A stretch of DNA of 64,000 nucleotides, taken from Chloroflexota bacterium. GTDB taxonomy: Bacteria; Chloroflexota; UBA11872. Where the stretch lies: contig CBDBOH010000003.1 in the NCBI GenBank assembly GCA_965208215.1, forward strand, positions 1,470,880-1,534,879, read 5' to 3'. Shown piece by piece: positions 1 through 64,000 of the stretch; position 1 is the first letter of the stretch, and each line of letters opens with the position of its first letter. Position numbers and translations under genes: made by a program. Below the pieces are notes generated by a model, which had not been told where the DNA came from, made no database searches, and saw nothing but the letters and a program-made list of their open reading frames with translations.

Positions 1-2386
1 TGCGTTCCCAGGACGCTCTCAGGTCGCCGTGGGGCGTGGGGACCACGCCGTTGGCCCAGTCCAGCACGCCGGGGTTCGGGTGAATCCGGCAGGTCTGGAA
101 GCCCGGACCGGTTGGGGTCACGCCCAGGAGGTCGGTCGTAAGCGCCACGCCGGCCCCCACCGCGCTCACATGGGTGAGGCTGCGCGGGGCGGCGTGACGC
201 ATCTGGTGGCGCGTGGCGACCTGTTCGTCCGAGGTGATGGGGTCGTGATGCGACAGGAAGGGGCCCCACGCTTCCCAGACCGTGGGGTTGTCCATGAGTT
301 CGAGCATGGGGCGGAAGCGCTCGCGGACTCCGTTCAGGGCCGGCGTCGACAGCCCGACTCGGAGTAGCGCGGTGAGCACGTCGCCGAAGTAGGCGGGAGT
401 TGCCGGCGTCAGCGACGGATCCCGGGCGCTCAGTTTGGCAGCGATCCGCTCGGCCTGTTCGGGCGTCGCTACGCCGTGGATCAGGGCCAGCGCGTTGCCG
501 TGTTCGCTGGCGAGTCCGGTGAGCTTCCCGCGGTGGTAGCTGTCTTCGTAGAGGCCGCGCTCGGGGTTCCAAAAGACGCGGCGGATCCGGGCCCGGACCG
601 ATTGCGTGATGCCGGTCCAGCGGCGCGCGTCCGCCTTGTGATCCAGCTGCTCGGCCAGCCAGGCGGCAGCCTCCAGGCCGATGGAGTAGAAGATGTTGGT
701 GGCCAGATTGGCGCCTCGCAGGTCCACGGGCGCCCAGTCCAGCCAGTTCCAGCCGGGCAGGTCACGCAGCAGGCCCAGGCTATCCCGGTACGGTTCGAAC
801 CAGTCGATCTGCCGCTGCACGCTGGGGTACAGGTCTTCCGCTACGTCGCGTCGCCCGGTAAAGAGGTAGTGCTCACGAACGTTCAGGCTCCAGGCCAGCA
901 GGTGCTGGGGGATGAAGATGCGTGGATCGAGCCGGGCCGGCGGGAAGGTGATCTCCAGCCTGCCGTCACCCCGATCCGTGGCGGGAAAGGATCGCAGCAG
1001 CCGGTCGGCCAGCGACAGGTCGCCGTAGGCGAGGTACATACCCGGGATTCCCTGACGCGGGTCGCCGCCGGCCCATTGCGCGCGTTCGCGCCAGGCGTCG
1101 CCGGTTAGCGTGTCCTCCATGTTCAGATAGACGGTGTCGGCGCAGGCCGTCCACAGTTTTGTGAGCAGCGGATCGGCGCAGGCGAAGGCGCCGCGCCGCT
1201 CGGCCGGGTACTCGTACGAGTTCAGCGAGATGCCGCGGATGCGGACCGGGGTCTCGGGGCTGCGGACAGTGAGATGCAGGTAGCGAAACTGGCGATAGGC
1301 CGCCACCTCCCAGACCTGCTCACCGGCGCGGGCCAGGTAGCGGTCCGCAACTGGGAGCCTGGACGGCACGCGGTTGTCGACTAGCAGCTGGTCGTAGGTC
1401 AGGTCCATCTTCGCGCCCGGCGGGGCGTCCAGCCGGATGCGTGGAAAGCCAAAGAGCTGGCGACCGAAGTCAAGCACCAGGAAGGGCTGGCGGATGCCGT
1501 GCCCGGCGACGAGGGCGCCCTGGAACAGGGCGGCGGTGTCGTCGCCGGTGAGGACCGCTTCCGGCCGCTCGGCACGCGTGTGTTCCAGGGGAAGCCGGAG
1601 CTCGGCGGCCAGGAGGCGCGCCACGTCGAGCCTTGACCGGCGCCGGCGTTTCGCGGGCGGGCCGTAGGCGAACGCGGGGGGTTCCTGGTCGATCACCTCG
1701 CCGACCGTCACCACCCGGGTTGGTCGAACCTCGCGCTCTCGCAGCAGCGGCGTCGAACGCGGCTCCAGCAGGAACCAGTCCAACTCGCGGGGCGGAATCT
1801 CCCAGGCCGGGGACCAGCCCGAGTCGTCGAATTCCAGCCGAATCCAGTCCGGCGGGTCGGCGCTGGCGTCGAAGACCTCAGGGCTGCCGAAGGTTCCCTC
1901 GAGCGGCGGCACGTCCCGGCTCCAGGCCGTGGCCGGTCGCAGCTTCCAGCGGGAATCAGTGCCAAACACCTCGGACGTGCCGTCCGGTCGTGAGATCTCC
2001 AGTTCCGCCCAGAGGCCGGCGCGTTCGCCCACGGTGTAGGGGTTGCCGCTCTGCGAGTGCCAGCCCTCTCCCTGGCTCGCCGCGCCGTAGTGATAGGCGC
2101 GGACCGCGATGACGTTTGCGCCGGAACGGAGCCTGGAGGCCACGTCGTACGTGTCGTAGCTCTTGCGCCTGGGATCGCTGCGCGCCGGGCCGCGGCCCAT
2201 GAGTGCCCCGTTGACGTACACGACGTAGCGATCCGATGCCGTGATGTGCAGGCGCGCCCGGCCGGGCTGCCGGGCAAGCGCAAATGAGCGGCGGACGTAC
2301 AGATAGCAGTGGTAGGGCCTGGGCTCGCCCCGGCACCAGATCCAGACGCCGGTCCGTTGACTCGATGGAGACACGCCGGCCGTCAT
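1..2386 (-). CDS. alpha-L-rhamnosidase, GH78 family (3'-partial, runs off left edge of window)
   Basis: Unterminated minus-strand ORF starting at ATG 2386; absent from ORF track because no stop lies in the window. Hand translation gives MTAGVSPSSQRTGVWIWCRGEPRPYHCYLYVRRSF...ITASDRYVVYVNG...YHYGAASQGEGWH... and a C-terminal region ...NPTVWEAWGPFLSHHDP...HVSAVGAGVALTTDLLGVTPTGPGFQTCRIHPNPG...PTPHGDLRASW. These motifs are typical of bacterial rhamnosidase N-terminal and catalytic/C-terminal domains. Frame checked at three points (2386, 1318, 7). No ORF of 60 aa or more is listed in this frame anywhere in 1-2400, consistent with one continuous ORF. Confidence 0.55.
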   Translation of the reverse strand, partial: MTAGVSPSSQRTGVWIWCRGEPRPYHCYLYVRRSFALARQPGRARLHITASDRYVVYVNGALMGRGPARSDPRRKSYDTYDVASRLRSGANVIAVRAYHYGAASQGEGWHSQSGNPYTVGERAGLWAELEISRPDGTSEVFGTDSRWKLRPATAWSRDVPPLEGTFGSPEVFDASADPPDWIRLEFDDSGWSPAWEIPPRELDWFLLEPRSTPLLREREVRPTRVVTVGEVIDQEPPAFAYGPPAKRRRRSRLDVARLLAAELRLPLEHTRAERPEAVLTGDDTAALFQGALVAGHGIRQPFLVLDFGRQLFGFPRIRLDAPPGAKMDLTYDQLLVDNRVPSRLPVADRYLARAGEQVWEVAAYRQFRYLHLTVRSPETPVRIRGISLNSYEYPAERRGAFACADPLLTKLWTACADTVYLNMEDTLTGDAWRERAQWAGGDPRQGIPGMYLAYGDLSLADRLLRSFPATDRGDGRLEITFPPARLDPRIFIPQHLLAWSLNVREHYLFTGRRDVAEDLYPSVQRQIDWFEPYRDSLGLLRDLPGWNWLDWAPVDLRGANLATNIFYSIGLEAAAWLAEQLDHKADARRWTGITQSVRARIRRVFWNPERGLYEDSYHRGKLTGLASEHGNALALIHGVATPEQAERIAAKLSARDPSLTPATPAYFGDVLTALLRVGLSTPALNGVRERFRPMLELMDNPTVWEAWGPFLSHHDPITSDEQVATRHQMRHAAPRSLTHVSAVGAGVALTTDLLGVTPTGPGFQTCRIHPNPGVLDWANGVVPTPHGDLRASWER

Positions 2387-2551
2387 CCGCAAGCCTCCAC
2401 GCCGCAGCGACGGCGGTCGGCGGCTCTAAACCATAGAGCACGGCGCCGATGTCCGCCCGGAGCGCAGGGTGTGACAAGCTGCGAAATGCAGGTGTCGGAC
2501 GACGACGGATGGCGCGTGTTCTGGAAGCGGCGGCGTGGGCGCGAGAAGTTG

Positions 2552-3169
2552 ATGGCCGAGATCCGGCGGGCCGGCATCGTGACGTCGGAGCCGGTGCTGG
2601 AGGCCATCGAGCGGGTCGAGCGCCGCCACTTTGTCAGGCCCGATGACGAGCGCGAGGCGTATGACAACGCGCCGCTGCCGATCGGGCGGGGGCAGACCAT
2701 TTCGCAGCCGCTGGTGGTGGCGCTGATGTCCGAGGCCCTGGCCATTGGGTCGTGCGACCGGGTGCTGGAGATCGGGACGGGGTCGGGCTACCAGGCGGCG
2801 GTGCTGGCGGAGATGGGCGCGCAGGTTTACAGCGTGGAGATCATCCCCGCACTCTCGGACTGGGCGGCGGCGAACCTGCGAAGCGCCGGGTATGGCGGCG
2901 TTGCGCTGCGCACCGACGATGGGTTCTTCGGCTGGGAGGAGCACGCGCCCTACGACGCCATCATCGTCACGGCAGCGGCCAGCAAGATTCCGCGGCCGCT
3001 GATCCCCCAGCTGCGGGTCGGTGGCCGGCTGGTCGTTCCGGTGGGTTCGAACGCCTGGGATCAGACGCTGTGGGTGGTGGAGCGGACCGAGGAGGGTGAG
3101 ACGTCAACCAACCTCGGCCCGGTGCGCTTCGTGCCGCTGACCGGCGACGGGCAAAGCGCCGCCGGCTGA
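2552..3169 (+). CDS. pcm: protein-L-isoaspartate O-methyltransferase
   Basis: GTISQPLVVALMSEAL, VLEIGTGSGYQAAVLAEMG and DAIIVTAAASKIP motifs. ATG 2552 is preceded by GAGAAG SD; alternative upstream ATG at 2486. Listed ORF 2309..3169 is longer because of an in-frame GTG. Confidence 0.8.
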   Translation: MAEIRRAGIVTSEPVLEAIERVERRHFVRPDDEREAYDNAPLPIGRGQTISQPLVVALMSEALAIGSCDRVLEIGTGSGYQAAVLAEMGAQVYSVEIIPALSDWAAANLRSAGYGGVALRTDDGFFGWEEHAPYDAIIVTAAASKIPRPLIPQLRVGGRLVVPVGSNAWDQTLWVVERTEEGETSTNLGPVRFVPLTGDGQSAAG

Positions 3170-3188
3170 GCGGCCGACCTGGCCCGGC

Positions 3189-4397
3189 TCAGACTCCCGG
3201 CTCGTCGCCGAAGCGATCGTGCTCCTGGGGCGGGCCGTCGAACTCCAGCGCGATGACCGTGTCGATGGGATCGGGGGCGTAGGCGGGCAGGCCGCGCAGC
3301 CAGACGCGGTGGCCTTGTTGCTCCACGGCGACCGGCGCATCCGATCCCAGCAGGCGCGCGCTGAGGATGCGTCCGCCCACGCCGCCCACCACGATCTCCT
3401 CGCCCGGCCAGCGCCAGCAGTGCAGGTAGAGCGTGTTGCCGATCTTGGTGTGGGTGCGACCCGCGCTGCTGATGCGCAGCCGGTCGGCGGTTGGCTCGCT
3501 GCCGTAGATCGACTCGCCGTACACATCCAGCCAGCGGCCCATGGCGCGCAGGCGCTCCACGGACTCGAAGGGAATGCGGCCGTCGGGATCGGGGCCCACG
3601 TTCAGCAGGTAGTTCCCGCCGCCGTTGGCCGCGGTGACCAGGTAGTGGATGAGCTGGCGGGGGGACTTCCACTCGCGGTCGATGGTGGAGTAGCCCCAGG
3701 TCGTATTCATGGTCATGCAGCTTTCCCAGAGCCGATCCGGGGAGGGCGTGACGTGCTGCTCGGGCGTGTCGAAGTCCTCGGGCTGCATGGAGCGGTTGTT
3801 GATGAGGATGTCCGGGTGCAGCCGCCGGACTTCGGCGTTGAGCGGGGTGGAGTTCCAGTCCTCGGGCGTGTAGGGCCAGCCGCCGTCGTACCAGAGCACC
3901 GAGAGGTCGCCGTACTCGGTGCATAGCTCCAGGACCTGGGCATGCACGTAATCCAGGAACTCGGCCCAGCCCTCCGGGTCGCGGGCCTTGCCGCGGAAGT
4001 AGGCCGGGTAGCGCCAGTCAAGCAGCGAGTAATAGAAGCCGTAGCGCATGCCACGCTTCTCGCAGGCGTTGACGAACTCGGCCAGCAGGTCGCGCTTCGC
4101 GGCCGTCCTGGGAGCCGTGAAGTCGGAGACCTGGGAGTCCCAGAGGCTGAAGCCCTCGTGGTGACGCGAGGTCAGGATCATGTAGCGCATGCCGGCGTCC
4201 TGGGCCAGCGCCACCCACTCGTCGGGGTTGTAGTGCTGGGGATCGAACCGATCGGCCAGGACCTTGTATTCCTCGGGAGGAATGCTCTCCTGGTACATCG
4301 TCCACTCGTGGCGGGCGAGGAGGGAGTACAAGCCCCAGTGGATGAACATGCCGAAGCGGGCGTCGTGCCACCAGGACAGCGCGGCGGGGGTTGGCAT
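3189..4397 (-). CDS. alpha-L-fucosidase, GH29 family
   Basis: 402-aa ORF: WWHDARFGMFIHWGLYS...MRYMILTSRHHEGFSLWDS...YGFYYSLLDW. Classic GH29 N-terminal catalytic region. Confidence 0.85.
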   Translation of the reverse strand: MPTPAALSWWHDARFGMFIHWGLYSLLARHEWTMYQESIPPEEYKVLADRFDPQHYNPDEWVALAQDAGMRYMILTSRHHEGFSLWDSQVSDFTAPRTAAKRDLLAEFVNACEKRGMRYGFYYSLLDWRYPAYFRGKARDPEGWAEFLDYVHAQVLELCTEYGDLSVLWYDGGWPYTPEDWNSTPLNAEVRRLHPDILINNRSMQPEDFDTPEQHVTPSPDRLWESCMTMNTTWGYSTIDREWKSPRQLIHYLVTAANGGGNYLLNVGPDPDGRIPFESVERLRAMGRWLDVYGESIYGSEPTADRLRISSAGRTHTKIGNTLYLHCWRWPGEEIVVGGVGGRILSARLLGSDAPVAVEQQGHRVWLRGLPAYAPDPIDTVIALEFDGPPQEHDRFGDEPGV

Positions 4398-4657
4398 TAG
4401 AGCTTCCTTCGGATGGGGAGTTGATCAGACGGCAGCATGCGCCCGTGCAGGGTAATCGGGCAATTGCGGGGCCCCGGGATGTGGGTCGTCGTAGCATCGG
4501 CGCGCGGTCAGGTCTACGTCAGGTGCGGGCGGACCCATGATCCATCTACCAGTGGGCAGGCGGGAATCCTCGATCCGATCTAAGGGTCAGCAGCAAAGTA
4601 ATCCCCGCGCGTCACGGGTGGTTATGCATTGATGATATGACGTTATGCTAGTGCATC

Positions 4658-4915
4658 ATGCGAACGACAATCTCGCTCGACGATCAGCTGGCCCGGCAAG
4701 TGCGTCGTGCGGCAGCAGCCCGCGACATGAGCGTGAGCGCCTTTATTTCCAAGACGCTGGACGACGCGCTGAAACGCCACGACCCGTCTGAGCCGCCGCC
4801 TTTCCGCCTGATAACCGTGCGTGGCGTTCGACCCCGTCCCGGAGTCGATCTGGACCGGCCGAGGGCGCTCGATGCTCGGGAGGACGAGGCCAGGTTCACG
4901 CGCGGGCGTGGGTGA
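4658..4915 (+). CDS. vapB: ribbon-helix-helix/VapB-type antitoxin
   Basis: 85-aa ORF, MRTTISLDDQLARQVRRAAAARDMSVSAFISKTLDDAL (RHH/CopG-like). Immediately precedes a PIN gene. AT-rich leader with GTTATGC direct repeats upstream. Confidence 0.6.
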   Translation: MRTTISLDDQLARQVRRAAAARDMSVSAFISKTLDDALKRHDPSEPPPFRLITVRGVRPRPGVDLDRPRALDAREDEARFTRGRG

Positions 4916-4921
4916 CGCCAG

Positions 4922-5365
4922 TTGCTGCTTCCCGACGTCAATGTCCTGATTTACGCGCACATCGAGGACTCGACTCCCGACCACGCTGAGTACGCGAGCT
5001 GGATCACCCGTCTGGCGACAGGGCCCGAACCGTTCGCCCTTTCCGTTCTGGTCTTGTCCGGATTCATTCGCGTCGTGACCAATCCCCGAGTCTTCAGCCC
5101 GTCGTCGACTCTCGATCAGTCATTCGGGTTCGTCACGGCACTCGTGGAACGCCCAACCGCGCGGATTGTGGGCCCGGGTCCAGATCATCTGGAAATCTTC
5201 GAACGACTGTGCCGTGCGTCCGGCGCCACCGGAAAGCTGGTCGCCGACGCTCAGCACGCGGCGGTTGCCGTGGAACATGGGTGCACTATGGTGACGACCG
5301 ATTCGGATTTCAGCCGATTCCCCGGACTGCGATGGAAGCATCCACTGGGCCCAGACGGGGTCTAG
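4922..5365 (+). CDS. vapC: PIN-domain ribonuclease toxin, VapC family
   Basis: MLLPDVNVLIYAH...TTDSDF motifs; TTG start 7 nt after vapB stop. Confidence 0.75.
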   Translation: MLLPDVNVLIYAHIEDSTPDHAEYASWITRLATGPEPFALSVLVLSGFIRVVTNPRVFSPSSTLDQSFGFVTALVERPTARIVGPGPDHLEIFERLCRASGATGKLVADAQHAAVAVEHGCTMVTTDSDFSRFPGLRWKHPLGPDGV

Positions 5366-5425
5366 ATCCCGTCTGCTCGAACTGTGCCTGACCGTCGATC
5401 ACGCCTGACGCGCCCGATCAATCCC

Positions 5426-5635
5426 ATGCCGGGTTCGGTCGAGAGCGCTCTCGAGGAGGCTGGCCTGATGGAGGCCTACCAGGCCCGCCCGCCGTACCAG
5501 CGGAACGACTACCTGGGCTGGATTGATCGGGCCAAGCGACCCGAGACGAAAGCCCGCCGGCTGCGACAGATGCTTGACGAACTGGAGCAGGGCGACGTGT
5601 ACATGAAGATGGCGTGGAGCGCAGGGAGGCGGTAG
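5426..5635 (+). CDS. YdeI/OmpD-associated family protein (short form)
   Basis: [30 protein letters not shown] resembles YdeI C-terminal region. Start taken at internal ATG 5426 of listed ORF 5384..5635. Confidence 0.4.
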
Positions 5636-5672
5636 CAGACGCGCCCGCATCGCCTACGATGTATTTGTGGTA

Positions 5673-5969
5673 ATGAAGAATCCTCCGCATCCGGGACGCA
5701 GCATCCAGTTGACGTGCCTTGAGCCGTTGGGCCTTAGCGTGACGGATGCTGCTAAGGGCCTGGGGGTGGCGCGGCACACGCTATCGCGCGTGTTAAACGG
5801 ACACGCGGGGATATCGGCTGAAATGGCGATTCGACTCGAGAAGGCCGGCTGGTCGAATGCCGAGTTCTGGCTGCGTCTCCAGGCCGCCTACGACCTGGCG
5901 CAAGCTCGCCGGCGGCAGGACCAGATCAGGGTGGAAGCTTCGTTGCTTGAGGCCCGGCCAGCGGGCTGA
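5673..5969 (+). CDS. higA: HigA-family addiction-module antidote (XRE HTH), apparently orphan
   Basis: [12 protein letters not shown]...[56 protein letters not shown] matches HigA antidote pattern. No RelE/HigB-like ORF found upstream. Confidence 0.7.
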
Positions 5970-6163
5970 CCGTCGACGACCGGAGATCGTCTCTAGCGGC
6001 TGACCAGCAGTGCCACAGCCAGTCCGGGGCGCGCCGGTGCTGACGGGCAGCCGACTGCGGAGGGCCACCGGACCGCCCGCGGCCGCGCGATCCTTGGAAT
6101 GAAGGAACGAATGGCGCCGTGCGTGCGTAATCTCTACAGACGGAACACTGCTTCCCAAACCGG

Positions 6164-9100
6164 ATGATGCGCACCCGTCTGCCAGTGCGTGCTCAATGGC
6201 GCAGCCTGCCGAGGGCGCTGGGGCCGTTGGTTGGGGCCGTGTGCCTTGGGCTGGTCGCGGTTCTGCAGCCCGTGGCGCAGGCGCAGGGGCCCAGTCCCGG
6301 TCCGGCGCTGCTTCCGACGGCGGCGGTCGAGCCTCCGAGGCCGGACCAGCGGTTCGTGACCGTGAGCAGCGGCAATTTCCATACGTGCGCCCTCCAGGCG
6401 AATGGCGAAGTCCTGTGTTGGGGGGCCGAGCCGCCTGGTGAGACGGCTGACGTCGGACCAGTTGGCTTCGGCCAGGCGTTGCCGCCAGCCGGCGAACGCT
6501 TCGTGGCCATCAGCAGCGGCGGCTTTCACACCTGCGGCCTGCGGGACGACGGAAGCGCGGCGTGCTGGGGCGCCGATCCGGGCGGCCAGTCCGAGGACCT
6601 GGGGCAGGTGGGCTTCGGCCAGACCTCGCCGCCGAATGGCGAGGCCTTTACCGCCATTAGCAGTGGCGGTACGCACACGTGCGGGCTGCGTGGGGATGGC
6701 TCGGTGGCCTGCTGGGGGAACGACGAGTCCGGCCAGGCCTCGCCGCCCGACGAGGAGCGGTTCACGGTGATCACCAGCGGCGCGAATCACTCCTGTGGCG
6801 TTCGCGAGGACGGAACCGTCGTCTGTTGGGGGCCGGAGCCGGGTCCTGGTCCGTTCGGAGGCTGGGAAGCTCCCCCGGAAGCCGCCTTCGGGTCGATCGA
6901 CGGGGCCCACGGCTATACGTGCGGCGTGCCGCTGGAAGGCCCGCCGTTCTGCTGGGGGAGCTATTCGGAGACTCCCAATCTCGCGAGGTATCCGCCGCCG
7001 GATCTTTGGCTCATCGCCGTTAGCGGCGGCGGGGGGCACGCCTGCGGGCTCCGGAAGGACGGAATGCCGGTGTGCTGGGGGGATCTGCCGGACAGCCCGC
7101 CGCCGGGGCAGCGCTTCGCGTCGCTCAGCAGCGGGATGGGGCACACCTGCGGGCTACGCGCCGACGACGGCACGGTGGCCTGCTGGGGCGACGATTCGTA
7201 TGGGCAGGCGTCCCCGCCCGAAGGTGCGCGGTACCTGGGTTCCGAGCCCGTCCCGCCCGATCCCTACGATCCTGGGGCGCCGCTGGTGGCGCTGAGCAGC
7301 GGCGGTGGACACGTCTGCGGTATCACCAATGAAGGCTTCGCCTGGTGCGCAGGCAACGACCATTACGGTCAGGCATCGCCGCCGCCCGGTGTGAAGTTCG
7401 CCTCCATCAGCAGCGGCTCGTTTCACACCTGCGGCATTCGCCTGGATGGCGTGGCCGTTTGCTGGGGGGATGACGAGGACGGTGAGTCCTCGCCGCCGGC
7501 AGGCGAGCGGTTCGTCTCAATCAGCAGCAGCGCCGGCCGTACCTGCGCCCTCCGGGAAGACGGTACGCCTGTCTGCTGGGGCCGCGAGAGCGCCGAAGAA
7601 ACGGCGGCGGTGGCGGCCGAGCAATTCAGCGCTATCAGTGCCGGCTGGGGCCACGCCTGTGCGTTGCGGGCGGACGGCACGGCCGTCTGCTGGGGGAGTA
7701 ACTGGGGAGGTCAGGCCACGCCGCCTGAGGATCAGAGGTTCACGGCCATCAGCACTGGCTGGGACCACACCTGCGCCTTGCGCGAGGACGGCGCAGCCGT
7801 CTGCTGGGGCCGCGATCAGTACGGCCAGGCGTCCCCGCCGGAGCACGAGCGCTTCGTGGATATCAGCACGAACACTTACCACACCTGCGCGCTGAGAGAA
7901 GACGGTACGCCCGTATGTTGGGGCGCAGCCGATCCCTGGGGGGACTACGGCCAGGCGTCCCCCCGTCCAGGGGATCGGTTTGTGTCGGTGAGCAGTGGCG
8001 ACAACTTCACCTGCGGCCTGCGGGCGGACGGCACCTACGGGTGCTGGCGCTTCGGCCCCGCGAATCTCGGGTTCGACCTCGACACCGTCGGCCGCGAGGG
8101 ATTCCGGGCGGTGCGCGATCAAGCGCTGACTGCCGTGAGCAGCGGCAACCGGCATACCTGCGCGATTGGTGCGGACGGCACGCTGCGGTGCTGGGGACTG
8201 AATGACTACGGTCAGGCCACGCCTCCCGCGGAGGGGACCTTCATCGCGGTCAGCAGCGGAGGGCGACATACGTGCGCCCTGCGCGACAACGGTGAGGCGA
8301 TCTGCTGGGGCGATGAGGCGGACGGCCGGACCCAGCCGCCGGCCGACGATCGGTTCGTCGCGATCAGCAGTGGATGGGCCCATACCTGTGCGCTGCGTGA
8401 GGACGGGTCGGCCGCTTGCTGGGGCAGGGACCATAACGGCCAGGCCGCACCGCCAGCGGACGAACGCTTCAGCGCCGTCAGTAGCGGGCTCACGCACACG
8501 TGCGCGCTGCGCCAGGATGGGTCGGCGGTGTGCTGGGGCCAAGACTACGACGGCCAAGCCTCGGCGCCGGAAGGCGCTCGGTTTGCCGCCATCAGCAGTG
8601 GCTCGGATTACACCTGCGCCCTGTACGAGGACGGCAGCCCGTTCTGCTGGGGCGATCCGGATGACGAGACGTCGACGCCGCCATATGTCGAGCGCTTCGT
8701 CGCGATCAGCACCGGCCCGGATCACGCGTGCGGACTGCGCGCCGACGGCACGCCGGTCTGCTGGGGCGAACGAAACGCGGTTGCTCCGCCCGACGTGCGC
8801 TTCGGTGCAATCAGCATCGGCGCGGTGCATACCTGCGCGCTGCGTACGGACGGCCGTCCCATCTGCTGGGGCACTGGCTTCCAGACACCGACCGAGTCGG
8901 CCAAGCGCTCGGAATTCGAGACGGTCAGCGTTCAGAGCTTCGTCGCCATCAGCAGTGGCTACGGGCACGTCTGCGCGCTGCGCGAGGACGGGTCGGTTGT
9001 CTGCTGGGGCTCGAGCGGAGCAGGGAAGACCGCGGCGCCGCAGGGCGAGACGTTCTCCTCGCTGACCAGCGGCGGCGATCACACGTGCGGGTTGCGTGCG

Positions 9101-12100
9101 GACGGCGTGGCCGTCTGCTGGGGCTACAACGAGCAGGGCCAGGCGTCGCCGCCGGAGGACGAGCGGTTTACGGCGCTCACCAGCGGCAGCTCTCACACCT
9201 GCGGGCTGCGTAGCGACGGCGCCGCGATCTGCTGGGGGAGCGACGACTACGGTCAGGCGTCGCCGCCCGAGGGCGTGCAGTTCACGGGGCTGAGCGCCGG
9301 CGAGCGCCACACCTGCGGCGTGCGCACCGATGGCCTGGCGATCTGCTGGGGAGACGACGAGCATGGCAAATCGACGCCATCCCAGGCCGAGAAATTTGTT
9401 GCCGTTAGTAGCGGCGAGGAGCACACCTGCGCGCTGCGCGCCGACGGCACCCCGGTCTGCTGGGGGATGGCCGGGAGCGTGACGTCACCGCCGCACGGCG
9501 TGGCGTTTACCGCGCTGAGCAGCGGCCACCAGCACACGTGTGGATTGCAGGCGGACGGGACGCCGGTCTGCTGGGGCTCAAACGCCGGCGGTTATGAAAC
9601 CCCTGGCGGGAGAGCCCTGGCGCCGCACGGCGAGCATCTCAGTGCGGTGAGCGGTGGCGGTGACTTCACGTGCGGCCTTCGCACTGACGGGACGCCGGTC
9701 TGCTGGGGCGGACGCTTCGAGTCCGGCGCGCCGCGCTATGCGCCTATCGCCGGCGGCCCGTTCGTTGCGGTCAGTAGCGGGGAGTTGCATACCTGCGCGC
9801 TGCGTGACGACGGGACGCCGGTCTGCTGGGGCGACGACACGCACGGTCAGGCGTCGCCCCCGGCGGACGCACGCTTCGTGGCCCTGAGCAGCGGCGAGCA
9901 ACACACCTGCGGGCTACTCGAGGATGGAGGGGCGGTGTGTTGGGGATCGAATCGAAACGGGCGGTCAACGCCGCCGGTCGATGAGCAGTTCGAGTTCCTT
10001 AGTAGCGGCTCAAGCCACAGTTGCGCGTTGAGGGCGGATGGATCCGCGGCGTGCTGGGGGCGCAACGACCAGGGGCAGGCCTCGCCACCAGAGGCCGAAT
10101 CGTTTGTGGCGATTGGCAGCGGCGGCGAGCATACTTGCGGCTTACGCGATGACGGATCCACCCTCTGCTGGGGCGCGGAAGACCGATCCAGCAGCTGGGG
10201 CAAGCTGTGGCCGCCTGAGCACGAGCGCTTTGTCGCCCTCAGTGTCGGGCCGGACCATACCTGTGCGCTGCGGGCGGACGGCACGCTCTGGTGCAGTACC
10301 GATTTCGATCAGTGGTCCGGGGTGTTCGAGGGCGAGCGGTTTGTGGCCATTAGCAGCGCCCGCGAGCGTTTGTGCGGCCTTCGGGACGACGGTTCGGTCG
10401 CCTGCTATGGCGACTTTCGTATCTACCTTCCGGTCAATCAGCCGTTCGTGTCGCTCAGCAGCGGGGCTCGGCACACCTGTGGGCTGCGCGAGGACGGCGC
10501 CATCCTGTGTTGGGGTCAGAACAACCGGGGCCAGGCGTCGCTCGAGAAGCCATACCGAACCGCTCTATCTGGTGAGCGATTCACATCCATCACAAGTGGA
10601 GGCCGCTACGCCTGCGCACTTCGCCAGGACGGGTCGCCCGTGTGCTGGGTGGCGCCCGACTCCAGGTGGTCCTCGCCCGACGACATTCCGGTGCCGCCGG
10701 ATGAGCAGCTGACGTCCATTAGCGGCGGGTCCGGGTACGTCTGTGGCCTCCGCCAGGACGGGTCGCCCGTGTGCTGGGGACGAGACTGGAACGGTCGAGC
10801 CGTGCCGCCGGAAGGCGAAGTGTTTGGGGCCACTAGTGCCGGCTCCGGGCATACCTGCGCGCTGCGTCCGGACGGCACGCCTGTGTGCTGGGGGAGAAAC
10901 GACGACGGTTCCGGTCGGCACGCCGGCGGGGCGTTGCCGCCGGCTGGCGAGCGCTTTACGACCATCAGCGTGGGCGCCTTCCACACCTGCGCCCTGCGCG
11001 AGGACGGAACCCCGGTGTGCTGGGGCAGTAACGAGGACGGGCGCGGGAATCCGGTTGGCCAGGCCTCGCCTCCGAGCGGCGAGCGATTTACGACCATCAC
11101 CAGTGCATCGCTTCACACGTGCGCCTTGCGCGAGGATGGGACGGCCGTCTGCTGGGGTGAGAACCACGACGGCCGGTCATCGCCACCGGACAACGAGTCG
11201 TTCATCGCGATCGACAGCGGCGCCGAACACACCTGCGGTATCCGCGCCGACGGTTCGGCCGTCTGCTGGGGGCAGGACTGGAACGGCCAGGCCTCGGCGC
11301 CCGCGGGCGAGACCTTTGCAGCCATCGGCAGTGGGCAGGATTTCAGCTGCGCCCTGCGCCAGAACGGAACCGCGACGTGCTGGGGCGAGGGATACCCCCG
11401 CCCGCCCGATGTGACACCGCCATACACCCCGCCAGCCCCGCCGCTGCCCAGCCCGCTGCCTGAATTCGTGGCCGTCACTTGCGGCAGCTTCCATACCTGT
11501 GCGCTCAGCGTGGACGGTCAGGCGATTTGCTGGGGCGGCTGGTCCGTAAATCGGCCGGTGTGGCCGCCGGAGGGTGAGCGGTTTATCGCGCTCAGTGGCG
11601 GGTGGAGTCACACGTGTGGGCTACGCGAGGACGGAACGGCCGTGTGCTGGGGTGTAGGCGTGGCCGTCGCCGAGTCGCCACCCACCGGCGAGAAGTTCAC
11701 CGCGCTGAGCAGCGGCTCGAGCCACACCTGCGGCTTGCGCGACGACGGGACCGCTGTGTGTTGGGGCTTCGACGACGACGGTCGAGCCGCGCCGCCGGCC
11801 GGCGAGCGGTTCACGATGCTCAGCAGTGGCGGCGCTCACACTTGCGGGCTACGCGCCGATGGGACCGCGGTCTGCTGGGGACGCGACGACGAAGGCCAGG
11901 CCTCGCCGCCCGCCGACGAGCGCTTTACGGCAATTGCCAGCGGCGGCGACCACACGTGCGGCTTGCGCGACGATGGGACCGTCCGCTGCTGGGGCGACAA
12001 GTCGGCCCCTCACGCGACGCCGCCGGTGGGCGAGACCTTTGTGGCCATCAGCAGCGACGACCACCGAACTTGTGGGCTGCGTAGCGACGGAACCGTGCTG

Positions 12101-12259
12101 TGCTGGGGATCCTTCCGACAGGGCGAAGACACGTCGCCCGACGACGTGCGGGTCACCACCATCAGCCTGGGTCGCGCACACACCTGTGGACTGGGCGCGG
12201 ACGGAACCGTCGCTTGCTGGGGGTCCGATGACGAGGGCCAGGTGTGGCCGCCGCGATGA
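6164..12259 (+). CDS. giant secreted RCC1-repeat (beta-propeller) protein, about 40 blades
   Basis: 2031-aa ORF with N-terminal signal peptide MMRTRLPVRAQWRSLPRALGPLVGAVCLGLVAVLQPVAQAQG. About 40 repeats of roughly 50 aa, F.AISSG..HTCGLR.DG.AVCWG....GQASPP.GERF. Two conserved Cys per repeat. Confidence 0.85.
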   Translation: MMRTRLPVRAQWRSLPRALGPLVGAVCLGLVAVLQPVAQAQGPSPGPALLPTAAVEPPRPDQRFVTVSSGNFHTCALQANGEVLCWGAEPPGETADVGPVGFGQALPPAGERFVAISSGGFHTCGLRDDGSAACWGADPGGQSEDLGQVGFGQTSPPNGEAFTAISSGGTHTCGLRGDGSVACWGNDESGQASPPDEERFTVITSGANHSCGVREDGTVVCWGPEPGPGPFGGWEAPPEAAFGSIDGAHGYTCGVPLEGPPFCWGSYSETPNLARYPPPDLWLIAVSGGGGHACGLRKDGMPVCWGDLPDSPPPGQRFASLSSGMGHTCGLRADDGTVACWGDDSYGQASPPEGARYLGSEPVPPDPYDPGAPLVALSSGGGHVCGITNEGFAWCAGNDHYGQASPPPGVKFASISSGSFHTCGIRLDGVAVCWGDDEDGESSPPAGERFVSISSSAGRTCALREDGTPVCWGRESAEETAAVAAEQFSAISAGWGHACALRADGTAVCWGSNWGGQATPPEDQRFTAISTGWDHTCALREDGAAVCWGRDQYGQASPPEHERFVDISTNTYHTCALREDGTPVCWGAADPWGDYGQASPRPGDRFVSVSSGDNFTCGLRADGTYGCWRFGPANLGFDLDTVGREGFRAVRDQALTAVSSGNRHTCAIGADGTLRCWGLNDYGQATPPAEGTFIAVSSGGRHTCALRDNGEAICWGDEADGRTQPPADDRFVAISSGWAHTCALREDGSAACWGRDHNGQAAPPADERFSAVSSGLTHTCALRQDGSAVCWGQDYDGQASAPEGARFAAISSGSDYTCALYEDGSPFCWGDPDDETSTPPYVERFVAISTGPDHACGLRADGTPVCWGERNAVAPPDVRFGAISIGAVHTCALRTDGRPICWGTGFQTPTESAKRSEFETVSVQSFVAISSGYGHVCALREDGSVVCWGSSGAGKTAAPQGETFSSLTSGGDHTCGLRADGVAVCWGYNEQGQASPPEDERFTALTSGSSHTCGLRSDGAAICWGSDDYGQASPPEGVQFTGLSAGERHTCGVRTDGLAICWGDDEHGKSTPSQAEKFVAVSSGEEHTCALRADGTPVCWGMAGSVTSPPHGVAFTALSSGHQHTCGLQADGTPVCWGSNAGGYETPGGRALAPHGEHLSAVSGGGDFTCGLRTDGTPVCWGGRFESGAPRYAPIAGGPFVAVSSGELHTCALRDDGTPVCWGDDTHGQASPPADARFVALSSGEQHTCGLLEDGGAVCWGSNRNGRSTPPVDEQFEFLSSGSSHSCALRADGSAACWGRNDQGQASPPEAESFVAIGSGGEHTCGLRDDGSTLCWGAEDRSSSWGKLWPPEHERFVALSVGPDHTCALRADGTLWCSTDFDQWSGVFEGERFVAISSARERLCGLRDDGSVACYGDFRIYLPVNQPFVSLSSGARHTCGLREDGAILCWGQNNRGQASLEKPYRTALSGERFTSITSGGRYACALRQDGSPVCWVAPDSRWSSPDDIPVPPDEQLTSISGGSGYVCGLRQDGSPVCWGRDWNGRAVPPEGEVFGATSAGSGHTCALRPDGTPVCWGRNDDGSGRHAGGALPPAGERFTTISVGAFHTCALREDGTPVCWGSNEDGRGNPVGQASPPSGERFTTITSASLHTCALREDGTAVCWGENHDGRSSPPDNESFIAIDSGAEHTCGIRADGSAVCWGQDWNGQASAPAGETFAAIGSGQDFSCALRQNGTATCWGEGYPRPPDVTPPYTPPAPPLPSPLPEFVAVTCGSFHTCALSVDGQAICWGGWSVNRPVWPPEGERFIALSGGWSHTCGLREDGTAVCWGVGVAVAESPPTGEKFTALSSGSSHTCGLRDDGTAVCWGFDDDGRAAPPAGERFTMLSSGGAHTCGLRADGTAVCWGRDDEGQASPPADERFTAIASGGDHTCGLRDDGTVRCWGDKSAPHATPPVGETFVAISSDDHRTCGLRSDGTVLCWGSFRQGEDTSPDDVRVTTISLGRAHTCGLGADGTVACWGSDDEGQVWPPR
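6330..12200 (+). repeat. nucleotide-level tandem repeats (about 150-nt period) encoding RCC1 blades
   Basis: Repeated codon blocks for HTCGLR/VCWG/GQASPP throughout the gene. They generate long GC-rich shadow ORFs on the opposite strand, e.g. 7517..9424 (-). Confidence 0.7.
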
Positions 12260-12450
12260 GATTGGAGAACGTACAGATGGTTGGCCGGACAGTCAGCCGC
12301 TTTGCCGCTCAGCGGGCGGGCCGGCGACTCTTGTCGTCTTGTTCGGCGCCAGCGACTCGACTGATTTCAGGCCTTCGTCGGTCGCGCGGCAGATCGAGGC
12401 CATTGCCCGGACGGCTGCAACCTGTCACCGCAAGACGTAGGTTCCAGGCT

Positions 12451-15400
12451 GTGGCGGCGCCATGGTTTTTCGTCGCGCTGGCCGCGCTGCTGGTGGCGCT
12501 CGGTGTGAGCCTCACGACCCGGCCGGTGCAGGCGCACAGCCGTACTCCGCCGTGCGAGAGTTTCGGTCTCCGCGGCGTTCACGTGATGAATGCCCGGAAC
12601 TCGGTGCAGTGGACGCCGGGCGGCTCCGAACTGCTTTTCATCCACCACGACCAGCTCTACCAGGCGACCGCAGACGGGACGCGCGTGCAAGGCACGTTTG
12701 AGGTTCCATACGAGGCCCACATCGAGTCGCGGTCGTATATCAAGGTCTACCTGTCCCACGCCGACGTCTCCCCTGACGGAAGCCGGGTGGCGTACTCGGT
12801 CTGCTGGGACTCCTTTACGTTCTGGGACAGCCCGCCAAGGGAACCGCCGGACGAGGAGTCTCGCGCGGTCGACGTTCCGATCACCACCGTGTTCTTCGAA
12901 GTCGCCGTCTGGGATGCGACCACCGACGAGGTGGACTACCTGGCCGTTGGCAGCGTGCCCGTGTGGTCGCCCGACGGCACCCGCATTGCGTTCTTGTCCG
13001 ACTACAACTACGCCGACCCGCCGGCCGACAGCCGGGCACGCGTCGAGGCCGACCCGGGGCTCTTCAGCATGGCCGCGGACGGCTCCGACATCCAACGCCT
13101 GGCGCCGGCGGACCATGGGGACGTCGGCCTTCCGCCCCGCTGGTCGCCGGACGGGCAACTCCTGGCCTTTGTGCGTGGCGTGGGTTCGGCGGAGCAGGCG
13201 GTGTACACGGTGGGCGCCGACGGCTCCAATCCCAGGCGGATCTCGGCGGCGGCCAGTCTTCCCTCCTGGTCCCCCGACGGCGAGCGGCTGGCGCTGGCGT
13301 TGCCGGACGGCGAAGAGGTGGCGTTGTACACCATCGCGGCGGACGGTTCGGACCCGCGGCGGCTGACGACGATCGATGGCTGGCAGAGCCAGGGGTGGAA
13401 TGAAGATTGGTACGCGGAAGATCCGTCGGTTGCCTGGATTGAGACGGTGGCCTGGTCGCCGGATGGATCGAAGATTCTTTTTACGTGTGGATGGGCGTCG
13501 GTCTGCGTGGTCGACGTGGATGGGAATCCCGTTGGAACATCGCCGGAGAACCTGGGGGAGCTACACGGACCTGTCTGGTCGCCCGACGGAGCGCGAATCG
13601 CGATTGGCATTGGCGCTGAAGTCGACCCCTATTCGCGGAGAGTGCCCGAGATTCTCTACACGATGAGGCCCGATGGCTCCGACCTACAGGTCCTTGTGAC
13701 CCTGGGCGTCGGGCTGGTGGCCGAGAGCGTCAGAGCGGCCGACCTTGCGACGCGGCGTGCGGCCTGCGACGGCGGCTACGTAGTCCCCGAGCCCGGTGCG
13801 AATCCCGGCCTGGTGGGCGACTGCCAGACGCTGATGAATCTGCGTGATTGGCTGTTCGGCGGCGTGGCCACGAACTGGAATGCCGGGACGCCGATCGACG
13901 AGTGGGTGGGGCTAACCGTCGAGGGCTCGCCGCGGCGGGTGACGGGGCTGAGGGTGGGAAGCGGCAGATACGGCGATGCCGTGACCGCGGGGATCATCCC
14001 GCCCGAAGTCGCCGACCTGCCCAAGCTGCGGACGCTCGAGCTTGCCGGCAACCAGATATCGGGGAACATCCCGCCGGAACTCGGTGAACTCGCCGAGTTG
14101 GAGACGCTGGATGTCGCCCACAACCAACTCTCGGGGTGGATTCCAGCAGAGCTCGGCGATCTGGGCTCGCTGCGGAGCCTGAACCTGGCCGGCAACCGGC
14201 TGTACGGGGAGATCCCACCGGAACTGGGCCAGCTGACGAGCCTTGAACTCCTGGATCTTGCCGGGAACGATCTGAGCGGCGAGATTCCAGCGGAGCTGGG
14301 CGACCTTGCCAGCCTGCAGCGGCTTCTCCTGCGGGAAAACGAGTTCGGCGGGAGAATTCCAGGGGCGTTGGGCCAACTTGCCGCCCTGGTGGCGCTGGAC
14401 CTCGCGGAGAGTGGCGTCACCGGAGGTATTCCCCCCGAGATCGGCGCTCTGGCCGGGCTGGAGACGCTGGATCTCTCCAACAATGAGCTGACGGGCGACA
14501 TTCCACCCGAACTGGGCGGGCTGCGAAACCTGACGGAGTTGAATCTCGGCCAGAACCACCTGACGGGCCTGATCCCCTGGGAACTGGGCTGGCTGACGAA
14601 GCTCACGAACCTGCAGTTCGGGGGCAACCAGCTCACCGGGCGAGTCCCAGTGGCCCTGGGGTCCATGTACGACCTGTGGTCGCTGGGGCTGTGGGGCAAT
14701 CAACTGGAGGAGTGTCTGCCGTTCCACTTGAACAGACGCGAGCCGCCGTACATCAACCCGCGCGAGTGGGCGACCTGCGAGCTGGGCTCGTACGCCTTCA
14801 ACATTCGGGACGACGCGTTGCTCGGCGCCAGCGTGGGCAGGGTGTATATCCCCGGCCGGCTGGCGGACACGCTCAGCTATGTGATCGCGGGAGGCAACGA
14901 GGGCGGGGCGTTTGCCATCGACGCCAGCAGCGGCCGGATTACCGTTGCCAGCGAACTGGATGCTTCAGCAGTCGATGCCTATGCGCTGACGGTCGCGGCG
15001 AGTGATGGAATCGGCGACCTGGTACACGTGGAGATCCGGGTCAATCCAGCGCCGTCGCCGCCGACCTGTGCCAGCGGAATCGCCGTGCCGAATCCGCAGG
15101 ACAATCCGGGGCTGGTGAACGACTGCCGGATCCTGCTCGAAGCGCGGGAAGTTCTGGTCGGCCGGACCTGGCTGAATTGGAGCGCCGAGGCGCCGATGGA
15201 GCAGTGGGAGGCGATCGAACTCGGCGGCACGCCGCGGCGCGTCCTGGCGCTGGAGATTCGAGGGCCCCACGGGGGCAGGCGCATCCCGCCCGAGCTTGGA
15301 GGCCTGAGCGCTCTGCAGCGACTGGTGCTCTTTAACAACCGATTGTGGGGCACCATACCGAGCGAGCTTGGCCAACTGAGCGAGTTGCGCGAACTCGATC

Positions 15401-15651
15401 TGTCGAATAACGCCTTCTCGGAAGCGATACCGCCGGAACTGGGTCAGCTTGCCAACCTGACGCACCTGAACCTCTTCGTCAATCGACTAACCGGGCAGGT
15501 TCCAGCGGAACTCGGACAGCTGACGAATCTGCGGGAATTGCACCTCGGCCTGAACCACTACCTGACCCAGTGCCTGCCGGCCGACCTGGCGGCGCGAGCG
15601 CGTGAGGGCGTCGTGTTGCCGGACTGGCCGACGTGTGACGAAGGTGGCTAG
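12451..15651 (+). CDS. secreted multidomain protein: PD40/TolB-like beta-propeller, LRR block (plant-type 24-aa LRRs), cadherin-like domain, second LRR block
   Basis: WSPDG repeats (VWSPDGTRIAF, RWSPDGQLLAF, SWSPDGERLAL, AWSPDGSKILF, VWSPDGARIAI). LRRs L..L..L.L..N.L.G.IP.ELG.L. Cadherin-like YVIAGGNEGGAFAIDASSGRITVASELDASAVDAYALTVAASDG. In-frame GTG 12451 gives signal peptide M-AAPWFFVALAALLVALGVSLTTRPVQAHS; start uncertain (listed ORF begins 12244). Confidence 0.75.
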   Translation: MAAPWFFVALAALLVALGVSLTTRPVQAHSRTPPCESFGLRGVHVMNARNSVQWTPGGSELLFIHHDQLYQATADGTRVQGTFEVPYEAHIESRSYIKVYLSHADVSPDGSRVAYSVCWDSFTFWDSPPREPPDEESRAVDVPITTVFFEVAVWDATTDEVDYLAVGSVPVWSPDGTRIAFLSDYNYADPPADSRARVEADPGLFSMAADGSDIQRLAPADHGDVGLPPRWSPDGQLLAFVRGVGSAEQAVYTVGADGSNPRRISAAASLPSWSPDGERLALALPDGEEVALYTIAADGSDPRRLTTIDGWQSQGWNEDWYAEDPSVAWIETVAWSPDGSKILFTCGWASVCVVDVDGNPVGTSPENLGELHGPVWSPDGARIAIGIGAEVDPYSRRVPEILYTMRPDGSDLQVLVTLGVGLVAESVRAADLATRRAACDGGYVVPEPGANPGLVGDCQTLMNLRDWLFGGVATNWNAGTPIDEWVGLTVEGSPRRVTGLRVGSGRYGDAVTAGIIPPEVADLPKLRTLELAGNQISGNIPPELGELAELETLDVAHNQLSGWIPAELGDLGSLRSLNLAGNRLYGEIPPELGQLTSLELLDLAGNDLSGEIPAELGDLASLQRLLLRENEFGGRIPGALGQLAALVALDLAESGVTGGIPPEIGALAGLETLDLSNNELTGDIPPELGGLRNLTELNLGQNHLTGLIPWELGWLTKLTNLQFGGNQLTGRVPVALGSMYDLWSLGLWGNQLEECLPFHLNRREPPYINPREWATCELGSYAFNIRDDALLGASVGRVYIPGRLADTLSYVIAGGNEGGAFAIDASSGRITVASELDASAVDAYALTVAASDGIGDLVHVEIRVNPAPSPPTCASGIAVPNPQDNPGLVNDCRILLEAREVLVGRTWLNWSAEAPMEQWEAIELGGTPRRVLALEIRGPHGGRRIPPELGGLSALQRLVLFNNRLWGTIPSELGQLSELRELDLSNNAFSEAIPPELGQLANLTHLNLFVNRLTGQVPAELGQLTNLRELHLGLNHYLTQCLPADLAARAREGVVLPDWPTCDEGG

Positions 15652-15806
15652 GCCGTGGACGCGCCGCCAAACTCAACAACGCTAAGCGACCTGCTGAGAG
15701 GGTCGGGCCAAGTATTGGTTGGGCATGGCTGCGCTTCGCCCAATGGCTCGCTGGGAGCGTCGTCGCTGGCGGACGGGCCGTGTCCGGCGGTCGCGGAAGG
15801 CCTGGC

Positions 15807-18800
15807 ATGGCCAGACTGATTGGGCTGGGCCTCGCGGTCGGACTCCTGGTGGCGGTCACCGTGCTGCCGGTGCGGGCGCTCGAGTGCGGTGCGGAGGTCG
15901 GCGTTCCGTTGGACGACGGCTGCGTGTTCACAATCACTGGCAGCGACACCCCGGACCCGGCCGATGGGTTTGCGGTATCCAATGCGGTTGACGTTCCGCT
16001 GTGGGATTTCGTTCGGGCGAGGGATCTGCAGGCGATCGGGTATCCCATCAGTCAGCGGTGGATCGAGGGTCCGTTCACGCTGCAGGCGTTCCAAAAGGTC
16101 ATCCTGCAATGGGACCCGGGTCGCCGGCAGATGAACTACTACAACACGCTGGATGCGCTGGCGAATCGGTATCCGCAGGTGGCGCTGCCGAACGTGCCGA
16201 TCCACGAGGTGCTGGCGGCGGACTTTGGAGCCGATTTCGCCACGGTCACGCAAAACCACCTGGCGATCCTGGATCGAAACTCGAAGATACGGGCGCGGTT
16301 TCTGGCCGAGCCTGACTGGCTGAATCTATACGGGCTCCCGATTCGGTACGAGGCTCGGGAGGTCGACGGGAATCCGGAGGGCCTGCAAATCCTGCGGACG
16401 CAACGGGCGGTATTTGTGATTTGGAACGTCCCGGCGCCTGGGACGACGGTCGGGCAGGTGCTGCTGCAGAACGTGCCGGACAAAGTGAAGCAACTGACCA
16501 ACGTGATCATTCCGGACGCGGCCAAGGCGCCGGTTCGACCCGAAGCCGTCGAAGACCTCCCACGCTTTACATTGACGGTGCAGCCGACGTCGCTGGCTAG
16601 CAACGGGCCGACGAATCTAGAGGCTTGTGCCGGCGGCGCCGTGGTCCCAAACCCTGGATTGCAGCCTGAATTGGTACGGGACTGCCTGATTCTCTTGCAG
16701 ATCCGCGATGCGTTGGTGGCGAGTGGGTCGCTGAACTGGGCTACAGATCGGCCGATCAACGAGTGGCAAGGGATCGTCCTGGGTGGCTCGCCGACTAGGG
16801 TCCGGACGTTATCGATAAACGGTGGTGAGCGCGGCGGGACGATCCCGGCCGAGATCGGCGGACTGACCGGGCTGCATACGCTTCAAATTCGAGGCAACGC
16901 ATCGATTGGGGCGATTCCACCCGAGCTTGGACATCTGTTGAGTCTGGGAGCACTCGATTTCTCGAACAACCAGCTCTCCGGGACGATACCCCCGCTGATC
17001 GGACGCCTGGCCAATCTGCAGCACCTCAACCTGGGTCACAACCGACTATCAGGGTCGATCCCGCAGGAGTTGGGACAACTGGGTTCCTTGCAGGTTCTGC
17101 ACCTTTACAACAACCAGCTTACGGGTGAGATTCCGATACAGCTGGGTCGGCTCGCTGCCCTGACATGGCTTGGGCTCGGCAGGAACGATCTGGCGGGCGG
17201 GATTCCGGCGGAGCTTGGGCAACTGAGCCGCCTGCAAACGCTCAAGCTCGATAGCAATCCTCTTGGCGGCACCATCCCGATCGCGCTTACTCGGCTGGCC
17301 GACCTGACGGAGCTCGATCTGAGAGGAACCAGGCTGACTGGTGGAATCCCGTCTGAGGTGGGCAAATTGGCAAGTCTTCGTACGCTTGACCTCGGCGAAA
17401 ATCAGTTGACCGGCCCGATTCCGGCGACCCTCGGCCAGCTGTCAAATCTGCAGATACTGCAACTTCAGTACAACCCACTGAATGCCGAGATTCCACGCGA
17501 GCTAGGCCGTCTGCGCAGGTTGGAGAAGCTGGTGTTTACCGGAAGCCAGCTGACCGGGCAGATTCCAGATGAACTGGGACAACTAGAGAATCTGAAAGAG
17601 CTCAGTCTCGGGGTCAACAAGCTAACGGGTGCGATTCCGACATCGCTCGGCGGCCTGACAGCGCTCGAGACACTTCGTGCCGGCAACAATCAGTTGTCGG
17701 GACCGATTCCTGTCGCGATCGGCGGACTACAGAATCTCAGGGAACTAGCGCTTGGCACCAATCGGCTTAGCGGCCCAATACCTTCTGGACTTGCAGGGCT
17801 CTCACAGTTACAGCAACTTGATCTCAGCGGAAACAGCCTCACCGGTTTGATTCCAACGGAGCTCAGCCGCCTGGCGGCGTTGACGGGTATTCACCTTGGC
17901 GGCAATGGGCTGACTGGTTCGATTCCGGCGTCGCTTGGCGAGCTGGCAAAGCTGCGAGAGCTGAGCCTGGGTGGTAATCAGCTTACGGGTTCGATTCCGC
18001 CAACGCTTGGTTATCTGGCGAGGCTCGAGTCGCTGGGTCTCGGAAGCAATGCACTGTCCGGCGCGATCCCGGGAGATCTAGGGCGACTTGCCAACTTGCG
18101 CGAATTAGACCTTACGTTCAACCAGTTGAGTGGCCCAATACCGGCGGCCCTTGGCCAGCTTTCGGGTCTTGAATGGCTAGGGCTCAGAGGCAATCGGTTG
18201 TCGGGCTGCCTGCCGGCGGACTTGGCTAGCGTGCGAACGCGAGATATTGGTCCTCCAGAGCATCCCTTCTGCCACGCCCAGGCAACGCCTGATACGGATC
18301 TTGGGCAAGGCCCGACGCTTCAACCCAGCGTAGATGCAGCCGACAATGGTGCTTGCACGAACGGTCGGGTCGTGCCGCAGCCGCAGGCGAATCCGGGCCT
18401 GGTTCGTGACTGCAAGATCTTGTTCGCGGCTCGCGACACGCTGGCCGGGGGCGCCGATCTGAACTGGGGTGCTGATCGCACCATTGCCAAGTGGGACGGC
18501 GTGGTTCTGGGCGGCTCGCCGCCACGGGTTCACGAGCTTGCGCTGTCAACCGTGGGACTTTCAGGCTCGATTCCAGTTGTCATTGGAGAACTCAGGGCAT
18601 TGACGCGGCTGGATCTGAGCCAGAACCGCATCACGGGTCCGATTCCGGCTCAGCTTGGACAGTTAGTGAGACTTACGGAACTCCACCTCAATTCCAACGA
18701 GCTATCCGGCCACATTCCGGTAGAACTGACAGGACTGTCCGAGCTTCAACTTCTGTACCTCTTCGGCAACTCGCTGACCGGTCGGATTCCAACTGAGTTG

Positions 18801-19574
18801 AGCCAACTGTCAAAATTGAAATTCATGTACTTGGGCTTCAACAGTCTAAGCGGTCCAATCCCCATGGAATTGGGCCATTTATCGAACCTGGTAGAACTCT
18901 CCTTGCGAGTCAACCCATTGGAAGGATCGATCCCGGCGTCGCTTGGCAATCTGCACAACCTTGAGGCTCTGCACCTGTCAGAAAGCGGGCTATCAGGTAC
19001 TATACCTGCCGAACTTGGTCAGCTTCATAAGCTTCGCGAGATGTGGCTAGGAGAAAACCATTTGTCTGGATCAATACCAGCTGAATTAGGACGTCTTGCC
19101 AGTCTATATCACCTGTATCTGGATGGGAATCAACTTGAAGGAACGATTCCTATGGAGTTGGGCAATCTCTCCAGCTTACGGGAACTGCATCTGCTCAGTA
19201 ATCATATCTCAGGCGAGATTCCGGCGGCACTTGGCCAACTCGCTAGCTTGGAGAGTCTCAATCTGGGCTCCAATCAGTTGACGGGATCCATTCCGGTGAG
19301 TCTCGGCCAGCTGTCAAACCTAGACAGCCTCCGCCTTCAGTACAACCGGTTGTCCGGGTCCATTCCAGTCTCGCTGGGACAATTGTCCAACCTCACGCTC
19401 CTCAACCTTGAGCACAACAACCTGTCGGGGACGATTCCTGGAGAAGTTGGACGCCTGAGTGGCCTGTGGATAGTTCACCTGGGTGGTAACCAGCTGTCCG
19501 GGTGCATTCCCGCCCATTGGCGAGACCTCCCGCACAATGATCTGCATACTCTCGGCCTGTCGTATTGCTCGTGA
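15807..19574 (+). CDS. giant secreted leucine-rich-repeat protein (about 56 plant-type LRRs in two capped blocks)
   Basis: Signal peptide MARLIGLGLAVGLLVAVTVLPVRA. N-terminal domain of about 250 aa, then two blocks of 24-aa LRRs (L..L..L.L..N.LSG.IP..LG.L..L). Each block is preceded by a Cys-containing cap C..G.VVPNP..NPGLV.DC..LL..RD.L.G...LNW....PI..W.GV.LGGSP.RV..L. Confidence 0.8.
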   Translation: MARLIGLGLAVGLLVAVTVLPVRALECGAEVGVPLDDGCVFTITGSDTPDPADGFAVSNAVDVPLWDFVRARDLQAIGYPISQRWIEGPFTLQAFQKVILQWDPGRRQMNYYNTLDALANRYPQVALPNVPIHEVLAADFGADFATVTQNHLAILDRNSKIRARFLAEPDWLNLYGLPIRYEAREVDGNPEGLQILRTQRAVFVIWNVPAPGTTVGQVLLQNVPDKVKQLTNVIIPDAAKAPVRPEAVEDLPRFTLTVQPTSLASNGPTNLEACAGGAVVPNPGLQPELVRDCLILLQIRDALVASGSLNWATDRPINEWQGIVLGGSPTRVRTLSINGGERGGTIPAEIGGLTGLHTLQIRGNASIGAIPPELGHLLSLGALDFSNNQLSGTIPPLIGRLANLQHLNLGHNRLSGSIPQELGQLGSLQVLHLYNNQLTGEIPIQLGRLAALTWLGLGRNDLAGGIPAELGQLSRLQTLKLDSNPLGGTIPIALTRLADLTELDLRGTRLTGGIPSEVGKLASLRTLDLGENQLTGPIPATLGQLSNLQILQLQYNPLNAEIPRELGRLRRLEKLVFTGSQLTGQIPDELGQLENLKELSLGVNKLTGAIPTSLGGLTALETLRAGNNQLSGPIPVAIGGLQNLRELALGTNRLSGPIPSGLAGLSQLQQLDLSGNSLTGLIPTELSRLAALTGIHLGGNGLTGSIPASLGELAKLRELSLGGNQLTGSIPPTLGYLARLESLGLGSNALSGAIPGDLGRLANLRELDLTFNQLSGPIPAALGQLSGLEWLGLRGNRLSGCLPADLASVRTRDIGPPEHPFCHAQATPDTDLGQGPTLQPSVDAADNGACTNGRVVPQPQANPGLVRDCKILFAARDTLAGGADLNWGADRTIAKWDGVVLGGSPPRVHELALSTVGLSGSIPVVIGELRALTRLDLSQNRITGPIPAQLGQLVRLTELHLNSNELSGHIPVELTGLSELQLLYLFGNSLTGRIPTELSQLSKLKFMYLGFNSLSGPIPMELGHLSNLVELSLRVNPLEGSIPASLGNLHNLEALHLSESGLSGTIPAELGQLHKLREMWLGENHLSGSIPAELGRLASLYHLYLDGNQLEGTIPMELGNLSSLRELHLLSNHISGEIPAALGQLASLESLNLGSNQLTGSIPVSLGQLSNLDSLRLQYNRLSGSIPVSLGQLSNLTLLNLEHNNLSGTIPGEVGRLSGLWIVHLGGNQLSGCIPAHWRDLPHNDLHTLGLSYCS

Positions 19575-19754
19575 CATTATTTGAGGACTTCTTTGCTGCA
19601 AACGTCAGGCGAAAGCTCTTCCGAATGCACCGATGGGCGCGCGACACTCGCCCTCACGAAGTGACTGACCACCGCTGTTTCAACCAGACTCGCCAGTCGG
19701 CTGGGCCGCTTAGCACGCATGAGGCAGCGGCCGACGCACGACGGCTAAAGCTTG

Positions 19755-20501
19755 CTAGACCATGAGTTCGCCGCCGGTGATGTCGAGGGCGGCGCCGGTG
19801 ATGTAGGCGGCGCGGTCGGAGGCGAGGAAGCAGACGAGTTCGGCGACCTCCGAAGGCGCGCCCATGCGGTTGAGGGGGATGGACGGGATGTATTCCTGGA
19901 TGCGCTCCTCGGACCAGGCGACGCGCAGCATGTCGGTGTCGATCATTCCCGGACAGACGGCGTTGACGGTGATGTCGTAGGCGGCCAGTTCCTTGGCGGC
20001 TGCCCGGGTGATGCCAAGCACGGCGGCCTTTGAGGTGGTGTAGGAGGCGCCGCCGACGGTGCTGACGTTCTTGCCGGCGGTGGACGAGAAATTCACGATG
20101 CGGCCGTAGCTGTTGGCCCGCATCGCCGGGATGACGGCCTGGGTGCAGAAGAAGACGCCGTTGACGTTGACGTCCAGGACCCGGCGCCACTCGGACTCCT
20201 CGATGGCCTCGAAGGCGGTGGGCGAGACGATGCCGGCGTTGTTGATGAGGATGTCCAGGCGGCCAAAATGCTCGGTGACGGCCGCGACCATGGCGTCAAC
20301 GGCCGACTTGTTGGCCACGTTGGCGGGGAAGGCCGCAGCATCGGCGCCGAGTTCGGACGCGACGGCTTCGATCTGATCGGCATTGACGTCGTTTACGGCA
20401 ACTTGTGCGCCGCCGGCCAGCAGGCGCTCGGCGGTGGCGCGGCCCATGCCGCGACCGGCTCCGGTTACCAATGCGACGCGACCCTGGAACTCAGCGGTCA
20501 T
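19755..20501 (-). CDS. SDR-family oxidoreductase (3-oxoacyl-ACP reductase-like)
   Basis: VALVTGAGRGMGRA...NNAG...YTTSKAAVLGITRAAAKE...ITVNAVCPG. Confidence 0.85.
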   Translation of the reverse strand: MTAEFQGRVALVTGAGRGMGRATAERLLAGGAQVAVNDVNADQIEAVASELGADAAAFPANVANKSAVDAMVAAVTEHFGRLDILINNAGIVSPTAFEAIEESEWRRVLDVNVNGVFFCTQAVIPAMRANSYGRIVNFSSTAGKNVSTVGGASYTTSKAAVLGITRAAAKELAAYDITVNAVCPGMIDTDMLRVAWSEERIQEYIPSIPLNRMGAPSEVAELVCFLASDRAAYITGAALDITGGELMV

Positions 20502-20564
20502 CTGGGCAATCTCCTCTGGTGATACGTCGGGGGTTTCTGAAACGTCATCCTGCCAGCAATTCAG

Positions 20565-21422
20565 TCATGCGGCCGCGACATCGAACCACAGGCCCCAGTG
20601 GTCGGAGGCGTACAGCGCGCCATCACGGTGGGTGGTTCCGAAGCGTCCTTCGGCGACAATCTTCAACGGAGAGTGGGCGCCCGCGCGGACCAACAAGTGG
20701 TCGATTCGAATTGGGGGCGCCTCAGGGTGCAACAAACCGGAAAGCCCAGCGTCCAGGATCTGGCGGTTATACATCGTGTTGCTGGTGGGCCAGGTCGGCG
20801 GCGCGTCCCGCAGCGAAGGCACGGACTTCAAGCCGACGGCTTGCGTGAGCGCGTAGAGCCTCGAGCTGAGAGGGGCGAGATTCAGGTCGCCGATCAGAAT
20901 CAGAAGGTCTGCGTCGTCGGACAACGCCGGAAGGACCTCAGCCAGTCGATCCACGGAAGCATTCTGCGCGTTCCGCAGACCCTGCATGGGCAGGTGCGTG
21001 CTTGCGACAACCAGGCGAGCTCCGTTGAGGTCCCAGCGAGCCGTTAGCAGCCAGGGCTCGTGAAACCCGAGGTTTGCAACCGAGCGTCGGTCGGCTAGCT
21101 GGTGTCGCGAGGTTTCAATGTGAGGCTCGCCGGCCAATAGCGCCGGACCCATGCGTGAGCCTGGATGCGTGGTGGGGGCGTCGATCCAGTCCACGACGAT
21201 CAGGCCCGAATCGGCCGCGACCTGCGCGGGCGTTGACTCGCCGTTTTCCCAGGGGCGACTGGCGGAGCGCGTCTCGTGAAGGAAGACAGCGTCCGGCTTA
21301 AGGCCGGCGAGCTCGGCCGCCACCAGCGGACGACGGCGCGGCCACTCCCAGGAGAAGCCCCAGATGTTCCAGCAGGCGATGCGGAGTCTGCCGGAAGCGC
21401 CGGGAGCGGAACGGGACGTCAC
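20565..21422 (-). CDS. endonuclease/exonuclease/phosphatase (EEP) family protein
   Basis: LRIACWNIWG...ASTHLPMQ...ILIGDLNL pattern. Confidence 0.65.
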   Translation of the reverse strand: MTSRSAPGASGRLRIACWNIWGFSWEWPRRRPLVAAELAGLKPDAVFLHETRSASRPWENGESTPAQVAADSGLIVVDWIDAPTTHPGSRMGPALLAGEPHIETSRHQLADRRSVANLGFHEPWLLTARWDLNGARLVVASTHLPMQGLRNAQNASVDRLAEVLPALSDDADLLILIGDLNLAPLSSRLYALTQAVGLKSVPSLRDAPPTWPTSNTMYNRQILDAGLSGLLHPEAPPIRIDHLLVRAGAHSPLKIVAEGRFGTTHRDGALYASDHWGLWFDVAAA

Positions 21423-21451
21423 GGCGCGCCGGCGCGAAGCAAGGGCTGAGG

Positions 21452-22132
21452 TCAGGCCTTAATCGCGGACAGGCGGCCTTCGAACAGAAACCGGTCGAAC
21501 AGGTCGTCCAGATTCATGCTCGAGACGTCCTGGAGCACGTCGTCGGCCGCGCGCGTACGCAAGCGGCCCTGGGTCAGCGGCAAGGCCTCCGAAATCCCGT
21601 CCGCCGCAAGCGTTTGCTGCAAGCCAACGACGGCGGCCAGTTCCAGTGCGCCCAGGGGCAGGAAGGTCAGGCCGGTGTGGTGGTAGCCGCCCTCGCCGTT
21701 GACGGCGCGAACCGCGAACTGGGTGACGCGACGCCGTTCCTCGTACTCCAGCTCGATCACGTCCACGACGCGGCCTTCGCCGGCGCCTTCGGCAACCACG
21801 AGCACGCAGTTGTTCGAACCCTGGGACGGCTGGAAGTCGGCGGTCGGCTGCAGCGGGTGTTCGGCTACGAGGATTTCGACTTCCTCAGTCCGAGGAATGG
21901 CCTGTAGCAGACCATGCACCTCACCGTGACCGGCGTTCCGGTCCTGGGTCTGCACGTCCGCCGCCTGGGGTACGGCGCCGGGGTCGGAGGTAATGACCGT
22001 GATGGCGTCCGCACCGATTTCGCGCAGTTGCTCGATGGTGGCGTCCAGCGGCGCGTTGCCGCCGTCCGGGGCGGCCGCCCCGTCCGCCGTGTGTCCGTTG
22101 TCGACAAAGATCACGCCCCGCAAGTCAGCCAT
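21452..22132 (-). CDS. hypothetical protein (possible nucleotidyltransferase-like fold)
   Basis: 226-aa ORF with coding-like composition; GVIFVDNGHTADG...ITVITSD. No confident family assignment. Confidence 0.35.
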   Translation of the reverse strand: MADLRGVIFVDNGHTADGAAAPDGGNAPLDATIEQLREIGADAITVITSDPGAVPQAADVQTQDRNAGHGEVHGLLQAIPRTEEVEILVAEHPLQPTADFQPSQGSNNCVLVVAEGAGEGRVVDVIELEYEERRRVTQFAVRAVNGEGGYHHTGLTFLPLGALELAAVVGLQQTLAADGISEALPLTQGRLRTRAADDVLQDVSSMNLDDLFDRFLFEGRLSAIKA

Positions 22133-22236
22133 AGCACCGCCGAGAATTGCCGCTCAACCGGCATACAGTACGGCATATCGGCGGCAGCGCCAGAGAAAAG
22201 GCGCGCGTAGTCTTCATTCGGGCGGCTCGCCGACGG

Positions 22237-23052
22237 CTAGCCGATTGTCGATCCGGCTGGAAGCAGGTGAGCGAGCCGCGGCCTCAGGTTGTCCGGCGCC
22301 TCGTCGTAAACCTCGCGCGGCAGGTCCTCGACGAACGAGTCGATCCCGTCGCCGACGATCACCTGGCGTTCCACGTGGCCGCGGCGGGTCGGGTTGAGGT
22401 TCAGCCACCAGGGGGCGAAGCGGACCACCACGGTGACGCGATCCTGATCGGTCGTGTTGGGCGAGACCGCATGCCAGAGGCGGCTGTCCACGATGGCCAC
22501 CGAGCCGGCCGTGCCCAGGAGGCGGGCTTCGTCGTCGCGCGGGGCCATCCAGTCGCCGAGCGGGCTGCCGGGACGCGGGTGGTCCTGCTGGCGGTGGCTG
22601 CCGGGCACCACGTACGTCGCGCCGTTCTCGGGCGTGAAATCGGTCAACATCCAGAACGTGGTGAGGTGCATGGGCACGTCCGGATAGGGCGCGGGGATAT
22701 GGGCCAGGTTGCGCTGGTTGTAGGGAAAGTCGGCGTGCCAGATGTCGCGGTCGGTTCCGGGGCCCGTGACGTAGCCGGTCACGTACGAGATGCGCCAGTG
22801 GGGTCCGAGGACGCCCTGGGTGACGGTGTCGACTTGCTCGTCGCCCAGGTGGGGCAGCAGGGCCTGATCGAAGCGCAGCAGGTTAGAGACCCCGTAGCGG
22901 GGGGCGGGGGAACGCGAGTTTTGGATGATGGACGTCGACACCTTCTCGCGAACGTCGCTGAGGGCCGGTTCCGAGATGATGTCCGGGATTACGCACCAGC
23001 CGCGTGTCCGCAGGTCGTCCACATGTGATTCAAGCCCGTTCGATGCGCTCAT
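22237..23052 (-). CDS. phytanoyl-CoA dioxygenase (PhyH) family Fe(II)/2-oxoglutarate oxygenase
   Basis: 271-aa ORF: RGWCVIPDIISEPALSDV...HADFPYNQ...GSVAIVDSRLWHAVSPN. Confidence 0.7.
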   Translation of the reverse strand: MSASNGLESHVDDLRTRGWCVIPDIISEPALSDVREKVSTSIIQNSRSPAPRYGVSNLLRFDQALLPHLGDEQVDTVTQGVLGPHWRISYVTGYVTGPGTDRDIWHADFPYNQRNLAHIPAPYPDVPMHLTTFWMLTDFTPENGATYVVPGSHRQQDHPRPGSPLGDWMAPRDDEARLLGTAGSVAIVDSRLWHAVSPNTTDQDRVTVVVRFAPWWLNLNPTRRGHVERQVIVGDGIDSFVEDLPREVYDEAPDNLRPRLAHLLPAGSTIG

Positions 23053-23225
23053 CGGCGTCTCCGCCGGCGGACCTGTCGGCCCGGCCGTTCGTGCGTTCGC
23101 CTGCTCCGGGCAGGCAACGACTGCAACTTACGGAATGCTAGCAACGCTGGCGGGTAGTGGTCTCCAGCGAATCGACGGACCGCGACCAAGCAGCGATGGG
23201 CGCCGCAGCCCTGACCTCGTCGGTG

Positions 23226-23411
23226 TCAACAGCCGTCGTTGCCGCAGTGGGCCTTGGGATCCTTGTAGGGGAAGGGGTCGTCGCGAGTTCCCGCGGTCGA
23301 ACCGTCGTCCCCGCAGGCCGCGCCAAGACCGACGGCCATGACCGCGAACGCGCCGAGCAGGGCTCCGCTAAACCGTCGGCGGCTAAGCGTCCGCCGGAAT
23401 CTCCTGTCCAC
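23226..23411 (-). CDS. small secreted Cys-containing peptide, paralog C (GTG start)
   Basis: VDRRFRRTLSRRRFSGALLGAFAVMAVGLGAACGDDGSTAGTRDDPFPYKDPKAHCGNDGC aligns residue for residue with paralogs A and B. SD AGGAGACGG 6 nt upstream; listed ORF 23226..23684 is an in-frame upstream extension. Confidence 0.5.
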   Translation of the reverse strand: MDRRFRRTLSRRRFSGALLGAFAVMAVGLGAACGDDGSTAGTRDDPFPYKDPKAHCGNDGC

Positions 23412-23442
23412 TGCGCCGTCTCCTGGTGCTTCGGCCGTAGCC

Positions 23443-23471
23443 ATTACAACTAGAGCGGACGGTCCTGGCAA
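23443..23471 (-). promoter_or_regulatory. sigma70-like promoter of peptide paralog C: TTGCCA-N17-TGTAAT
   Basis: -10 TGTAAT lies 31 nt upstream of the GTG; -35 TTGCCA has exact 17-bp spacing. The same architecture is conserved upstream of all three paralogs. Confidence 0.4.
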
Positions 23472-23577
23472 ACGGGGCGCCGCGAGGCCGCCAATGCAGA
23501 GTGATTCGTCCGCGCCCGAATCGGCAGCAGACGTTCCGGCCCCAGGCCTCGAGGTCTTTCCAGCGACGGGAGTCGCG

Positions 23578-23769
23578 TCAGCAGCTAGTTCCCAGGTTGC
23601 CGCAGCGGGATCTTGGGTCCTTGACGGGGAAGGGATCGTCGCGGGTACCCGCGGTCGAACCGTCGTCCCCGCAGGCCGCGCCAAGGCCGACGGCCGTGAG
23701 CGTCAGCGCGCCGAACAGTACTCCAGCAAAGCGTCGACGGGTGAGCGGTCGTCGGGACCGATAGTCCAT
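23578..23769 (-). CDS. small secreted Cys-containing peptide, paralog B
   Basis: MDYRSRRPLTRRRFAGVLFGALTLTAVGLGAACGDDGSTAGTRDDPFPVKDPRSRCGNLGTSC; SD AGGAGTCGG. Confidence 0.5.
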   Translation of the reverse strand: MDYRSRRPLTRRRFAGVLFGALTLTAVGLGAACGDDGSTAGTRDDPFPVKDPRSRCGNLGTSC

Positions 23770-23801
23770 TGCGCCGACTCCTGACTCTTCGGGCCGTAAC
23801 C

Positions 23802-23830
23802 ATTACAACGCGTGCGGATGGCTGTGGCAA
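23802..23830 (-). promoter_or_regulatory. sigma70-like promoter of peptide paralog B: TTGCCA-N17-TGTAAT
   Basis: Same spacing and sequence as the paralog C promoter. Confidence 0.4.
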
Positions 23831-23879
23831 ACAGGGCGGCGCCACACGCTCGACTTTCAGGAGCCCGTTGGGCTCGGAA

Positions 23880-24068
23880 TTAGCAGCGCACGTTGCCGCA
23901 GCGGGCCTTGGGGTCCTTGTAGGGGAACGGGTCGTCGCGGGTGCCGGCGGGCCGACCGGAGTCATCGCCGCAAGCCGGGCCAAGTCCCACGGCCACAACT
24001 GTGAGCGCGCCGAGCAACGCGCTGCCAAATCGTCGCCTGGTGAAAGGCCGCCGGGGCTTTCCGTCCAT
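23880..24068 (-). CDS. small secreted Cys-containing peptide, paralog A
   Basis: MDGKPRRPFTRRRFGSALLGALTVVAVGLGPACGDDSGRPAGTRDDPFPYKDPKARCGNVRC; SD GGGAGACGG. Confidence 0.5.
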   Translation of the reverse strand: MDGKPRRPFTRRRFGSALLGALTVVAVGLGPACGDDSGRPAGTRDDPFPYKDPKARCGNVRC

Positions 24069-24100
24069 CGTGCCGTCTCCCGATATTTCGGGCAGCGATC

Positions 24101-24129
24101 ATTAGAACGACTGTTCCGGAATTAGGCAA
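24101..24129 (-). promoter_or_regulatory. sigma70-like promoter of peptide paralog A: TTGCCT-N17-TCTAAT
   Basis: Same architecture as the other two, with a conserved leader element GCCCGAA before the SD. Confidence 0.35.
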
Positions 24130-24197
24130 GCACGCGGGCCTCACGGGATCGCGGCCAAACGGTTTGCAGGGACTCTCAGCTGGCGCTCAGTCGCGGC

Positions 24198-25178
24198 TCA
24201 CCACTGGAACACCGTGCCCATGAGCTGCGACGAGTCATCCCGCAACGTGGCGTAGATGCGGGGCGCGTCGTTCGCCGGGACGACGTCCTGGATCAGCGGC
24301 GCGATCTGGACCAAGCCCCGGCCCACGAGACGGCACAGGTTCCGCAGGTCATCCCGGTCGAAGTGGCTGTTCTGCTTGATGGTGATCTCCTGGGCCTGGC
24401 CGGTCCTGAAGGTGTAGTTCACTTCCCAGCGACCCGCGACCAGGATCACGCGGCCCTGCAGGCGGACGCACGTGATCAGCTTGTCCTCCGTGCCCGGGAC
24501 GCCCGCAAAGTCGATCACGGCGTCAAAGGCGCCCTCGCCGATATGCCGATCCCAGCCATCGCCGGAGACGTCCACCACCGACTCGGCGGCGCCGATCGAG
24601 CGGGCTAGCTCCAGCCGACGTCCGGCGACGTCGCCGATGGTGACGCGCGCGCCCATGACCGTGGCGATCTGCGCCGCCATCTGCCCGATGCAGCCGGCCC
24701 CGCCGACGATCAGCACTCGCTCGCCCATCCTCAACTCGGCATTGCGGCAACTGCGCATCGCCACCCCGCCCATGCCGAACAAGGCGGCGTGCAGAGGATC
24801 GATCTCCGAGGGCAGCTTGAGGACCAGGTCGTCCTCCGCGATGGTGACGAACTCCACGTGACCGGCCGGGCTCCGCCGCGTTCCACTGTGGGCGCCGATG
24901 AACACCAGGTCGCCAAGGCTCAGGTCCTCGACCTCGGGTCCGACGGCGACTACCTCGCCGACGCTCTGGTAGCCCTCGTTCGAGGGCAGCTCGTGGTCCG
25001 GGCGCGAGTAGTTGCCGCCCAGCATGTTGTTGCGCTCGGTGCCGTTGGTGATTCCGCTGTAGATGTTCCGGGCCTTGATCTCGTTGGCCCGTGGCTCGTC
25101 CGTGTACTCGGGCCAGTCATGCACCAGCCGCTTGCCCCGGCGTCCGTCGGCTTCGAGCACGGTTACCAGCGCACGCAT
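24198..25178 (-). CDS. zinc-dependent alcohol dehydrogenase / MDR-family oxidoreductase
   Basis: MRALVTV...GGAGCIGQMAAQIA...; internal ATG 25178 with GGAGGG SD (listed ORF extends to 25316). Confidence 0.75.
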   Translation of the reverse strand: MRALVTVLEADGRRGKRLVHDWPEYTDEPRANEIKARNIYSGITNGTERNNMLGGNYSRPDHELPSNEGYQSVGEVVAVGPEVEDLSLGDLVFIGAHSGTRRSPAGHVEFVTIAEDDLVLKLPSEIDPLHAALFGMGGVAMRSCRNAELRMGERVLIVGGAGCIGQMAAQIATVMGARVTIGDVAGRRLELARSIGAAESVVDVSGDGWDRHIGEGAFDAVIDFAGVPGTEDKLITCVRLQGRVILVAGRWEVNYTFRTGQAQEITIKQNSHFDRDDLRNLCRLVGRGLVQIAPLIQDVVPANDAPRIYATLRDDSSQLMGTVFQW

Positions 25179-25200
25179 GACAGTCCCTCCTCGGCCTCGG

Positions 25201-25878
25201 CTAGAGCTTTCCGGCAGCCCAGCGGATGCCGCGATGCAGCACCGTGCGGAAGCCGGGGTTGGCGTAGGCGGCGTTGTCGTGGCCGGACTGAAAGCAGAAC
25301 ACGCGAGACTTCCCAAACTGCCGCGTCCAGGCCAGGGTTCGCATGCTCAGCTCGTGGTCGGTGGTCAGCAGGACGCGGCTGCCTTCATCGGCGCTGCCCA
25401 TCGTGTAGGTCTCGTCGGGCAATTCCCAGTCGGCCAGTCCGGTGGTGATGGGATGGTCCGGATCGGACACGTGCACCGGCACCCGCTGGTTCATGTGGTA
25501 GCCGAAGGTCCGCTCGTCGATGCCGCAAATTTGCGACCAGCGCGGCCATTCGGGGAAGGCCAGGATGGCGTGATGCAGGACCACAATGCCCTGCGAGGTC
25601 TCGCCCAGCGACTCCAGCGCCGCCGCCGTCCGCTCGTCCGGCGCCGGCCGGTGAAAGTTGTAAAAGACCAGCACGTCGTACGCGTCGCGCACGCCGCCGC
25701 GATCGGCCACGAAGTTCTCCAGCGACTGCGGGTAGGCGTCGACGTCCGCCATGCTGCGGAACGCCGCCTGGAACCCGGGCACGTCAAACAGGTGCTCGCC
25801 GGTGATGACCGCAGCCGTGATCGTGTCGACGTTATTTGCAAGGCGTCCCACGCGAGACCTCTCAGACAGTTCCAGCAC
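25201..25878 (-). CDS. ThuA-family (trehalose utilization, class-I glutamine amidotransferase-like) protein
   Basis: YDVLVFYNFH...GIVVLHHAILAFPEWP...CFQSGHD. Confidence 0.65.
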   Translation of the reverse strand: MLELSERSRVGRLANNVDTITAAVITGEHLFDVPGFQAAFRSMADVDAYPQSLENFVADRGGVRDAYDVLVFYNFHRPAPDERTAAALESLGETSQGIVVLHHAILAFPEWPRWSQICGIDERTFGYHMNQRVPVHVSDPDHPITTGLADWELPDETYTMGSADEGSRVLLTTDHELSMRTLAWTRQFGKSRVFCFQSGHDNAAYANPGFRTVLHRGIRWAAGKL

Positions 25879-25897
25879 GGCCGGCTGCCGCCGGCAG

Positions 25898-26728
25898 CTA
25901 ACCCTTCGCCGCCTTCAGCGCCTCGACCTGCTCGCGGATGCCGACTTCGGTGGGCAGGCGTTCGATGCTCGAGGCGCCAAAGAACCCGGCCACGCCTTCG
26001 GTGTTCGCCAGGACATGGCGCACGTCGCCGGGATCCGCGATCGGCCCGCCATGGCACAGCACTACCGAGTCCGGTTTCTCGGCCACGGCGGCGTCGTGAA
26101 TCGCCTGCACGCTCGCCACCGCGTCGTCCAGCGTCAGCGCCGTCGTGGCCCCGATCGACCCCTTGGTCGTCAGCCCCATGTGCGGCACCAACACGTCCGC
26201 GCCCGCCCGGCTCATCGCCACCGCCTGGTCGGGATCGAACACGTAGGGACAGGTCAGCATGTCCAGCTCATTGGCCTGGCGGATCAGGTCCACCTCCAGG
26301 CCGAAGCCCATGTTGGTCTCTTCCAGGCCCTGGCGAAAGATGCCGTCGATCAGGCCCACCGTCGGGAAATTCTGCACGCCGTCGAAGCCCATGGCCTTCA
26401 GCTGCTTCAGAAACGTGGGCATCAGCCGGAACGGGTCGGTCCCGCACACTCCCGCCAGCACCGGCGTGTCCTGCACCACCGGCAGCACCTCGGATGCCAT
26501 GTCCACCACGATGGCGTTGGCGTCGCCGAAGGGCATCATCCCCGAAAGCGACCCGCGGCCCGCCATCCGGAAGCGGCCCGAGTTGTAAATGATGATCAGG
26601 TCCGCACCGCCCTGTTCGGCGAACTTGGCCGTGATGCCGGTGCCGGCGCCGCAGCCGATGATCGGCTCACCGGCGTCCAGCGTGGCCCGCAAGCGCCGCA
26701 GCGCCTCAGCGCGTGGGATGTACGGCAT
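25898..26728 (-). CDS. TIM-barrel PEP-hydrolase-like protein (homolog of Tm-1 C-terminal domain)
   Basis: [35 protein letters not shown]...VLCHGGPI. Confidence 0.65.
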
Positions 26729-26788
26729 GCGCGTGGTCCTTTCGTTCGGTTGAGGAGTCGCTCAGCAGCACGGCGTGTCGCCGCATCG

Positions 26789-27994
26789 TCAGCCCAGATA
26801 CTCCAGCAGCTTGTCCGTCACGGCGTCGGCAAAGGCCTCGTCGTTGACGGCGTGGTCCAGCTCATACACGGGAATGTCGTCGCGCACGTGTTGCTTGATG
26901 GCGTCGAACAACGCCTGGTCGGCCTCCGGCCAGTGGAACTCTTCGCCCGGCGCGCCCAGCAGCGACAGGCCCTGCAACGGCAGGAAGATCGCCGTTGGCG
27001 CCGACGACCCATTGGCCTTCTCGGCCAGGATGCGTCCCAACTCGGCGTTTTCCTCGGGGTTCGTGCGCATCAGGCTCACGTTGGGATTCCAGTAGTGGAA
27101 GCGGCGGCCCTCGAACTTGTCCGGAATCGTCTCCGGCCCCCAGAAATTCACCATGTCCAGGCAGCCCGGCGCGATCACCTGTGGGACTCCCTGCGCCGCC
27201 GCGGCCTCCAGCCGGTTGGGACCGGCCCCCATCACGCCGCCCACCAGTTCGTCGGCCCACTCGGTGGTCGTCACGTCCAGCACGCCGCTCGCGAACCCGC
27301 CGGCCACCACGTCTTCCATCGTTCGACCGCCCGTGCCGGTGGCGTGAAACACCAGCACCTCGTACCCCAGCGCGTCCAGCCGCTCGCGGCAGCGCTCCAC
27401 CGCCGGCGTCGTGTTGCCGAACATCGAGGCCGCGATCAGCGGCTTGTCCTCGATCTCGGGCGCGGCCGTCTCCGCCATCCCCACCACCGCGCCCACCGCG
27501 TTGGCGTAGATTCGCGCGCTGATCCGGTTCACCCCCGCCACGTCCACGATCGAGGGCACCATCACCACGTCCTTGGTGTCCACGTAGCCGCTGGTGTCGC
27601 CGGAGGCCACCGTGCTCACCATCACCTTGGGCACCCCGACGGGCAGGGCGCGCATGGCCGCGGTGCCCACCGCCGTTCCGGCGCTGCCGCCCATGCCCAG
27701 CACGCCGTCGATCCGGCCTTCGGCATGCAGCCGGCCCACGATCTCGGCCCCGCCCGTGGCCATGACGCCGATGGCCGTCCCGCGGTCGCCCTGCGCCCGC
27801 AGCTCGTCCAGGCCGGTTCCACCGGCTTCTGCGACCTGCGACGCCGGGATATCGGGTTCGAAGCCCGGCTCGCTGATCACGCCGCTATCGATCACCAGCG
27901 CCCGGTGACCCCGCCGCTCGATTTCGCGGCGCACGAAGGCGAACTCGCCGCCCTTCGTATCCAGCGCGCCGATCACGGCAATCGTTTTCGCCAT
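26789..27994 (-). CDS. UPF0261-family protein (homolog of Tm-1 N-terminal domain)
   Basis: MAKTIAVIGALDTKGGEFAFVRREIERRGH...; adjacent to its usual TIM-barrel partner. Confidence 0.65.
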   Translation of the reverse strand: MAKTIAVIGALDTKGGEFAFVRREIERRGHRALVIDSGVISEPGFEPDIPASQVAEAGGTGLDELRAQGDRGTAIGVMATGGAEIVGRLHAEGRIDGVLGMGGSAGTAVGTAAMRALPVGVPKVMVSTVASGDTSGYVDTKDVVMVPSIVDVAGVNRISARIYANAVGAVVGMAETAAPEIEDKPLIAASMFGNTTPAVERCRERLDALGYEVLVFHATGTGGRTMEDVVAGGFASGVLDVTTTEWADELVGGVMGAGPNRLEAAAAQGVPQVIAPGCLDMVNFWGPETIPDKFEGRRFHYWNPNVSLMRTNPEENAELGRILAEKANGSSAPTAIFLPLQGLSLLGAPGEEFHWPEADQALFDAIKQHVRDDIPVYELDHAVNDEAFADAVTDKLLEYLG

Positions 27995-28079
27995 CCCGCC
28001 ACTCCTCCGCGCCCTGCCGACGCGCCCCCGCCAGATACGCCGCTACTTTAGCCGGCCGAGGATTCTCCGGCCCGGCATC

Positions 28080-28706
28080 TCACGGATTGGGCGCCAGGTC
28101 GTCCACCACCAGCCGCGCCGCATTGAGTGCCACGGCGGTCAGCATGTCGTTGCGCAGGGGCCAGTCGGGAGGCAGCTCGGCGAACACGGCGTATGTTCCC
28201 GGCCTGGCCGGCTGCACGATCAACGCGTGGCCAAGCCAGACTGCTGGGACTGGATGCCACGCATTCCGTTCAAGCCGAAAGACGCTGGCACCCCCGGCGT
28301 CCGGCTGGACAAACGTCAGTCGAGCGGCGGGCGAGAGCTCAATGTCGCGACCGCCGCCGTCGCGTGCCGTGACGGTGAACGCTGGCGAGATACGCAGCAG
28401 GTTCGGTCCAGCGCCCGGCAGCGCCACATAGGTGGGTTGAGCCAGCAGCGTGACGTCGGCGCCCTCCGCCAGCACACGGGAATCTTCTTCAAGCGTTGCG
28501 TTCGAGAGTCGCAGCGCCAGCGGCGCCGGAGCCTCGCTGGACTTGGCGGCTGAGTCTGCACGGGGTGACTTCGACTCCGCTTCACGCAGCCGAACGTCCG
28601 GGGCCGTTTGAGCCCTCGCGGGCGCGGGGCGCGAGGACCAGGTGGCCGCAGCCGCCAGCAACACGATCAGTGCTGCCGCCATGCCTGCGATCAGCCAGCG
28701 GCTCAT
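28080..28706 (-). CDS. hypothetical membrane-anchored/secreted protein
   Basis: N-terminal TM/signal MSRWLIAGMAAALIVLLAAAATW; stop overlaps the next gene's start. Confidence 0.4.
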   Translation of the reverse strand: MSRWLIAGMAAALIVLLAAAATWSSRPAPARAQTAPDVRLREAESKSPRADSAAKSSEAPAPLALRLSNATLEEDSRVLAEGADVTLLAQPTYVALPGAGPNLLRISPAFTVTARDGGGRDIELSPAARLTFVQPDAGGASVFRLERNAWHPVPAVWLGHALIVQPARPGTYAVFAELPPDWPLRNDMLTAVALNAARLVVDDLAPNP

Positions 28707-30244
28707 GGCGGACTAAGTGTCCGAACGGTTGCCAGCACGTCGGCCGACCCGTCGCCCGTCACGTCGATGTCCACGGCCCACAGCGGCCGATCCGGCGGCC
28801 AAAACCCGGTGGCCAGCAAGGTGCTGGGCGACGCCTCCGTCGGAATCCCGGCCTGCCGACGCAGCGTCTCTCGGTACCAGGCGAACTGCCAGAGCCGGCG
28901 GTCGACAATCGTTACGTCGGTCCGTCCGCCCGGTGCATAGCGCGCATGCCAGAGGGGGAACGTCGCCCGGTCGTCCTCGGTCAGGAGCACGCTGTTGGGG
29001 TCGGCCTGGGCCAGCAGCGCGTGCGCGAACGCCCCGGCGTGGGTGGCGTCGCGCATGGAGACTGCGGGGGCCAGGTCGATTCCGCGGATCAGGGCCGTGG
29101 TCACCAGGACTGCCGCGAGCGTCCCGGCGACGAGGCGTCGAGCGCCGCCTCCTGCCAGCGATGCCAGTCGTCCGATCTCGCTGACGCTGAGCGCGGACCA
29201 GAGTGCCACCACGGCGAGGGCCGGCAGGATAAGAACCTCGTCGTCCCGCGAGGTATATAGGACGCCGACGATTAGGGCGCTAATCGCGATCCATCCCGTC
29301 GCCAGCGCGGCACACCCGTGCCGCCGGGTCAGGGACTCGCCGCCAAGCGCCAGCAGCGGCAGGAGCACCCACGTCAGCTGGCGCACGGGCTCGCCCAGCA
29401 GCCAGGCCGCCTTGGATGCCGCTGCGCCTATGTGTCCCGCTCCCAGGCGGGACTGGTAGATCTCGCCGCTCACGACCGACCAGAACCGCTCGGGTGTCGA
29501 CGGCGCGCCCCAATTGATCGGCGGATCCAGCGCCGCCGCGATGGGCAGATACGTGTAAACCATGCAGCCCACCGCGAAGCTTCCGGCGACCAGGCCGCCC
29601 CGGCGGACTGCCGCACGCCTCGTGCCGCCCTCGGACAGGAGAATCGCTGCCAGTGCCGGCAGGGCCAGCGCCACCGTCAGGTGGGCGCCCACCCCGATCC
29701 CCAGCAACATTCCCGACGCGGACGCCCAACGCCATCCGTCGCGACCTGCGTCCAGGCAGCCCCGCGCGCGAACCCCCGCGTACAGCGCGCTCCACAGGAA
29801 CAGGCTGGCCAGCGCGTAAACCTCCGTCACGATCGCGTTCGACCAGACCAGCGGCGCCAGCCCATACAGAGCCAGCACGGCCGATCCGCCAGCCGCCTCC
29901 GGCAGCGGCATCGCCGCGCCCGCGCTCGGACGTAATCGGGCGGCCAGCAGGCCCAGAGGTATCAGCGACCCGGCCGCCGCCAGCGCGGTCAGGACATTCA
30001 GCCGCAGCGCCAGGTCGCCCAGCGGGATTGCCCGCACCGCCAATCCCAGCAGCATCAGCGTCGGGTAGCCGGTGGGGTGCGGCACGCCGCCCACCGCCAC
30101 GGCGGCGGCCAGGTCGCCGCTGTCGATGCCCGTGCCCGACCACACGACCCCCGGCGCCAGCGTCAGCAGATAGGCAACCAGCACGCCCCCGGCCGCGCTC
30201 AGGCCAACCACGGCGCCTGCGAACCGATCGGCGATACCCGGCAT
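28703..30244 (-). CDS. DUF2723 (TMEM260-like) polytopic membrane protein, putative glycosyltransferase
   Basis: GVVWSGTGIDSGDLAAAVAVGGVPHPTGYPTLMLLG matches the DUF2723 N-terminal signature; many TM segments. Confidence 0.55.
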   Translation of the reverse strand: MPGIADRFAGAVVGLSAAGGVLVAYLLTLAPGVVWSGTGIDSGDLAAAVAVGGVPHPTGYPTLMLLGLAVRAIPLGDLALRLNVLTALAAAGSLIPLGLLAARLRPSAGAAMPLPEAAGGSAVLALYGLAPLVWSNAIVTEVYALASLFLWSALYAGVRARGCLDAGRDGWRWASASGMLLGIGVGAHLTVALALPALAAILLSEGGTRRAAVRRGGLVAGSFAVGCMVYTYLPIAAALDPPINWGAPSTPERFWSVVSGEIYQSRLGAGHIGAAASKAAWLLGEPVRQLTWVLLPLLALGGESLTRRHGCAALATGWIAISALIVGVLYTSRDDEVLILPALAVVALWSALSVSEIGRLASLAGGGARRLVAGTLAAVLVTTALIRGIDLAPAVSMRDATHAGAFAHALLAQADPNSVLLTEDDRATFPLWHARYAPGGRTDVTIVDRRLWQFAWYRETLRRQAGIPTEASPSTLLATGFWPPDRPLWAVDIDVTGDGSADVLATVRTLSPP

Positions 30245-30251
30245 CCGGCGA

Positions 30252-32015
30252 CTACGTCAGCGCCCGCCGGCGCAAGATCCGGCCCAGGCGGGTCAGGTCC
30301 GAACGGGCGTCCGGCGCCTCAAGCAACGAAATCCCGGCAAACGCGGTGAAGATCGGGTCGGGGATTCCGTGGTCGGCGAAGACGAACCAGCGCTCGACGC
30401 CCAGTTGTCGGCCGCGCGTCTCCAGCCAGTCCAGCGCCTCGCCCAGAAAGGCCTCGATGAGATCGGTTCGAAATCGCCCCGCGGGCGCGACCAGCAGCTC
30501 GCCGTCCGGTCCCGCCTCCACCCGCCAGTCGTCGTAACCCCAGATGATCGCGAACTCGGTCAGCCAGATGGGACGCCCCCGGTGCGCGGGGATTGCGTCC
30601 AGGTAGCCCCGCAGGCCCTCCAGCTGCGCCTGCAACACCGATACGTCCGTCATCGGCGGATCAATCCAGTCAATCTCGTAGGCGTGGATGCCCCAGATGT
30701 CGATCGGCGGCTCCGTGCCGCGCAGCTCGCGGTAGGCCGCGCGAAACCCGTCGATCCACGCGCGACCCGTCGGGTCGTCGCCCGCGCAGCCCCGGCAGCG
30801 GAAGTCGAAGTTCAGCGTGTTCGGCGCCACGATGCGGGCCGACGGATCGCCGGCCCGGATGGCCGTCACCACCCGGTCGAAGAACGCCGCGTAGGCACCG
30901 GGGCTTAAGTTGTCCTGGAGTCCCGTATTGGGCTCGTTGCCAATAGCCCAGGCTGCCCCGGGATGCCGCGCCGCCTGCGCCCGCAGTTCGGCGGCCGACG
31001 GTTCGTTGCTCGGCCGAACGACGGCTAGCTTCTCTGTCCCCGGCGGCGCGTCGTCCAGCCTGGCGGTGTAGTCCAGGTAGCTGCGCACGCCGGTCCGCGC
31101 CAGCGCGTTGCGCACGCCGCCGGGTACGTGCCCATGCAGGGCAATCACGCCGTAGCGCGGGTCGCCCGCGGGCGGCCAGGGTGTTGACTCGGTCCAGGGT
31201 CGGAACGCGTGCGTCAGGTCGGTGCCGGGGATCGATCCGGGATCGCGCGTGTCCAGCGGCAGGCCGGGCGCGTACTGTCGGTGCAGTGGGTTCGCGGCCG
31301 CGGCCAGGCTGGCGCTTAGCCGATCGCCGGTAATCAGCGACTTGAGGTGGTCACCCAACAACAGCCCGCCGGTGGCGCCGGTGGAAGCGTCGAAATGCAT
31401 GACCCCCCGCTGAAATCGCTGATAGATGAAGCTGGCATTGGCCGGATCGGGTTGCGGCCGGCTGAGCGGGAGGCCCCAGATTTCAAGCGCCGCCAGTTCC
31501 CGCAGGTGCTCGGGAGTCGCATCTGGCGCCGCCGCCAGAAACTCGCGCAGAAAGCCGACGTCCCGGGCCTGCCAGTGATCGCGGACGTACGCCCGAATGA
31601 ACGCACGGACAGCGTCCGCATATCCCGCTGCCCCAACCTGCGGGGCCGACGAGGCCAGACCATGGTCGATTGCCGGGATCGTGAGCCCGCCGAAGCGCCG
31701 ATAGTCCAGGTACGGCGCCTGCAGGATGTTCAGCCCGCGCGGCGAGCCGTTGGATCCGATCTGAACGACTTGCCGCTGAAAGAACTGAACGTCGAACCCG
31801 TAGAGCGAGAAGACGTTGCTGATCGGGAACCCGAACGTGTCCACGCCGCCGCGAGACTCGAAATAGGCGCGGATCTCGGGATTCCAGACGCCGAAGCCGG
31901 TTTCCGGAAAAAACGAGCCGTCGTGCTCGTCAGCGTGCGCCGAGCCCCCCGTTGCGGCCGTCAGCAGGGCAGCAAAGGCGGCGAGTATTGCCCACGTGCG
32001 CAGACTCCGCCCCAT
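30252..32015 (-). CDS. secreted glycoside-hydrolase-like protein (clan GH-A-like C-terminal domain) with LGFP-like N-terminal repeats
   Basis: Signal peptide MGRSLRTWAILAAFAALLTAATGGSAHA. FPETGFGVWNPEIRAYFESRGGVDTFGFPIS repeat. C-terminal ...IWGIHAYE...GRPIWLTEFAI (TEF catalytic-Glu-like motif). Confidence 0.45.
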   Translation of the reverse strand: MGRSLRTWAILAAFAALLTAATGGSAHADEHDGSFFPETGFGVWNPEIRAYFESRGGVDTFGFPISNVFSLYGFDVQFFQRQVVQIGSNGSPRGLNILQAPYLDYRRFGGLTIPAIDHGLASSAPQVGAAGYADAVRAFIRAYVRDHWQARDVGFLREFLAAAPDATPEHLRELAALEIWGLPLSRPQPDPANASFIYQRFQRGVMHFDASTGATGGLLLGDHLKSLITGDRLSASLAAAANPLHRQYAPGLPLDTRDPGSIPGTDLTHAFRPWTESTPWPPAGDPRYGVIALHGHVPGGVRNALARTGVRSYLDYTARLDDAPPGTEKLAVVRPSNEPSAAELRAQAARHPGAAWAIGNEPNTGLQDNLSPGAYAAFFDRVVTAIRAGDPSARIVAPNTLNFDFRCRGCAGDDPTGRAWIDGFRAAYRELRGTEPPIDIWGIHAYEIDWIDPPMTDVSVLQAQLEGLRGYLDAIPAHRGRPIWLTEFAIIWGYDDWRVEAGPDGELLVAPAGRFRTDLIEAFLGEALDWLETRGRQLGVERWFVFADHGIPDPIFTAFAGISLLEAPDARSDLTRLGRILRRRALT

Positions 32016-32053
32016 AATTCGGCGCCCCCGCGTCGGGGCAGGACAACTGCTAT

Positions 32054-33223
32054 TTACGGCGATTCCGCAGTTTCGCGGCGGTTGGCCGCCAGCATGGCCA
32101 TGAACTCACGTCCGATCGGGCGGATGGTCACTTCGCCGGTGGCGTCGTTCAGCCGGAGTTTCAGGTGCTGGAAGTACTGATCGGTGAAGCCGGGCGCCGC
32201 CGGTTGGGCTTCGGTGATCGGATACCCCAGCACGTCGGCCCCGCCCAGGGCCAGGAATCTGGTAAGCAACGGGCCGTCCACGTTGTGCCCCGTCTGCGGG
32301 AAATAGCGTCCCTCGCCGGTGTTCGTGACTGGCGGATCGGGACCGACGAAGGTCCCGCTCTCACCGCGAACCCAGTGCGAAACGAGCACCGGCTGAATCT
32401 CGTATCCGGTGCCAAGCAGTTCGGGGTGGTATCCCAACACGCCGTTGGCACAGATCTGTAGGTACACGCCGGACCCGGTTGAAGCCTCGACAATCCTTCC
32501 GGCCGGTCCCACGGCGGCGAAGAATCCGTGGGTGAGGCACGGCCCCCAGGTGAGCGCGCCCCCGGTCGATGCGTAGAACGCGCCAAACTCCGGAAGAACC
32601 GGCTTCGTTACGGTCCCCACCACGAATGTGCCCGGCTCCGAGAACACGAACTCCACGCAAACCGCCCCACGGTCCAGCTGTGCACCCACAAGACGACCGG
32701 GACTGACGACCAGCGACTCGAGGTCCACTCCGGGCGGCTTCGCGGATTCCGGGAAGCAGATCCTGGCCAGCTGCGCGCGCGTCAGCGACTCCGGCAGCGT
32801 GCCCCGTCCGGTGGCGCCGATGCTGATTTGGACACCGATCAGGGGCTGCCCACCGCGTGTCGCGTCGATGAACCGATCGGCAGCCGAGGGGGTGGCCACT
32901 GGCATTCGCCGGTGGCCGGGGATGGACTCCCGCGCGAGTACATCAAGAAGCCGTACGTCCGATCGCGACTGATCGTACGTCTGCGCGCCGCGCGTAAACG
33001 GGCCTACAAAGACCTTGAGCTTCTCCGGGGGTGGCTCTGGGGTTGGCACGTGTGGCGTGAGCGCAGGACCCGTTTGGCCAATCGCTGGTTCGGGGCGGGA
33101 GGTAATGGCGATCGCGGCGATGCCCAGCGACACGGCGACGATGATCCATCCGGCAAGCGCGCGGCTGGCTCTAGCAGGAGGCGTGGCCCGCGGTGAAACA
33201 CCGTCCGTCGACCTATGGCCCAT
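32054..33223 (-). CDS. hypothetical secreted protein with LGFP-like repeat
   Basis: N-terminal TM, then ...GEGRYFPQTGHNVDGPLLTRFLALGGADVLGYPITEA (same repeat type as the neighbour). Confidence 0.4.
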   Translation of the reverse strand: MGHRSTDGVSPRATPPARASRALAGWIIVAVSLGIAAIAITSRPEPAIGQTGPALTPHVPTPEPPPEKLKVFVGPFTRGAQTYDQSRSDVRLLDVLARESIPGHRRMPVATPSAADRFIDATRGGQPLIGVQISIGATGRGTLPESLTRAQLARICFPESAKPPGVDLESLVVSPGRLVGAQLDRGAVCVEFVFSEPGTFVVGTVTKPVLPEFGAFYASTGGALTWGPCLTHGFFAAVGPAGRIVEASTGSGVYLQICANGVLGYHPELLGTGYEIQPVLVSHWVRGESGTFVGPDPPVTNTGEGRYFPQTGHNVDGPLLTRFLALGGADVLGYPITEAQPAAPGFTDQYFQHLKLRLNDATGEVTIRPIGREFMAMLAANRRETAESP

Positions 33224-34085
33224 GCGTCGCTGCCTGTGCGCCTGCGGTCCGCGACAGCCGCTGGATCAGGGATCGGCCCCAGCCATCCGTGACCTGGCTG
33301 CCCCAGACCAGGACGACGGTAAGCACGGTCCGCGCACGCACGGCAGTCCATTGCTCTATTTCGGTCGGCACGCGACTTCCATCCAAGGCTGCGAACCATC
33401 CGGCTTGCAGCGTGCGGGTTGCCGTGAAGTCCGGAGCGATTTCGTGGGTGGACAGGTGGGATTGCCTCAATTCAGCGGCAAGACCAAGCCACTTCGCCGA
33501 TCCATCGGTCGCCGCGACGTCAGGTCCATTGGCCGTACCGCTGGCTGCCGCGAATCGAAACGCGGACGCGCTGCTGGAGTGCCGGGAAACTCGGATAACA
33601 GCCGCCAATGGACCATCCCGCTCGACCCGTTCGTCGGGCAGCTTGGCGCGCTCGCTGTATCCGAAGGCGACCAGGGCAACGTTGCTCTGGCCCAGTCCGC
33701 CAGCGCTGGTCGTCGAGTCAAATCTTTCGGCGAAGAGTTCGAAATAATTCAGACCCAGATCTTCGGCGGTCGGCAAACGCAGCGGCGCTGGGATCAGAGG
33801 GTCCGACTCGGACTTGGGCGAGGCATCGCGCGACACATCCACGCTGGGCTGAGATTGCGCCGGCGGACTGGATTCGACTGGCGCCAACGCGCGCGATTCG
33901 TCGACACGACGCCATGTGGCCACGGACGTCCCCGGAGCCGACGGTCCTCGGGTCGGCTTGGCGGGCAACTGGACTACGGATGTCGGCGTGACATGCGGCC
34001 CGGCCTCAGCCAAAGCACAGGCCGCTAGCACTGTAGCTGCGCCCAGAGTCACCAGGCACCGCACCCCCAGCCTCGGCAGGGTCAA
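33213..34085 (-). CDS. hypothetical lipoprotein/secreted protein
   Basis: MTLPRLGVRCLVTLGAATVLAACALAEAG signal/lipobox-like N-terminus. Confidence 0.35.
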   Translation of the reverse strand: MTLPRLGVRCLVTLGAATVLAACALAEAGPHVTPTSVVQLPAKPTRGPSAPGTSVATWRRVDESRALAPVESSPPAQSQPSVDVSRDASPKSESDPLIPAPLRLPTAEDLGLNYFELFAERFDSTTSAGGLGQSNVALVAFGYSERAKLPDERVERDGPLAAVIRVSRHSSSASAFRFAAASGTANGPDVAATDGSAKWLGLAAELRQSHLSTHEIAPDFTATRTLQAGWFAALDGSRVPTEIEQWTAVRARTVLTVVLVWGSQVTDGWGRSLIQRLSRTAGAQAATHGP

Positions 34086-35905
34086 GTTCTCGGACTCCGA
34101 AGCGACAGATCGGTCGACAGCCGCCCTTCAAATAGTCGTTGCTGCGGCGTCTCAACTACTAGCCGATGGCCGTCAGTTCCGGGCTGTTTGGGGATGTGAA
34201 TGGCGTAGCCGCTGGCGCTCCAACGGGTCGGCAAATGAGGGGGCAACCAGTAGCGAAACTGCACCCTTTGACGTGTGCCGGCGGCCAGGTCCAGAAAGCC
34301 GGCGAACTCAGTGAGCCCATCCACCAGGCGGGCTGACTGAGGGTCGGTCAGCCCCGAGACTGAAGTGAGCCGTGTCCCGGCCGGGACGTAGACCCGCAGA
34401 TAATTCGCCAGCTGGCCGTTGGGGTCCGCCGGCGGGTTTCCGTTGACGTACTCGAGCGTCAGCGTTGCGCGTCCGGTCCTGGGATTCGCGTGGTAGTGCA
34501 CGGCCTGTTCGATCGATCGGAATGGCGCGCCGTGATCGATCTGTGCGTCGACTACGTACACCAGGTCGTCACGTACAGCGGGCAGACGTCCACCCGCACC
34601 GACGCTATCCACCAGGTGCTGTGCAGCGATGTCCTCAAACGCGGCCATGAGGTGCTTTTCGGCCACCATCGCCTGGACGGCACCAATGACCGCCTGCGGA
34701 TTGGTTCGAAGGCGGTCGGTGGTCGCCTCTGTCAGGGCGGCGGTCAGCGCGGCATAGAACGGTCGCGAACTGAACCAGGCACGCCGTTCGCCGGTTGAGT
34801 GGGCAAAGTGTTCCAGCACCGTGTAGGCGTTGTCGGTGGTCACGTGCACGTTGTGGCCCGGCACTTCCACCGGACCAATGGCGGCCAGCAGGATGCCCAG
34901 CGCCTGCTGGTCGAAGGCGAGCACGCCGTCCACCGGTTCAACGCCGTTAAGCGCCAGAAATCGCTGGATCTCGTCGGCCGACACTCGAAAGTCGGGATGC
35001 CAGTTGGCATCGCGCAGGTTCCAGTCGCGCATGCCCTGGTAGCGGCGGAAGGGTGGCGGCGGAGGAACGCGCGGTCGGGTCGGGTCCTCGATCAGGTAGC
35101 TGCGCAGGTAGGTGAGGTCGCGCAGTTCGCCTTCCTCGAACGTTACGAACGCGACATTTCCAATGAAGCCACCAGTCGGCCGCAGTTCGTCACTCTTCTG
35201 CGCCAACAGCAGGTAGCGACGTGGCGTCGGAGAGCCCAACGCCTGGGGTGCCAGCAAGGCGGCCTGGAGCGCGGCGCGCAAGTTCTCGATCGTGTGCCGT
35301 AGCGCGGCCGTGCGCCGCTCGTCGATGACGCTTCGCGTCGACTTGGGCATGGCGTCCAGCTGTTGGCTGGCTCGTTCGACGCCGGCGAGCTGCGCGCGAA
35401 TTGTGTCGCGCTCGTCGTTCAGAGCGGTAATGAGCGCCGGCAGCGGCTCGACTGGCGAGTCATCGCTCGTCAGGCGATCAGTCAGCTTTGCCGCGAGGTC
35501 CAACGACGAGGCGCCTGCCGAACTGAGGTCCATGTGAACAGCCAGCAACGTCTGGGCTGCCTCGACTCGGCTCCCAAGCAGCGGGATAGCGGAGGCGGCG
35601 GTCAGGACTGGTCGATAGCGCTCCGCTTGGCGGTCGATGGCGACCAGTCGCGCCGTCGCGGACTTGAGCGCGTCGCTGCTGGCTCGCAGGTCGGCAGCGC
35701 CGGCAATGCCGCCGTCGACTTGCCAGCGGACATTGCTGATCGAATCAACAGCGGCCCCGGCGTCCGCGGCGAGGCGGGTGAGGTCAAACGCAGCCAGCGC
35801 GAGAAGCACCAGCACCGCGGCAACTGCCAGTAGCGTCGGTCGCCGCCGTGGCCGCGAAGGCGTGGCGACTGCGTCGTGTTCGAGCACGTTTCTAGGCAGC
35901 GCCAC
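34082..35905 (-). CDS. DUF4012 domain-containing membrane protein (polysaccharide-cluster associated)
   Basis: N-terminal TM; KSDELRPTGGFIGNVAFV matches DUF4012 E.RP.GGFIG signature. Confidence 0.65.
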   Translation of the reverse strand: MALPRNVLEHDAVATPSRPRRRPTLLAVAAVLVLLALAAFDLTRLAADAGAAVDSISNVRWQVDGGIAGAADLRASSDALKSATARLVAIDRQAERYRPVLTAASAIPLLGSRVEAAQTLLAVHMDLSSAGASSLDLAAKLTDRLTSDDSPVEPLPALITALNDERDTIRAQLAGVERASQQLDAMPKSTRSVIDERRTAALRHTIENLRAALQAALLAPQALGSPTPRRYLLLAQKSDELRPTGGFIGNVAFVTFEEGELRDLTYLRSYLIEDPTRPRVPPPPPFRRYQGMRDWNLRDANWHPDFRVSADEIQRFLALNGVEPVDGVLAFDQQALGILLAAIGPVEVPGHNVHVTTDNAYTVLEHFAHSTGERRAWFSSRPFYAALTAALTEATTDRLRTNPQAVIGAVQAMVAEKHLMAAFEDIAAQHLVDSVGAGGRLPAVRDDLVYVVDAQIDHGAPFRSIEQAVHYHANPRTGRATLTLEYVNGNPPADPNGQLANYLRVYVPAGTRLTSVSGLTDPQSARLVDGLTEFAGFLDLAAGTRQRVQFRYWLPPHLPTRWSASGYAIHIPKQPGTDGHRLVVETPQQRLFEGRLSTDLSLRSPRT

Positions 35906-36500
35906 GGCGAGAGAGGACGGCCGGGACGGTGCGTAGCAGGATCGTCAGGTCGAGCGTGAGCGATCGACGCCGGATGTAAAGCAGATCGGTCGCGACCAGC
36001 CGGCAAAACGGCGCTTGTCCACGAGAGGTGACCTGCTGCAGGCCGGTGAGACCGGGCCGTACGGTCAGGCGACGCCTGGCTCGGGCGTTGTAGTGCCTGA
36101 ATTCGTACGTCAGGGGCGGACGTGGTCCCACAAGGCTCATTTCGCCCCGCAGCACGTTCAGCAGCTGCGGAGTTTCGTCGAGACTCCAGATTCGCAGCAG
36201 ACGTCCCACGCGAGTTAGTCGCGGATCATCCGTCAGCTTTCCCGAGTTGTGCGTCCCCCGGATGTACTGGAAGGCGAAGGATTCATGCGGCGCGGTCGGC
36301 GCTCCGGCCCGCATACTTCGGAACTTGTAGTAGCGGAATGGCCGGCAGCCACGCCCAAGGACAGTCGCGCTGTAGAGCACTGGGCCCGGCGAGTCGAGCT
36401 TGATTAGGCCCGCGATCAGCAGCCACACCGGCAGGCCGACAACGAGCAGGAACAGGGCAAAAGCGACATCGAGAGCGCGTTTGACGAATTCGTACAGCAC
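35892..36500 (-). CDS. bacterial sugar transferase (polyprenyl-phosphate glycosyl-1-phosphate transferase, WbaP C-terminal-domain type)
   Basis: RALDVAFALFLLVVGLPVWLLIAGLIKLDSPGPVLYSATVLGRGCRPFRYYKFRSM...SLVGPRP. Confidence 0.8.
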   Translation of the reverse strand: MLYEFVKRALDVAFALFLLVVGLPVWLLIAGLIKLDSPGPVLYSATVLGRGCRPFRYYKFRSMRAGAPTAPHESFAFQYIRGTHNSGKLTDDPRLTRVGRLLRIWSLDETPQLLNVLRGEMSLVGPRPPLTYEFRHYNARARRRLTVRPGLTGLQQVTSRGQAPFCRLVATDLLYIRRRSLTLDLTILLRTVPAVLSRRGAA

Positions 36501-36620
36501 GTTCGGGCGGCCTGCGGCGACGGTGACTGTCCACCTCGCGCCGCGCGGGGTGCGGGTTCGGCCGCCCGAACATCCGGGGTCGGATGTTGCCCTGAACCGG
36601 TCGGGTTCGCCGCTAGTCTG

Positions 36621-37799
36621 TCACATTCCGCGGCAGCGAGTGGCAGCGGTCTGGCCGAGGGGTTCCAGTGATACCTGCCAGCGGGCCGGCGACCACGCAT
36701 CAACTGGTCGACGCGCGATGAATCGAACGAGACCCGCCAGTGCCCCAAGGTTGGCCAGCAGGGCGTAACGGGCCAGCAGCCATACATGCCTGAGTTGGCC
36801 AGTCGTCTGGAGGCTCAGGAGCGTTGATCCGATGATGAGACTTACCACTGTGGCCCAGATCGGCGGTCGCGCAAGCCGTACTGGGCTAACCAACGCGACA
36901 GTTCCCGCCAGTATCGCCGGCGGCGTTGCAATGCGAAGCAGCTTGTGACCCGCTAGCTTCCACCACAGGTCGCCTCGCCTGGGGTGGAGAAGTTCGGGCA
37001 AACCTTGAAGCGCGAACAGTGCCCCTGAGATCGTCCGAGCCCGTGTCGTTAGGGTCAGCACGGCCGCCGGGGCGCTGGCTTCCACCGTTCGGGCAGCTGG
37101 CGCCAAGACAATGCGCCTCGCCATCCTGGCGGCGCGAAGAGAGATCAGCAGATCGTCCGCCGCGCCCGCGCAGGGCGACGCGTCTATGGCCGTAGCACGT
37201 ACGGCGTAGAGCGCGCCGTCCGCACCGGCGATCGATCCGCTGGCGGACTCCAGGGCGCGAATCCAGCGCTCGTATCGCCAATAGAGCGATTCAGGCCCGT
37301 CGAAGACGTGCTTGGCGCCGGAGACGACGGCTACGGCGGGATCGGCGAACGGAGCTACCAGGTGACGCAAGGCGGCTCGATCAAGCTTCGCGTTGGCGTC
37401 CGAGAGAGCGACTATCTCGCCGCGAGCGTGCGGGAGTGCGGCGCGAATGGCCGCCAGCTTGCCCCGCTGGCACGGCAACTCGATGACTTGCAGTCGGGAA
37501 TCGATGGCCGCGCGTGCGGCGTTGGCCGTGTCGTCGGTGCAGCCGTCGCAGACCACAATGCAGGTGACTCGATCATGGGGGTAGTCCAATTCGAAGACGT
37601 TGCGAATTTTCGCGCCGATCAGCGCGCCCTCGTTGAACGCGGCAATCACGAAGGTGACCGGAGGTCGAATCGTTGGGTCAGCTACAACACGCCGTGGCCG
37701 CAGGATCGACGCGGCCCAAACGAGGGCCGGGTAGCCCGCATAGGCGGCCAGGGGAACGCCAGTCAGCGTTGCCAGACCAAGCCGGCGTCTGGCCTTCAC
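36621..37799 (-). CDS. family-2 glycosyltransferase (membrane-bound)
   Basis: VTFVIAAFNEGALIGAKIRNV...VVCDGCTDDTANAA...ALSDANAK. Confidence 0.7.
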   Translation of the reverse strand: MKARRRLGLATLTGVPLAAYAGYPALVWAASILRPRRVVADPTIRPPVTFVIAAFNEGALIGAKIRNVFELDYPHDRVTCIVVCDGCTDDTANAARAAIDSRLQVIELPCQRGKLAAIRAALPHARGEIVALSDANAKLDRAALRHLVAPFADPAVAVVSGAKHVFDGPESLYWRYERWIRALESASGSIAGADGALYAVRATAIDASPCAGAADDLLISLRAARMARRIVLAPAARTVEASAPAAVLTLTTRARTISGALFALQGLPELLHPRRGDLWWKLAGHKLLRIATPPAILAGTVALVSPVRLARPPIWATVVSLIIGSTLLSLQTTGQLRHVWLLARYALLANLGALAGLVRFIARRPVDAWSPARWQVSLEPLGQTAATRCRGM

Positions 37800-39049
37800 G
37801 CTCGGTTAGGGCGCCGGGACCTGTGCCTGCCGCAGGAAAGAGACAGGCCAAGGACCAACCAGAACGGCAGGTTTCCGCGCGCGCCGGGCGCGATCGTGTC
37901 GGTCAGGCCGTACACGAAATAGGCCAGCAAGGAGCCCAGCAGGCCGACCGCAAGTAGCTGGAACCAGTGGTGGCTGGCCTGTCGCGCCGTTGAAACTATT
38001 CCGTGCACGGCGATCCCCACCACTGCGCTGAGCAGGGCGAATCCAGGGAGGCCGAGGTCAAGCAGCGCCTGCAGGGTGAAGTTGTGGGCGTGTGGGACGT
38101 GCGGCGCGACTGAGGCGCCAAGTTCAGGGAAGATGGCCTTGAGGGCCAGCGGAAAATGACCGGGACCGATGCCTGTATAGAGGTGGCCCCCGATCAACAC
38201 AAGGCCGGCCGACCAAATGTGGAGTCTTCCCGCGAGGGTGTCAGTCGTGGAGTCGATCGGCGCCAGCCAGGTCAACACCGCGGCAGCCGGTACGAGCACG
38301 ATTACGAGCGCAGCCGATGCGTTGAGCGCGACGCGCCGCGCACGTGTGCTTCTGATCCACGCGCACTTTCGCAGCCACCACCAGCCAACCAAGGTCAGAC
38401 CAGCTAGCGCCCCAACCATGGCGCTGCGCGACTGCACAAGCAGGAGCACCAGCAGCGTGAAAATCAGCAGGAGGGCCGCGACCGATCGGACGATTAGTCT
38501 GGACTTGGCGCGGTCCAGCGACAGCGCCAGGCTGAGCGGGGCCAGTAGGGCAAGCAGGCCGCCGATCTGGTTGGGACCGATCCCGCCTGTTCGGCCGCCG
38601 TGGTCGACGATTCGCGGCCCGGCCGGCAGCGCGGTGTATAGGCCATCGAGCGGTAGCAACTTTCCCTTCGGCCACTCAGTGAGGAATAGCGCCGCGACGG
38701 CGATCAGGCATGGCAGTCCAATGGCCAGTCCTAACCAGAGGACGCGGAGCCGCGCTACTAATGGCGGGTCGGCGCTGAGAAGATAGACCAGGGACAGGCC
38801 CAGCAGGACGCCGAAGAGCTTTGGCGCCGCGGCCTGCCAGCTGCTGATGGCCAGGGCGGTTACGCAGGCCCATGAGGCGCAGGCGGCCAGCAGCTTGTCG
38901 GTGGTTCGGATCACCAGGGGAAGTCCGGCGACGCGTCGGGCCAGCAGAATCAGCGGAAACGGCGCGAGGGCGAAGCCGCCGAGGGGTCCGCCGAACCAGA
39001 TCGCGGGCGCGGCGGCGAGGAGGACGAGCGGTCCGGCGATCGGAATCAA
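37796..39049 (-). CDS. O-antigen ligase/polymerase (Wzy/WaaL-like) family membrane protein
   Basis: About 10 predicted TM helices with a central periplasmic loop; ...IGGHLYTGIGPGHF...HAHNFTLQALLDLGLPGF. Confidence 0.55.
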   Translation of the reverse strand: MIPIAGPLVLLAAAPAIWFGGPLGGFALAPFPLILLARRVAGLPLVIRTTDKLLAACASWACVTALAISSWQAAAPKLFGVLLGLSLVYLLSADPPLVARLRVLWLGLAIGLPCLIAVAALFLTEWPKGKLLPLDGLYTALPAGPRIVDHGGRTGGIGPNQIGGLLALLAPLSLALSLDRAKSRLIVRSVAALLLIFTLLVLLLVQSRSAMVGALAGLTLVGWWWLRKCAWIRSTRARRVALNASAALVIVLVPAAAVLTWLAPIDSTTDTLAGRLHIWSAGLVLIGGHLYTGIGPGHFPLALKAIFPELGASVAPHVPHAHNFTLQALLDLGLPGFALLSAVVGIAVHGIVSTARQASHHWFQLLAVGLLGSLLAYFVYGLTDTIAPGARGNLPFWLVLGLSLSCGRHRSRRPNRA

Positions 39050-39111
39050 CAGCGAGGACCGCGCTCCGGATGCACCGTCGGCGGCCTCGCGGGCTTCGTT
39101 GTCCTGCGTGG

Positions 39112-40164
39112 CTAACGATCCGTGAGGACGCGCGGGAGCCGAGCCGCAACCTCGACTCGTTGATGATTGCGGGAATACCAGTCAGTCGTGGTGCGTAGAC
39201 CGTCGGCAAAACGGATGCCCGGCGTCCAGGCCAGGAGGCTCTCGGCCAGGGAGGGATCGGCTACCCGGTTCATGGGACCGGTGGGCATGTCCTGGCGAAG
39301 TCGAATCTTGGGATCGTGACCTGTGAGGAGTAGTACCTGTTGCACAGCGTCGCTGACGTGGATGCGTTCGCGTGTCCCGAGGTTGACGGCGCGGGCGTCG
39401 TCGATGCGGGTGGCGGCCAGGAGCGTGCCGTCCACGATGTCGCTCACGTAGGTCCAGTTGCGCACCTGGCGGCCGGAGCCCCAGACCTCGAACGGGTCTT
39501 GTCGGATGAAGGCTCGCGCGATCATGGCCATGACCGCGTGGTTCTCGTGGCCGCGGGGTCCGTAGACGGTGAAGTAGCGGCAGCTCACGGACTTCAGGCC
39601 GTGCTCCCGGTACAGGGCGCGGAGACTCAGCTCGCCCATCAGCTTGGCCCAGCCGTACATGTTGTCGGCGTCGTAGGGCGGGCCGACCTGGTCTTCGGTG
39701 AGAAACAGCCGTTCTGTTGGGTCGGTCTGCAGATGGTTCGGGTAGACGCAGCCGGACGAGGCGTAAACGACCCTTTGGACGCCGGCCAGGTGGCATGCCC
39801 GGAAGACGGTGCCATCGAGGAGGAGATTCGTTGCGCAGTCGCTCTGGTGGAGATCGACGTAGCCGCGTCCGCCGTGATTGGCGGCGAGGTGAATGACGGT
39901 GTGTATGCCGGCGACGGCTGCCGCTGCGACACGAGGGTCCAGGAGATCGGCCTGTTCGAACTCGATGGCGCCGGAGTCGACGTGGCGGCTGATGTTGGCG
40001 AGCTTGCCGCTGCTGAGATCGTCAACGACACGGACCCGGGCGTTCATGGCCACCAACGCGTCGACCAGGTGGGAGCCGATGAACGAGGCGCCGCCGGTAA
40101 TCAGGACGGGGCGGCCGACAAATGCCTGAGCTACCTCAGCGGAACGGTCGTCTTGATCGTTCAC
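39112..40164 (-). CDS. NAD-dependent epimerase/dehydratase (extended SDR; UDP-sugar modifying)
   Basis: GTG start 40164 with GAAGGG SD: M-NDQDDRSAEVAQAFVGRPVLITGGASFIGSHLVDAL...YASSGCVYP (listed ORF extends to 40281). Confidence 0.75.
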   Translation of the reverse strand: MNDQDDRSAEVAQAFVGRPVLITGGASFIGSHLVDALVAMNARVRVVDDLSSGKLANISRHVDSGAIEFEQADLLDPRVAAAAVAGIHTVIHLAANHGGRGYVDLHQSDCATNLLLDGTVFRACHLAGVQRVVYASSGCVYPNHLQTDPTERLFLTEDQVGPPYDADNMYGWAKLMGELSLRALYREHGLKSVSCRYFTVYGPRGHENHAVMAMIARAFIRQDPFEVWGSGRQVRNWTYVSDIVDGTLLAATRIDDARAVNLGTRERIHVSDAVQQVLLLTGHDPKIRLRQDMPTGPMNRVADPSLAESLLAWTPGIRFADGLRTTTDWYSRNHQRVEVAARLPRVLTDR

Positions 40165-40174
40165 GGACTGCCCT

Positions 40175-41401
40175 TCATCGCCCGGGCACTCCGGGGAGCG
40201 ACTCGAGAATTGCCGCTTGCCTGGCAACGACTCTGGAACGGTCGAATTCGTTTTCGGCGAACGCGCGTCCCGCGGCGCCAAGCTGGCGGCGGCGATCCGG
40301 GTCGGCCAGCAATTCGGCTATCGCATCGCGAAGCAAGCCGGGTGTTTCCGGTTCGACGACGAGACCGCACTTGGCTCTTCGAATCAGCCGCGCCGCCTCG
40401 CTGTCGGCGTGCACGGAGGCGACGACGGGAAGGCCTGCGGCCATGTAGGTGACGAGCTTTGAAGGGACGACCGCATCGATTACGTGGCGGCGCTGGGTCA
40501 GAAGCGCTACGTCCGACGCGGCCAGAATGTCAGCCAGGTCCGGCCGTGAGAGGAACGGTAGTACGCGCATGCGACCGGCGGGCGCCGAGCGCTCGATAGC
40601 GAGCCGCTCGGGTCCATCGCCCACGAGGACCCAGCAGGCCTCCGTCTGATCTTCGCCGGCCGCTTGAACAGCGACCTGCAAACCCTGCTTACGGCCGATG
40701 CCGCCGATGTGCGTGACGAGCGGTTGACCCGGGTCCAGACCGTGACGCCGGCGGATTTCGGCGCGCGTTCTAGTGGGCCGGAAGCTGTCCAGATCCTCGG
40801 AATCGGGCACGACATGAAGTTTTCGACCGCGCATGCCATGCCGGGTCAGTTCCTCGGCGAAACCCTCACTGAGGACGACAACGGCGTCAGCGTGCCTATA
40901 GGCCGCGTACTCCACGGCTCGCAGGAGGCGGACCAGGACGGGGTGCCGGATGATTCCTACGGAAGCTCCGGCGTTCACGGCAAGGTCGGCAACTTTGGCG
41001 ACCCAGGGGCGACGCCGAATCCAAGCAACGAGTGCCGTGGCCGCCGCGACGGCGGGCTGGGCGCCGACGTAGAGATTGACGTCCGCGCGCGGAAGCAGCA
41101 GGGCCGTAAGGCCAGCGATCAGGGCAAACGACCCGTCGTAGAGCAGGCGAGGGATGAGCGCTCCGGGATGCGCCGGGATGTAGGACGGCACACGGATGAC
41201 TCGCACTCCGTCGAGCGTTTGGCACAAGAAACCGGACTGCCGGTACTCGGGATAGACGCGCCAAGCCGGGTAATGGGGCTTGGCGGTGACCACACACACG
41301 TCGTCGCCGCCGGCGGCCAAATGGCGACAGAGGGCGGCGGTGTGGGGCGCAATGCCAGCCACCTCGGGCGGGTAGTTGATGCCGATGACGACCACGCGCA
41401 T
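40175..41401 (-). CDS. family-4 glycosyltransferase (WbuB-like)
   Basis: MRVVVIGINYPPEVAGIAPHTAAL... N-terminal signature; internal ATG 41401 of listed ORF 40175..41542. Confidence 0.7.
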   Translation of the reverse strand: MRVVVIGINYPPEVAGIAPHTAALCRHLAAGGDDVCVVTAKPHYPAWRVYPEYRQSGFLCQTLDGVRVIRVPSYIPAHPGALIPRLLYDGSFALIAGLTALLLPRADVNLYVGAQPAVAAATALVAWIRRRPWVAKVADLAVNAGASVGIIRHPVLVRLLRAVEYAAYRHADAVVVLSEGFAEELTRHGMRGRKLHVVPDSEDLDSFRPTRTRAEIRRRHGLDPGQPLVTHIGGIGRKQGLQVAVQAAGEDQTEACWVLVGDGPERLAIERSAPAGRMRVLPFLSRPDLADILAASDVALLTQRRHVIDAVVPSKLVTYMAAGLPVVASVHADSEAARLIRRAKCGLVVEPETPGLLRDAIAELLADPDRRRQLGAAGRAFAENEFDRSRVVARQAAILESLPGVPGR

Positions 41402-41412
41402 GGTTGGAGCGG

Positions 41413-42276
41413 CTAGCGCCGGGCCACGACTTTCAACGAATTGCCCCAGCGGCCAAATGCGAGGTTCAGCAGGCGGTACGCCTGGACAGAGACCGCGAAC
41501 AACGGAAAACCGTCGGCCATTCGGTAGATCGCGAAGGTCCATGGCTGGTAGTAGACGAAGTCACGGGCTGCGCGGACGTGCCGCCAGCCGCAAGCCGCGA
41601 TTCGCGCCCGTACTCTGGCGGCGTTGAGTCGCCGCACCGCGTTTCCGGCAGGTTCTACGTCGGCAGCCAGGCCCACCGCCACAGCAAGCCGGGTGAGGGC
41701 CGCGCAGGCTGGTTCCATGACAACCAGCTCGTGCCTTGCCACGCGTGCCATCTCGTCCACGGCGCAATAGGGATCGTCCAGGTGGTGTAGCCCGTCGTGG
41801 ACGAGTGCCATGCCGAAACACCGGTTGCGGAACGGAAGCCGGGTGGCGTCTCCGCGCACGAGCGAGATCTTGAACCCATGCCGCTGTGCGCGGATGCGGG
41901 CTCGCGCCAGCGCTTCAGGCGAAATATCGAGGATCGTTGGCCGGATATCCAGGCGTGCGAGCCACTCGGCGTCCATGCCCGATCCGCCGCAGACGCAGAG
42001 GACGCTGGTCGACGTTATGTGCCCGAGTAGCCGGAGCGCACGATGAAACTTGCTCTCGATGAGCAAGCGGACCGGCCGCGGATAGTGGTGGGGCCGTTCG
42101 ATCTCGCTCTCGGCGTCCTGCGACGCATAGAACTTGATTTGGCGGGCGCGCGATTGCAATGCGGTCTCCAGGGCGTCCAATTGGCCGCTGCGTTTGCGCC
42201 CCGCCCTGGCAGCCGCGCACGGCTGGCAGGCGTACATCCTACGAGGCTGGGGGACCTTGCGGAAACACCCAGGCAA
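41413..42276 (-). CDS. class I SAM-dependent methyltransferase
   Basis: VLCVCGGSGMDAEWLA...ILDISPEALARAR...VHDGLHHLDDP. Confidence 0.65.
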   Translation of the reverse strand: MPGCFRKVPQPRRMYACQPCAAARAGRKRSGQLDALETALQSRARQIKFYASQDAESEIERPHHYPRPVRLLIESKFHRALRLLGHITSTSVLCVCGGSGMDAEWLARLDIRPTILDISPEALARARIRAQRHGFKISLVRGDATRLPFRNRCFGMALVHDGLHHLDDPYCAVDEMARVARHELVVMEPACAALTRLAVAVGLAADVEPAGNAVRRLNAARVRARIAACGWRHVRAARDFVYYQPWTFAIYRMADGFPLFAVSVQAYRLLNLAFGRWGNSLKVVARR

Positions 42277-42296
42277 TCGGGCGCGCTACTCCAGAT

Positions 42297-43127
42297 CTAT
42301 GCGTGAAGTCCGACCAGGCCGCGCTGAACGGCAATGCGCTCGCAGAGGGCGTAGGCCCAGGCTCCGGCTGCCACGCTTGCGAGGGCTATGGCGGCGACGA
42401 GCAGGAATTCAATCTCGATCGGAAAGATCGAGGGCGTTCCGATGGTCGTTGCGCGGAGAAGGTCGACGATGTAGGTGTAGGGGTTGACGTAGGTGATCCA
42501 GCGGAGGCTCCAGGGCAGGATGGCGATTGGGTAGGTGGCGCCGGCCATGACCATGGCGAGCCCGCTGAGGAGTTCGGGCAAGCGAGCGCGGCGGGCCACC
42601 AGGCCGACGCCGGCGAGCGCGAGGCCGATCCCCCAGAATGCGACCAGGGCAAGAAGGAGCGCCACGATCGCAGCCAGCGTGACGGCGAACGTCTCGCCGC
42701 CAAACAGCATGCTGGCAATCAGCAGGATGAGGAGGCCGCGGAGAGCCGAGAAGCTGACATTGACCATCGTGGCGCCAGCCAGCGCCGTCCAGCGCGGCGC
42801 CTCGGTAGCCCAGAGGTGCGCGAGCGTCCCAAGCCGGTTGGATTTCTCCAGGAACTGGAAACCGCCCCACAGTGCGTCAGCGGCGACATTGAGAGCGACG
42901 AAACCAGCAGCGGCAAAGGCCAGGAAACTGCGGCCACCCCCACTGGCCTCGAAGCCAGCATCGCCAAAGGCCATGCCGCTCAGGGCGAGTGGAACGAAGA
43001 AGAGAAACGCCCAGCCAGCCTGGTAAACCCATAGAGACTTGAAACGCGCGGTCTCCAGCCACTGCACACGCGCATTGGCGAGGATTGCCCGCGCTGACCA
43101 CGCCAACTCAGAACCTAGAGAAACCAC
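42297..43127 (-). CDS. ABC-2 type transporter permease (Wzm-like polysaccharide exporter)
   Basis: 6 TM segments; ABC-2 permease-like layout. Confidence 0.6.
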   Translation of the reverse strand: MVSLGSELAWSARAILANARVQWLETARFKSLWVYQAGWAFLFFVPLALSGMAFGDAGFEASGGGRSFLAFAAAGFVALNVAADALWGGFQFLEKSNRLGTLAHLWATEAPRWTALAGATMVNVSFSALRGLLILLIASMLFGGETFAVTLAAIVALLLALVAFWGIGLALAGVGLVARRARLPELLSGLAMVMAGATYPIAILPWSLRWITYVNPYTYIVDLLRATTIGTPSIFPIEIEFLLVAAIALASVAAGAWAYALCERIAVQRGLVGLHA

Positions 43128-44093
43128 TTACATCCACTCCAGCTCGCCCTTGGATCGGGCCGCGGCATCCATCACCCTCAGCAGGACGAGTCCGGCCGCC
43201 CCGTAGACCAGGGCCATTACGACCAGCACGCCGCACGAACGCATGGCGTCTGTCACGTCACCAAAGACGAGAGCCTCACGCAAACCATGGAGCAGCCAGG
43301 TGGGCGGGAGGAGCCTGGAAGCCCACTGGGCCCAGTCCGGAAGCACGGCTATGGGGTAGGCGATTCCGGCAAGAATTCCTGTTGTCATCAGGAACAAGGA
43401 CACGAGGTAGTGAGCCTCGCGGTAGCGAACGGTGAATGCGGCCAGTGGGAGGGCGAGCCCGACCATCGCCAGCGCGCCGCACACCAGAACAGCCAGGGCA
43501 GGTCCGACGTTGGCCTCCAGTGGAAACCTAAAGAGCGCCCAGGCACCACCGAATGCCGCTACCGCCATAACCGCCGGCGCCAGCGCGTGCCCCAGTGCGC
43601 CGCCACAGGTCAAAACCACACGCGATACGGCCGAAGTCCAAAGGGTCGGCAGTGTGCCGAGGTTCCGGTTGAGACGCAGATCGAAGGAAAGCGCCGAGAG
43701 CATCCAGCCCGCATAGAGAAACGCGATGGCACCTATCACCGAGTAGGCGATGTACGCGTCTGTTCCGGCGAGGTCCGCAAAGCGCCGAAGGCCCTCTTCA
43801 TTTGGGCCCGCCAAGGCGATCGTGGCCAGCACGATGGGCAGCACCCACTGCATCGTTCCGAGCAGGCCCGACGTCAGAAAGTACGGCTGCCGGCGATCGA
43901 TCCTCCAGCCCTTGCGAGCAAGCGCGAGCAAGGCGCGAAGCTCTCCGTGAACCTGCGACGCGCTAGCGTTCAATGAAGGGCCGCTCGATGCGTGAGCCGG
44001 TGATGGCGATGTAGGCGTCTTCCAGGTCGGGTTCGCGGAGGCGGGCTTGTTCGACCGCAATGCCGCGCGCGACGAGTTCGGTGGTGAGAGCAT
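43128..44093 (-). CDS. second ABC-2 type transporter permease (start uncertain)
   Basis: Multi-TM ORF; the real start is probably internal, e.g. TTG near 43940, overlapping the ATPase stop. Confidence 0.45.
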   Translation of the reverse strand: MLSPPNSSRAALRSNKPASANPTWKTPTSPSPAHASSGPSLNASASQVHGELRALLALARKGWRIDRRQPYFLTSGLLGTMQWVLPIVLATIALAGPNEEGLRRFADLAGTDAYIAYSVIGAIAFLYAGWMLSALSFDLRLNRNLGTLPTLWTSAVSRVVLTCGGALGHALAPAVMAVAAFGGAWALFRFPLEANVGPALAVLVCGALAMVGLALPLAAFTVRYREAHYLVSLFLMTTGILAGIAYPIAVLPDWAQWASRLLPPTWLLHGLREALVFGDVTDAMRSCGVLVVMALVYGAAGLVLLRVMDAAARSKGELEWM

Positions 44094-45000
44094 CGCTGCT
44101 GCGCCAGCCCTCCTGAGCGCGAACGGCTACCGCAAACTCGCGGTCCCGGTTGACGTCGCCCCACCACAGGCCGTCCGCTCCGATAACCGCTTTGGCGACA
44201 GCCAGGTCGCCGCGCAGGAGCAGGTCGAGGCGGGGCATTTCGCCGGCCTGGCGGATGAGATCGGCCGGGCGGCCGTGGGCGACCAGCGAGCCGCTCTGGA
44301 TGATTCCGACGCGATCGCAGATCTGTTCGGCCTCGTAGAGGTTGTGGGTGGTGAGCAGGATGGCCGTGCCCGACTCGGCGATCTGGCGGATGAGGTGGCG
44401 GGCCTCGCGGGCAGCGACGGGGTCCAGAGCGGCGGTGGGTTCGTCGAGCAGCAGCACCGGCGGGTCGTGAAGCGTGGCGCGTGCGAGGTTGAGGCGTTGT
44501 TTCATGCCGGTGCTGTAGGTCTCGACGAGGTCATCCATTCGATCTTCAAGGCCGAAGCGGAGGGCGGCTGCCTCGATGCTTTCGCGGAGGCGCTCGCCGG
44601 GCATGAAGGACAGGGTGCCGAAGAGTTCGAGGTTTTCGCGGCCGGACAGCCGCCAGTACATGCCGCGCTCGCCGGCGAAGAGGACGCCGATGTTGCGGCG
44701 GACCTGGCGCGGCGAGCGGGTTACGTCGAAACCAGCCACAGAGGCGCTGCCGGAGGTGGGTTCCAGCAGGGTGGCGAGCATCTTGACGGTGGTGGTTTTG
44801 CCCGCGCCGTTGGGACCCAGGAGGCCGAAGCAGTGGCCTGGGGAAATCTCCAAGTCCAAGTCGTTGACGGCGACGATGCGCTTGGGTTCGGCGGGTTCGG
44901 CCCGGAATCGCGGAAGGAGACCGCGCAGGCCGCGGCGTACCCGTGGCTCGAAGACACGGGTCAGCGACCGTACCGACACGGCGGGCGGCTGCGAGCTCAT
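43963..45000 (-). CDS. ABC transporter ATP-binding protein
   Basis: Walker A LLGPNGAGKTT, signature YSTGMKQRLNLA, Walker B LLLDEPTAALD. Confidence 0.85.
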   Translation of the reverse strand: MSSQPPAVSVRSLTRVFEPRVRRGLRGLLPRFRAEPAEPKRIVAVNDLDLEISPGHCFGLLGPNGAGKTTTVKMLATLLEPTSGSASVAGFDVTRSPRQVRRNIGVLFAGERGMYWRLSGRENLELFGTLSFMPGERLRESIEAAALRFGLEDRMDDLVETYSTGMKQRLNLARATLHDPPVLLLDEPTAALDPVAAREARHLIRQIAESGTAILLTTHNLYEAEQICDRVGIIQSGSLVAHGRPADLIRQAGEMPRLDLLLRGDLAVAKAVIGADGLWWGDVNRDREFAVAVRAQEGWRSSDALTTELVARGIAVEQARLREPDLEDAYIAITGSRIERPFIER

Positions 45001-45043
45001 GTGCGGTAAATCGCTTCTCGCCCGCGATTCGTTGCGCGGCCGG

Positions 45044-46456
45044 TCAGCCGCCTCCGCCGCCGCCGGCGCGCACGCCGGGCTCGGTCATGGGCGCGGGGTC
45101 CAGGGCCTCGGCCAATTCCGTTGCGGGCAGATCGGTCATGCGAGCAGCCACGACGGGGATAGTCTCGCCGGTGGCGACCGCCTGCTTGGCGATCTCGGCG
45201 GCGGCAGCGTAGCCGATCTTGGGGGCCAGGGCGGTGGCGAGCATGGTGTTGCGCTCCAGCCAGTAGCGCAGCATCTCGTCGTCGGTCTCCAGGCCGTCGA
45301 CGCCCTTGCGCGCAAATGCCAACGCGCCCGTGCCGAGGATTTCGATGGACTGGCAGAGGTTGTGCGCGATCAGGGGCATCATCACGTTCAGTTCCAGTTG
45401 GCCGGCGGTGACCGCCGAGGCGATGGCGAGGTCGTTGCCCTGGACCTGGAAGCAGATCATGTTGAGGCACTCGGCCATGACGGGGTTGATCTTGCCGGGC
45501 ATGATCGAGGAGCCGGGCTGCACCGGCGGCATGCGCAGTTCGGAGATACCGGTGCGCGGTCCCGATCCCAGCAGCCGAAAGTCGTTGGCGATCCGGTTCA
45601 GGTCCAGCGCCAGGGTGCGAAGGGCGCCGGAGAGCTGGGCGAAGCGGGCCATGCTCTGCATGGCGTAGAAATAGTCGGTTGACTGCCGAACCTCGAAGCC
45701 GGTCAGGTCGGCGATGACTTCGACTACCCGGGACTGATAGGCCGGTTCGGCGTTGAGGCCGCTGCCGACGGCGGTGCCGCCCAGGCTCAGTTCGAGGCTG
45801 GCGTCAGCGGCTTCACGGATGGCGTCAGCGTTGCGCCTAATGGCTTCGGCGTAGGCGCCGAACTCCTGGCCGAGACGCACCGGCGTGGCGTCTTGCAGGT
45901 GGGTGCGGCCCGACTTGACGATGCCGTCCCAGGCGACCGCCTTGGCTTGCAGGCTCTCGGCCAGGATGTCGAGCGAGTCGTGAAGGTCCGGCAGCAGCTT
46001 CAGCGCGGCCAGGGCGATGGCGGTGGGGATCAGGTCGTTGGTGGACTGCGCCATGTTGACGTGGTCGTTGGGGTGGATGGGGTCGTAGCTGCCGCGCGGC
46101 CGGCCCAGGAGTTCATTGGCGCGATTGGCCAGCAGCTCGTTGGCGTTCATGTTGTGTGACGTGCCGGCGCCGGCCTGGAAGACGTCGACCACGAACTGGT
46201 CGGCATGCCGGCCGTCCAGCACCTCGTCCGCGGCGCGGACGATGACGTCGGCCAGGTCGCCGTCCAGGCGGCCGGTCTGCTTATGCGCGACGGCGGCGGC
46301 TTTCTTGATCAGGACGGTGGCCCAGACGAACGCGTGGTGCGGTGCCAGTCCGCTGATTGGGAAGTTCTCGACGGCTCGTTGGGTCTGCACGCCGTAAAGC
46401 GCGGATTCCGGGACTTCCAGTGCGCCTAGTGGATCGCTTTCGGTTCGTGTCTGCAT
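45044..46456 (-). CDS. aspartate ammonia-lyase / class II fumarate hydratase family lyase
   Basis: GVQTQRAVENFPISG...GSSIMPGKINPVMAE. Confidence 0.75.
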   Translation of the reverse strand: MQTRTESDPLGALEVPESALYGVQTQRAVENFPISGLAPHHAFVWATVLIKKAAAVAHKQTGRLDGDLADVIVRAADEVLDGRHADQFVVDVFQAGAGTSHNMNANELLANRANELLGRPRGSYDPIHPNDHVNMAQSTNDLIPTAIALAALKLLPDLHDSLDILAESLQAKAVAWDGIVKSGRTHLQDATPVRLGQEFGAYAEAIRRNADAIREAADASLELSLGGTAVGSGLNAEPAYQSRVVEVIADLTGFEVRQSTDYFYAMQSMARFAQLSGALRTLALDLNRIANDFRLLGSGPRTGISELRMPPVQPGSSIMPGKINPVMAECLNMICFQVQGNDLAIASAVTAGQLELNVMMPLIAHNLCQSIEILGTGALAFARKGVDGLETDDEMLRYWLERNTMLATALAPKIGYAAAAEIAKQAVATGETIPVVAARMTDLPATELAEALDPAPMTEPGVRAGGGGGG

Positions 46457-46489
46457 CGAGTCCTGCTCCTTCGTAGCTGCGTGTGGCGG

Positions 46490-47587
46490 TTAGGCGGTGT
46501 GGGCGTCCAGGCCGCGAATCAGGTCCAGATCAACGCCCTTGCCCTGCGTCAAAACCTGGAAGCGTCCGAGGTCGGTGGGTGAGACCAACTGGAATACAGC
46601 TTCGCGCTCCGCCCGGTAGGTTTCCAGCGTGGCGTCCGGTCGCTCCTGGAAGCGCACGAGGTGATCGCCGACACCCAGGGCCGCCAGGAAGTCCGCTTGC
46701 TGGCCCATTCGGGCGCTCTCGAATCCCTGGGACCGGCCTTCGTCAATCAATTGCGTGAAGTTTACGTGGGCGGTCAGATCGGCCTGGCCAGGGTTGGCGA
46801 GGACGTCGTCGGATGCCCGATGGCGTCGATACGCGAGCAACGTTCCCGCGGCCAGCCGTTGGGAGTGAACCGTCGCGCTGCCGCCTCCGTAGTCGATGCT
46901 CGTCATCACGATCTTCGAACCAAGCCTGGCGGCGTGACGATAGATCGTTTCGACACCCTGGCGGACTTCGATGCGGCCGCCCTCAGGCGTGGCGCCCGCG
47001 TAGCGATCCGTGTAGGTGCGTAGCTCGGCAGCTGCGGGCCGGTCTGTGAAGAAGGCCTTGCCTCTTTGGAAAGCCACACATTCCTCGACCCAGCCGGTGG
47101 GTGTGCGACGGGCCAGGCGCACGGGGAGGGCGTCGAAGAACTCGTTCGACAGAATTGCCGTGGCGTCGGATGCGGGAATCTCTTCGATCGAACGGTAGAG
47201 AACGTCGAGCGAGTCAGCGGCGTGGGACGCCGGCGCGCGCTCGACTCCCGCGTACGTGAGCGAACCGCCCCAAGGGAATCGGCCGGCCGCGTGGCGTATC
47301 TGGCGTGCGAGGCGGCCGTCGGCCGCGCCAAGCTCGACGATGCGGAACGGATCGGGCTGTCCGAGCGTTCGCCAGACGTCTTGCAGGTGATCCGCCAGTA
47401 TCCGGCCGAACAGCGTCGGATGCACGCTGACGCTGGTGAAGTAGTCCGCATAGGGCGCATCGTCCCGGCTATAGAAGCCGTCGGATGGATCGTAGAGGGC
47501 CTGTTCCATGTACAGGCTGAACGGCAAGGGGCCGCGGGCGTCGGCCTGGTCATGGAGGCGCTGGGCTAGAGCGTTGGCGGCCGTCAT
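46490..47587 (-). CDS. SAM-dependent methyltransferase, MidA/NDUFAF7-like (DUF185)
   Basis: FSLYMEQALYDPSDGFYS...YFTSVSVHPTLFGRILADHL...IVELGAADGRLARQI. Confidence 0.55.
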   Translation of the reverse strand: MTAANALAQRLHDQADARGPLPFSLYMEQALYDPSDGFYSRDDAPYADYFTSVSVHPTLFGRILADHLQDVWRTLGQPDPFRIVELGAADGRLARQIRHAAGRFPWGGSLTYAGVERAPASHAADSLDVLYRSIEEIPASDATAILSNEFFDALPVRLARRTPTGWVEECVAFQRGKAFFTDRPAAAELRTYTDRYAGATPEGGRIEVRQGVETIYRHAARLGSKIVMTSIDYGGGSATVHSQRLAAGTLLAYRRHRASDDVLANPGQADLTAHVNFTQLIDEGRSQGFESARMGQQADFLAALGVGDHLVRFQERPDATLETYRAEREAVFQLVSPTDLGRFQVLTQGKGVDLDLIRGLDAHTA

Positions 47588-47659
47588 AAGGCGTCGATCG
47601 GCAGCCGTGAACGTCGAGGTTTCGGCTTGCCTGGGCGGGCGCGCCCGGCGGGCCTGGCG

Positions 47660-48004
47660 CTATTGCAGCGCGGACATCGCGTAGACGAACGCCACGAAAA
47701 GGAAGATGACCAGACCCCAAACAATGACCGGGATACCGAGGAAGCTCCCGCTGGAACCGGGCGAGGCCTGGGTCGGCCGCTGCTGCGCGCGTTCCCGCTC
47801 GGTTCGGTCACGCAGCCGGCGCAGGTTTTCGCTGATCTGGGGTGCGAAGCGACTGGGCTCGTCGCTTTCGGCCGCCGATCCGGCTTGTTGCCCCGACGTC
47901 TCCGCAGCCTGTTCCTGATCCTCCGGCCTCGGCAACTTCGCCCCGCAGTTGATGCAGAGCCAGGCACCCTCGGTGTTCTGGTGGTCGCACTCTTGACAGC
48001 GCAT
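47660..48004 (-). CDS. zinc-ribbon domain protein with C-terminal TM anchor
   Basis: MRCQECDHQNTEGAWLCINCGAKL ... GIPVIVWGLVIFLFVAFVYAMSALQ. Confidence 0.55.
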   Translation of the reverse strand: MRCQECDHQNTEGAWLCINCGAKLPRPEDQEQAAETSGQQAGSAAESDEPSRFAPQISENLRRLRDRTERERAQQRPTQASPGSSGSFLGIPVIVWGLVIFLFVAFVYAMSALQ

Positions 48005-48105
48005 GGCGCTCCGGTTCGGCCCGTGAGTTGCTGGTGGTGATTCATGCTAGCACCAGGCCGGGCGGGTGGCCGGAGGCGGAAATTGGCGGGGGGGGTGAAG
48101 GGGGG

Positions 48106-48158
48106 AACTGTCTCTCGCCAGCCCGCCCCCAGAGGGGGCGGGCTGGCGAGAGACAGTT
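48106..48158. repeat. perfect 25-bp inverted repeat with 3-nt loop (AACTGTCTCTCGCCAGCCCGCCCCC aga GGGGGCGGGCTGGCGAGAGACAGTT), flanked by G-runs
   Basis: Read directly from the sequence; no mismatches in the stem; no U-tract on either strand. Confidence 0.8.
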
Positions 48159-48532
48159 TGGGCGGATCTCTTGGGGGGTCGGCGACGAAAGTCGGGGCTG
48201 AGAGGGGGCGGCAGAACGGTTCCGGGGACGCCGGGTGCGCGGGCGCGCCGAGGGGGTGGGGCGGAAGCGTCTCAACCGGAAGTAGCCGGCATGAAACCGG
48301 CTCTTACGCAAGGTCAGGAACGAGCGGCGACGCTCGGTGACGGAAGGAGCGAGCAGGCGGAGGAGGCGGGCGAGCACGATGGTTCCGGGGGATGGACTGG
48401 GATAGGATGCCTCTAGTGTACACGATATGGTTACGAAGAGCAAGGGTGATGGGAGGAGGCGTGCGAGGAGCCGGGGAGGAGAGGACGCGAGGATGGCGAG
48501 GCCAGGAAGAAGCGGGGTGAGCGCGGCCTGGG

Positions 48533-48660
48533 ATGTGTTCAGTCGATTGGGGCGATGTGTTCAGTTTTTGGCCGAATGTGTTCAGTTTCCGGCCCGATGT
48601 GTTCACATTTCGGCCGGATGTGTTCACTTCTGAGGGTCAGGTGTTCAGTTTCGGGCGAGG
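48533..48660. repeat. array of 6 direct repeats with 21-bp period (consensus ATGTGTTCAGTTTYSGGCCGR)
   Basis: Units start at 48534, 48555, 48576, 48597, 48618 and 48639. Confidence 0.8.
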
Positions 48661-48741
48661 CGCGTCCCCCCTCACGGCCCCTTCGACAAGCTCAGGGCAG
48701 GCTCTTCGGCACGCTCAGGACAGGTCTCCGGGGACGCCGGG

Positions 48742-48868
48742 ATGTGTCCACTCTGTCGGGCCGATGTGTCCAGTTTTTGGCCGGATGTGTCCACTTTTCG
48801 GCCGAATGTGTCCAGTTTCGGGGGCAATGTGTCCACTTTGGCGGGGGAGGTGTCCAGTTCTCGGCGGC
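48742..48868. repeat. second array of 6 direct repeats with 21-bp period (consensus ATGTGTCCASTTTYSGGCCGR)
   Basis: Units start at 48743, 48764, 48785, 48806, 48827 and 48848. Begins 209 bp after array 1, and a similar ~130-bp tail follows each array. Confidence 0.8.
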
Positions 48869-49060
48869 GGGCGTGCCCTCGGTTCAGGGGCGACGGGATG
48901 GGACGGCCGCGGCCGGGGATCGGGCGCGGAAGGAAGTCGAGCCCCCCATTCGACAGACTCAGGGCTGGCTCTCGGCGGCCCCCGGGATGACAGAGAGGGC
49001 GGTTGCGGGGTTGAACAAGGATGGGCGGTGGTACTTGCCAAGGAGATTACGGTGGATTTG

Positions 49061-49083
49061 GCCCAATAAGGGCTATATTGGGC
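49061..49083. promoter_or_regulatory. palindromic operator-like site GCCCAATA-agggcta-TATTGGGC upstream of the antitoxin gene
   Basis: Perfect 8-bp inverted repeat with 7-bp spacer, 25 nt upstream of ATG 49108. Confidence 0.5.
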
Positions 49084-49107
49084 TGGATGAGTTCGAAAGG
49101 ACTTCGT

Positions 49108-49440
49108 ATGCGTGGGCGTGAGGCGGTGACGGAGCGGGTGGCGGCGTCGCAGGCGAAGCGGGATTGGAGCAAGGTGATTAACCGCGCCTTCAGCGGCGAG
49201 GTCCGGTTTGTGGTGGAGAAGCATGGGACGCCGGTGGCGGGGATCGTTTCGGCCGACGACATTGAACGGCTGGCCGCGCTGGATGCGCGATGGGCCGAGG
49301 GACACGAAATCCTGAAGCGGTTCGGTCGGGCGTTTCGTGACCAGACAGCGGAAGAGATCGAGGAAGCCGTAGCTCAAGCGGTCGCCGAAGTGCGAGCCGA
49401 GAATCGAAGCGGGGCGGAGCTTCAACCTGTGCCTGAGTGA
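49108..49440 (+). CDS. Phd/YefM-like type II antitoxin
   Basis: MRGREAVTERVAASQAKRDWSKVINRAFSGEVRFVVEKHGTPVAGIVSADDIERL. SD AAAGGA upstream; stop overlaps the PIN gene start. Confidence 0.6.
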   Translation: MRGREAVTERVAASQAKRDWSKVINRAFSGEVRFVVEKHGTPVAGIVSADDIERLAALDARWAEGHEILKRFGRAFRDQTAEEIEEAVAQAVAEVRAENRSGAELQPVPE

Positions 49441-49883
49441 TTCGCGTCGTCGCGGACACAAATGTCCTGGCGTCGGGGCTGGCCGGATATGACGCTTTGG
49501 ATGGTCCGGCTGCGTATCTCCTGCGGGCGTGGCAGCAACGGCGCTTTGATCTCGTAGCGTCCGGCCCAATCTTCGAAGAACTCGAACGGACGCTTGCGAA
49601 GCCGTACTTCACGCAGCGCCTCGGGCCAACGGGCGCTTGGCGAGCGTTGGATTTTGTTCGCGAGGGCGCCCTATTGGTGATCGAGTTGGCCGACGTCCGG
49701 GGCGTGGCCACGACGCCGGCTGACGACTTGATCCTGGCTACCGCAGTCGCGGGAAGGGCGAGTCATCTCGTCACGGGCGATCGTCAGCTTCGCAACCTGG
49801 GCGAGTACCAGGGCGTGAGGGTTGTTGGACCGCGTGCGTTTGTGGACTGGCTGGATGCGGGGATGCCTGGGGATGTGGGGTGA
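49437..49883 (+). CDS. PIN-domain toxin (VapC-like)
   Basis: MIRVVADTNVLASG...DLILATAVAGRASHLVTGD. Confidence 0.7.
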   Translation: MIRVVADTNVLASGLAGYDALDGPAAYLLRAWQQRRFDLVASGPIFEELERTLAKPYFTQRLGPTGAWRALDFVREGALLVIELADVRGVATTPADDLILATAVAGRASHLVTGDRQLRNLGEYQGVRVVGPRAFVDWLDAGMPGDVG

Positions 49884-50117
49884 ACTGGCGGCGGGGATAG
49901 GGGCGGTGGCAGTGACCGCAGTGCAAGCAATTCGATCAGTGCCTGCGTTGATGGCAGTGCGGGCAAAGCTGGAAGCGACGACGCTGGTAGCGAGGCACCG
50001 GCGGATAAGGACAAGTCATGGGCATAGGCCCGAAGGCGGAGATGGATCGACGGCTGGGACGCATTACCGCTGCTGCCAAGGCCCAGGCTGCGCGCAGCCT
50101 GGGCCACCGGGCGGGCG

Positions 50118-50501
50118 TTATGTGGGCGGGTATGTCGGGGTATCGTCAGACACGACCACGGAGCCGGTCCGTCCGTCATAGACCATCTGGGCGCTCAGGA
50201 GAAAGTCGCGCCCGAGCAAGACGCCAAAGTCGTAGCCCAACTCGGCTAGCCGCGTGCCTCCAAACCGACCATGCTTGCCGAGATTCAAGGCGGGCACCGT
50301 CAAGTTCGCCAAGTACTCCGGCGTCTCGTACGCGCCGGCTGCCGATCCGTAGGAACGTATATCCACGATTTGAAGTCTCGCGTCGAACGCGAGCTTGACG
50401 TCGATCGCGCTTTCGCGAGCGCCGGTGTCAATCAGGGCCAGCGAGGAATGGGAGCGCTCCGTGTCCGCGGGACGTCCGATCGCGACCCGAATGATCGGAC
50501 C
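50118..50501 (-). CDS. retropepsin-like (clan AA) aspartic protease; stop-to-stop ORF with no canonical start codon before the DTGA active site
   Basis: GPIIRVAIGRPADTERSHSSLALIDTGARESAIDVKLAFDARLQIVDIRSYGSAAGAYETPEYLANLTVPALNLGKHGRFGGTRLAELGYDFGVLLGRDFLLSAQMVYDGRTGSVVV. TAA lies immediately upstream. The only ATG/GTG (50366) lies after the catalytic DTGA. Confidence 0.4.
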   Translation of the reverse strand, partial: GPIIRVAIGRPADTERSHSSLALIDTGARESAIDVKLAFDARLQIVDIRSYGSAAGAYETPEYLANLTVPALNLGKHGRFGGTRLAELGYDFGVLLGRDFLLSAQMVYDGRTGSVVVSDDTPTYPPT

Positions 50502-50554
50502 TTACGCCCACAGACCCGACGGGGACCCGGAGATACCACACTCGACGGACGGCA

Positions 50555-50881
50555 CTAGAGCAACCCGAACGCCAGCGCTGGCGGCAGCTGGCGAACGCGC
50601 TCATCTCCCACCTCTCGAATGTGGTACGGCCCGCCGCCAAACCTGTCAATTGCGGCCTCCGCTGCGTCTTCGAAGGTTTCGTAGATGTCCACCAGCTCCC
50701 GGTTGCGCACGATCACCCACTTGCCCAGATGTTCCGCCTCGAGTTCGGCCCGCATTTCGTCATACGCCGCAATCTCGCGCCGAATGGCGTCCATTGCCGC
50801 CTGGTCAACGTACTTCTCGTGTTCCACCGGGCTGCCGGGATCCATGGCCACCCTTTCAGCGCGCTCGTGTCCCAGGTACAC
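50555..50881 (-). CDS. small hypothetical protein (DUF5678-like C-terminal region) upstream of the protease
   Basis: ...HLGKWVIVRNRELVDIYETFEDAAEAAIDRFGGGPYHIREVG; possible internal start at M13. Confidence 0.4.
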   Translation of the reverse strand: MYLGHERAERVAMDPGSPVEHEKYVDQAAMDAIRREIAAYDEMRAELEAEHLGKWVIVRNRELVDIYETFEDAAEAAIDRFGGGPYHIREVGDERVRQLPPALAFGLL

Positions 50882-51136
50882 AAGAACCTACGGTGCCAAG
50901 AGCGTCCTGACAAAGTTGGGCATCACGACCGATTCACTGAACGCCGGAGGGCCATGGATGTCATCGGACGCGTGGTCGAGGCAGGTGAGGAGCACGGTGA
51001 TCGACGCGGCGACACGGCGGAAGGATCGGCGCAACTCGGAGTGGGGCACTACCGCGGCGTAGGTCTCCGTATACTCGAGTCCGGCGCCCATCGATTCAGT
51101 TGGCGCCGATCCCTTATCGCCGGGAGAAGTGGACTC

Positions 51137-51490
51137 TTGCCGACCTACGAATACGAGTGTTCGGACTGTGGCAATCGGGTTGAGGTTTTTCAGAGCTTCA
51201 GCGACGCGCCGCTGACGAGTTGCGAGGCATGCGGGGGCAAGCTGAAGAAGGTATTTCACCCGGCCGGGATCATCTTCAAGGGCAGCGGCTGGTACGCGAC
51301 CGACAGCCGATCCGCGTCGGAACGGAAGAAGTTCAAGGACGACGGCAAGCCGCCGGAGAAGTCCGACGCCAAGCCGGTCAAGTCCGACGGGGCCAAGAGC
51401 AACGGGAGCGCGACCGACGGCGGGGCCAAGGCCGGGGCGTCGGCGGGCGGGTCCGACAAGGCCTCAGGCTCCGGCGGCAGTTCCAACTAG
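51137..51490 (+). CDS. FmdB-family zinc-ribbon protein
   Basis: TTG start with GGGAGAAG SD: M/LPTYEYECSDCGNRVEVFQSFSDAPLTSCEACGGKLKKVF...; Gly/Ser/Lys-rich tail. Confidence 0.65.
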   Translation: MPTYEYECSDCGNRVEVFQSFSDAPLTSCEACGGKLKKVFHPAGIIFKGSGWYATDSRSASERKKFKDDGKPPEKSDAKPVKSDGAKSNGSATDGGAKAGASAGGSDKASGSGGSSN

Positions 51491-51523
51491 CCGGTCCTCC
51501 GGTCGCATTCTGGAGCTTCGGTA

Positions 51524-51991
51524 ATGCGAGCGGTCGTCCAGCGCGTCACGAAGGCCTCGGTTCAGATCGACGGTTGCGAGCACGCCTCGATCGGTCCCGG
51601 ACTCGTGGTGCTGGCCGGGGTGGCTCGCGGCGACGAGGATGCGGACGTGACCTACCTGGCCGACAAAGTCGCGAACCTGCGCGTGCTGGCCGACGATGCG
51701 GGGCGGATGAACCTGTCGGTTCTGGACACCGGCGGCGAGGTATTGCTGGTGTCGCAGTTCACATTGATCGCCGACACACGGAAGGGGCGGCGTCCGAGCT
51801 TTATTGGCGCGGAGGCGCCCGATCGGGCCGCCAAGCTTATCGACGACCTGGGAGAGGCACTGACGGCTCGCGGCGTACCGGTTCGGAGCGGCGTATTCCA
51901 GGCCGAGATGGAGGTGGCGCTGGTGAACGCCGGACCGGTGACGATCATCGTCGACAGCCACGACCGACGCACGCCGCGCCGGCAGGCGTAG
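51524..51991 (+). CDS. dtd: D-aminoacyl-tRNA deacylase
   Basis: MRAVVQRVTKASVQIDG...SQFTLIADTRKGRRPSF...NAGPVTI. Confidence 0.85.
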   Translation: MRAVVQRVTKASVQIDGCEHASIGPGLVVLAGVARGDEDADVTYLADKVANLRVLADDAGRMNLSVLDTGGEVLLVSQFTLIADTRKGRRPSFIGAEAPDRAAKLIDDLGEALTARGVPVRSGVFQAEMEVALVNAGPVTIIVDSHDRRTPRRQA

Positions 51992-51994
51992 ACC

Positions 51995-53344
51995 TTGTCG
52001 ATGTCCGGCTCAGCGGTTCAGTCGAGCGAGCGCGGCGTGCGGATCGTGCGCGGGGCCGAGCAGGTGCGGCGGACGCTGCTGGCGCGGTCGCCCGAACTGG
52101 TGACGATCGACGAGTCCGCGGTTGCGGCGGCATCGAGCGTGTTCGGCGAGACGCTCACGCCTCAGGCGTTCGTGGAGCGCGTCATTCGCGAGGTTCGGGA
52201 CGAGGGCGATGACGCCGTGCGGCGGATTGCCGCGGCGCTGGGCGACCACGTCGGGACGACCTTCGAGATCGGGCCAGCGGAGCTTGCCGACGCGAGCCGC
52301 CGGATCGATCCGGAGCTGCGAGGGGACATCGAGCTGGCGGCGGAGCGGATTCGCGACTACCACGAGCGCGAGATGCCAGCCGGGTTCGACCTTCCAGCGT
52401 TGGGCGCCGGCCAGCAGTGGATCCCGGTGGACCGCGCGGGTCTGCACGTGCCAGGACAGGCGGCGCCGCTGGTTTCGAGCCTGCTGATGGCCGCCGTGCC
52501 GGCCCGCGTGGCGGGCGTGGGCGAGACCGTGGTCACGACGCCGGTGCGGGCGGAGGGCATTGCCCCGGCACTTGCGGCGGCGGCCGAAGTGGCGGGGGTG
52601 GACCGGGTGTTTGGTCTGGGCGGCGCCCAGGCAATCGCGGCGCTGGCGCTGGGTACGGCGAGCGTGCCGCGTTGCGATGTGATCGTGGCTCCAGGCAACG
52701 CGTGGGTGATGCTGGCGACGCGGGCGCTCTACGGGGTGGTGGGCGTGGACCTGTTGCCCGGCCCGACCGAGACGCTGGTCATTGCCGATGCCGCGGCCGA
52801 CGCCGCGGAAGTGGCCGCCGACCTGATTGCGCAGGCGGAGCACGGAGGGCCGGCCAGTCCAATTGCCCTGACATCCGACCCAGGCATCGCAGCCGAGGTG
52901 GCGCGCGAGGTCGAGATACAGCTCGCCACGCTCCCGCGTGCGGACGTGGCCTGGGACAGTTTCGAGCAGCGCGGCGGCGTTGGTGTCGTGGAGGACCTGG
53001 CCCAGGCGGTCGAACTATCCAATGAGTACGGGCCGGAGCACCTGTGCCTGCTGGTGGAGGATCCGGAGGCGCTGCTGCCGCTGGTGCGGCATGCCGGCGG
53101 GGTGTTCCTGGGCAGCGCCTCGCCCGAGGTGCTGGGCGATTACGTGGCGGGGCCAAGCCACATCATGCCGACCGGCGGTACGGCCCGTTTCGCCTCGCCG
53201 GTTGGCGTGCGGTCGTTCCTGAAGACGGTGTCGGTCGTGCGCCTTTCGGCGGACCGAGCGGCGGCATTGGCCCCGGCGGCGGCGCGCCTGGCGCGGGCCG
53301 AGGGTCTGGAGGGCCACGCCAGGGCCGCCGAACGCCGGGCTTAG
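51995..53344 (+). CDS. hisD: histidinol dehydrogenase
   Basis: ...LHVPGQAAPLVSSLLMAAVPARVAGV...AQAEHG... Confidence 0.85.
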   Translation: MSMSGSAVQSSERGVRIVRGAEQVRRTLLARSPELVTIDESAVAAASSVFGETLTPQAFVERVIREVRDEGDDAVRRIAAALGDHVGTTFEIGPAELADASRRIDPELRGDIELAAERIRDYHEREMPAGFDLPALGAGQQWIPVDRAGLHVPGQAAPLVSSLLMAAVPARVAGVGETVVTTPVRAEGIAPALAAAAEVAGVDRVFGLGGAQAIAALALGTASVPRCDVIVAPGNAWVMLATRALYGVVGVDLLPGPTETLVIADAAADAAEVAADLIAQAEHGGPASPIALTSDPGIAAEVAREVEIQLATLPRADVAWDSFEQRGGVGVVEDLAQAVELSNEYGPEHLCLLVEDPEALLPLVRHAGGVFLGSASPEVLGDYVAGPSHIMPTGGTARFASPVGVRSFLKTVSVVRLSADRAAALAPAAARLARAEGLEGHARAAERRA

Positions 53345-53386
53345 ACGTGACTACAATGCCGCGATCCCTAGCGAGGCGAGATTTGC

Positions 53387-53986
53387 ATGGCTGAACGCCG
53401 CGCCAGCGTTGCGCGCGCCACGTCCGAGACCAAGGTTGAGGCGACCGTCGCCATTGACGGCGCCGGCGACTTCGGCGGCGGCACCGGCGTTGGATTCCTG
53501 GATCACATGCTGGCGCAGCTGGCTCGCCACGGCCTGTTCGACATCGAGGTGAACGCGGTGGGCGACCTTCACATCGACGCACACCACACCGCCGAAGACG
53601 TTGCGATCGTGCTTGGCCGGGCGTTCAGCGACGCACTGGGCGACCGTCAGGGCATCCAGCGCATGGGAGATGCCACGGTGCCGATGGACGAGGCGCTGGC
53701 GCAGGTGGCGGTCGACTTGGCCGGACGCGATTACGCCGCCTTCGACGGCGAGTTCAAGCAGGATCGCATCGGGGACCTGGAAACCAGCCTGCTGCCGCAC
53801 ATCGTCGGGTCCCTGGCGCGGCACATGGGCGCGGCGATTCACGTGCGCGTGCTGGCCGGCGACGACGATCACCACAAGGCCGAAGCCGTGTTCAAGGCGC
53901 TTGCGAGGGCCCTGGACCAAGCCACGGCGCTCGATCCGCGCCGGGCCGGCGCGGTGCCCAGCACCAAGGGCACGCTTACCGACTGA
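53387..53986 (+). CDS. hisB: imidazoleglycerol-phosphate dehydratase
   Basis: ARATSETKVEATVAIDG...GFLDHMLAQLARHGLFDIEVNAVGDLHIDAHHTAEDVAIVLG. Confidence 0.9.
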   Translation: MAERRASVARATSETKVEATVAIDGAGDFGGGTGVGFLDHMLAQLARHGLFDIEVNAVGDLHIDAHHTAEDVAIVLGRAFSDALGDRQGIQRMGDATVPMDEALAQVAVDLAGRDYAAFDGEFKQDRIGDLETSLLPHIVGSLARHMGAAIHVRVLAGDDDHHKAEAVFKALARALDQATALDPRRAGAVPSTKGTLTD

Positions 53987-53987
53987 C

Positions 53988-54755
53988 GTGGGCGATCAGG
54001 CCGCTGGTCGCCGCCTGCGTCTCGACCACCTGCTGGTGCGCCGCGGCCTGGCGCGGAGCCGTAGCTCAGCCCGGCAACTGGTCAGGGATGGCGAGGTGCT
54101 CCTGGCCGGCCACGTTGAGGAGCGGCCGGGGCGGCGCGTCAGCGTCGACGCGCAGGTCGTGCTGAGGGGGCAAGCACCTGAGTACGTGAGCCGGGGCGGA
54201 CGAAAGCTGGCCGCGGCCCTCGCGCACTTCGGGCTTGGAGTGGACGGGAGCATCGCCCTGGACGTGGGGGCATCGACCGGAGGGTTTACGGACTGCCTTC
54301 TGCAAGCGGGCGCGCGGCGTGTCACGGCGGTGGACGTGGGTCGTGATCAACTCGCGCCGAGTTTGCGGGGCGACGCCAGGGTCCGGGTGCTGGAGTCCAC
54401 CGACGCGCGTGACCTTCCGCCGCTCGATCCGTCGCCCGACGTCGTGGTGGTCGACGTTTCCTTTGTTCGACTCCGCGATGTCTTGCCGGCGGTGCTGGCC
54501 GCGACGCCGGACGCTCGCTGGGCCCTGGTTCTGCTCAAGCCGCAGTTCGAGCTGCCGGGACGCCGCGTGCCGCGGGACGGAGTCATCAAGGAGCCGAGCG
54601 ATCGGAATGCGGTGCTGCTCGACTTCATTGCCTGGGCGGCGCGACGGGGAATATGCGTGGCCGCTTCCGAGGCCAGCGCGCTTTCCGGGGGCGAGGGCAA
54701 CCAGGAGACCTTCGTGCTGCTGCGGGGACCGGTGGTGGGTCACTTTGAGCTTTGA
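53988..54755 (+). CDS. tlyA: TlyA-family 16S/23S rRNA (cytidine-2'-O)-methyltransferase / hemolysin
   Basis: GTG start 1 nt after hisB stop. RLDHLLVRRGLARSRSSARQLVRDGEVL (S4 domain) ...LDVGASTGGFTDCLLQAGA (FtsJ-like MTase). Confidence 0.8.
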   Translation: MGDQAAGRRLRLDHLLVRRGLARSRSSARQLVRDGEVLLAGHVEERPGRRVSVDAQVVLRGQAPEYVSRGGRKLAAALAHFGLGVDGSIALDVGASTGGFTDCLLQAGARRVTAVDVGRDQLAPSLRGDARVRVLESTDARDLPPLDPSPDVVVVDVSFVRLRDVLPAVLAATPDARWALVLLKPQFELPGRRVPRDGVIKEPSDRNAVLLDFIAWAARRGICVAASEASALSGGEGNQETFVLLRGPVVGHFEL

Positions 54756-54780
54756 GTGCCCGGAAGACCCCTCACCCCAA

Positions 54781-54800
54781 CCCTCTCCCCCAGGAGAGGG
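54781..54800 (+). terminator. GC-rich hairpin CCCTCTCC-ccca-GGAGAGGG downstream of tlyA (no U-tract)
   Basis: 8-bp perfect stem 25 nt after the tlyA stop; a second run cccctcacccc precedes it. Confidence 0.35.
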
Positions 54801-54929
54801 AGAAAGACGGCGGCCCGCTCCAGAGTGAAGGGAACGTCCAAAGTGTCCCGCTACCCGGGGGCCGTGGCCGAATCAGCGGGGCAGAGGCAGCGACTATGAT
54901 GGATGCGACGGCGATGACGTGAGTGGCTG

Positions 54930-55793
54930 ATGCGGGTTGCCCTGCTGTTTCAGCCGCGCATTGCCGCATCCGTCGCCCACGCGCAACGCACCCAGCACCG
55001 GCTCCAATGTCTAGGCCTGGACGCGTGGTGCGTATCGTCGTGGGAGATCACCGAGCGGCCCGGCGATCTGGCGGGCGCCCAATTGGTCGTCACATTTGGG
55101 GGCGACGGCACGCTGCTGCGGGCGGCGCGCGCCGCGGCTCCACATCGAGCTATCTGCCTGGGCGTCAACTACGGACGACTGGGATTCCTGACCGAGTTCT
55201 CACCGGACGAATTCGATGAACGTCTCGACGACGTGCTCGACGGCGGCTACTGGATCGAAGAACGCGTCCTGATCGACTGGACGCACCACGATGTCAACGG
55301 CGTGGTTGCCTCGGGTCTTGCCGCGGGCGACGTGGTGGTCGGTCGAGGGCGGATGGCGCGCGTCGTCGAGATCGAGGTGCGTATCAACGGCGTCGTGCTG
55401 ACGACGTACACCTCGGACGGCGTGATCGTGGCTACCCCGACGGGTACGACGGGGTATGTGCAGGCGGCCGGCGGACCGGTGTTGCATCCGAAAGTGCGGG
55501 ACCTGGTGATGACGCCGCTGGTTCCGTTCCTGACGCCCGCGAACTCGATCGTGGTGGGCCACGACGAGCGCGTGGAACTGACGACCTTCACCACGCACGA
55601 GGCGACACTCTCGATTGACGGTCAGACCGATCAATTGCTGGCCTCCGGCGATCGGGTGGTGTGCGAGGCGTCCGAGCACCTGGCGCGCTTCGCGCGGTTG
55701 CGCGAGAGCGACTACTTCTACGCCACGCTGGCCGAAAAGATGCGCTGGCGCGTTCCGCGGGAGATGCCGCGACCTGTTCACGGATCCGGCTAA
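54930..55793 (+). CDS. nadK: NAD(+) kinase
   Basis: VVTFGGDGTLL...GVNYGRLGFLTEF... Confidence 0.85.
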   Translation: MRVALLFQPRIAASVAHAQRTQHRLQCLGLDAWCVSSWEITERPGDLAGAQLVVTFGGDGTLLRAARAAAPHRAICLGVNYGRLGFLTEFSPDEFDERLDDVLDGGYWIEERVLIDWTHHDVNGVVASGLAAGDVVVGRGRMARVVEIEVRINGVVLTTYTSDGVIVATPTGTTGYVQAAGGPVLHPKVRDLVMTPLVPFLTPANSIVVGHDERVELTTFTTHEATLSIDGQTDQLLASGDRVVCEASEHLARFARLRESDYFYATLAEKMRWRVPREMPRPVHGSG

Positions 55794-55799
55794 ACGCGC

Positions 55800-57515
55800 G
55801 TGCTGAGGCACGTCAGCGTTCGCGACTTTGCGCTGATCGATGCCGTTGATCTTGAACTGGAACCCGGGCTGAACGTTCTTACCGGGGAGACGGGCGCGGG
55901 AAAGTCGATCCTGATCGACGCCATGGCGCTGGTGCTGGGGCGCCGGGCGCATCCCGCGGATATTCGCCCGGGAGCGCGGCATGCCTATGTCGAGGCCGTG
56001 TTTGACGCCACGCCGGGTCAGGCCGTGGCCGTCCTGGATTCATACGGCGCGGAGGTCGACGAGTCGCTGACCCTGTCGCGCGAAGTCCGCGCGGCCGGAC
56101 GTTCGACCGCGCGCATCAACGGGCGCGCCGTCCCGGTCCGCGCGCTGGCGGAGGTGGGACGAACGCTGGTTGACATGCACGGGCCGAGCGAGCACCAGTC
56201 GCTCTTTCGCCGCTCACAGCAGCTCGAATACCTGGACCGTTTCGCCGGATTGATTCCGGAGCGCGAAGCGGCGGCCGACCTGGTACGCGAACTACGGGCG
56301 ACGTGTCGCGAAGCGGACGAGCTTCAGCGCAATGCAAGGGAAACCGCGCGCGAGATCGATCTGCTGACGTTCCAGGTCGAGGAAATTGCAGCGGCAGGCC
56401 TCACGGCGGGTGAGGATGAGCGGCTGCGGGCGGATCGGCTGGTGCTGGCCAATGCGGAGCGGTTGCGAGGCCTGGCCAGCCAAGCCGCGGCTCAGCTGCA
56501 GGGCGAGACGCTGGATCCGGCGCCCGACATATTCGGATCGACCCGTGCAGCGGCCGAGGAAATGGCGGCGCTGGATCCGGGCGTGCGATCAGTGGCCGAG
56601 CAGGCCGCGCAACTACAGGAGCTGGCGACCGACCTGGCTCTGACGTTTCAGTCGTATGCGGAGAACGTGGTGGCCGATCCGGCGCGTCTGGGACAGATCG
56701 ACGAGCGACTGAACCAGATCGAATCGCTTATTCGCAAGTACGGGGACACGGCGGCTGACGTCATTGCCTACGGCGCGTCGGCGCGCGAGCGGCTGGATGA
56801 GCTGGATCGCGGGGACGCCCGGGTCGAAGCTCTGCGCGAGCAGGCCGCCGGGCTTAGGGCCCGCCTGATTCCGGCCGTCGCGGCACTTTCGGCGGAGCGC
56901 GTGCGGGCGGCCGGGGAACTGGCGGGCGCGATCGCCGTCCAGCTGGCCGACCTGAACATGGCGTCCGCCGAGTTCGAGGTCAGGTTGCGGCGGCAGGCCG
57001 ACGCGGACGGCCTGCCGGTGGAGGGTGAGCCGGGACCAGTTGCGTTTGATGAGTCCGGCATCGATCACGTGGACTTTCTCCTGAGCGTGAACAGCGGCCA
57101 GCCGCGACGGCCACTGGCCGACGTGGCGTCGGAAGGCGAACGGTCCCGAATCCTGCTGGGACTCAAGGTCGTGCTGGCGCGGGTTGATGAGACGCCTACG
57201 CTGGTCTTTGACGAGATCGACGTCGGCGTTGGCCCGAGGGCCGGTGACATTGTTGGACAGAAGCTGGCGGCGCTGGCCGAGTGGCGCCAAGTGCTCTGCA
57301 TCACGCACCTGGCGCCGGTGGCAGCGTTCGGCGATGCGCATTTCGTTGTGGCGAAATCGGACGCCGATGGCCACACGAGGACCGATGTCTCGCGGGTTGA
57401 CGGCCAGCGGGTCGTCGAGGAGATCGCGGCCATGAGCGGAGCAACCACAACGGCGGGTCGGCGGGTGGCGCGAGACTTGATGGCGGCGGCCCGATCATGG
57501 AAAGACGACGCGTGA
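55800..57515 (+). CDS. recN: DNA repair protein RecN
   Basis: MLRHVSVRDFALIDAVDLELEPGLNVLTGETGAGKSILIDAMALVLG... Confidence 0.9.
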   Translation: MLRHVSVRDFALIDAVDLELEPGLNVLTGETGAGKSILIDAMALVLGRRAHPADIRPGARHAYVEAVFDATPGQAVAVLDSYGAEVDESLTLSREVRAAGRSTARINGRAVPVRALAEVGRTLVDMHGPSEHQSLFRRSQQLEYLDRFAGLIPEREAAADLVRELRATCREADELQRNARETAREIDLLTFQVEEIAAAGLTAGEDERLRADRLVLANAERLRGLASQAAAQLQGETLDPAPDIFGSTRAAAEEMAALDPGVRSVAEQAAQLQELATDLALTFQSYAENVVADPARLGQIDERLNQIESLIRKYGDTAADVIAYGASARERLDELDRGDARVEALREQAAGLRARLIPAVAALSAERVRAAGELAGAIAVQLADLNMASAEFEVRLRRQADADGLPVEGEPGPVAFDESGIDHVDFLLSVNSGQPRRPLADVASEGERSRILLGLKVVLARVDETPTLVFDEIDVGVGPRAGDIVGQKLAALAEWRQVLCITHLAPVAAFGDAHFVVAKSDADGHTRTDVSRVDGQRVVEEIAAMSGATTTAGRRVARDLMAAARSWKDDA

Positions 57516-57597
57516 TGAGCCGAATGAACCACGGGGAGTCCCGACTCTCGTTGCTCATTGCGACCCCTCAGCGGTCCGGCGACGGGACTCCGGGGCT

Positions 57598-59207
57598 TTG
57601 GAACCGGCGAACTGCGTCCGGCATGCGTATTGCCAGGAAGCTCAGCGGGGCCGCGTAGGCCCGCCGTGCGGTCTGATGCGACTTGAGCTTGCGCCCCTGA
57701 ATCCCCGCGGCGGATCGTGGCCGGCCTTTCGGGCGACGGCGTACGGTCCCGACGCGTTCGGGCAGCGCCTGATTCCCCTGGCCCGGCGCTGGCAGCGCTA
57801 CCGAACGCTGAAATCGGCGCCGCGCGTCCTGACGATCAGCTTTGGCCTCGCGCTGCTCCTGGTTCTGGGCGCCGCCGCATTGGGACTGCCTCGCTTCGTC
57901 ATCATCTTGGTCCTGGGCGTGGCCATGATTCCGGTGGTTGCGTTGGTGGCGCGGGCCCTGGTGGCGCCGCCGCCGCTGGCCGCGGCGCTGGCCTACGACC
58001 GACGATTGGCCATGTTCGAGCGCCTTTCCACGGTAGTAGCGGGCTCGCGAGCCGACGAGCGCATGCGTGAATTGCAGCGCCGTGATGCGATTCAAGCCCT
58101 GGAAGCCGTCAATCCTTCACTTGCGTTTCCATATCGAGTGCCCCGCGCCGACCTGGGAGTCGTGGCCGTCGCCGCCGCGGCTCTGGCTCTTGGCATGCTG
58201 GCCGCGACCACAGACGTACTGCCTCGCCTGGGTGAACCAGCGCCGCATTCGGCGCTGGCGGAGAGCCTGGGTACGGCGGGCGACGGCGCGGCGCCCGCGC
58301 TCGCGGATCCGGCCGTGCTGGCACAGATCGACCAGATTCGAGCGGCGATGGCCGAACTGGAACGCCAGCGGGATCCCGAGGCCGCGCCCGCGGCGCTGGC
58401 CGCCGAGGCGGCCGGTGAGGCGATGCGACGGACAGCCGAGGGGCGGCGTCTCGGCCGAGCTCTGGACAGCGGCGATTTCCAGGCCGCCGCGGGCGAAGCG
58501 CGCGAACTGGGCGAGCAAATCTCCGGCATGAACAGCACGCGCATGGATGAGCTGGCGGACGGATTGAGGGAAGCGTCGGAACGCGCCGAGGGCCTGGACG
58601 AGGGACTGGCGAACCAGTTGCGGGCGGCGGCCGACGCGCTGGAAGCCGGGCAACTGGCCGACGCCCGCAGCGCACTCTCGCAACTGGCCCAGGAGATCGA
58701 AACCGTTGGGGCCACGGTCCAGGCCGACAGAGGACTCGAAGCGCAACTCGATCAGTTGGCGCGACAACTCGCCGAGGCCGAGGCGTTGGGCGGGGACGGC
58801 CTACCTGGAGCCGAGGGGGATTCGCTCGGGGACGCGGCGGCCGCCGCGGCAGCGGCGGCGGCGGATGCGAGTGCGGATGCGAGTGCGGATGCGAGTGCGG
58901 AGGGCAACGCCGGATCGCTGGGCGGCGGAGACTCCGTAGCGAGCGGACAGGCGCTGGAGGGCACGCTGGAAACCCTGGCACCGGAACAGCGGCTCAATGT
59001 GGACGGCAAACTCGAGGTCGTTGAAATCAAGCCGACCGAGGAGGGCGCTGAGGTGGTCGAGCGTCCGGTTCTGGAACTTGGACCCGGCGGATCGTCAGGA
59101 TTCGAGGCCTCGGCCGGCGACCGCGGATTCGCGGTTGGGCGGCCGGACGTGGCCCGGAATGTTCCACTCGATATGCTGCCAATGCTGGATCGTTACTTCA
59201 GCGAGCC

Positions 59208-59211
<4 letters not shown>
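57598..59211 (+). CDS. hypothetical Ala-rich membrane protein (first gene of the MoxR operon; start uncertain)
   Basis: TM helices (LTISFGLALLLVLGAAALGL, FVIILVLGVAMIPVVALVARALV), then an Ala/Glu-rich coiled-coil-like region; stop overlaps the MoxR start. Confidence 0.4.
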
Positions 59212-60213
<1,002 letters not shown>

Positions 60214-60221
<8 letters not shown>

Positions 60222-61119
60222 GCGCAGCGCCGGCGCCGCGCTGCCGGCGTTTGCGCCCGACGCGGCGCTGCGGGCCAAGCTGGCCAACCTCTCGCTGGTT
60301 TCCCAGCGTCCGCACGGGCACCTGCACACGGGAGGGCGGCGCAGCCGGGCGACCGGCTCATCACTGGAATTCGCCGATCACCGGTCCTACAGCCCGGGCG
60401 ACGACTACCGCCAGATCGACTGGAACATCTACGCCCGTACCGACGAGTTGTTCGTCAAGGTCCGGGAGTCGGAAGAGACGCTGGTGGTGCACCTGCTGCT
60501 GGACGTCAGCGGATCGATGGCGTCCGGCGCGCCGGCGAAACTGGAAGCCGCGCAGGCCGTGCTGGCCGCGCTGGGGTGGACGGCCCTGGCCAGCCTCGAC
60601 GTCGTTGCGGGGGCGGCGCTGGGGAACGACCTGGGCGAGACGTTCGCTCCGCGGCAAGGAGAGGCCTACGTCGCCCGCTTGTTCGAGTTCCTGGATCGAC
60701 AGCGACCGTCAGGTGAGACGGGGCTTTCGCGTGCGGTTACCGCGTATAACGCCCGGGCTCTCCCGCACGGAGTTGCGGTGCTGGCTTCCGATCTCCTGGC
60801 TCCCGACGCTCCGCGGGCAATAGGGTCGCTTGCCCAGCGGGGTCACGAGGTGACGGTGATCCACGTGCTTGACGACGAATTCGTCAATCCGGTTTTTGAC
60901 GATGAGGTGGAACTCGTCGACGCCGAGCGCGGCGACGCGCTGGAAGTGCTTGGCGACGGGGATCTGCTGCGCGCGTACCGCCAGGCGATCGGCGACTGGA
61001 CCAGCGACTTGCAGCGCTTCTGTCATCGCCGGCACGTGCGCTATGTGCCGATCCGGTCGAACTGGCCGGTGGAGGACATCGTGCTGCGGCGGCTGCGCGA
61101 GCACGGAACGCTGGCGTGA
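60214..61119 (+). CDS. DUF58 domain protein (MoxR partner, VWA-like fold)
   Basis: ...EFADHRSYSPGDDYRQIDWNIYARTDELFVK... Confidence 0.75.
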
Positions 61120-62954
61120 CCTGGGCGGCGCCGCTGGCCTTCGCCTGGGCGGGGCTGACCCTGGCGGTGCTGGCGTTTTTCCTGCTGCGTCCGCGCCGTG
61201 AGCGCATCGTGGTGGCCTCGCTGTTCGTCTGGCGGCGAACGATTCGCGCTCGGGCCGACGACACCTGGCTGGCCTGGCTGCGCCGGCACTCCGTGCTTCT
61301 GCTCCAGTTGCTGGCTGTGGTGGTGTTTGCGCTGGCGCTGGCGCGGCCCGAGCGCCTGGCAACGGTCGAACTGGGTCCTCCGGTCGCGATCGTTATGGAC
61401 GTTTCGGCGTCGATGGCCATGGCCGACGGAGCCGGGACACCGCGAATCGAGCAGGCCCGCGACGAGGCCACCGCGTTTGTGAATTCGCTCGACGACGACC
61501 GGCGCCTGTCGCTGATAACGGCCGGCGCTGTTCCGCGAACGCTTGCGGCGCAGACCAGCGATCGCGCCGAAGTGACCCGATTGCTCAGTGGGATACAAGC
61601 CGAAGCTTCGCACGGACGGCTGGACGCGGCGCTGGACATGGCGCGCTCGCTGGCGAGTCCGGCGGCGGGGGGCATCGTGGCGCTCTTTACGGATCGGGCG
61701 CCGGCCGAGGCCTCGAATCCCGTGTATGCCGGGGTCCGGACGGTCGTGGTGGGTGAGCCCGCGCCGAACGTCGCGCTGGCGTCATTCCAGGTTAGGCGAC
61801 GCCTCGATACGCCAGATGCCGTGCAGGGCGTGGTCGCGGTCCGAAACGACGGAATCACAGACGCCGTGGCCGAGGTGCTGGTAGCGGCGGGTCGCGGCTC
61901 ACCGACGAGCAGGGCGATCGACTTGGCCGCCGGGGCGCGCGAGATCCTGGTGTTCGACAACCTGCCGGCGGCGCCGGGCTACCAGGCCGAAGTTCGCGCG
62001 CCCGATGACGGTCTGCCGGCCGACGACCTGGCGTTTGCCTCGCTGGCCGAGCCGTCAGAGCTGTCGGTTGTGGTGGTCGGCAACGAACCCTGGCCAATCG
62101 TCCGGGCGCTGCAAGCCGTGCCCGCGGTGACGGCGCAGGCCATTGCCGTGGATTCGTTCGACCAGGCGAACTCGTCCGCGGACTTCTACGTGTTCCAGGG
62201 GTTCACGCCCGAGTTTCTGCCGTCCGCCTCCGCCGTTTTCGTCCAGCCTCGGGCCATGCCGGCCCTTGGCCTGGATTCGCCGATCAATGCCGACACGCGT
62301 CCATTGGCGGTAGCAGACAGCCCGCTCCTGAAATCGATCGACGTTGGCGACCTGGTGTCCGACTCGGACGTGACATATTCGGTGCCTCCGTGGGCGCAGG
62401 TGGACCTGAGCGTGGGCGACCGCGCTTTGCTCGCGCACGGGGTTGCTTATGGTCGCCGCACCGCCGTGGTCGGATTCGACGTGGCCGGCCCCGGGGTAAC
62501 GCAAGCGCCCTGGTTTCCGGTGTTCTGGTCCAATGTGGTGCGTTGGGCCGATCCATTTGCGCCATTGCCGGACGGGGCGGACCTGGAACCGGGGCGACCG
62601 GCCCGGCTCGTCCCGCATCCAAGGGCCGATCGAGTCGCCGTGACGAATCCGGGCGGGGACTCGACTGAGTTTATGGTGCCGGAGCCTGCGGTCCTTGAAG
62701 TGACGGTTCCTGGGGTCTATACGGTTCGCCAGTTCGTGGGTCAGGAACTGATGGCCCAGACCTCGGTCGAGTTTGCCCCCGGGCTAGCGACTCGTACGGT
62801 GCGAGGCGGGGCTTCGGCGGGGCCGAGCGCAACAGTCGACTCGGCCCAGCGGATCCAGGACCAGCTTGAACTGTGGCCGTGGGTGGCCGTTCTGGCGCTG
62901 ATGCTGGTGTTGGTCGAGTGGTGGATTTTCCATCGCGTCCGGGGAGTTCGCTGA
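61116..62954 (+). CDS. BatA-like membrane protein with von Willebrand factor A domain
   Basis: N-terminal TMs, VAIVMDVSASM (MIDAS DxSxS), C-terminal TM WPWVAVLALMLVLVEWWIF. Confidence 0.7.
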   Translation: MTWAAPLAFAWAGLTLAVLAFFLLRPRRERIVVASLFVWRRTIRARADDTWLAWLRRHSVLLLQLLAVVVFALALARPERLATVELGPPVAIVMDVSASMAMADGAGTPRIEQARDEATAFVNSLDDDRRLSLITAGAVPRTLAAQTSDRAEVTRLLSGIQAEASHGRLDAALDMARSLASPAAGGIVALFTDRAPAEASNPVYAGVRTVVVGEPAPNVALASFQVRRRLDTPDAVQGVVAVRNDGITDAVAEVLVAAGRGSPTSRAIDLAAGAREILVFDNLPAAPGYQAEVRAPDDGLPADDLAFASLAEPSELSVVVVGNEPWPIVRALQAVPAVTAQAIAVDSFDQANSSADFYVFQGFTPEFLPSASAVFVQPRAMPALGLDSPINADTRPLAVADSPLLKSIDVGDLVSDSDVTYSVPPWAQVDLSVGDRALLAHGVAYGRRTAVVGFDVAGPGVTQAPWFPVFWSNVVRWADPFAPLPDGADLEPGRPARLVPHPRADRVAVTNPGGDSTEFMVPEPAVLEVTVPGVYTVRQFVGQELMAQTSVEFAPGLATRTVRGGASAGPSATVDSAQRIQDQLELWPWVAVLALMLVLVEWWIFHRVRGVR

Positions 62955-62957
62955 CCC

Positions 62958-64000
62958 GTGGTCCTGGAACGTCCATGGTTGCTCATTCTGCTGGCGGCGC
63001 TGCCCGTCGCCATCTGGGTGACGTCGCGCAGCGTCACGCGTCTCTCCCGGATCCGGCTGGGACTGGCGACCTTGCTGAGGCTGATTGGCCTGACCGCAAT
63101 GGTTCTGGCCCTGGCCGGTTTTGCTATCGGACGCGATACCCGCCCTGCCACGGTCTTTGTGGTGGATACGTCCGATAGCATGCTCCTGGCCGAGCGCGCG
63201 AATGCCCACGGAGTCATTGACGCCTTCGTTCATGCGTTTGGGGCGGACGCGCCGGTGGGGGCCGTGCAGTTTGGCGCCAGCACCGCGGTGCTGGCCGCGC
63301 CGCAGCGCCTGGAGGAGGCCCCGCCCTTGCGCTCCGACCTGCCGGGACGCGACAGCAACTACGAGGCGGGGATTCTGACCGCGCTGGGCCTGCTCGACCC
63401 CGTCGCGGGCGGCCAACTGGTGCTGATTTCCGACGGTGCGGGCGCCGGACCGGGATTCGAGTCGGCTGTTCAGACGGCCGCCGCGCGGGGCGTGCCGATG
63501 TCGGTCATCCCGGCCGCGGCCACTCGCGGCGCCGATCTCGTGGTTCAGGCGGTTGAAGTCCCGGACATCGTCCACAGCGGCACGGCCCTCCAGGCGCGCG
63601 TACGCATTGCCTCGCAGCGGCGTACCACGGCGCGCCTGCGCCTCTGGGACAGTGAACGCCTGATCAGCGACGGTCCCATCGTCGTCGCCACAGGGACGCG
63701 CACCTACGGGGTGGAGTTGGGAGGACTTGCTCCCGGGTTTCACCGACTGCGGGCCGAGCTTCTTGAGGACGCTGACCCGAGGCTGGCCAATAACGTGGCC
63801 GAGGCGTTCATACGCGTGGCCGAGCCCGGTCGAGTGCTGACGATTGGCGAGACGTCCCAGGTCCGGGCGGCGCTACGGGCCGCAGACTTTGAGGTGCGGG
63901 ATGTCGCCCCCAGTGCGCTTGGCAGTGTCGATCTCACGCAGTTCGAGGCTGTTGTGGTGTCCAATGTGCCGGCCGAAGCGTTCGAGCCCGACGCGCTTGA
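62958..64000 (+). CDS. BatB-like VWA-domain membrane protein (3'-partial, runs off right edge)
   Basis: Unterminated ORF not in the track. GTG 62958 gives VVLERPWLLILLAALPVAIWV (TM) ...ATVFVVDTSDSMLLAE (MIDAS). Confidence 0.55.
   Translation, partial: MVLERPWLLILLAALPVAIWVTSRSVTRLSRIRLGLATLLRLIGLTAMVLALAGFAIGRDTRPATVFVVDTSDSMLLAERANAHGVIDAFVHAFGADAPVGAVQFGASTAVLAAPQRLEEAPPLRSDLPGRDSNYEAGILTALGLLDPVAGGQLVLISDGAGAGPGFESAVQTAAARGVPMSVIPAAATRGADLVVQAVEVPDIVHSGTALQARVRIASQRRTTARLRLWDSERLISDGPIVVATGTRTYGVELGGLAPGFHRLRAELLEDADPRLANNVAEAFIRVAEPGRVLTIGETSQVRAALRAADFEVRDVAPSALGSVDLTQFEAVVVSNVPAEAFEPDAL

Follow-up and report, generated by a model that had tools for sequence, protein, structure and literature searches.

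Short protein-binding sites repeated head to tail are found in several described systems, and the ends of certain transposons are among the closest to the locus reported here. In Tn7 (22-bp TnsB sites), in Mu (MuA sites) and in IS481-family elements resembling ISRm20 (two ~23-bp sub-repeats), sites of ~21-23 bp are placed head to tail, and a DDE transposase recognises them through its N-terminal DNA-binding domain. The same mode of reading is predicted for two arrays in the 64,000-nucleotide stretch of Chloroflexota DNA that was analysed, referred to below as the window. A Chloroflexota element of the IS481 family has exactly the 9-bp core of the window in its sub-repeats. However, the ends of these transposons contain two to four sites, whereas the window contains 6 + 6, all pointing one way and with no inverse partner end. 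Unlike transposon ends, the window arrays have no cleavage terminus and no transposase gene, they place two predicted specificities side by side, and they are attached to a predicted promoter, a predicted RNA and a palindrome.

Iterons, such as those of RK2, R6K, pSC101, P1 and F, resemble the arrays in being direct repeats of 17-22 bp with a spacing of ~21-22 bp. They occur in clusters of 3-9 and are bound cooperatively on one face of the DNA. Iterons mark one origin beside a rep gene, whereas the present family occurs in many copies on chromosomes, without a rep gene and without plasmid or phage matches. The BIMEs/REP sequences of E. coli and the Correia elements of Neisseria are, like the cassette to which the arrays belong, dispersed intergenic mosaics of several repeat types, including a palindrome; they can contain promoters or terminators and vary from strain to strain. 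In contrast to these, the cassette measures as much as about 0.9 kb and includes long arrays of a predicted transposase-binding motif along with a conserved RNA-coding segment, and its palindrome never stands alone. Two published accounts (PMC3688188, PMC4079207) describe the elements Galileo, Foldback and Tetris, in which transposase-binding motifs are amplified to tandem arrays and can seed satellite-like arrays. These elements are eukaryotic, rely on THAP or other binding domains, and hold their arrays in both long terminal inverted repeats, unlike the cassette. A further likeness is offered by the R-sites of lambda cosB, upstream of Nu1/A, as an array likewise lies directly upstream of an HTH-bearing gene resembling the terminase large subunit at six loci of the family. 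However, the HTH here is transposase-derived and not of the small-terminase fold, the window is without a terminase gene, and more distant terminase homologues (clusters of portal, small-subunit and terminase genes) are without arrays.

An earlier, sequence-only reading of this DNA had reported two arrays of six 21-bp direct repeats, and both are present where it placed them (Table 1). Across the whole 64 kb, ATGTGTYCASTT with at most one mismatch gave 12 matches, all on the plus strand and all within the arrays, against a mean of 0.30 and a maximum of 2 in shuffled sequence; Tandem Repeats Finder returned a period of 21 for both arrays. The plus-strand cores are ATGTGTTCA in array 1, with units beginning at 48533, 48555, 48576, 48597, 48618 and 48639, and ATGTGTCCA in array 2, with units beginning at 48742, 48764, 48785, 48806, 48827 and 48848, six and six head to tail. 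The first unit is 22 bp long in both arrays, and AGGTGT opens the last unit of each. The proposed duplication of a ~210-bp cassette is borne out by the segments 48530-48669 and 48739-48878, which are 74% identical at an offset of 209. A similar ~130-bp tail had been described after each array; it proves to be a separate small dispersed repeat, CCCCTTCGACAAGCTCAGGGCAGGCTCT, which is seen again beside arrays at other loci. Every unit carries a T-tract phased at 21 bp, and the two helical turns per unit noted earlier fit phased direct repeats of the protein-binding type.

Table 1. Features of the cassette and of the surrounding insertion, in window coordinates.
Feature	Position	Strand	Details
Insertion relative to relatives	48062-51064		~3.0 kb; missing from the orthologous site; BLAST breakpoints 48061 and 51065 against L296 and L298
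Predicted C-rich non-coding transcript	48088-48409	-	~250-300 nt; start ~7 nt past the -10; runs through the palindrome; ends in CCCCCCTTCACCCCCCCC
Perfect palindrome	48106-48158		53 bp; 25-bp arms, 3-nt centre; lies between GGGGGGGGTGAAGGGGGG (48088-48105) and TTGGGCGGATCT
Predicted sigma70-type promoter CTTGCTCTTCGTAACCATATCGTGTACACT	48415-48444	-	-35 TTGCTC 48439-48444; 17-nt spacer; -10 TACACT 48416-48421
Array 1, T-type	48533-48660	-	six ~21-bp units, minus-strand (TGAACACAT + 12 nt) x6; promoter-proximal
Small dispersed repeat CCCCTTCGACAAGCTCAGGGCAGGCTCT, two tandem copies	48678-48728		between the arrays; copies at 48678 and 48701; minus-strand reading GAGCCTGCCCTGAGCTTGTCGAAGGG
Array 2, C-type	48742-48868	-	six ~21-bp units, minus-strand (TGGACACAT + 12 nt) x6; promoter-distal
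Small repeat CCCCTTCGACAAGCTCAGGGCAGGCTCT, third copy	48945-48972		past the C-type array, no array attached; 86% identity to the 48678 copy
Phd/YefM antitoxin	49108-49440		within the 3.0-kb insertion
PIN_3 toxin	49437-49883		within the 3.0-kb insertion
Two ORFs	50118-50501, 50555-50881	-	within the 3.0-kb insertion

The open reading frames that cover the arrays only translate the repeats, as had been supposed, and are non-coding because 22-bp units break the frame in the window and the spacings are irregular in relatives. Related arrays hold 3 to 12 units, and unit spacings of 20, 22, 23 and 32 bp also occur, breaking the frame and ruling out a coding heptad repeat. Hairpin arrays and a spacer palindrome (TTCGGCCGAA) are ruled out by unit spacers that show no covariation. 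The core does not fit the boxes of DnaA, LexA or PhoP, and there is no supporting context for them.

The arrays represent one end of a cassette of ~0.9 kb (about 48062-48990) that encodes no protein and whose minus-strand order is arrays, promoter, C-rich non-coding transcript, palindrome and CCCCCCTTCACCCCC. The ~1-kb non-coding region described earlier is therefore non-coding with regard to protein, but it contains a predicted promoter, a predicted non-coding transcript and a 53-bp palindrome that had gone unmentioned. The predicted promoter motif occurs once in the window and once per locus, it is the best-conserved block of the locus alignment, and its spacer, fixed at 17-18 nt, holds a conserved CGTAAYCA. 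It is situated between arrays and palindrome in 25 of 31 loci, and a promoter of the same form lies upstream of terminase genes in loci L030, L303 and L307. A generic consensus promoter scan called nothing at this position. In 22 of 23 loci, 184-310 nt separate the inferred start from the hairpin, the exception (L098, 466 nt) carrying a MITE-like insert. Substitutions in the transcript segment are without 3-periodicity (0.28, 0.27, 0.23), and a small protein from the minus strand is ruled out by this lack of codon periodicity, by an ORF that crosses the palindrome, and by frame shifts between copies. Searching Rfam 15 at the gathering threshold produced no match in the window, the sub-threshold hits being hairpin look-alikes only. 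We infer that the cassette is transcribed on the minus strand.

The palindrome is unique in the window, and a perfect palindrome with arms of 21-27 bp (50-57 bp in all) is present at nearly every locus. Among the family palindromes, 31/34 lie within 1 kb of an array and none was found without one; where enough flank is available, the distance between array and palindrome is 290-600 bp at nearly every locus. Compensatory changes are seen in 15 of 26 palindrome pairs, with G-U cells numbering 2 in about 570, and such strict Watson-Crick pairing hints that the palindrome may be kept at the DNA level. With regard to a Rho-independent terminator, the stem is present and the minus strand then continues with UUCCCCCCUUCACCCC, lacking a U-tract; an interrupted T-tract follows on the plus-strand side, and a terminator scan called nothing at the palindrome.

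The connection with transposition comes from locus L305, a full IS481-family element whose transposase begins MREQRAEFVALARQPGANRRALCRRFGIAPATAYKW. Its inverted repeat reads ...GGGGACATCA-TGAACACAT-GTTCGGGGACATAG-TGAACACAT..., with the inverse past the stop codon, and the 9-bp core TGAACACAT, identical to the T-type core of the window, is thereby found twice in each terminal inverted repeat. ISRm20 (53% identical) has the inverted-repeat framework of L305, but another 9-mer and another helix, SPD; the 9-mer differs along with the helix and can therefore be regarded as the variable specificity element. The array spacers (YSGGCCGAAAAC, against GTTCGGGGACATAG in the inverted repeats) and the period (21 bp against 23 bp) differ from those of the IS, and the arrays are therefore not simple copies of the inverted repeat.

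The N-terminal HTH of the transposase is also fused to a terminase-like gene, with an array ~50 bp upstream in six loci, and transpos_IS481 (NCBIfam) matches the N-terminus. T arrays accompany an APA helix in L050 and L307, and C arrays accompany an SHT helix in L030, L072, L076 and L097. Loci L050 and L097 are 94% identical overall, yet they differ in site type and in helix. With the IS itself, which combines APA with T-type sites, helix and site type agree in 7/7 cases. In the terminase loci the HTH codons are about 50-150 bp from the arrays, and the six-of-six association of helix and site type could be partly due to co-inheritance of one recombination block. The residues concerned, 28-30, open helix 3 of a three-helix bundle predicted confidently by AlphaFold (pLDDT >90 for residues 1-40, dropping after about 45); for the fusion protein, prediction from the single sequence gave a poor structure outside the HTH. 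The full-length IS was recovered in one copy only, which is T-type; no IS combining C-type sites with an SHT helix was found, and a homology search with the HTH alone yielded nothing but fragments of this HTH-terminase fusion gene. Within the 64-kb window, tblastn with the L305 transposase gave no match, neither an IS481-type transposase nor an HTH-terminase gene was found, and an IS481 insertion sequence is absent, there being no DDE (rve) transposase and no TGT...GGGGACAT terminus, only the inner 9-mer in one orientation.

We read the arrays as putative sites of an IS481-type HTH that form the upstream module of a dispersed cassette with promoter, RNA and palindrome, and we hold this, with moderate confidence, to be the probable explanation. 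Each 21-bp unit would be a site for the N-terminal HTH of an IS481-family transposase lineage, in two predicted specificities, the T-type TGAACACAT being read by a helix that starts with APA and the C-type TGGACACAT by one that starts with SHT. The 21-bp spacing (two helical turns), along with the phased T-tract, would bring all sites onto one DNA face, and several HTH proteins could then load side by side. The multimerising regulator put forward earlier as one option for the arrays comes close to what the evidence supports. Physical binding of the units by the HTH is what we infer at this stage, and such binding may control the adjacent promoter, or may titrate transposase-type proteins. Arrays are downstream of the promoter in terminase loci and upstream in RNA cassettes, a difference that is awkward for a single regulatory model. 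If true, the binding motif of a bacterial transposase has been multiplied to form long phased arrays within a conserved multi-copy chromosomal cassette, and transposon-end DNA has been exapted into regulatory or titration modules. Additionally, the locus family would provide a natural recognition-code pair for IS481-type HTH domains (APA with T, SHT with C) and a rare domain fusion of a transposase HTH with a phage terminase large subunit. For annotation, the cassette accounts for a set of long intergenic regions in Chloroflexota MAGs that look 'empty', and probably for contig breaks as well, and such arrays should not be called origins or iterons.

A phased three-unit pattern retrieved at least 60 loci from Chloroflexota MAGs of 61-68% GC, with at least 5-6 array loci scattered over each chromosome (for example at 256, 2152, 2480, 2560, 2832 and 3304 kb in CBDHGI010000006.1, and at 456, 1864, 3144, 3344 and 3792 kb in OZ240251.1). 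The sequence-only reading had named a known dispersed chromosomal repeat family as a case that would speak against it. The repeats do form a dispersed family; the literature on the motif and on Chloroflexota repeat elements yielded nothing relevant, and the family does not appear to have been described before.

The many copies per genome agree with a second explanation, which we consider possible but unlikely, namely that an IS481-type transposase mobilises the cassette in trans as a non-autonomous element, with the arrays as loading end, the palindrome as the other end, and the promoter and RNA as passengers or as an outward-reading promoter. Presence and absence at one orthologous site also favours mobility: between conserved housekeeping genes, the site is empty in L296 and L298, holds the cassette only in L302, and holds the cassette with toxin-antitoxin and ORF cargo in the window. 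The same can be said of the sharp boundary right after CCCCCCTTCACCCCC, which adjoins a truncated older terminase gene in L050, L097 and L307, and of the variable cargo between arrays and palindrome, which may be the RNA, a terminase gene or an IS110 element. However, a DDE transposase normally requires two inverted ends, and inverted arrays are missing from the cassette, neither end of which shows an IS-type TGT...GGGGACAT terminus. No target-site duplication was definable on comparing the orthologous loci, and paralogous copies within one genome are old (about 70-77% identity in the spacer region), unlike a recent burst. A MITE is ruled out by the unlike ends (arrays and palindrome), the missing target-site duplication and the same divergence of paralogues.

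Rather doubtful is the idea that the arrays are operator or activator sites of a dedicated host transcription factor, the likeness to the IS being incidental or the IS having copied a host motif. The promoter points away from the arrays, which lie upstream of it in the RNA cassettes in constant orientation and position, and this constancy before a conserved promoter is what a host factor would call for. Identity across 13 related loci is 0.93 in the core, 0.64 in the spacer and 0.59 in the flanks, and factor-binding sites typically combine a conserved core with variable spacers; the T-tract of each unit in 21-bp phase also speaks for this reading. A host factor, however, leaves unexplained both the exact 9-mer that is found twice in both IS inverted repeats and the covariation of helix and site. 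Furthermore, no gene for a candidate factor is linked with the arrays, and no conserved neighbour gene was found beside them, their neighbours being diverse.

We judge it improbable that a terminase-derived DNA motor and nuclease with a captured IS481 HTH loads at the T/C arrays and cuts at the palindrome or uses it structurally. On this view chromosomal segments would be packaged or mobilised from the cassettes, which would act as pac-like or transfer-initiation sites in the manner of a gene-transfer agent or the Streptomyces clt/TraB system; or else the cassettes would be the ends of elements of a new kind, mobilised by the terminase. The cassette is not a deletion derivative of a terminase gene, as no terminase remnants lie between arrays and palindrome. 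A general association with terminases is ruled out as well: phage terminases at 23-30% identity are without any of the three modules, and Chloroflexota homologues (~62-83%; in portal, small-subunit and terminase clusters) are without arrays or palindrome.

A neutral minisatellite, generated by replication slippage and with no sequence-specific function, is very improbable. Unit number does vary, as slippage would have it, both among arrays and between orthologues, the window having 6+6 units and L302 about 5+2. However, within one array the spacers differ and the core stays, and paralogues share the core even though only about 60-75% identity is left in their flanks. In the alignment of the 13 loci, position 7 is fixed per array, being T in 73/73 cells of the T-type array and C in 77/77 of the C-type array, 150 cells in all. 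These comparisons show purifying selection on the core and on the T versus C state, which also speaks for the HTH-site reading.

Hardly credible, finally, are Rep-binding iterons at the origin of a plasmid, a phage or an integrative element, or a maintenance region with toxin-antitoxin, as the sequence-only reading had suggested: the head-to-tail 21-22-bp units do have the classic iteron geometry known from RK2, R6K, pSC101 and P1, and the 3-kb insertion around them does hold a toxin-antitoxin pair, but there are many loci per chromosome, L302 carries the cassette without toxin-antitoxin, the insertion has no rep, par or integrase gene and the conserved flanks no rep or par gene, 72,556 plasmids and 50,697 phages yielded no match, viral contigs lack the promoter motif, and the expected GC-skew switch is missing, the skew staying positive across the site.

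A toxin-antitoxin module does follow the arrays, as had been noted. Since L302, with an orthologous locus 90% identical, has the cassette alone, the toxin-antitoxin pair arrived separately from the cassette. A type III (ToxI-type) system is ruled out, the window promoter being downstream of the arrays and facing away; the neighbouring module belongs to type II, with two proteins (Phd/PIN) and an operator-like palindrome of its own.

The paired arrays are members of an apparently undescribed family of non-coding cassettes dispersed in Chloroflexota, and their units are best interpreted, from sequence comparison, as being recognised by IS481-type HTH domains with two different specificities. The two arrays of six 21-bp direct repeats noticed in the sequence-only reading are non-random. 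Allowing one mismatch at most, the window has 12 matches to the 12-nt pattern ATGTGTYCASTT, always on the plus strand and within the arrays, against a mean of 0.30 and a maximum of 2 in shuffled sequence. Tandem Repeats Finder gives both arrays a period of 21; in each, the first unit is 22 bp, the rest are 21 bp, and the last starts AGGTGT. The arrays and their leaders form a duplicated block of about 209 bp with 74% identity. The duplicated cassette described earlier therefore stands, while its supposed tail is a distinct small repeat present in three copies (48678, 48701 and 48945). Small dispersed repeats accompany arrays as leaders, also in L007, L017 and L302 (L-numbers denote genomic loci fetched for comparison), and their translation gives the LSLSKG/FDKLRAG and VVSLSNH peptides of spurious ORFs.

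Positions of the cassette, its surroundings and related elements
Feature	Locus	Position	Strand	Remarks
Array pair, 6 + 6 head-to-tail units	window	48533-48870		direct inspection of sequence; array 1 core ATGTGTTCA, array 2 core ATGTGTCCA
Leader repeats	window	48678-48728; 48945-48972		
Sigma70-type promoter (predicted)	window	48415-48444	minus	single occurrence in window
Perfect palindrome, 25-bp arms	window	48106-48158		
Extra DNA, ~3.0 kb	window	48062-51064		BLAST breakpoints against L296 and L298
114-aa gene	window	47660-48004	minus	then MidA-type methyltransferase and fumarase, same side and strand
Inverted repeat GCCCAATA-N7-TATTGGGC	window	49061-49083		just 5' of Phd/YefM antitoxin start
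Phd/YefM-PIN toxin-antitoxin pair	window	49108-49883	plus	opposite side of arrays
Two small ORFs	window	50118-50501; 50555-50881	minus	inside the 3-kb insertion
Very long ORF	window	6131-12259	plus	
114-bp tandem repeats	window	9060-9367; 11676-11994		~2.7 copies each, 73-74% identity
12-bp tandem repeat	window	58861-58901		perfect, GCGGATGCGAGT x3.4
HTH-terminase-like gene	L030	3345-5177		array upstream, palindrome downstream
HTH-terminase-like gene	L050	519-2339		array upstream, palindrome downstream
HTH-terminase-like gene	L097	303-2102		array upstream, palindrome downstream
HTH-terminase-like gene	L307	~3320-5105		array upstream, palindrome downstream
IS481-family element, complete	L305	~340-1620	minus	

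When one genome per species was scanned for three phased TGTGTNCA cores spaced 21 bp apart, more than 109 stretches emerged. The full unit consensus ATGTGTYCAS-TTTY-N-GG-SS-N-R is common to about 60 of them, and these 60 or so all lie in Chloroflexota MAGs (61-68% GC) recovered from sponge, marine and soil samples. Family arrays hold 3-12 units and are nearly always intergenic; their neighbours are diverse, with no conserved partner gene. Core position 7 is usually uniform within an array, either T or C, and a T array and a C array are often paired in either order, with 120-280 bp between them. Several loci are found per chromosome (for example, 256, 2152, 2480, 2560, 2832 and 3304 kb in CBDHGI010000006.1; 456, 1864, 3144, 3344 and 3792 kb in OZ240251.1), and the region has zero matches among 72,556 plasmids and 50,697 phages. 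This excludes a replication origin or plasmid maintenance site, and the initial interpretation of iterons in a maintenance region is wrong. The GC-skew switch that had been envisaged is absent; the sign of the skew is unchanged. The TGTGTNCA seed also occurs in unrelated 21-bp tandem-repeat families (viral contigs L111-L150; L003, L019, L020, L024, L039 and others), including GTGTGTTCATATTGAGCGAGG, from phage contigs of low GC, and an array of 63 units on a Metamycoplasmataceae contig. These were excluded from the cassette family because the rest of the unit and the GC content differ.

On the minus strand, the cassette runs (TGGACACAT N12)x6, leader, (TGAACACAT N12)x6, promoter, predicted C-rich RNA, palindrome, CCCCCCTTCACCCCC. 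The best-conserved block between arrays and palindrome consists of CTTGCC/TTGACN, 17 nt (with CGTAATCA...GTG) and TACACT/TACAAT, and is a predicted sigma70-type promoter. This block was seen at 25 of the 31 loci compared, one copy per locus, and was not called by a generic consensus promoter scan. Since an equal form stands 5' of terminase genes in L030, L303 and L307, it seems to be a strong promoter of a kind ordinary in the clade. At 22 of the 23 loci measured, the C-rich segment from promoter to palindrome is 184-310 nt long; in the exception, L098, it is 466 nt with an extra insert, a distinct MITE-like element whose termini are GGCCTTTGCATAACCC...GGGTTATGCAAAGGTC. In L301 (6010-6300), part of the same element stands at the orthologous site in place of the cassette. 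A protein-coding transcript was rejected, as substitutions are without codon periodicity (0.28, 0.27, 0.23) and the sole long open frame crosses the palindrome and is not kept between copies. RNAalifold found little conserved structure in the predicted transcript outside the terminal palindrome.

In nearly all loci with sufficient flank, the perfect palindrome lies 290-600 bp from the arrays on a constant side, with arms of 21-27 bp, a centre of 2-5 nt, and GGGGGTGAAGGGGGG and TTGGGCGGATTT as flanks. The motif occurs once in the window. Within about 600 kb of sequence there are 34 family palindromes, 31 of them at most 1 kb from an array and three parted from it by an inserted gene. In a 22-copy alignment, pairing is strictly Watson-Crick: 15 of 26 pairs carry compensatory double changes, yet G-U accounts for only 2 of about 570 cells, a near-absence suggesting that perfect pairing is preserved at the level of DNA and not as an RNA stem. 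Many aligned palindromes stay palindromic across the centre (CCCCTTAAGGGG, CCCCCTAGGGGG). In about 28 of 36 loci, the next gene past the palindrome has the same orientation and begins 45-190 nt on; many of them are orthologous, so that their independence is overstated. In L299 (1-120, a poly-C artefact at the contig end) and L302 (~6260, a stretch of N at the centre of the palindrome), the point where the assembly breaks or deteriorates coincides exactly with the palindrome or C-rich tail; such cassettes are probably a cause of fragmented MAG assemblies.

Orthologous loci were retrieved through homologues of the window methyltransferase. About 205 bp separate the neighbouring, divergently transcribed zinc-ribbon and 114-aa genes in L296 (73% identity) and L298 (77%); the L296 chromosome has no cassette at this site, yet carries at least six arrays elsewhere. 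L301 (83%) is free of arrays and bears a small insert of another kind. In L302 (90%), the cassette is present without the toxin-antitoxin pair and comprises about five C units, two T units, promoter, C-rich segment, palindrome and C-rich tail. From this comparison, the cassette is a discrete insertion/deletion unit whose unit number differs among orthologues; no target-site duplication was definable from it. Because the cassette stands alone in L302, the toxin-antitoxin pair and two further ORFs joined separately on the array side, and the pair, contrary to the earlier proposal, is no part of an array module.

The gap holding the arrays is about 1.1 kb, in a window of 67% GC. Beyond the toxin-antitoxin pair lie the zinc-ribbon gene, Dtd and HisD, and a search found no tRNA or Rfam family. 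The inverted repeat before the antitoxin is probably the toxin-antitoxin operator, unconnected with the arrays. The two small minus-strand ORFs may be another toxin-antitoxin-like pair; homologous pairs adjoin arrays in L059, L064 and L086, and in an L305 pair of similar arrangement there is a weak match to Asp_protease_2. On its array side, the cassette often bears small toxin-antitoxin-type genes (PIN, HicB, HigA-like HTH, MNT/HEPN, Phd), named by eye from translations in L001, L004, L017, L026, L040, L045, L055, L079, L085 and L095. A Cas2-like ORF, also named by eye, lies in L021 (7378-7704). IS110-family transposase genes adjoin arrays in L018, L040, L067 and L101, in the last between palindrome and array, which fits the known taste of this family for repeated or palindromic targets.

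Selection on the units was assessed in an alignment of 13 related T-array/C-array loci. Mean pairwise identity is 0.93 for core positions 1-10, 0.64 for spacer positions 11-21 and 0.59 for the flanks and inter-array DNA, and at position 7 all 73 array 1 cells carry T and all 77 array 2 cells carry C. Paralogues in one genome are only about 70-77% identical from palindrome to array, and the copies are therefore old; selection, rather than recent amplification, maintains both the core and the fixed T/C difference. Family unit spacers show no covariation for hairpins or a palindromic site, which fits recognition of double-stranded DNA. The alternative first offered, of phased protein-binding sites, was right.

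The candidate reader comes from six loci (L030, L050, L072, L076, L097, L307) in which the RNA segment is replaced by a gene of 482-498 aa. Some 50 bp lie between the end of an array and its start codon, and about 125 nt between its stop codon and the palindrome. Its product is a terminase-large-subunit relative (PHROG_2, 3e-22; ATPase domain against phage P74-26 TerL, 4znj, 1e-10) with an extra N-terminal HTH (Pfam HTH_28 and HTH_23; NCBIfam transpos_IS481). Arrays, palindrome and promoter motif are all absent from phage terminases at 23-30% identity, and Chloroflexota homologues at about 62-83%, in portal/small-subunit/terminase remnants, are without arrays or palindrome. Right after CCCCCCTTCACCCC, an older copy of the terminase gene, now truncated, follows in L050, L097 and L307.

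The fused HTH, M(K/S)D(P/R)RAEF(L/V)ALARQPGANRRAL(F/C)RRFGI(SHT/APA)TGYKW, is near-identical to the transposase N-terminus, MREQRAEFVALARQPGANRRALCRRFGIAPATAYKW, of the IS481-family element in remnant locus L305. The inverted repeats of this element, about 52 bp long, contain two array-core copies apiece; the left end is TGTGCAGACCGGGGACATCA-TGAACACAT-GTTCGGGGACATAG-TGAACACAT, with the inverse copy past the stop codon, and the target duplication is probably TGGG. Its closest annotated relative, ISRm20 (53% identity), shares the framework GGGGACAT-NN-9mer-GTTCGGGGAGAT-NN-9mer, but has its own 9-mers, CTGACGGGT and CTGACACGT, and the helix SPD. The 9-mer is thus a variable, element-specific recognition motif.

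Among the fusion loci, GI-APA-TGYKW goes with T-type arrays (L050, L307) and GI-SHT-TGYKW with C-type arrays (L030, L072, L076, L097). The two loci most alike overall, L050 and L097 (94% identical), nevertheless differ in both helix and site type; L307 is only about 82% identical to either, yet has APA and T in common with L050. Counting the L305 element (APA, T-type), helix and site agree in 7 of 7 cases, although in the fusion loci the association may partly be linkage, the HTH codons lying about 50-150 bp from the arrays. In an AlphaFold model, residues 1-45 form a confident three-helix bundle in which helix 3 opens with residues 28-30; pLDDT exceeds 90 for residues 1-40, and the remainder of this single-sequence model is poor. 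An IS481-type HTH protein is accordingly only a candidate reader, which would use APA for T-type and SHT for C-type sites. No such transposase or HTH-terminase is encoded in the 64-kb window.

Every family unit has a T-tract at positions 11-14, and this, with the two-helical-turn spacing, would place all sites on one DNA face and favour cooperative HTH loading. From the constant position and orientation of the arrays beside a strong promoter, we infer several possible outcomes: loading may control the adjoining promoter, the arrays may titrate transposase-type proteins, or loading may help to move the cassette.

The cassette is a member of none of the iterons, Tn7/Mu ends or IS481 elements. 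The nearest likeness is to BIME and Correia mosaic extragenic elements, from which it differs in being centred on amplified, predicted transposase-binding sites. IS481-family elements match the arrays in their inverted-repeat motif, but the cassette is without a transposase gene. The multi-site ends of Tn7 and Mu are alike in array geometry, but the cassette has no inverted partner end or cleavage terminus. Plasmid and phage iterons share the geometry too, but the cassette lacks a rep gene. Two papers describe amplified transposase-binding sites in the eukaryotic Foldback and Galileo elements (PMC3688188, PMC4079207); a literature search found no bacterial description of such arrays.

Elsewhere in the window, both 114-bp tandem repeats sit within the very long ORF, whose product is probably a repeat-domain protein, and the 12-bp tandem repeat is perfect.

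Follow-up and report, generated by a model that had tools for sequence, protein, structure and literature searches.

Retropepsin-like aspartic proteases occur in prokaryotes as single-domain proteins (PF13975, gag-asp_proteas; PF13650, Asp_protease_2; TIGR03698, clan_AA_DTGF; TIGR02281). APRc of Rickettsia conorii, one of the bacterial enzymes of this kind, is reportedly embedded in the membrane. Apart from APRc (PDB 5c9f; PMC4140852), the Rlo enzymes of Pseudomonas aeruginosa are bacterial retropepsin-like aspartic proteases, and they are described as secreted (PMC11957051). Small retropepsin proteins also accompany some archaeal type III CRISPR loci (PMC3973734). In the literature searched for retropepsins together with toxin-antitoxin systems no aspartic-protease toxin was found, and the literature searched held nothing relevant on the function of DUF5678 (PF18929), the family to which the gene next to the protease studied here bears a resemblance.

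Here we analysed a protease gene and its small upstream partner gene in a 64,000-nt stretch of a Chloroflexota contig (CBDBOH010000003.1), the whole of which is called the window. The protease resembles the prokaryotic single-domain enzymes in its D-T-G-A motif, its LLGRDFL segment, its predicted retropepsin-like fold and its length of about 145 aa, which makes up one lobe, so that the protein is presumably a homodimer. It differs from them by a conserved N-terminal MPxxECGF extension of its own and by an obligatory upstream partner. APRc was its top structural match (Foldseek E = 8e-5, TM about 0.5), but sequence identity to APRc and the Rlo enzymes is 12-16%, the protease of the window is encoded with a small partner gene, and neither a signal peptide nor a membrane segment is apparent by eye in its sequence. 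Judging from these sequence features, the protease would act as a cytoplasmic homodimer. The family also matched component B of the PADLOC system PDC-M08 (PDC-M08B) weakly (E = 0.01-0.07), but the matches are not significant and the partner matched no PADLOC model; nothing on PDC-M08 was found in the literature searched, and the PHROGs and PADLOC profile libraries returned nothing significant. The pair of partner and protease is not described in the literature searched.

A GTG-started protease gene interrupted at codon 18

The locus had been described in the initial annotation as a complete clan-AA protease domain in a minus-strand stop-to-stop frame without a canonical start codon. Translation of the sequence agreed with the frame itself, which comprises 127 codons plus TAA and reads GPIIRVAIGRPADTERSHSSLALIDTGA...TYPPT before the stop. 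It contains LIDTGA, with the catalytic Asp as residue 25, a TAA lies immediately upstream of it, and ATG, GTG and TTG are absent between that TAA and the active site, the earliest of them being a GTG at 50366. The claims of completeness and of a missing start did not hold, because the 17 conserved N-terminal residues are encoded just upstream of the TAA. An in-frame GTG (50555-50553), 17 codons 5' of the TAA, opens the protease gene, and the codons from this GTG to the TAA encode MPSVECGISGSPSGLWA, the conserved N-terminus of the family. The whole frame thus reads V/M-PSVECGISGSPSGLWA-stop-GPIIRV..., and the frame that runs uninterrupted from start to stop in the family is broken in the window at codon 18. 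The GTG overlaps the TAG of the partner gene by one base (TAGTG), the G of GTG being the final base of TAG, and the protease's own terminator is TAA, the same as the premature stop. The features of the locus are collected in Table 1.

Table 1 Features of the partner-protease locus, in positions of the window
Feature	Position	Strand	Basis
Two-gene cassette, homologous (80-91% identity) across loci with unrelated upstream flanks	50113..50932	-	blastn of L007, L029, L030 and L031 against the window
Full retropepsin-like protease gene, 145 codons + TAA, with in-frame TAA at codon 18	50118..50555	-	translation; N-terminus shared with the 145-aa homologues P0001-P0006; L001 differs by one base
Premature stop TAA at codon 18; C-to-T at 50504; relatives have CAA (Gln) or CGA (Arg)	50502..50504	-	sole nucleotide difference from L001 in 438 nt
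Stop-to-stop frame of the initial annotation, protease residues 19-145, without a canonical start before the active site	50118..50501	-	sequence
Catalytic Asp-Thr-Gly, D43-T44-G45 in full-length numbering; GAC ACC GGC	50421..50429	-	conserved in the 109-member family
Codons 1-17, conserved N-terminal segment severed from the catalytic domain	50505..50555	-	conservation in 109 members; AlphaFold2 model
Partner gene, 96-aa DUF5678-like small protein; TAG 50557-50555 overlaps the protease GTG by one base	50555..50845	-	homologue directly upstream of the protease in loci keeping the protease 5' end
Candidate promoter TTGTCA-17 nt-TAGGTT	50885..50913	-	conservation only; invariant in seven related loci with otherwise different flanks

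When the 127-aa frame was used as query, six clusters of 145-aa proteins with 86-100% identity were retrieved; they all start with MPSVECG(I/V)SG and have Q or R at residue 18 in place of the window's stop. In six close relatives codon 18 is CAA or CGA, each of them one C-to-T transition away from a stop. The protein P0001 has Q18 and is identical to the window protease at the remaining 144 residues. Its contig, L001, aligned without gaps to window 54785-50117 (97.3% identity over 4669 nt), and the two share the gene order tlyA-like, IGPD, hisD, dtd, zinc-ribbon gene, 67-aa ORF, 96-aa gene and protease. The flanking his, dtd and tlyA genes diverge by 2.6-4.2%, and over the 438-nt protease gene a single difference was found, C in L001 and T in the window at 50504 (CAA to TAA). 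A stop at codon 18 was found in no related locus examined, and the window's own allele was not found in other public assemblies by exact look-up of the partner protein and two metagenome_contigs pattern scans. With a dN/dS of 0.14 (L001 versus L010), intact copies of the protease are under purifying selection.

Divergence from L001 was not uniform along the alignment. It is 0-1.4% over the zinc-ribbon gene, the 67-aa ORF, the partner and the protease (window 50117-51490) and reaches the flanking-gene values in dtd, hisD, IGPD and tlyA (51500-54785). The lower divergence on the cassette side suggests, from the sequence comparison, a recent exchange or sweep of that side.

The position of the start and the assignment of the protease were examined across the family. 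In 22 related loci, which come from Chloroflexota/Dehalococcoidia, Magnetococcales, and Gamma- and Alphaproteobacteria MAGs, the protease frames mostly begin with ATG, GTG or TTG at the conserved MPxxECGF. The homologues are 145 aa long with this beginning, and of 109 aligned members 106 share the start column of the GTG-initiated protein. Within the N-terminal segment C6 is conserved in 93, G7 in 100 and L15 in all 109 members. The catalytic hydrophobic-hydrophobic-D-T/S-G-A motif is present as ALIDTGA at residues 40-46 (D43 in 108, T44 in 106 and G45 in 109 of the 109), and the second motif (hydrophobic-G-R-D/N) and the C-terminal strand are present as LLGRDFL followed by MVYDGRTG, with G115 invariant and R116 nearly invariant. 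Matches by E-value were obtained for 104 members with PF13975, 100 with PF13650, 41 with RVP and 99 with TIGR03698; the window sequence itself stays below the curated cut-offs (19.7 versus 28.2 bits for PF13975, 18.3 versus 24.3 for PF13650, 16 versus 57.35 for TIGR03698). The AlphaFold2 model of the protease (mean pLDDT 90, pTM 0.83) places a strand at residues 3-5 and a helix at 12-18, with a mean pLDDT of 88 for residues 1-10 and 86 for residues 11-20. Its top Foldseek PDB matches were APRc, the RVP domains of Ddi1, and the FIV, EIAV and foamy-virus proteases, all at TM about 0.5. Profile matches and fold comparison both agree with the clan-AA assignment of the initial annotation, and the protease is by sequence and model a single-domain retropepsin-like aspartic protease. 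Because the N-terminal segment is conserved and modelled as an integral part of the fold, the stop-to-stop frame is an incomplete protein. The family is large, with 3159 cluster representatives at E <= 1e-3 and 811 at E <= 1e-10 in a 50%-identity library, and the members examined come from MAGs of several bacterial phyla. In one member, P0188, the C-terminus is extended and finishes with a SEC-C-like motif, CPCGSGKKYKNCC.

Disruption of the same gene was also observed in close relatives of the window. In L007 a 126-nt MITE with the inverted ends GGGAGAC(C/G)TTTGC is inserted near protease codon 30 (L007:4775-4901), and in L029 a deletion of about 44 nt (an alignment gap of about 68 columns) removes the DTG motif. 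The protease of L030 contains MITE-related sequence (about 2980-3020 of that locus) and indels, that of L031 multiple indels, and in L002-L006 the gene is truncated at its 5' end beside the same MITE (L002, about 4860-4985) and a gene that looks tRNA-like by eye. Some contigs of the disrupted relatives carry low coverage labels (1x-3x), so not every one of these lesions is certain. Despite the broken protease, L007, L029, L030 and L031 each retain an intact partner gene, called at 96-106 aa, for which dN/dS values of about 0.1-0.16 were obtained in L007 and L031. With at least five independent natural disruptions in close relatives, inactivation of the protease is evidently frequent. The window itself holds, near 54757-54815, a 45-59-nt fragment of the same MITE-like element of about 126 nt.

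These results make it highly probable that the window protease is a nonsense allele, arising from a single C-to-T change at 50504 (CAA, Gln18, to TAA) in an otherwise canonically started gene, the second of a two-gene operon. Translation from the normal GTG would end after 17 residues with release of a short peptide. Because the 127 codons beyond the stop offer no usable start ahead of the catalytic Asp, they most likely yield no active enzyme. What looked like a 'start-less ORF' is thus the 3' part left over from a gene that was inactivated very recently.

Alternative readings of the interrupted frame

The closeness of L001 also bears on the reliability of the allele. Since nothing except the stop separates the two protease genes, with no second lesion or nonsynonymous change, the T at 50504 could stem from an error in base calling or in the consensus, or represent a minority variant that became fixed in the assembly, in which case the real codon 18 would be CAA and the 145-aa protease intact. 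Its absence from every other public contig searched fits this reading as well. However, substitution errors are uncommon in an assembled consensus, C-to-T is the commonest spontaneous mutation, and the same gene has been broken repeatedly and naturally in close relatives, and we consider an artefact unlikely. A very recent inactivation of the protease is preferred, a base-call error being the less likely reading. The initial annotation had raised a 1-nt indel around 50500-50510; none was found, the alignment with L001 being gap-free and the lesion a substitution, and the indel was rejected. Frameshift fusion to the upstream gene was likewise rejected for this clade, in which a GTG of its own opens the protease and the stop of the partner lies in a different frame; fused partner-protease genes were seen in a distant subclade (L011, P0193). 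Reassignment of TAA as a sense codon was rejected too, with the same gene terminating in TAA and the neighbouring genes reading normally.

An N-terminally truncated protease might instead be made by non-canonical re-initiation at ATC or ATT (codons 21-22) after the TAA. The mutation did create TAAGG, a partial Shine-Dalgarno match 4-7 nt upstream of these codons (TAAGGTCCGATCATT), and ATT and ATC support low-level initiation in bacteria; but these codons typically initiate at least 100-fold less efficiently than ATG, such a start is used by no relative, and the product would lack residues 1-20, including the nearly invariant C6, G7 and L15 and the modelled strand and helix, which leaves this reading very improbable. 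The non-canonical initiation put forward in the initial annotation is not needed, as relatives start at MPxxECGF with ordinary codons, and the translational coupling that it suggested suits the real GTG, by the TAGTG overlap, but not the truncated frame. Programmed readthrough or recoding of the TAA, as at retroviral gag-pro junctions, would explain an in-frame stop between a short leader and a retropepsin domain. The conserved stop codon and stimulatory context of a recoding site are missing, however: related loci have CAA or CGA at this codon, the RNA around the TAA folds no better than shuffled sequence (z = -0.27), no tRNA gene or Rfam family was found in the window, and TAA is also the true terminator of the gene, so that readthrough deserves almost no credence. 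Just as far-fetched is a retroelement (gag-pro) relic inserted in the chromosome, another proposal of the initial annotation, to which the weak matches to PF13975 (gag-asp_proteas) and the small upstream gene lend some colour. Against it, no reverse transcriptase, integrase or LTR lies nearby, the neighbours in the window (his genes, dtd, the zinc-ribbon gene and a Phd/PIN pair) and in relatives being housekeeping and toxin-antitoxin genes; the upstream protein is DUF5678-like rather than Gag-like; and the same two-gene layout recurs in this large family across several phyla. Among the four explanations offered in the initial annotation, a decaying pseudogene comes closest to the nonsense allele. 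It had also been foreseen that orthologues might have an ordinary start that is mutated here, which would make a plain pseudogene; this is essentially what was seen, except that the start itself is retained as GTG and the lesion lies at codon 18.

The partner gene and the conserved pair

The upstream gene is a small gene ending in TAG, as had been annotated, but rather than 108 aa it more likely encodes 96 aa from the ATG at 50845. This ATG is preceded by an invariant AAGGGTGG, whereas the GTG of the 108-aa version (50881) would sit only four bases past the -10 element of the candidate promoter. A promoter/terminator consensus scan flagged nothing, the candidate promoter included. The resemblance of the partner to DUF5678, which had also been pointed out, is real but weak: the match has an E-value of 0.004 and scores 17.3 bits, below the gathering cut-off of 23.2. 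DUF5678 is the only Pfam family matched, and 10 of 19 partner family members match it at E <= 0.01 (best 6.7e-5). The core of the partner, GKWV-(beta hairpin)-helix, aligns with profile positions 1-34 of 49, but the partner adds a long N-terminal helix and a conserved, hydrophobic C-terminal tail, LPAS-x-x-Y/F (LPPALAFGLL in the window, LPASVLYRP elsewhere), and by sequence it appears to be a distant DUF5678 relative. Further upstream, a 67-aa ORF (window 50888-51091, minus strand) is called in L001. It matches no Pfam family, reaches into the conserved cassette with only about its last 45 nt, and is probably no genuine module gene.

The pairing of a DUF5678-type protein with the protease, mentioned in the initial annotation, was confirmed. 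A partner homologue lies directly upstream of the protease in 22 of the 22 related loci that keep the protease 5' end, and in the window; in L021 and L022 it is a divergent form. Where both genes were read, they overlap by 1-14 nt; the pair is conserved as small genes of the same orientation in which the stop of the first overlaps the start of the second. The two are fused in frame in L011 (L011:2722-3438) and P0193. In the closely related L012 (L012:2442-3426) they are one base out of frame, and ATG, GTG and TTG are lacking where the protease normally starts; L012, rather than the window, is the better place to suspect unusual expression or a long-read indel error.

The homology of the window to L007, L029, L030 and L031 is confined to the cassette, about 820 bp. 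The upstream flanks differ, with his and dtd genes in the window and N6-methyltransferase genes in L007, L030 and L032, and in several loci, for example L008, the pair sits among housekeeping genes. Immediately downstream of the protease operon and convergent with it, the window carries a Phd/YefM antitoxin gene (PF02604, 31.6 bits) and a PIN_3 toxin gene (PF13470, E = 8e-15) with a 4-nt overlap (49021-49883, plus strand); this pair has no counterpart in the blastn matches of L007 and L029-L031 to the window. Between the convergent operons, at 50080-50105 and 13 nt past the protease stop, there is a perfect 26-nt palindrome, GGCCCAGGCTGCGCGCAGCCTGGGCC; it has no T-tract and is outside the conserved cassette. 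Two arrays of 21-nt tandem repeats (unit GGATGTGTYCASTTTTCGGCC) were seen at window 48531-48626 and 48740-48865. Similar repeats in L007, L029, L030, L031 and L002 precede a gene of 482-484 aa with an N-terminal transposase-type HTH, which is absent from the window, and window 48092-48175 matches DNA 3' of that gene.

A possible toxin-antitoxin-like role for the pair

A toxin-antitoxin-like or defence-like module would be in keeping with how the two genes are ordered, with their cassette-like distribution and fusions, and with the protease having been selectively lost more than once, and by analogy the conserved pair seems compatible with a module of the toxin-antitoxin type. As in type II toxin-antitoxin modules, of which the neighbouring Phd/YefM-PIN pair is an example, a small first gene overlaps the second in a cassette of about 0.8 kb, the upstream flanks vary and the taxonomic distribution is patchy, several loci have other toxin-antitoxin or restriction-modification genes next to the pair, and the second gene has been lost repeatedly while the first was retained. 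In the partner no DNA-binding domain of the kind that antitoxins may carry for autoregulation was recognisable, and the housekeeping surroundings of the pair in several loci, such as L008, speak against a module of this type. We tentatively suggest, as a possibility that these analogies make worth stating but still rather doubtful, that the DUF5678-like and retropepsin-like pair may form an undescribed toxin-antitoxin- or defence-type module with the protease as the harmful effector.

In such a module the partner would physically interact with the protease, and its conserved hydrophobic/aromatic C-terminal tail may bind the protease dimer as a substrate or pseudo-substrate. The small partner would restrain the protease or be its trigger substrate, and loss of the protease would then be tolerated or favoured. 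The nonsense, MITE, deletion and indel alleles would be repeated escapes from a costly effector, leaving a retained 'orphan antitoxin'.

For the locus itself, the outcome is a correction of the annotation, which should give a disrupted 145-codon gene and not an ORF of 82 or 127 codons. A supposed case of non-canonical initiation is replaced by a one-base nonsense allele, and the finding as originally posed matters little. Of moderate interest is a side result, a large protease family with a constant DUF5678-like gene immediately upstream, which constitutes an uncharacterised module. The repeated selective inactivation of the protease in this module provides a testable hypothesis on the role that small cytosolic bacterial retropepsins may have.
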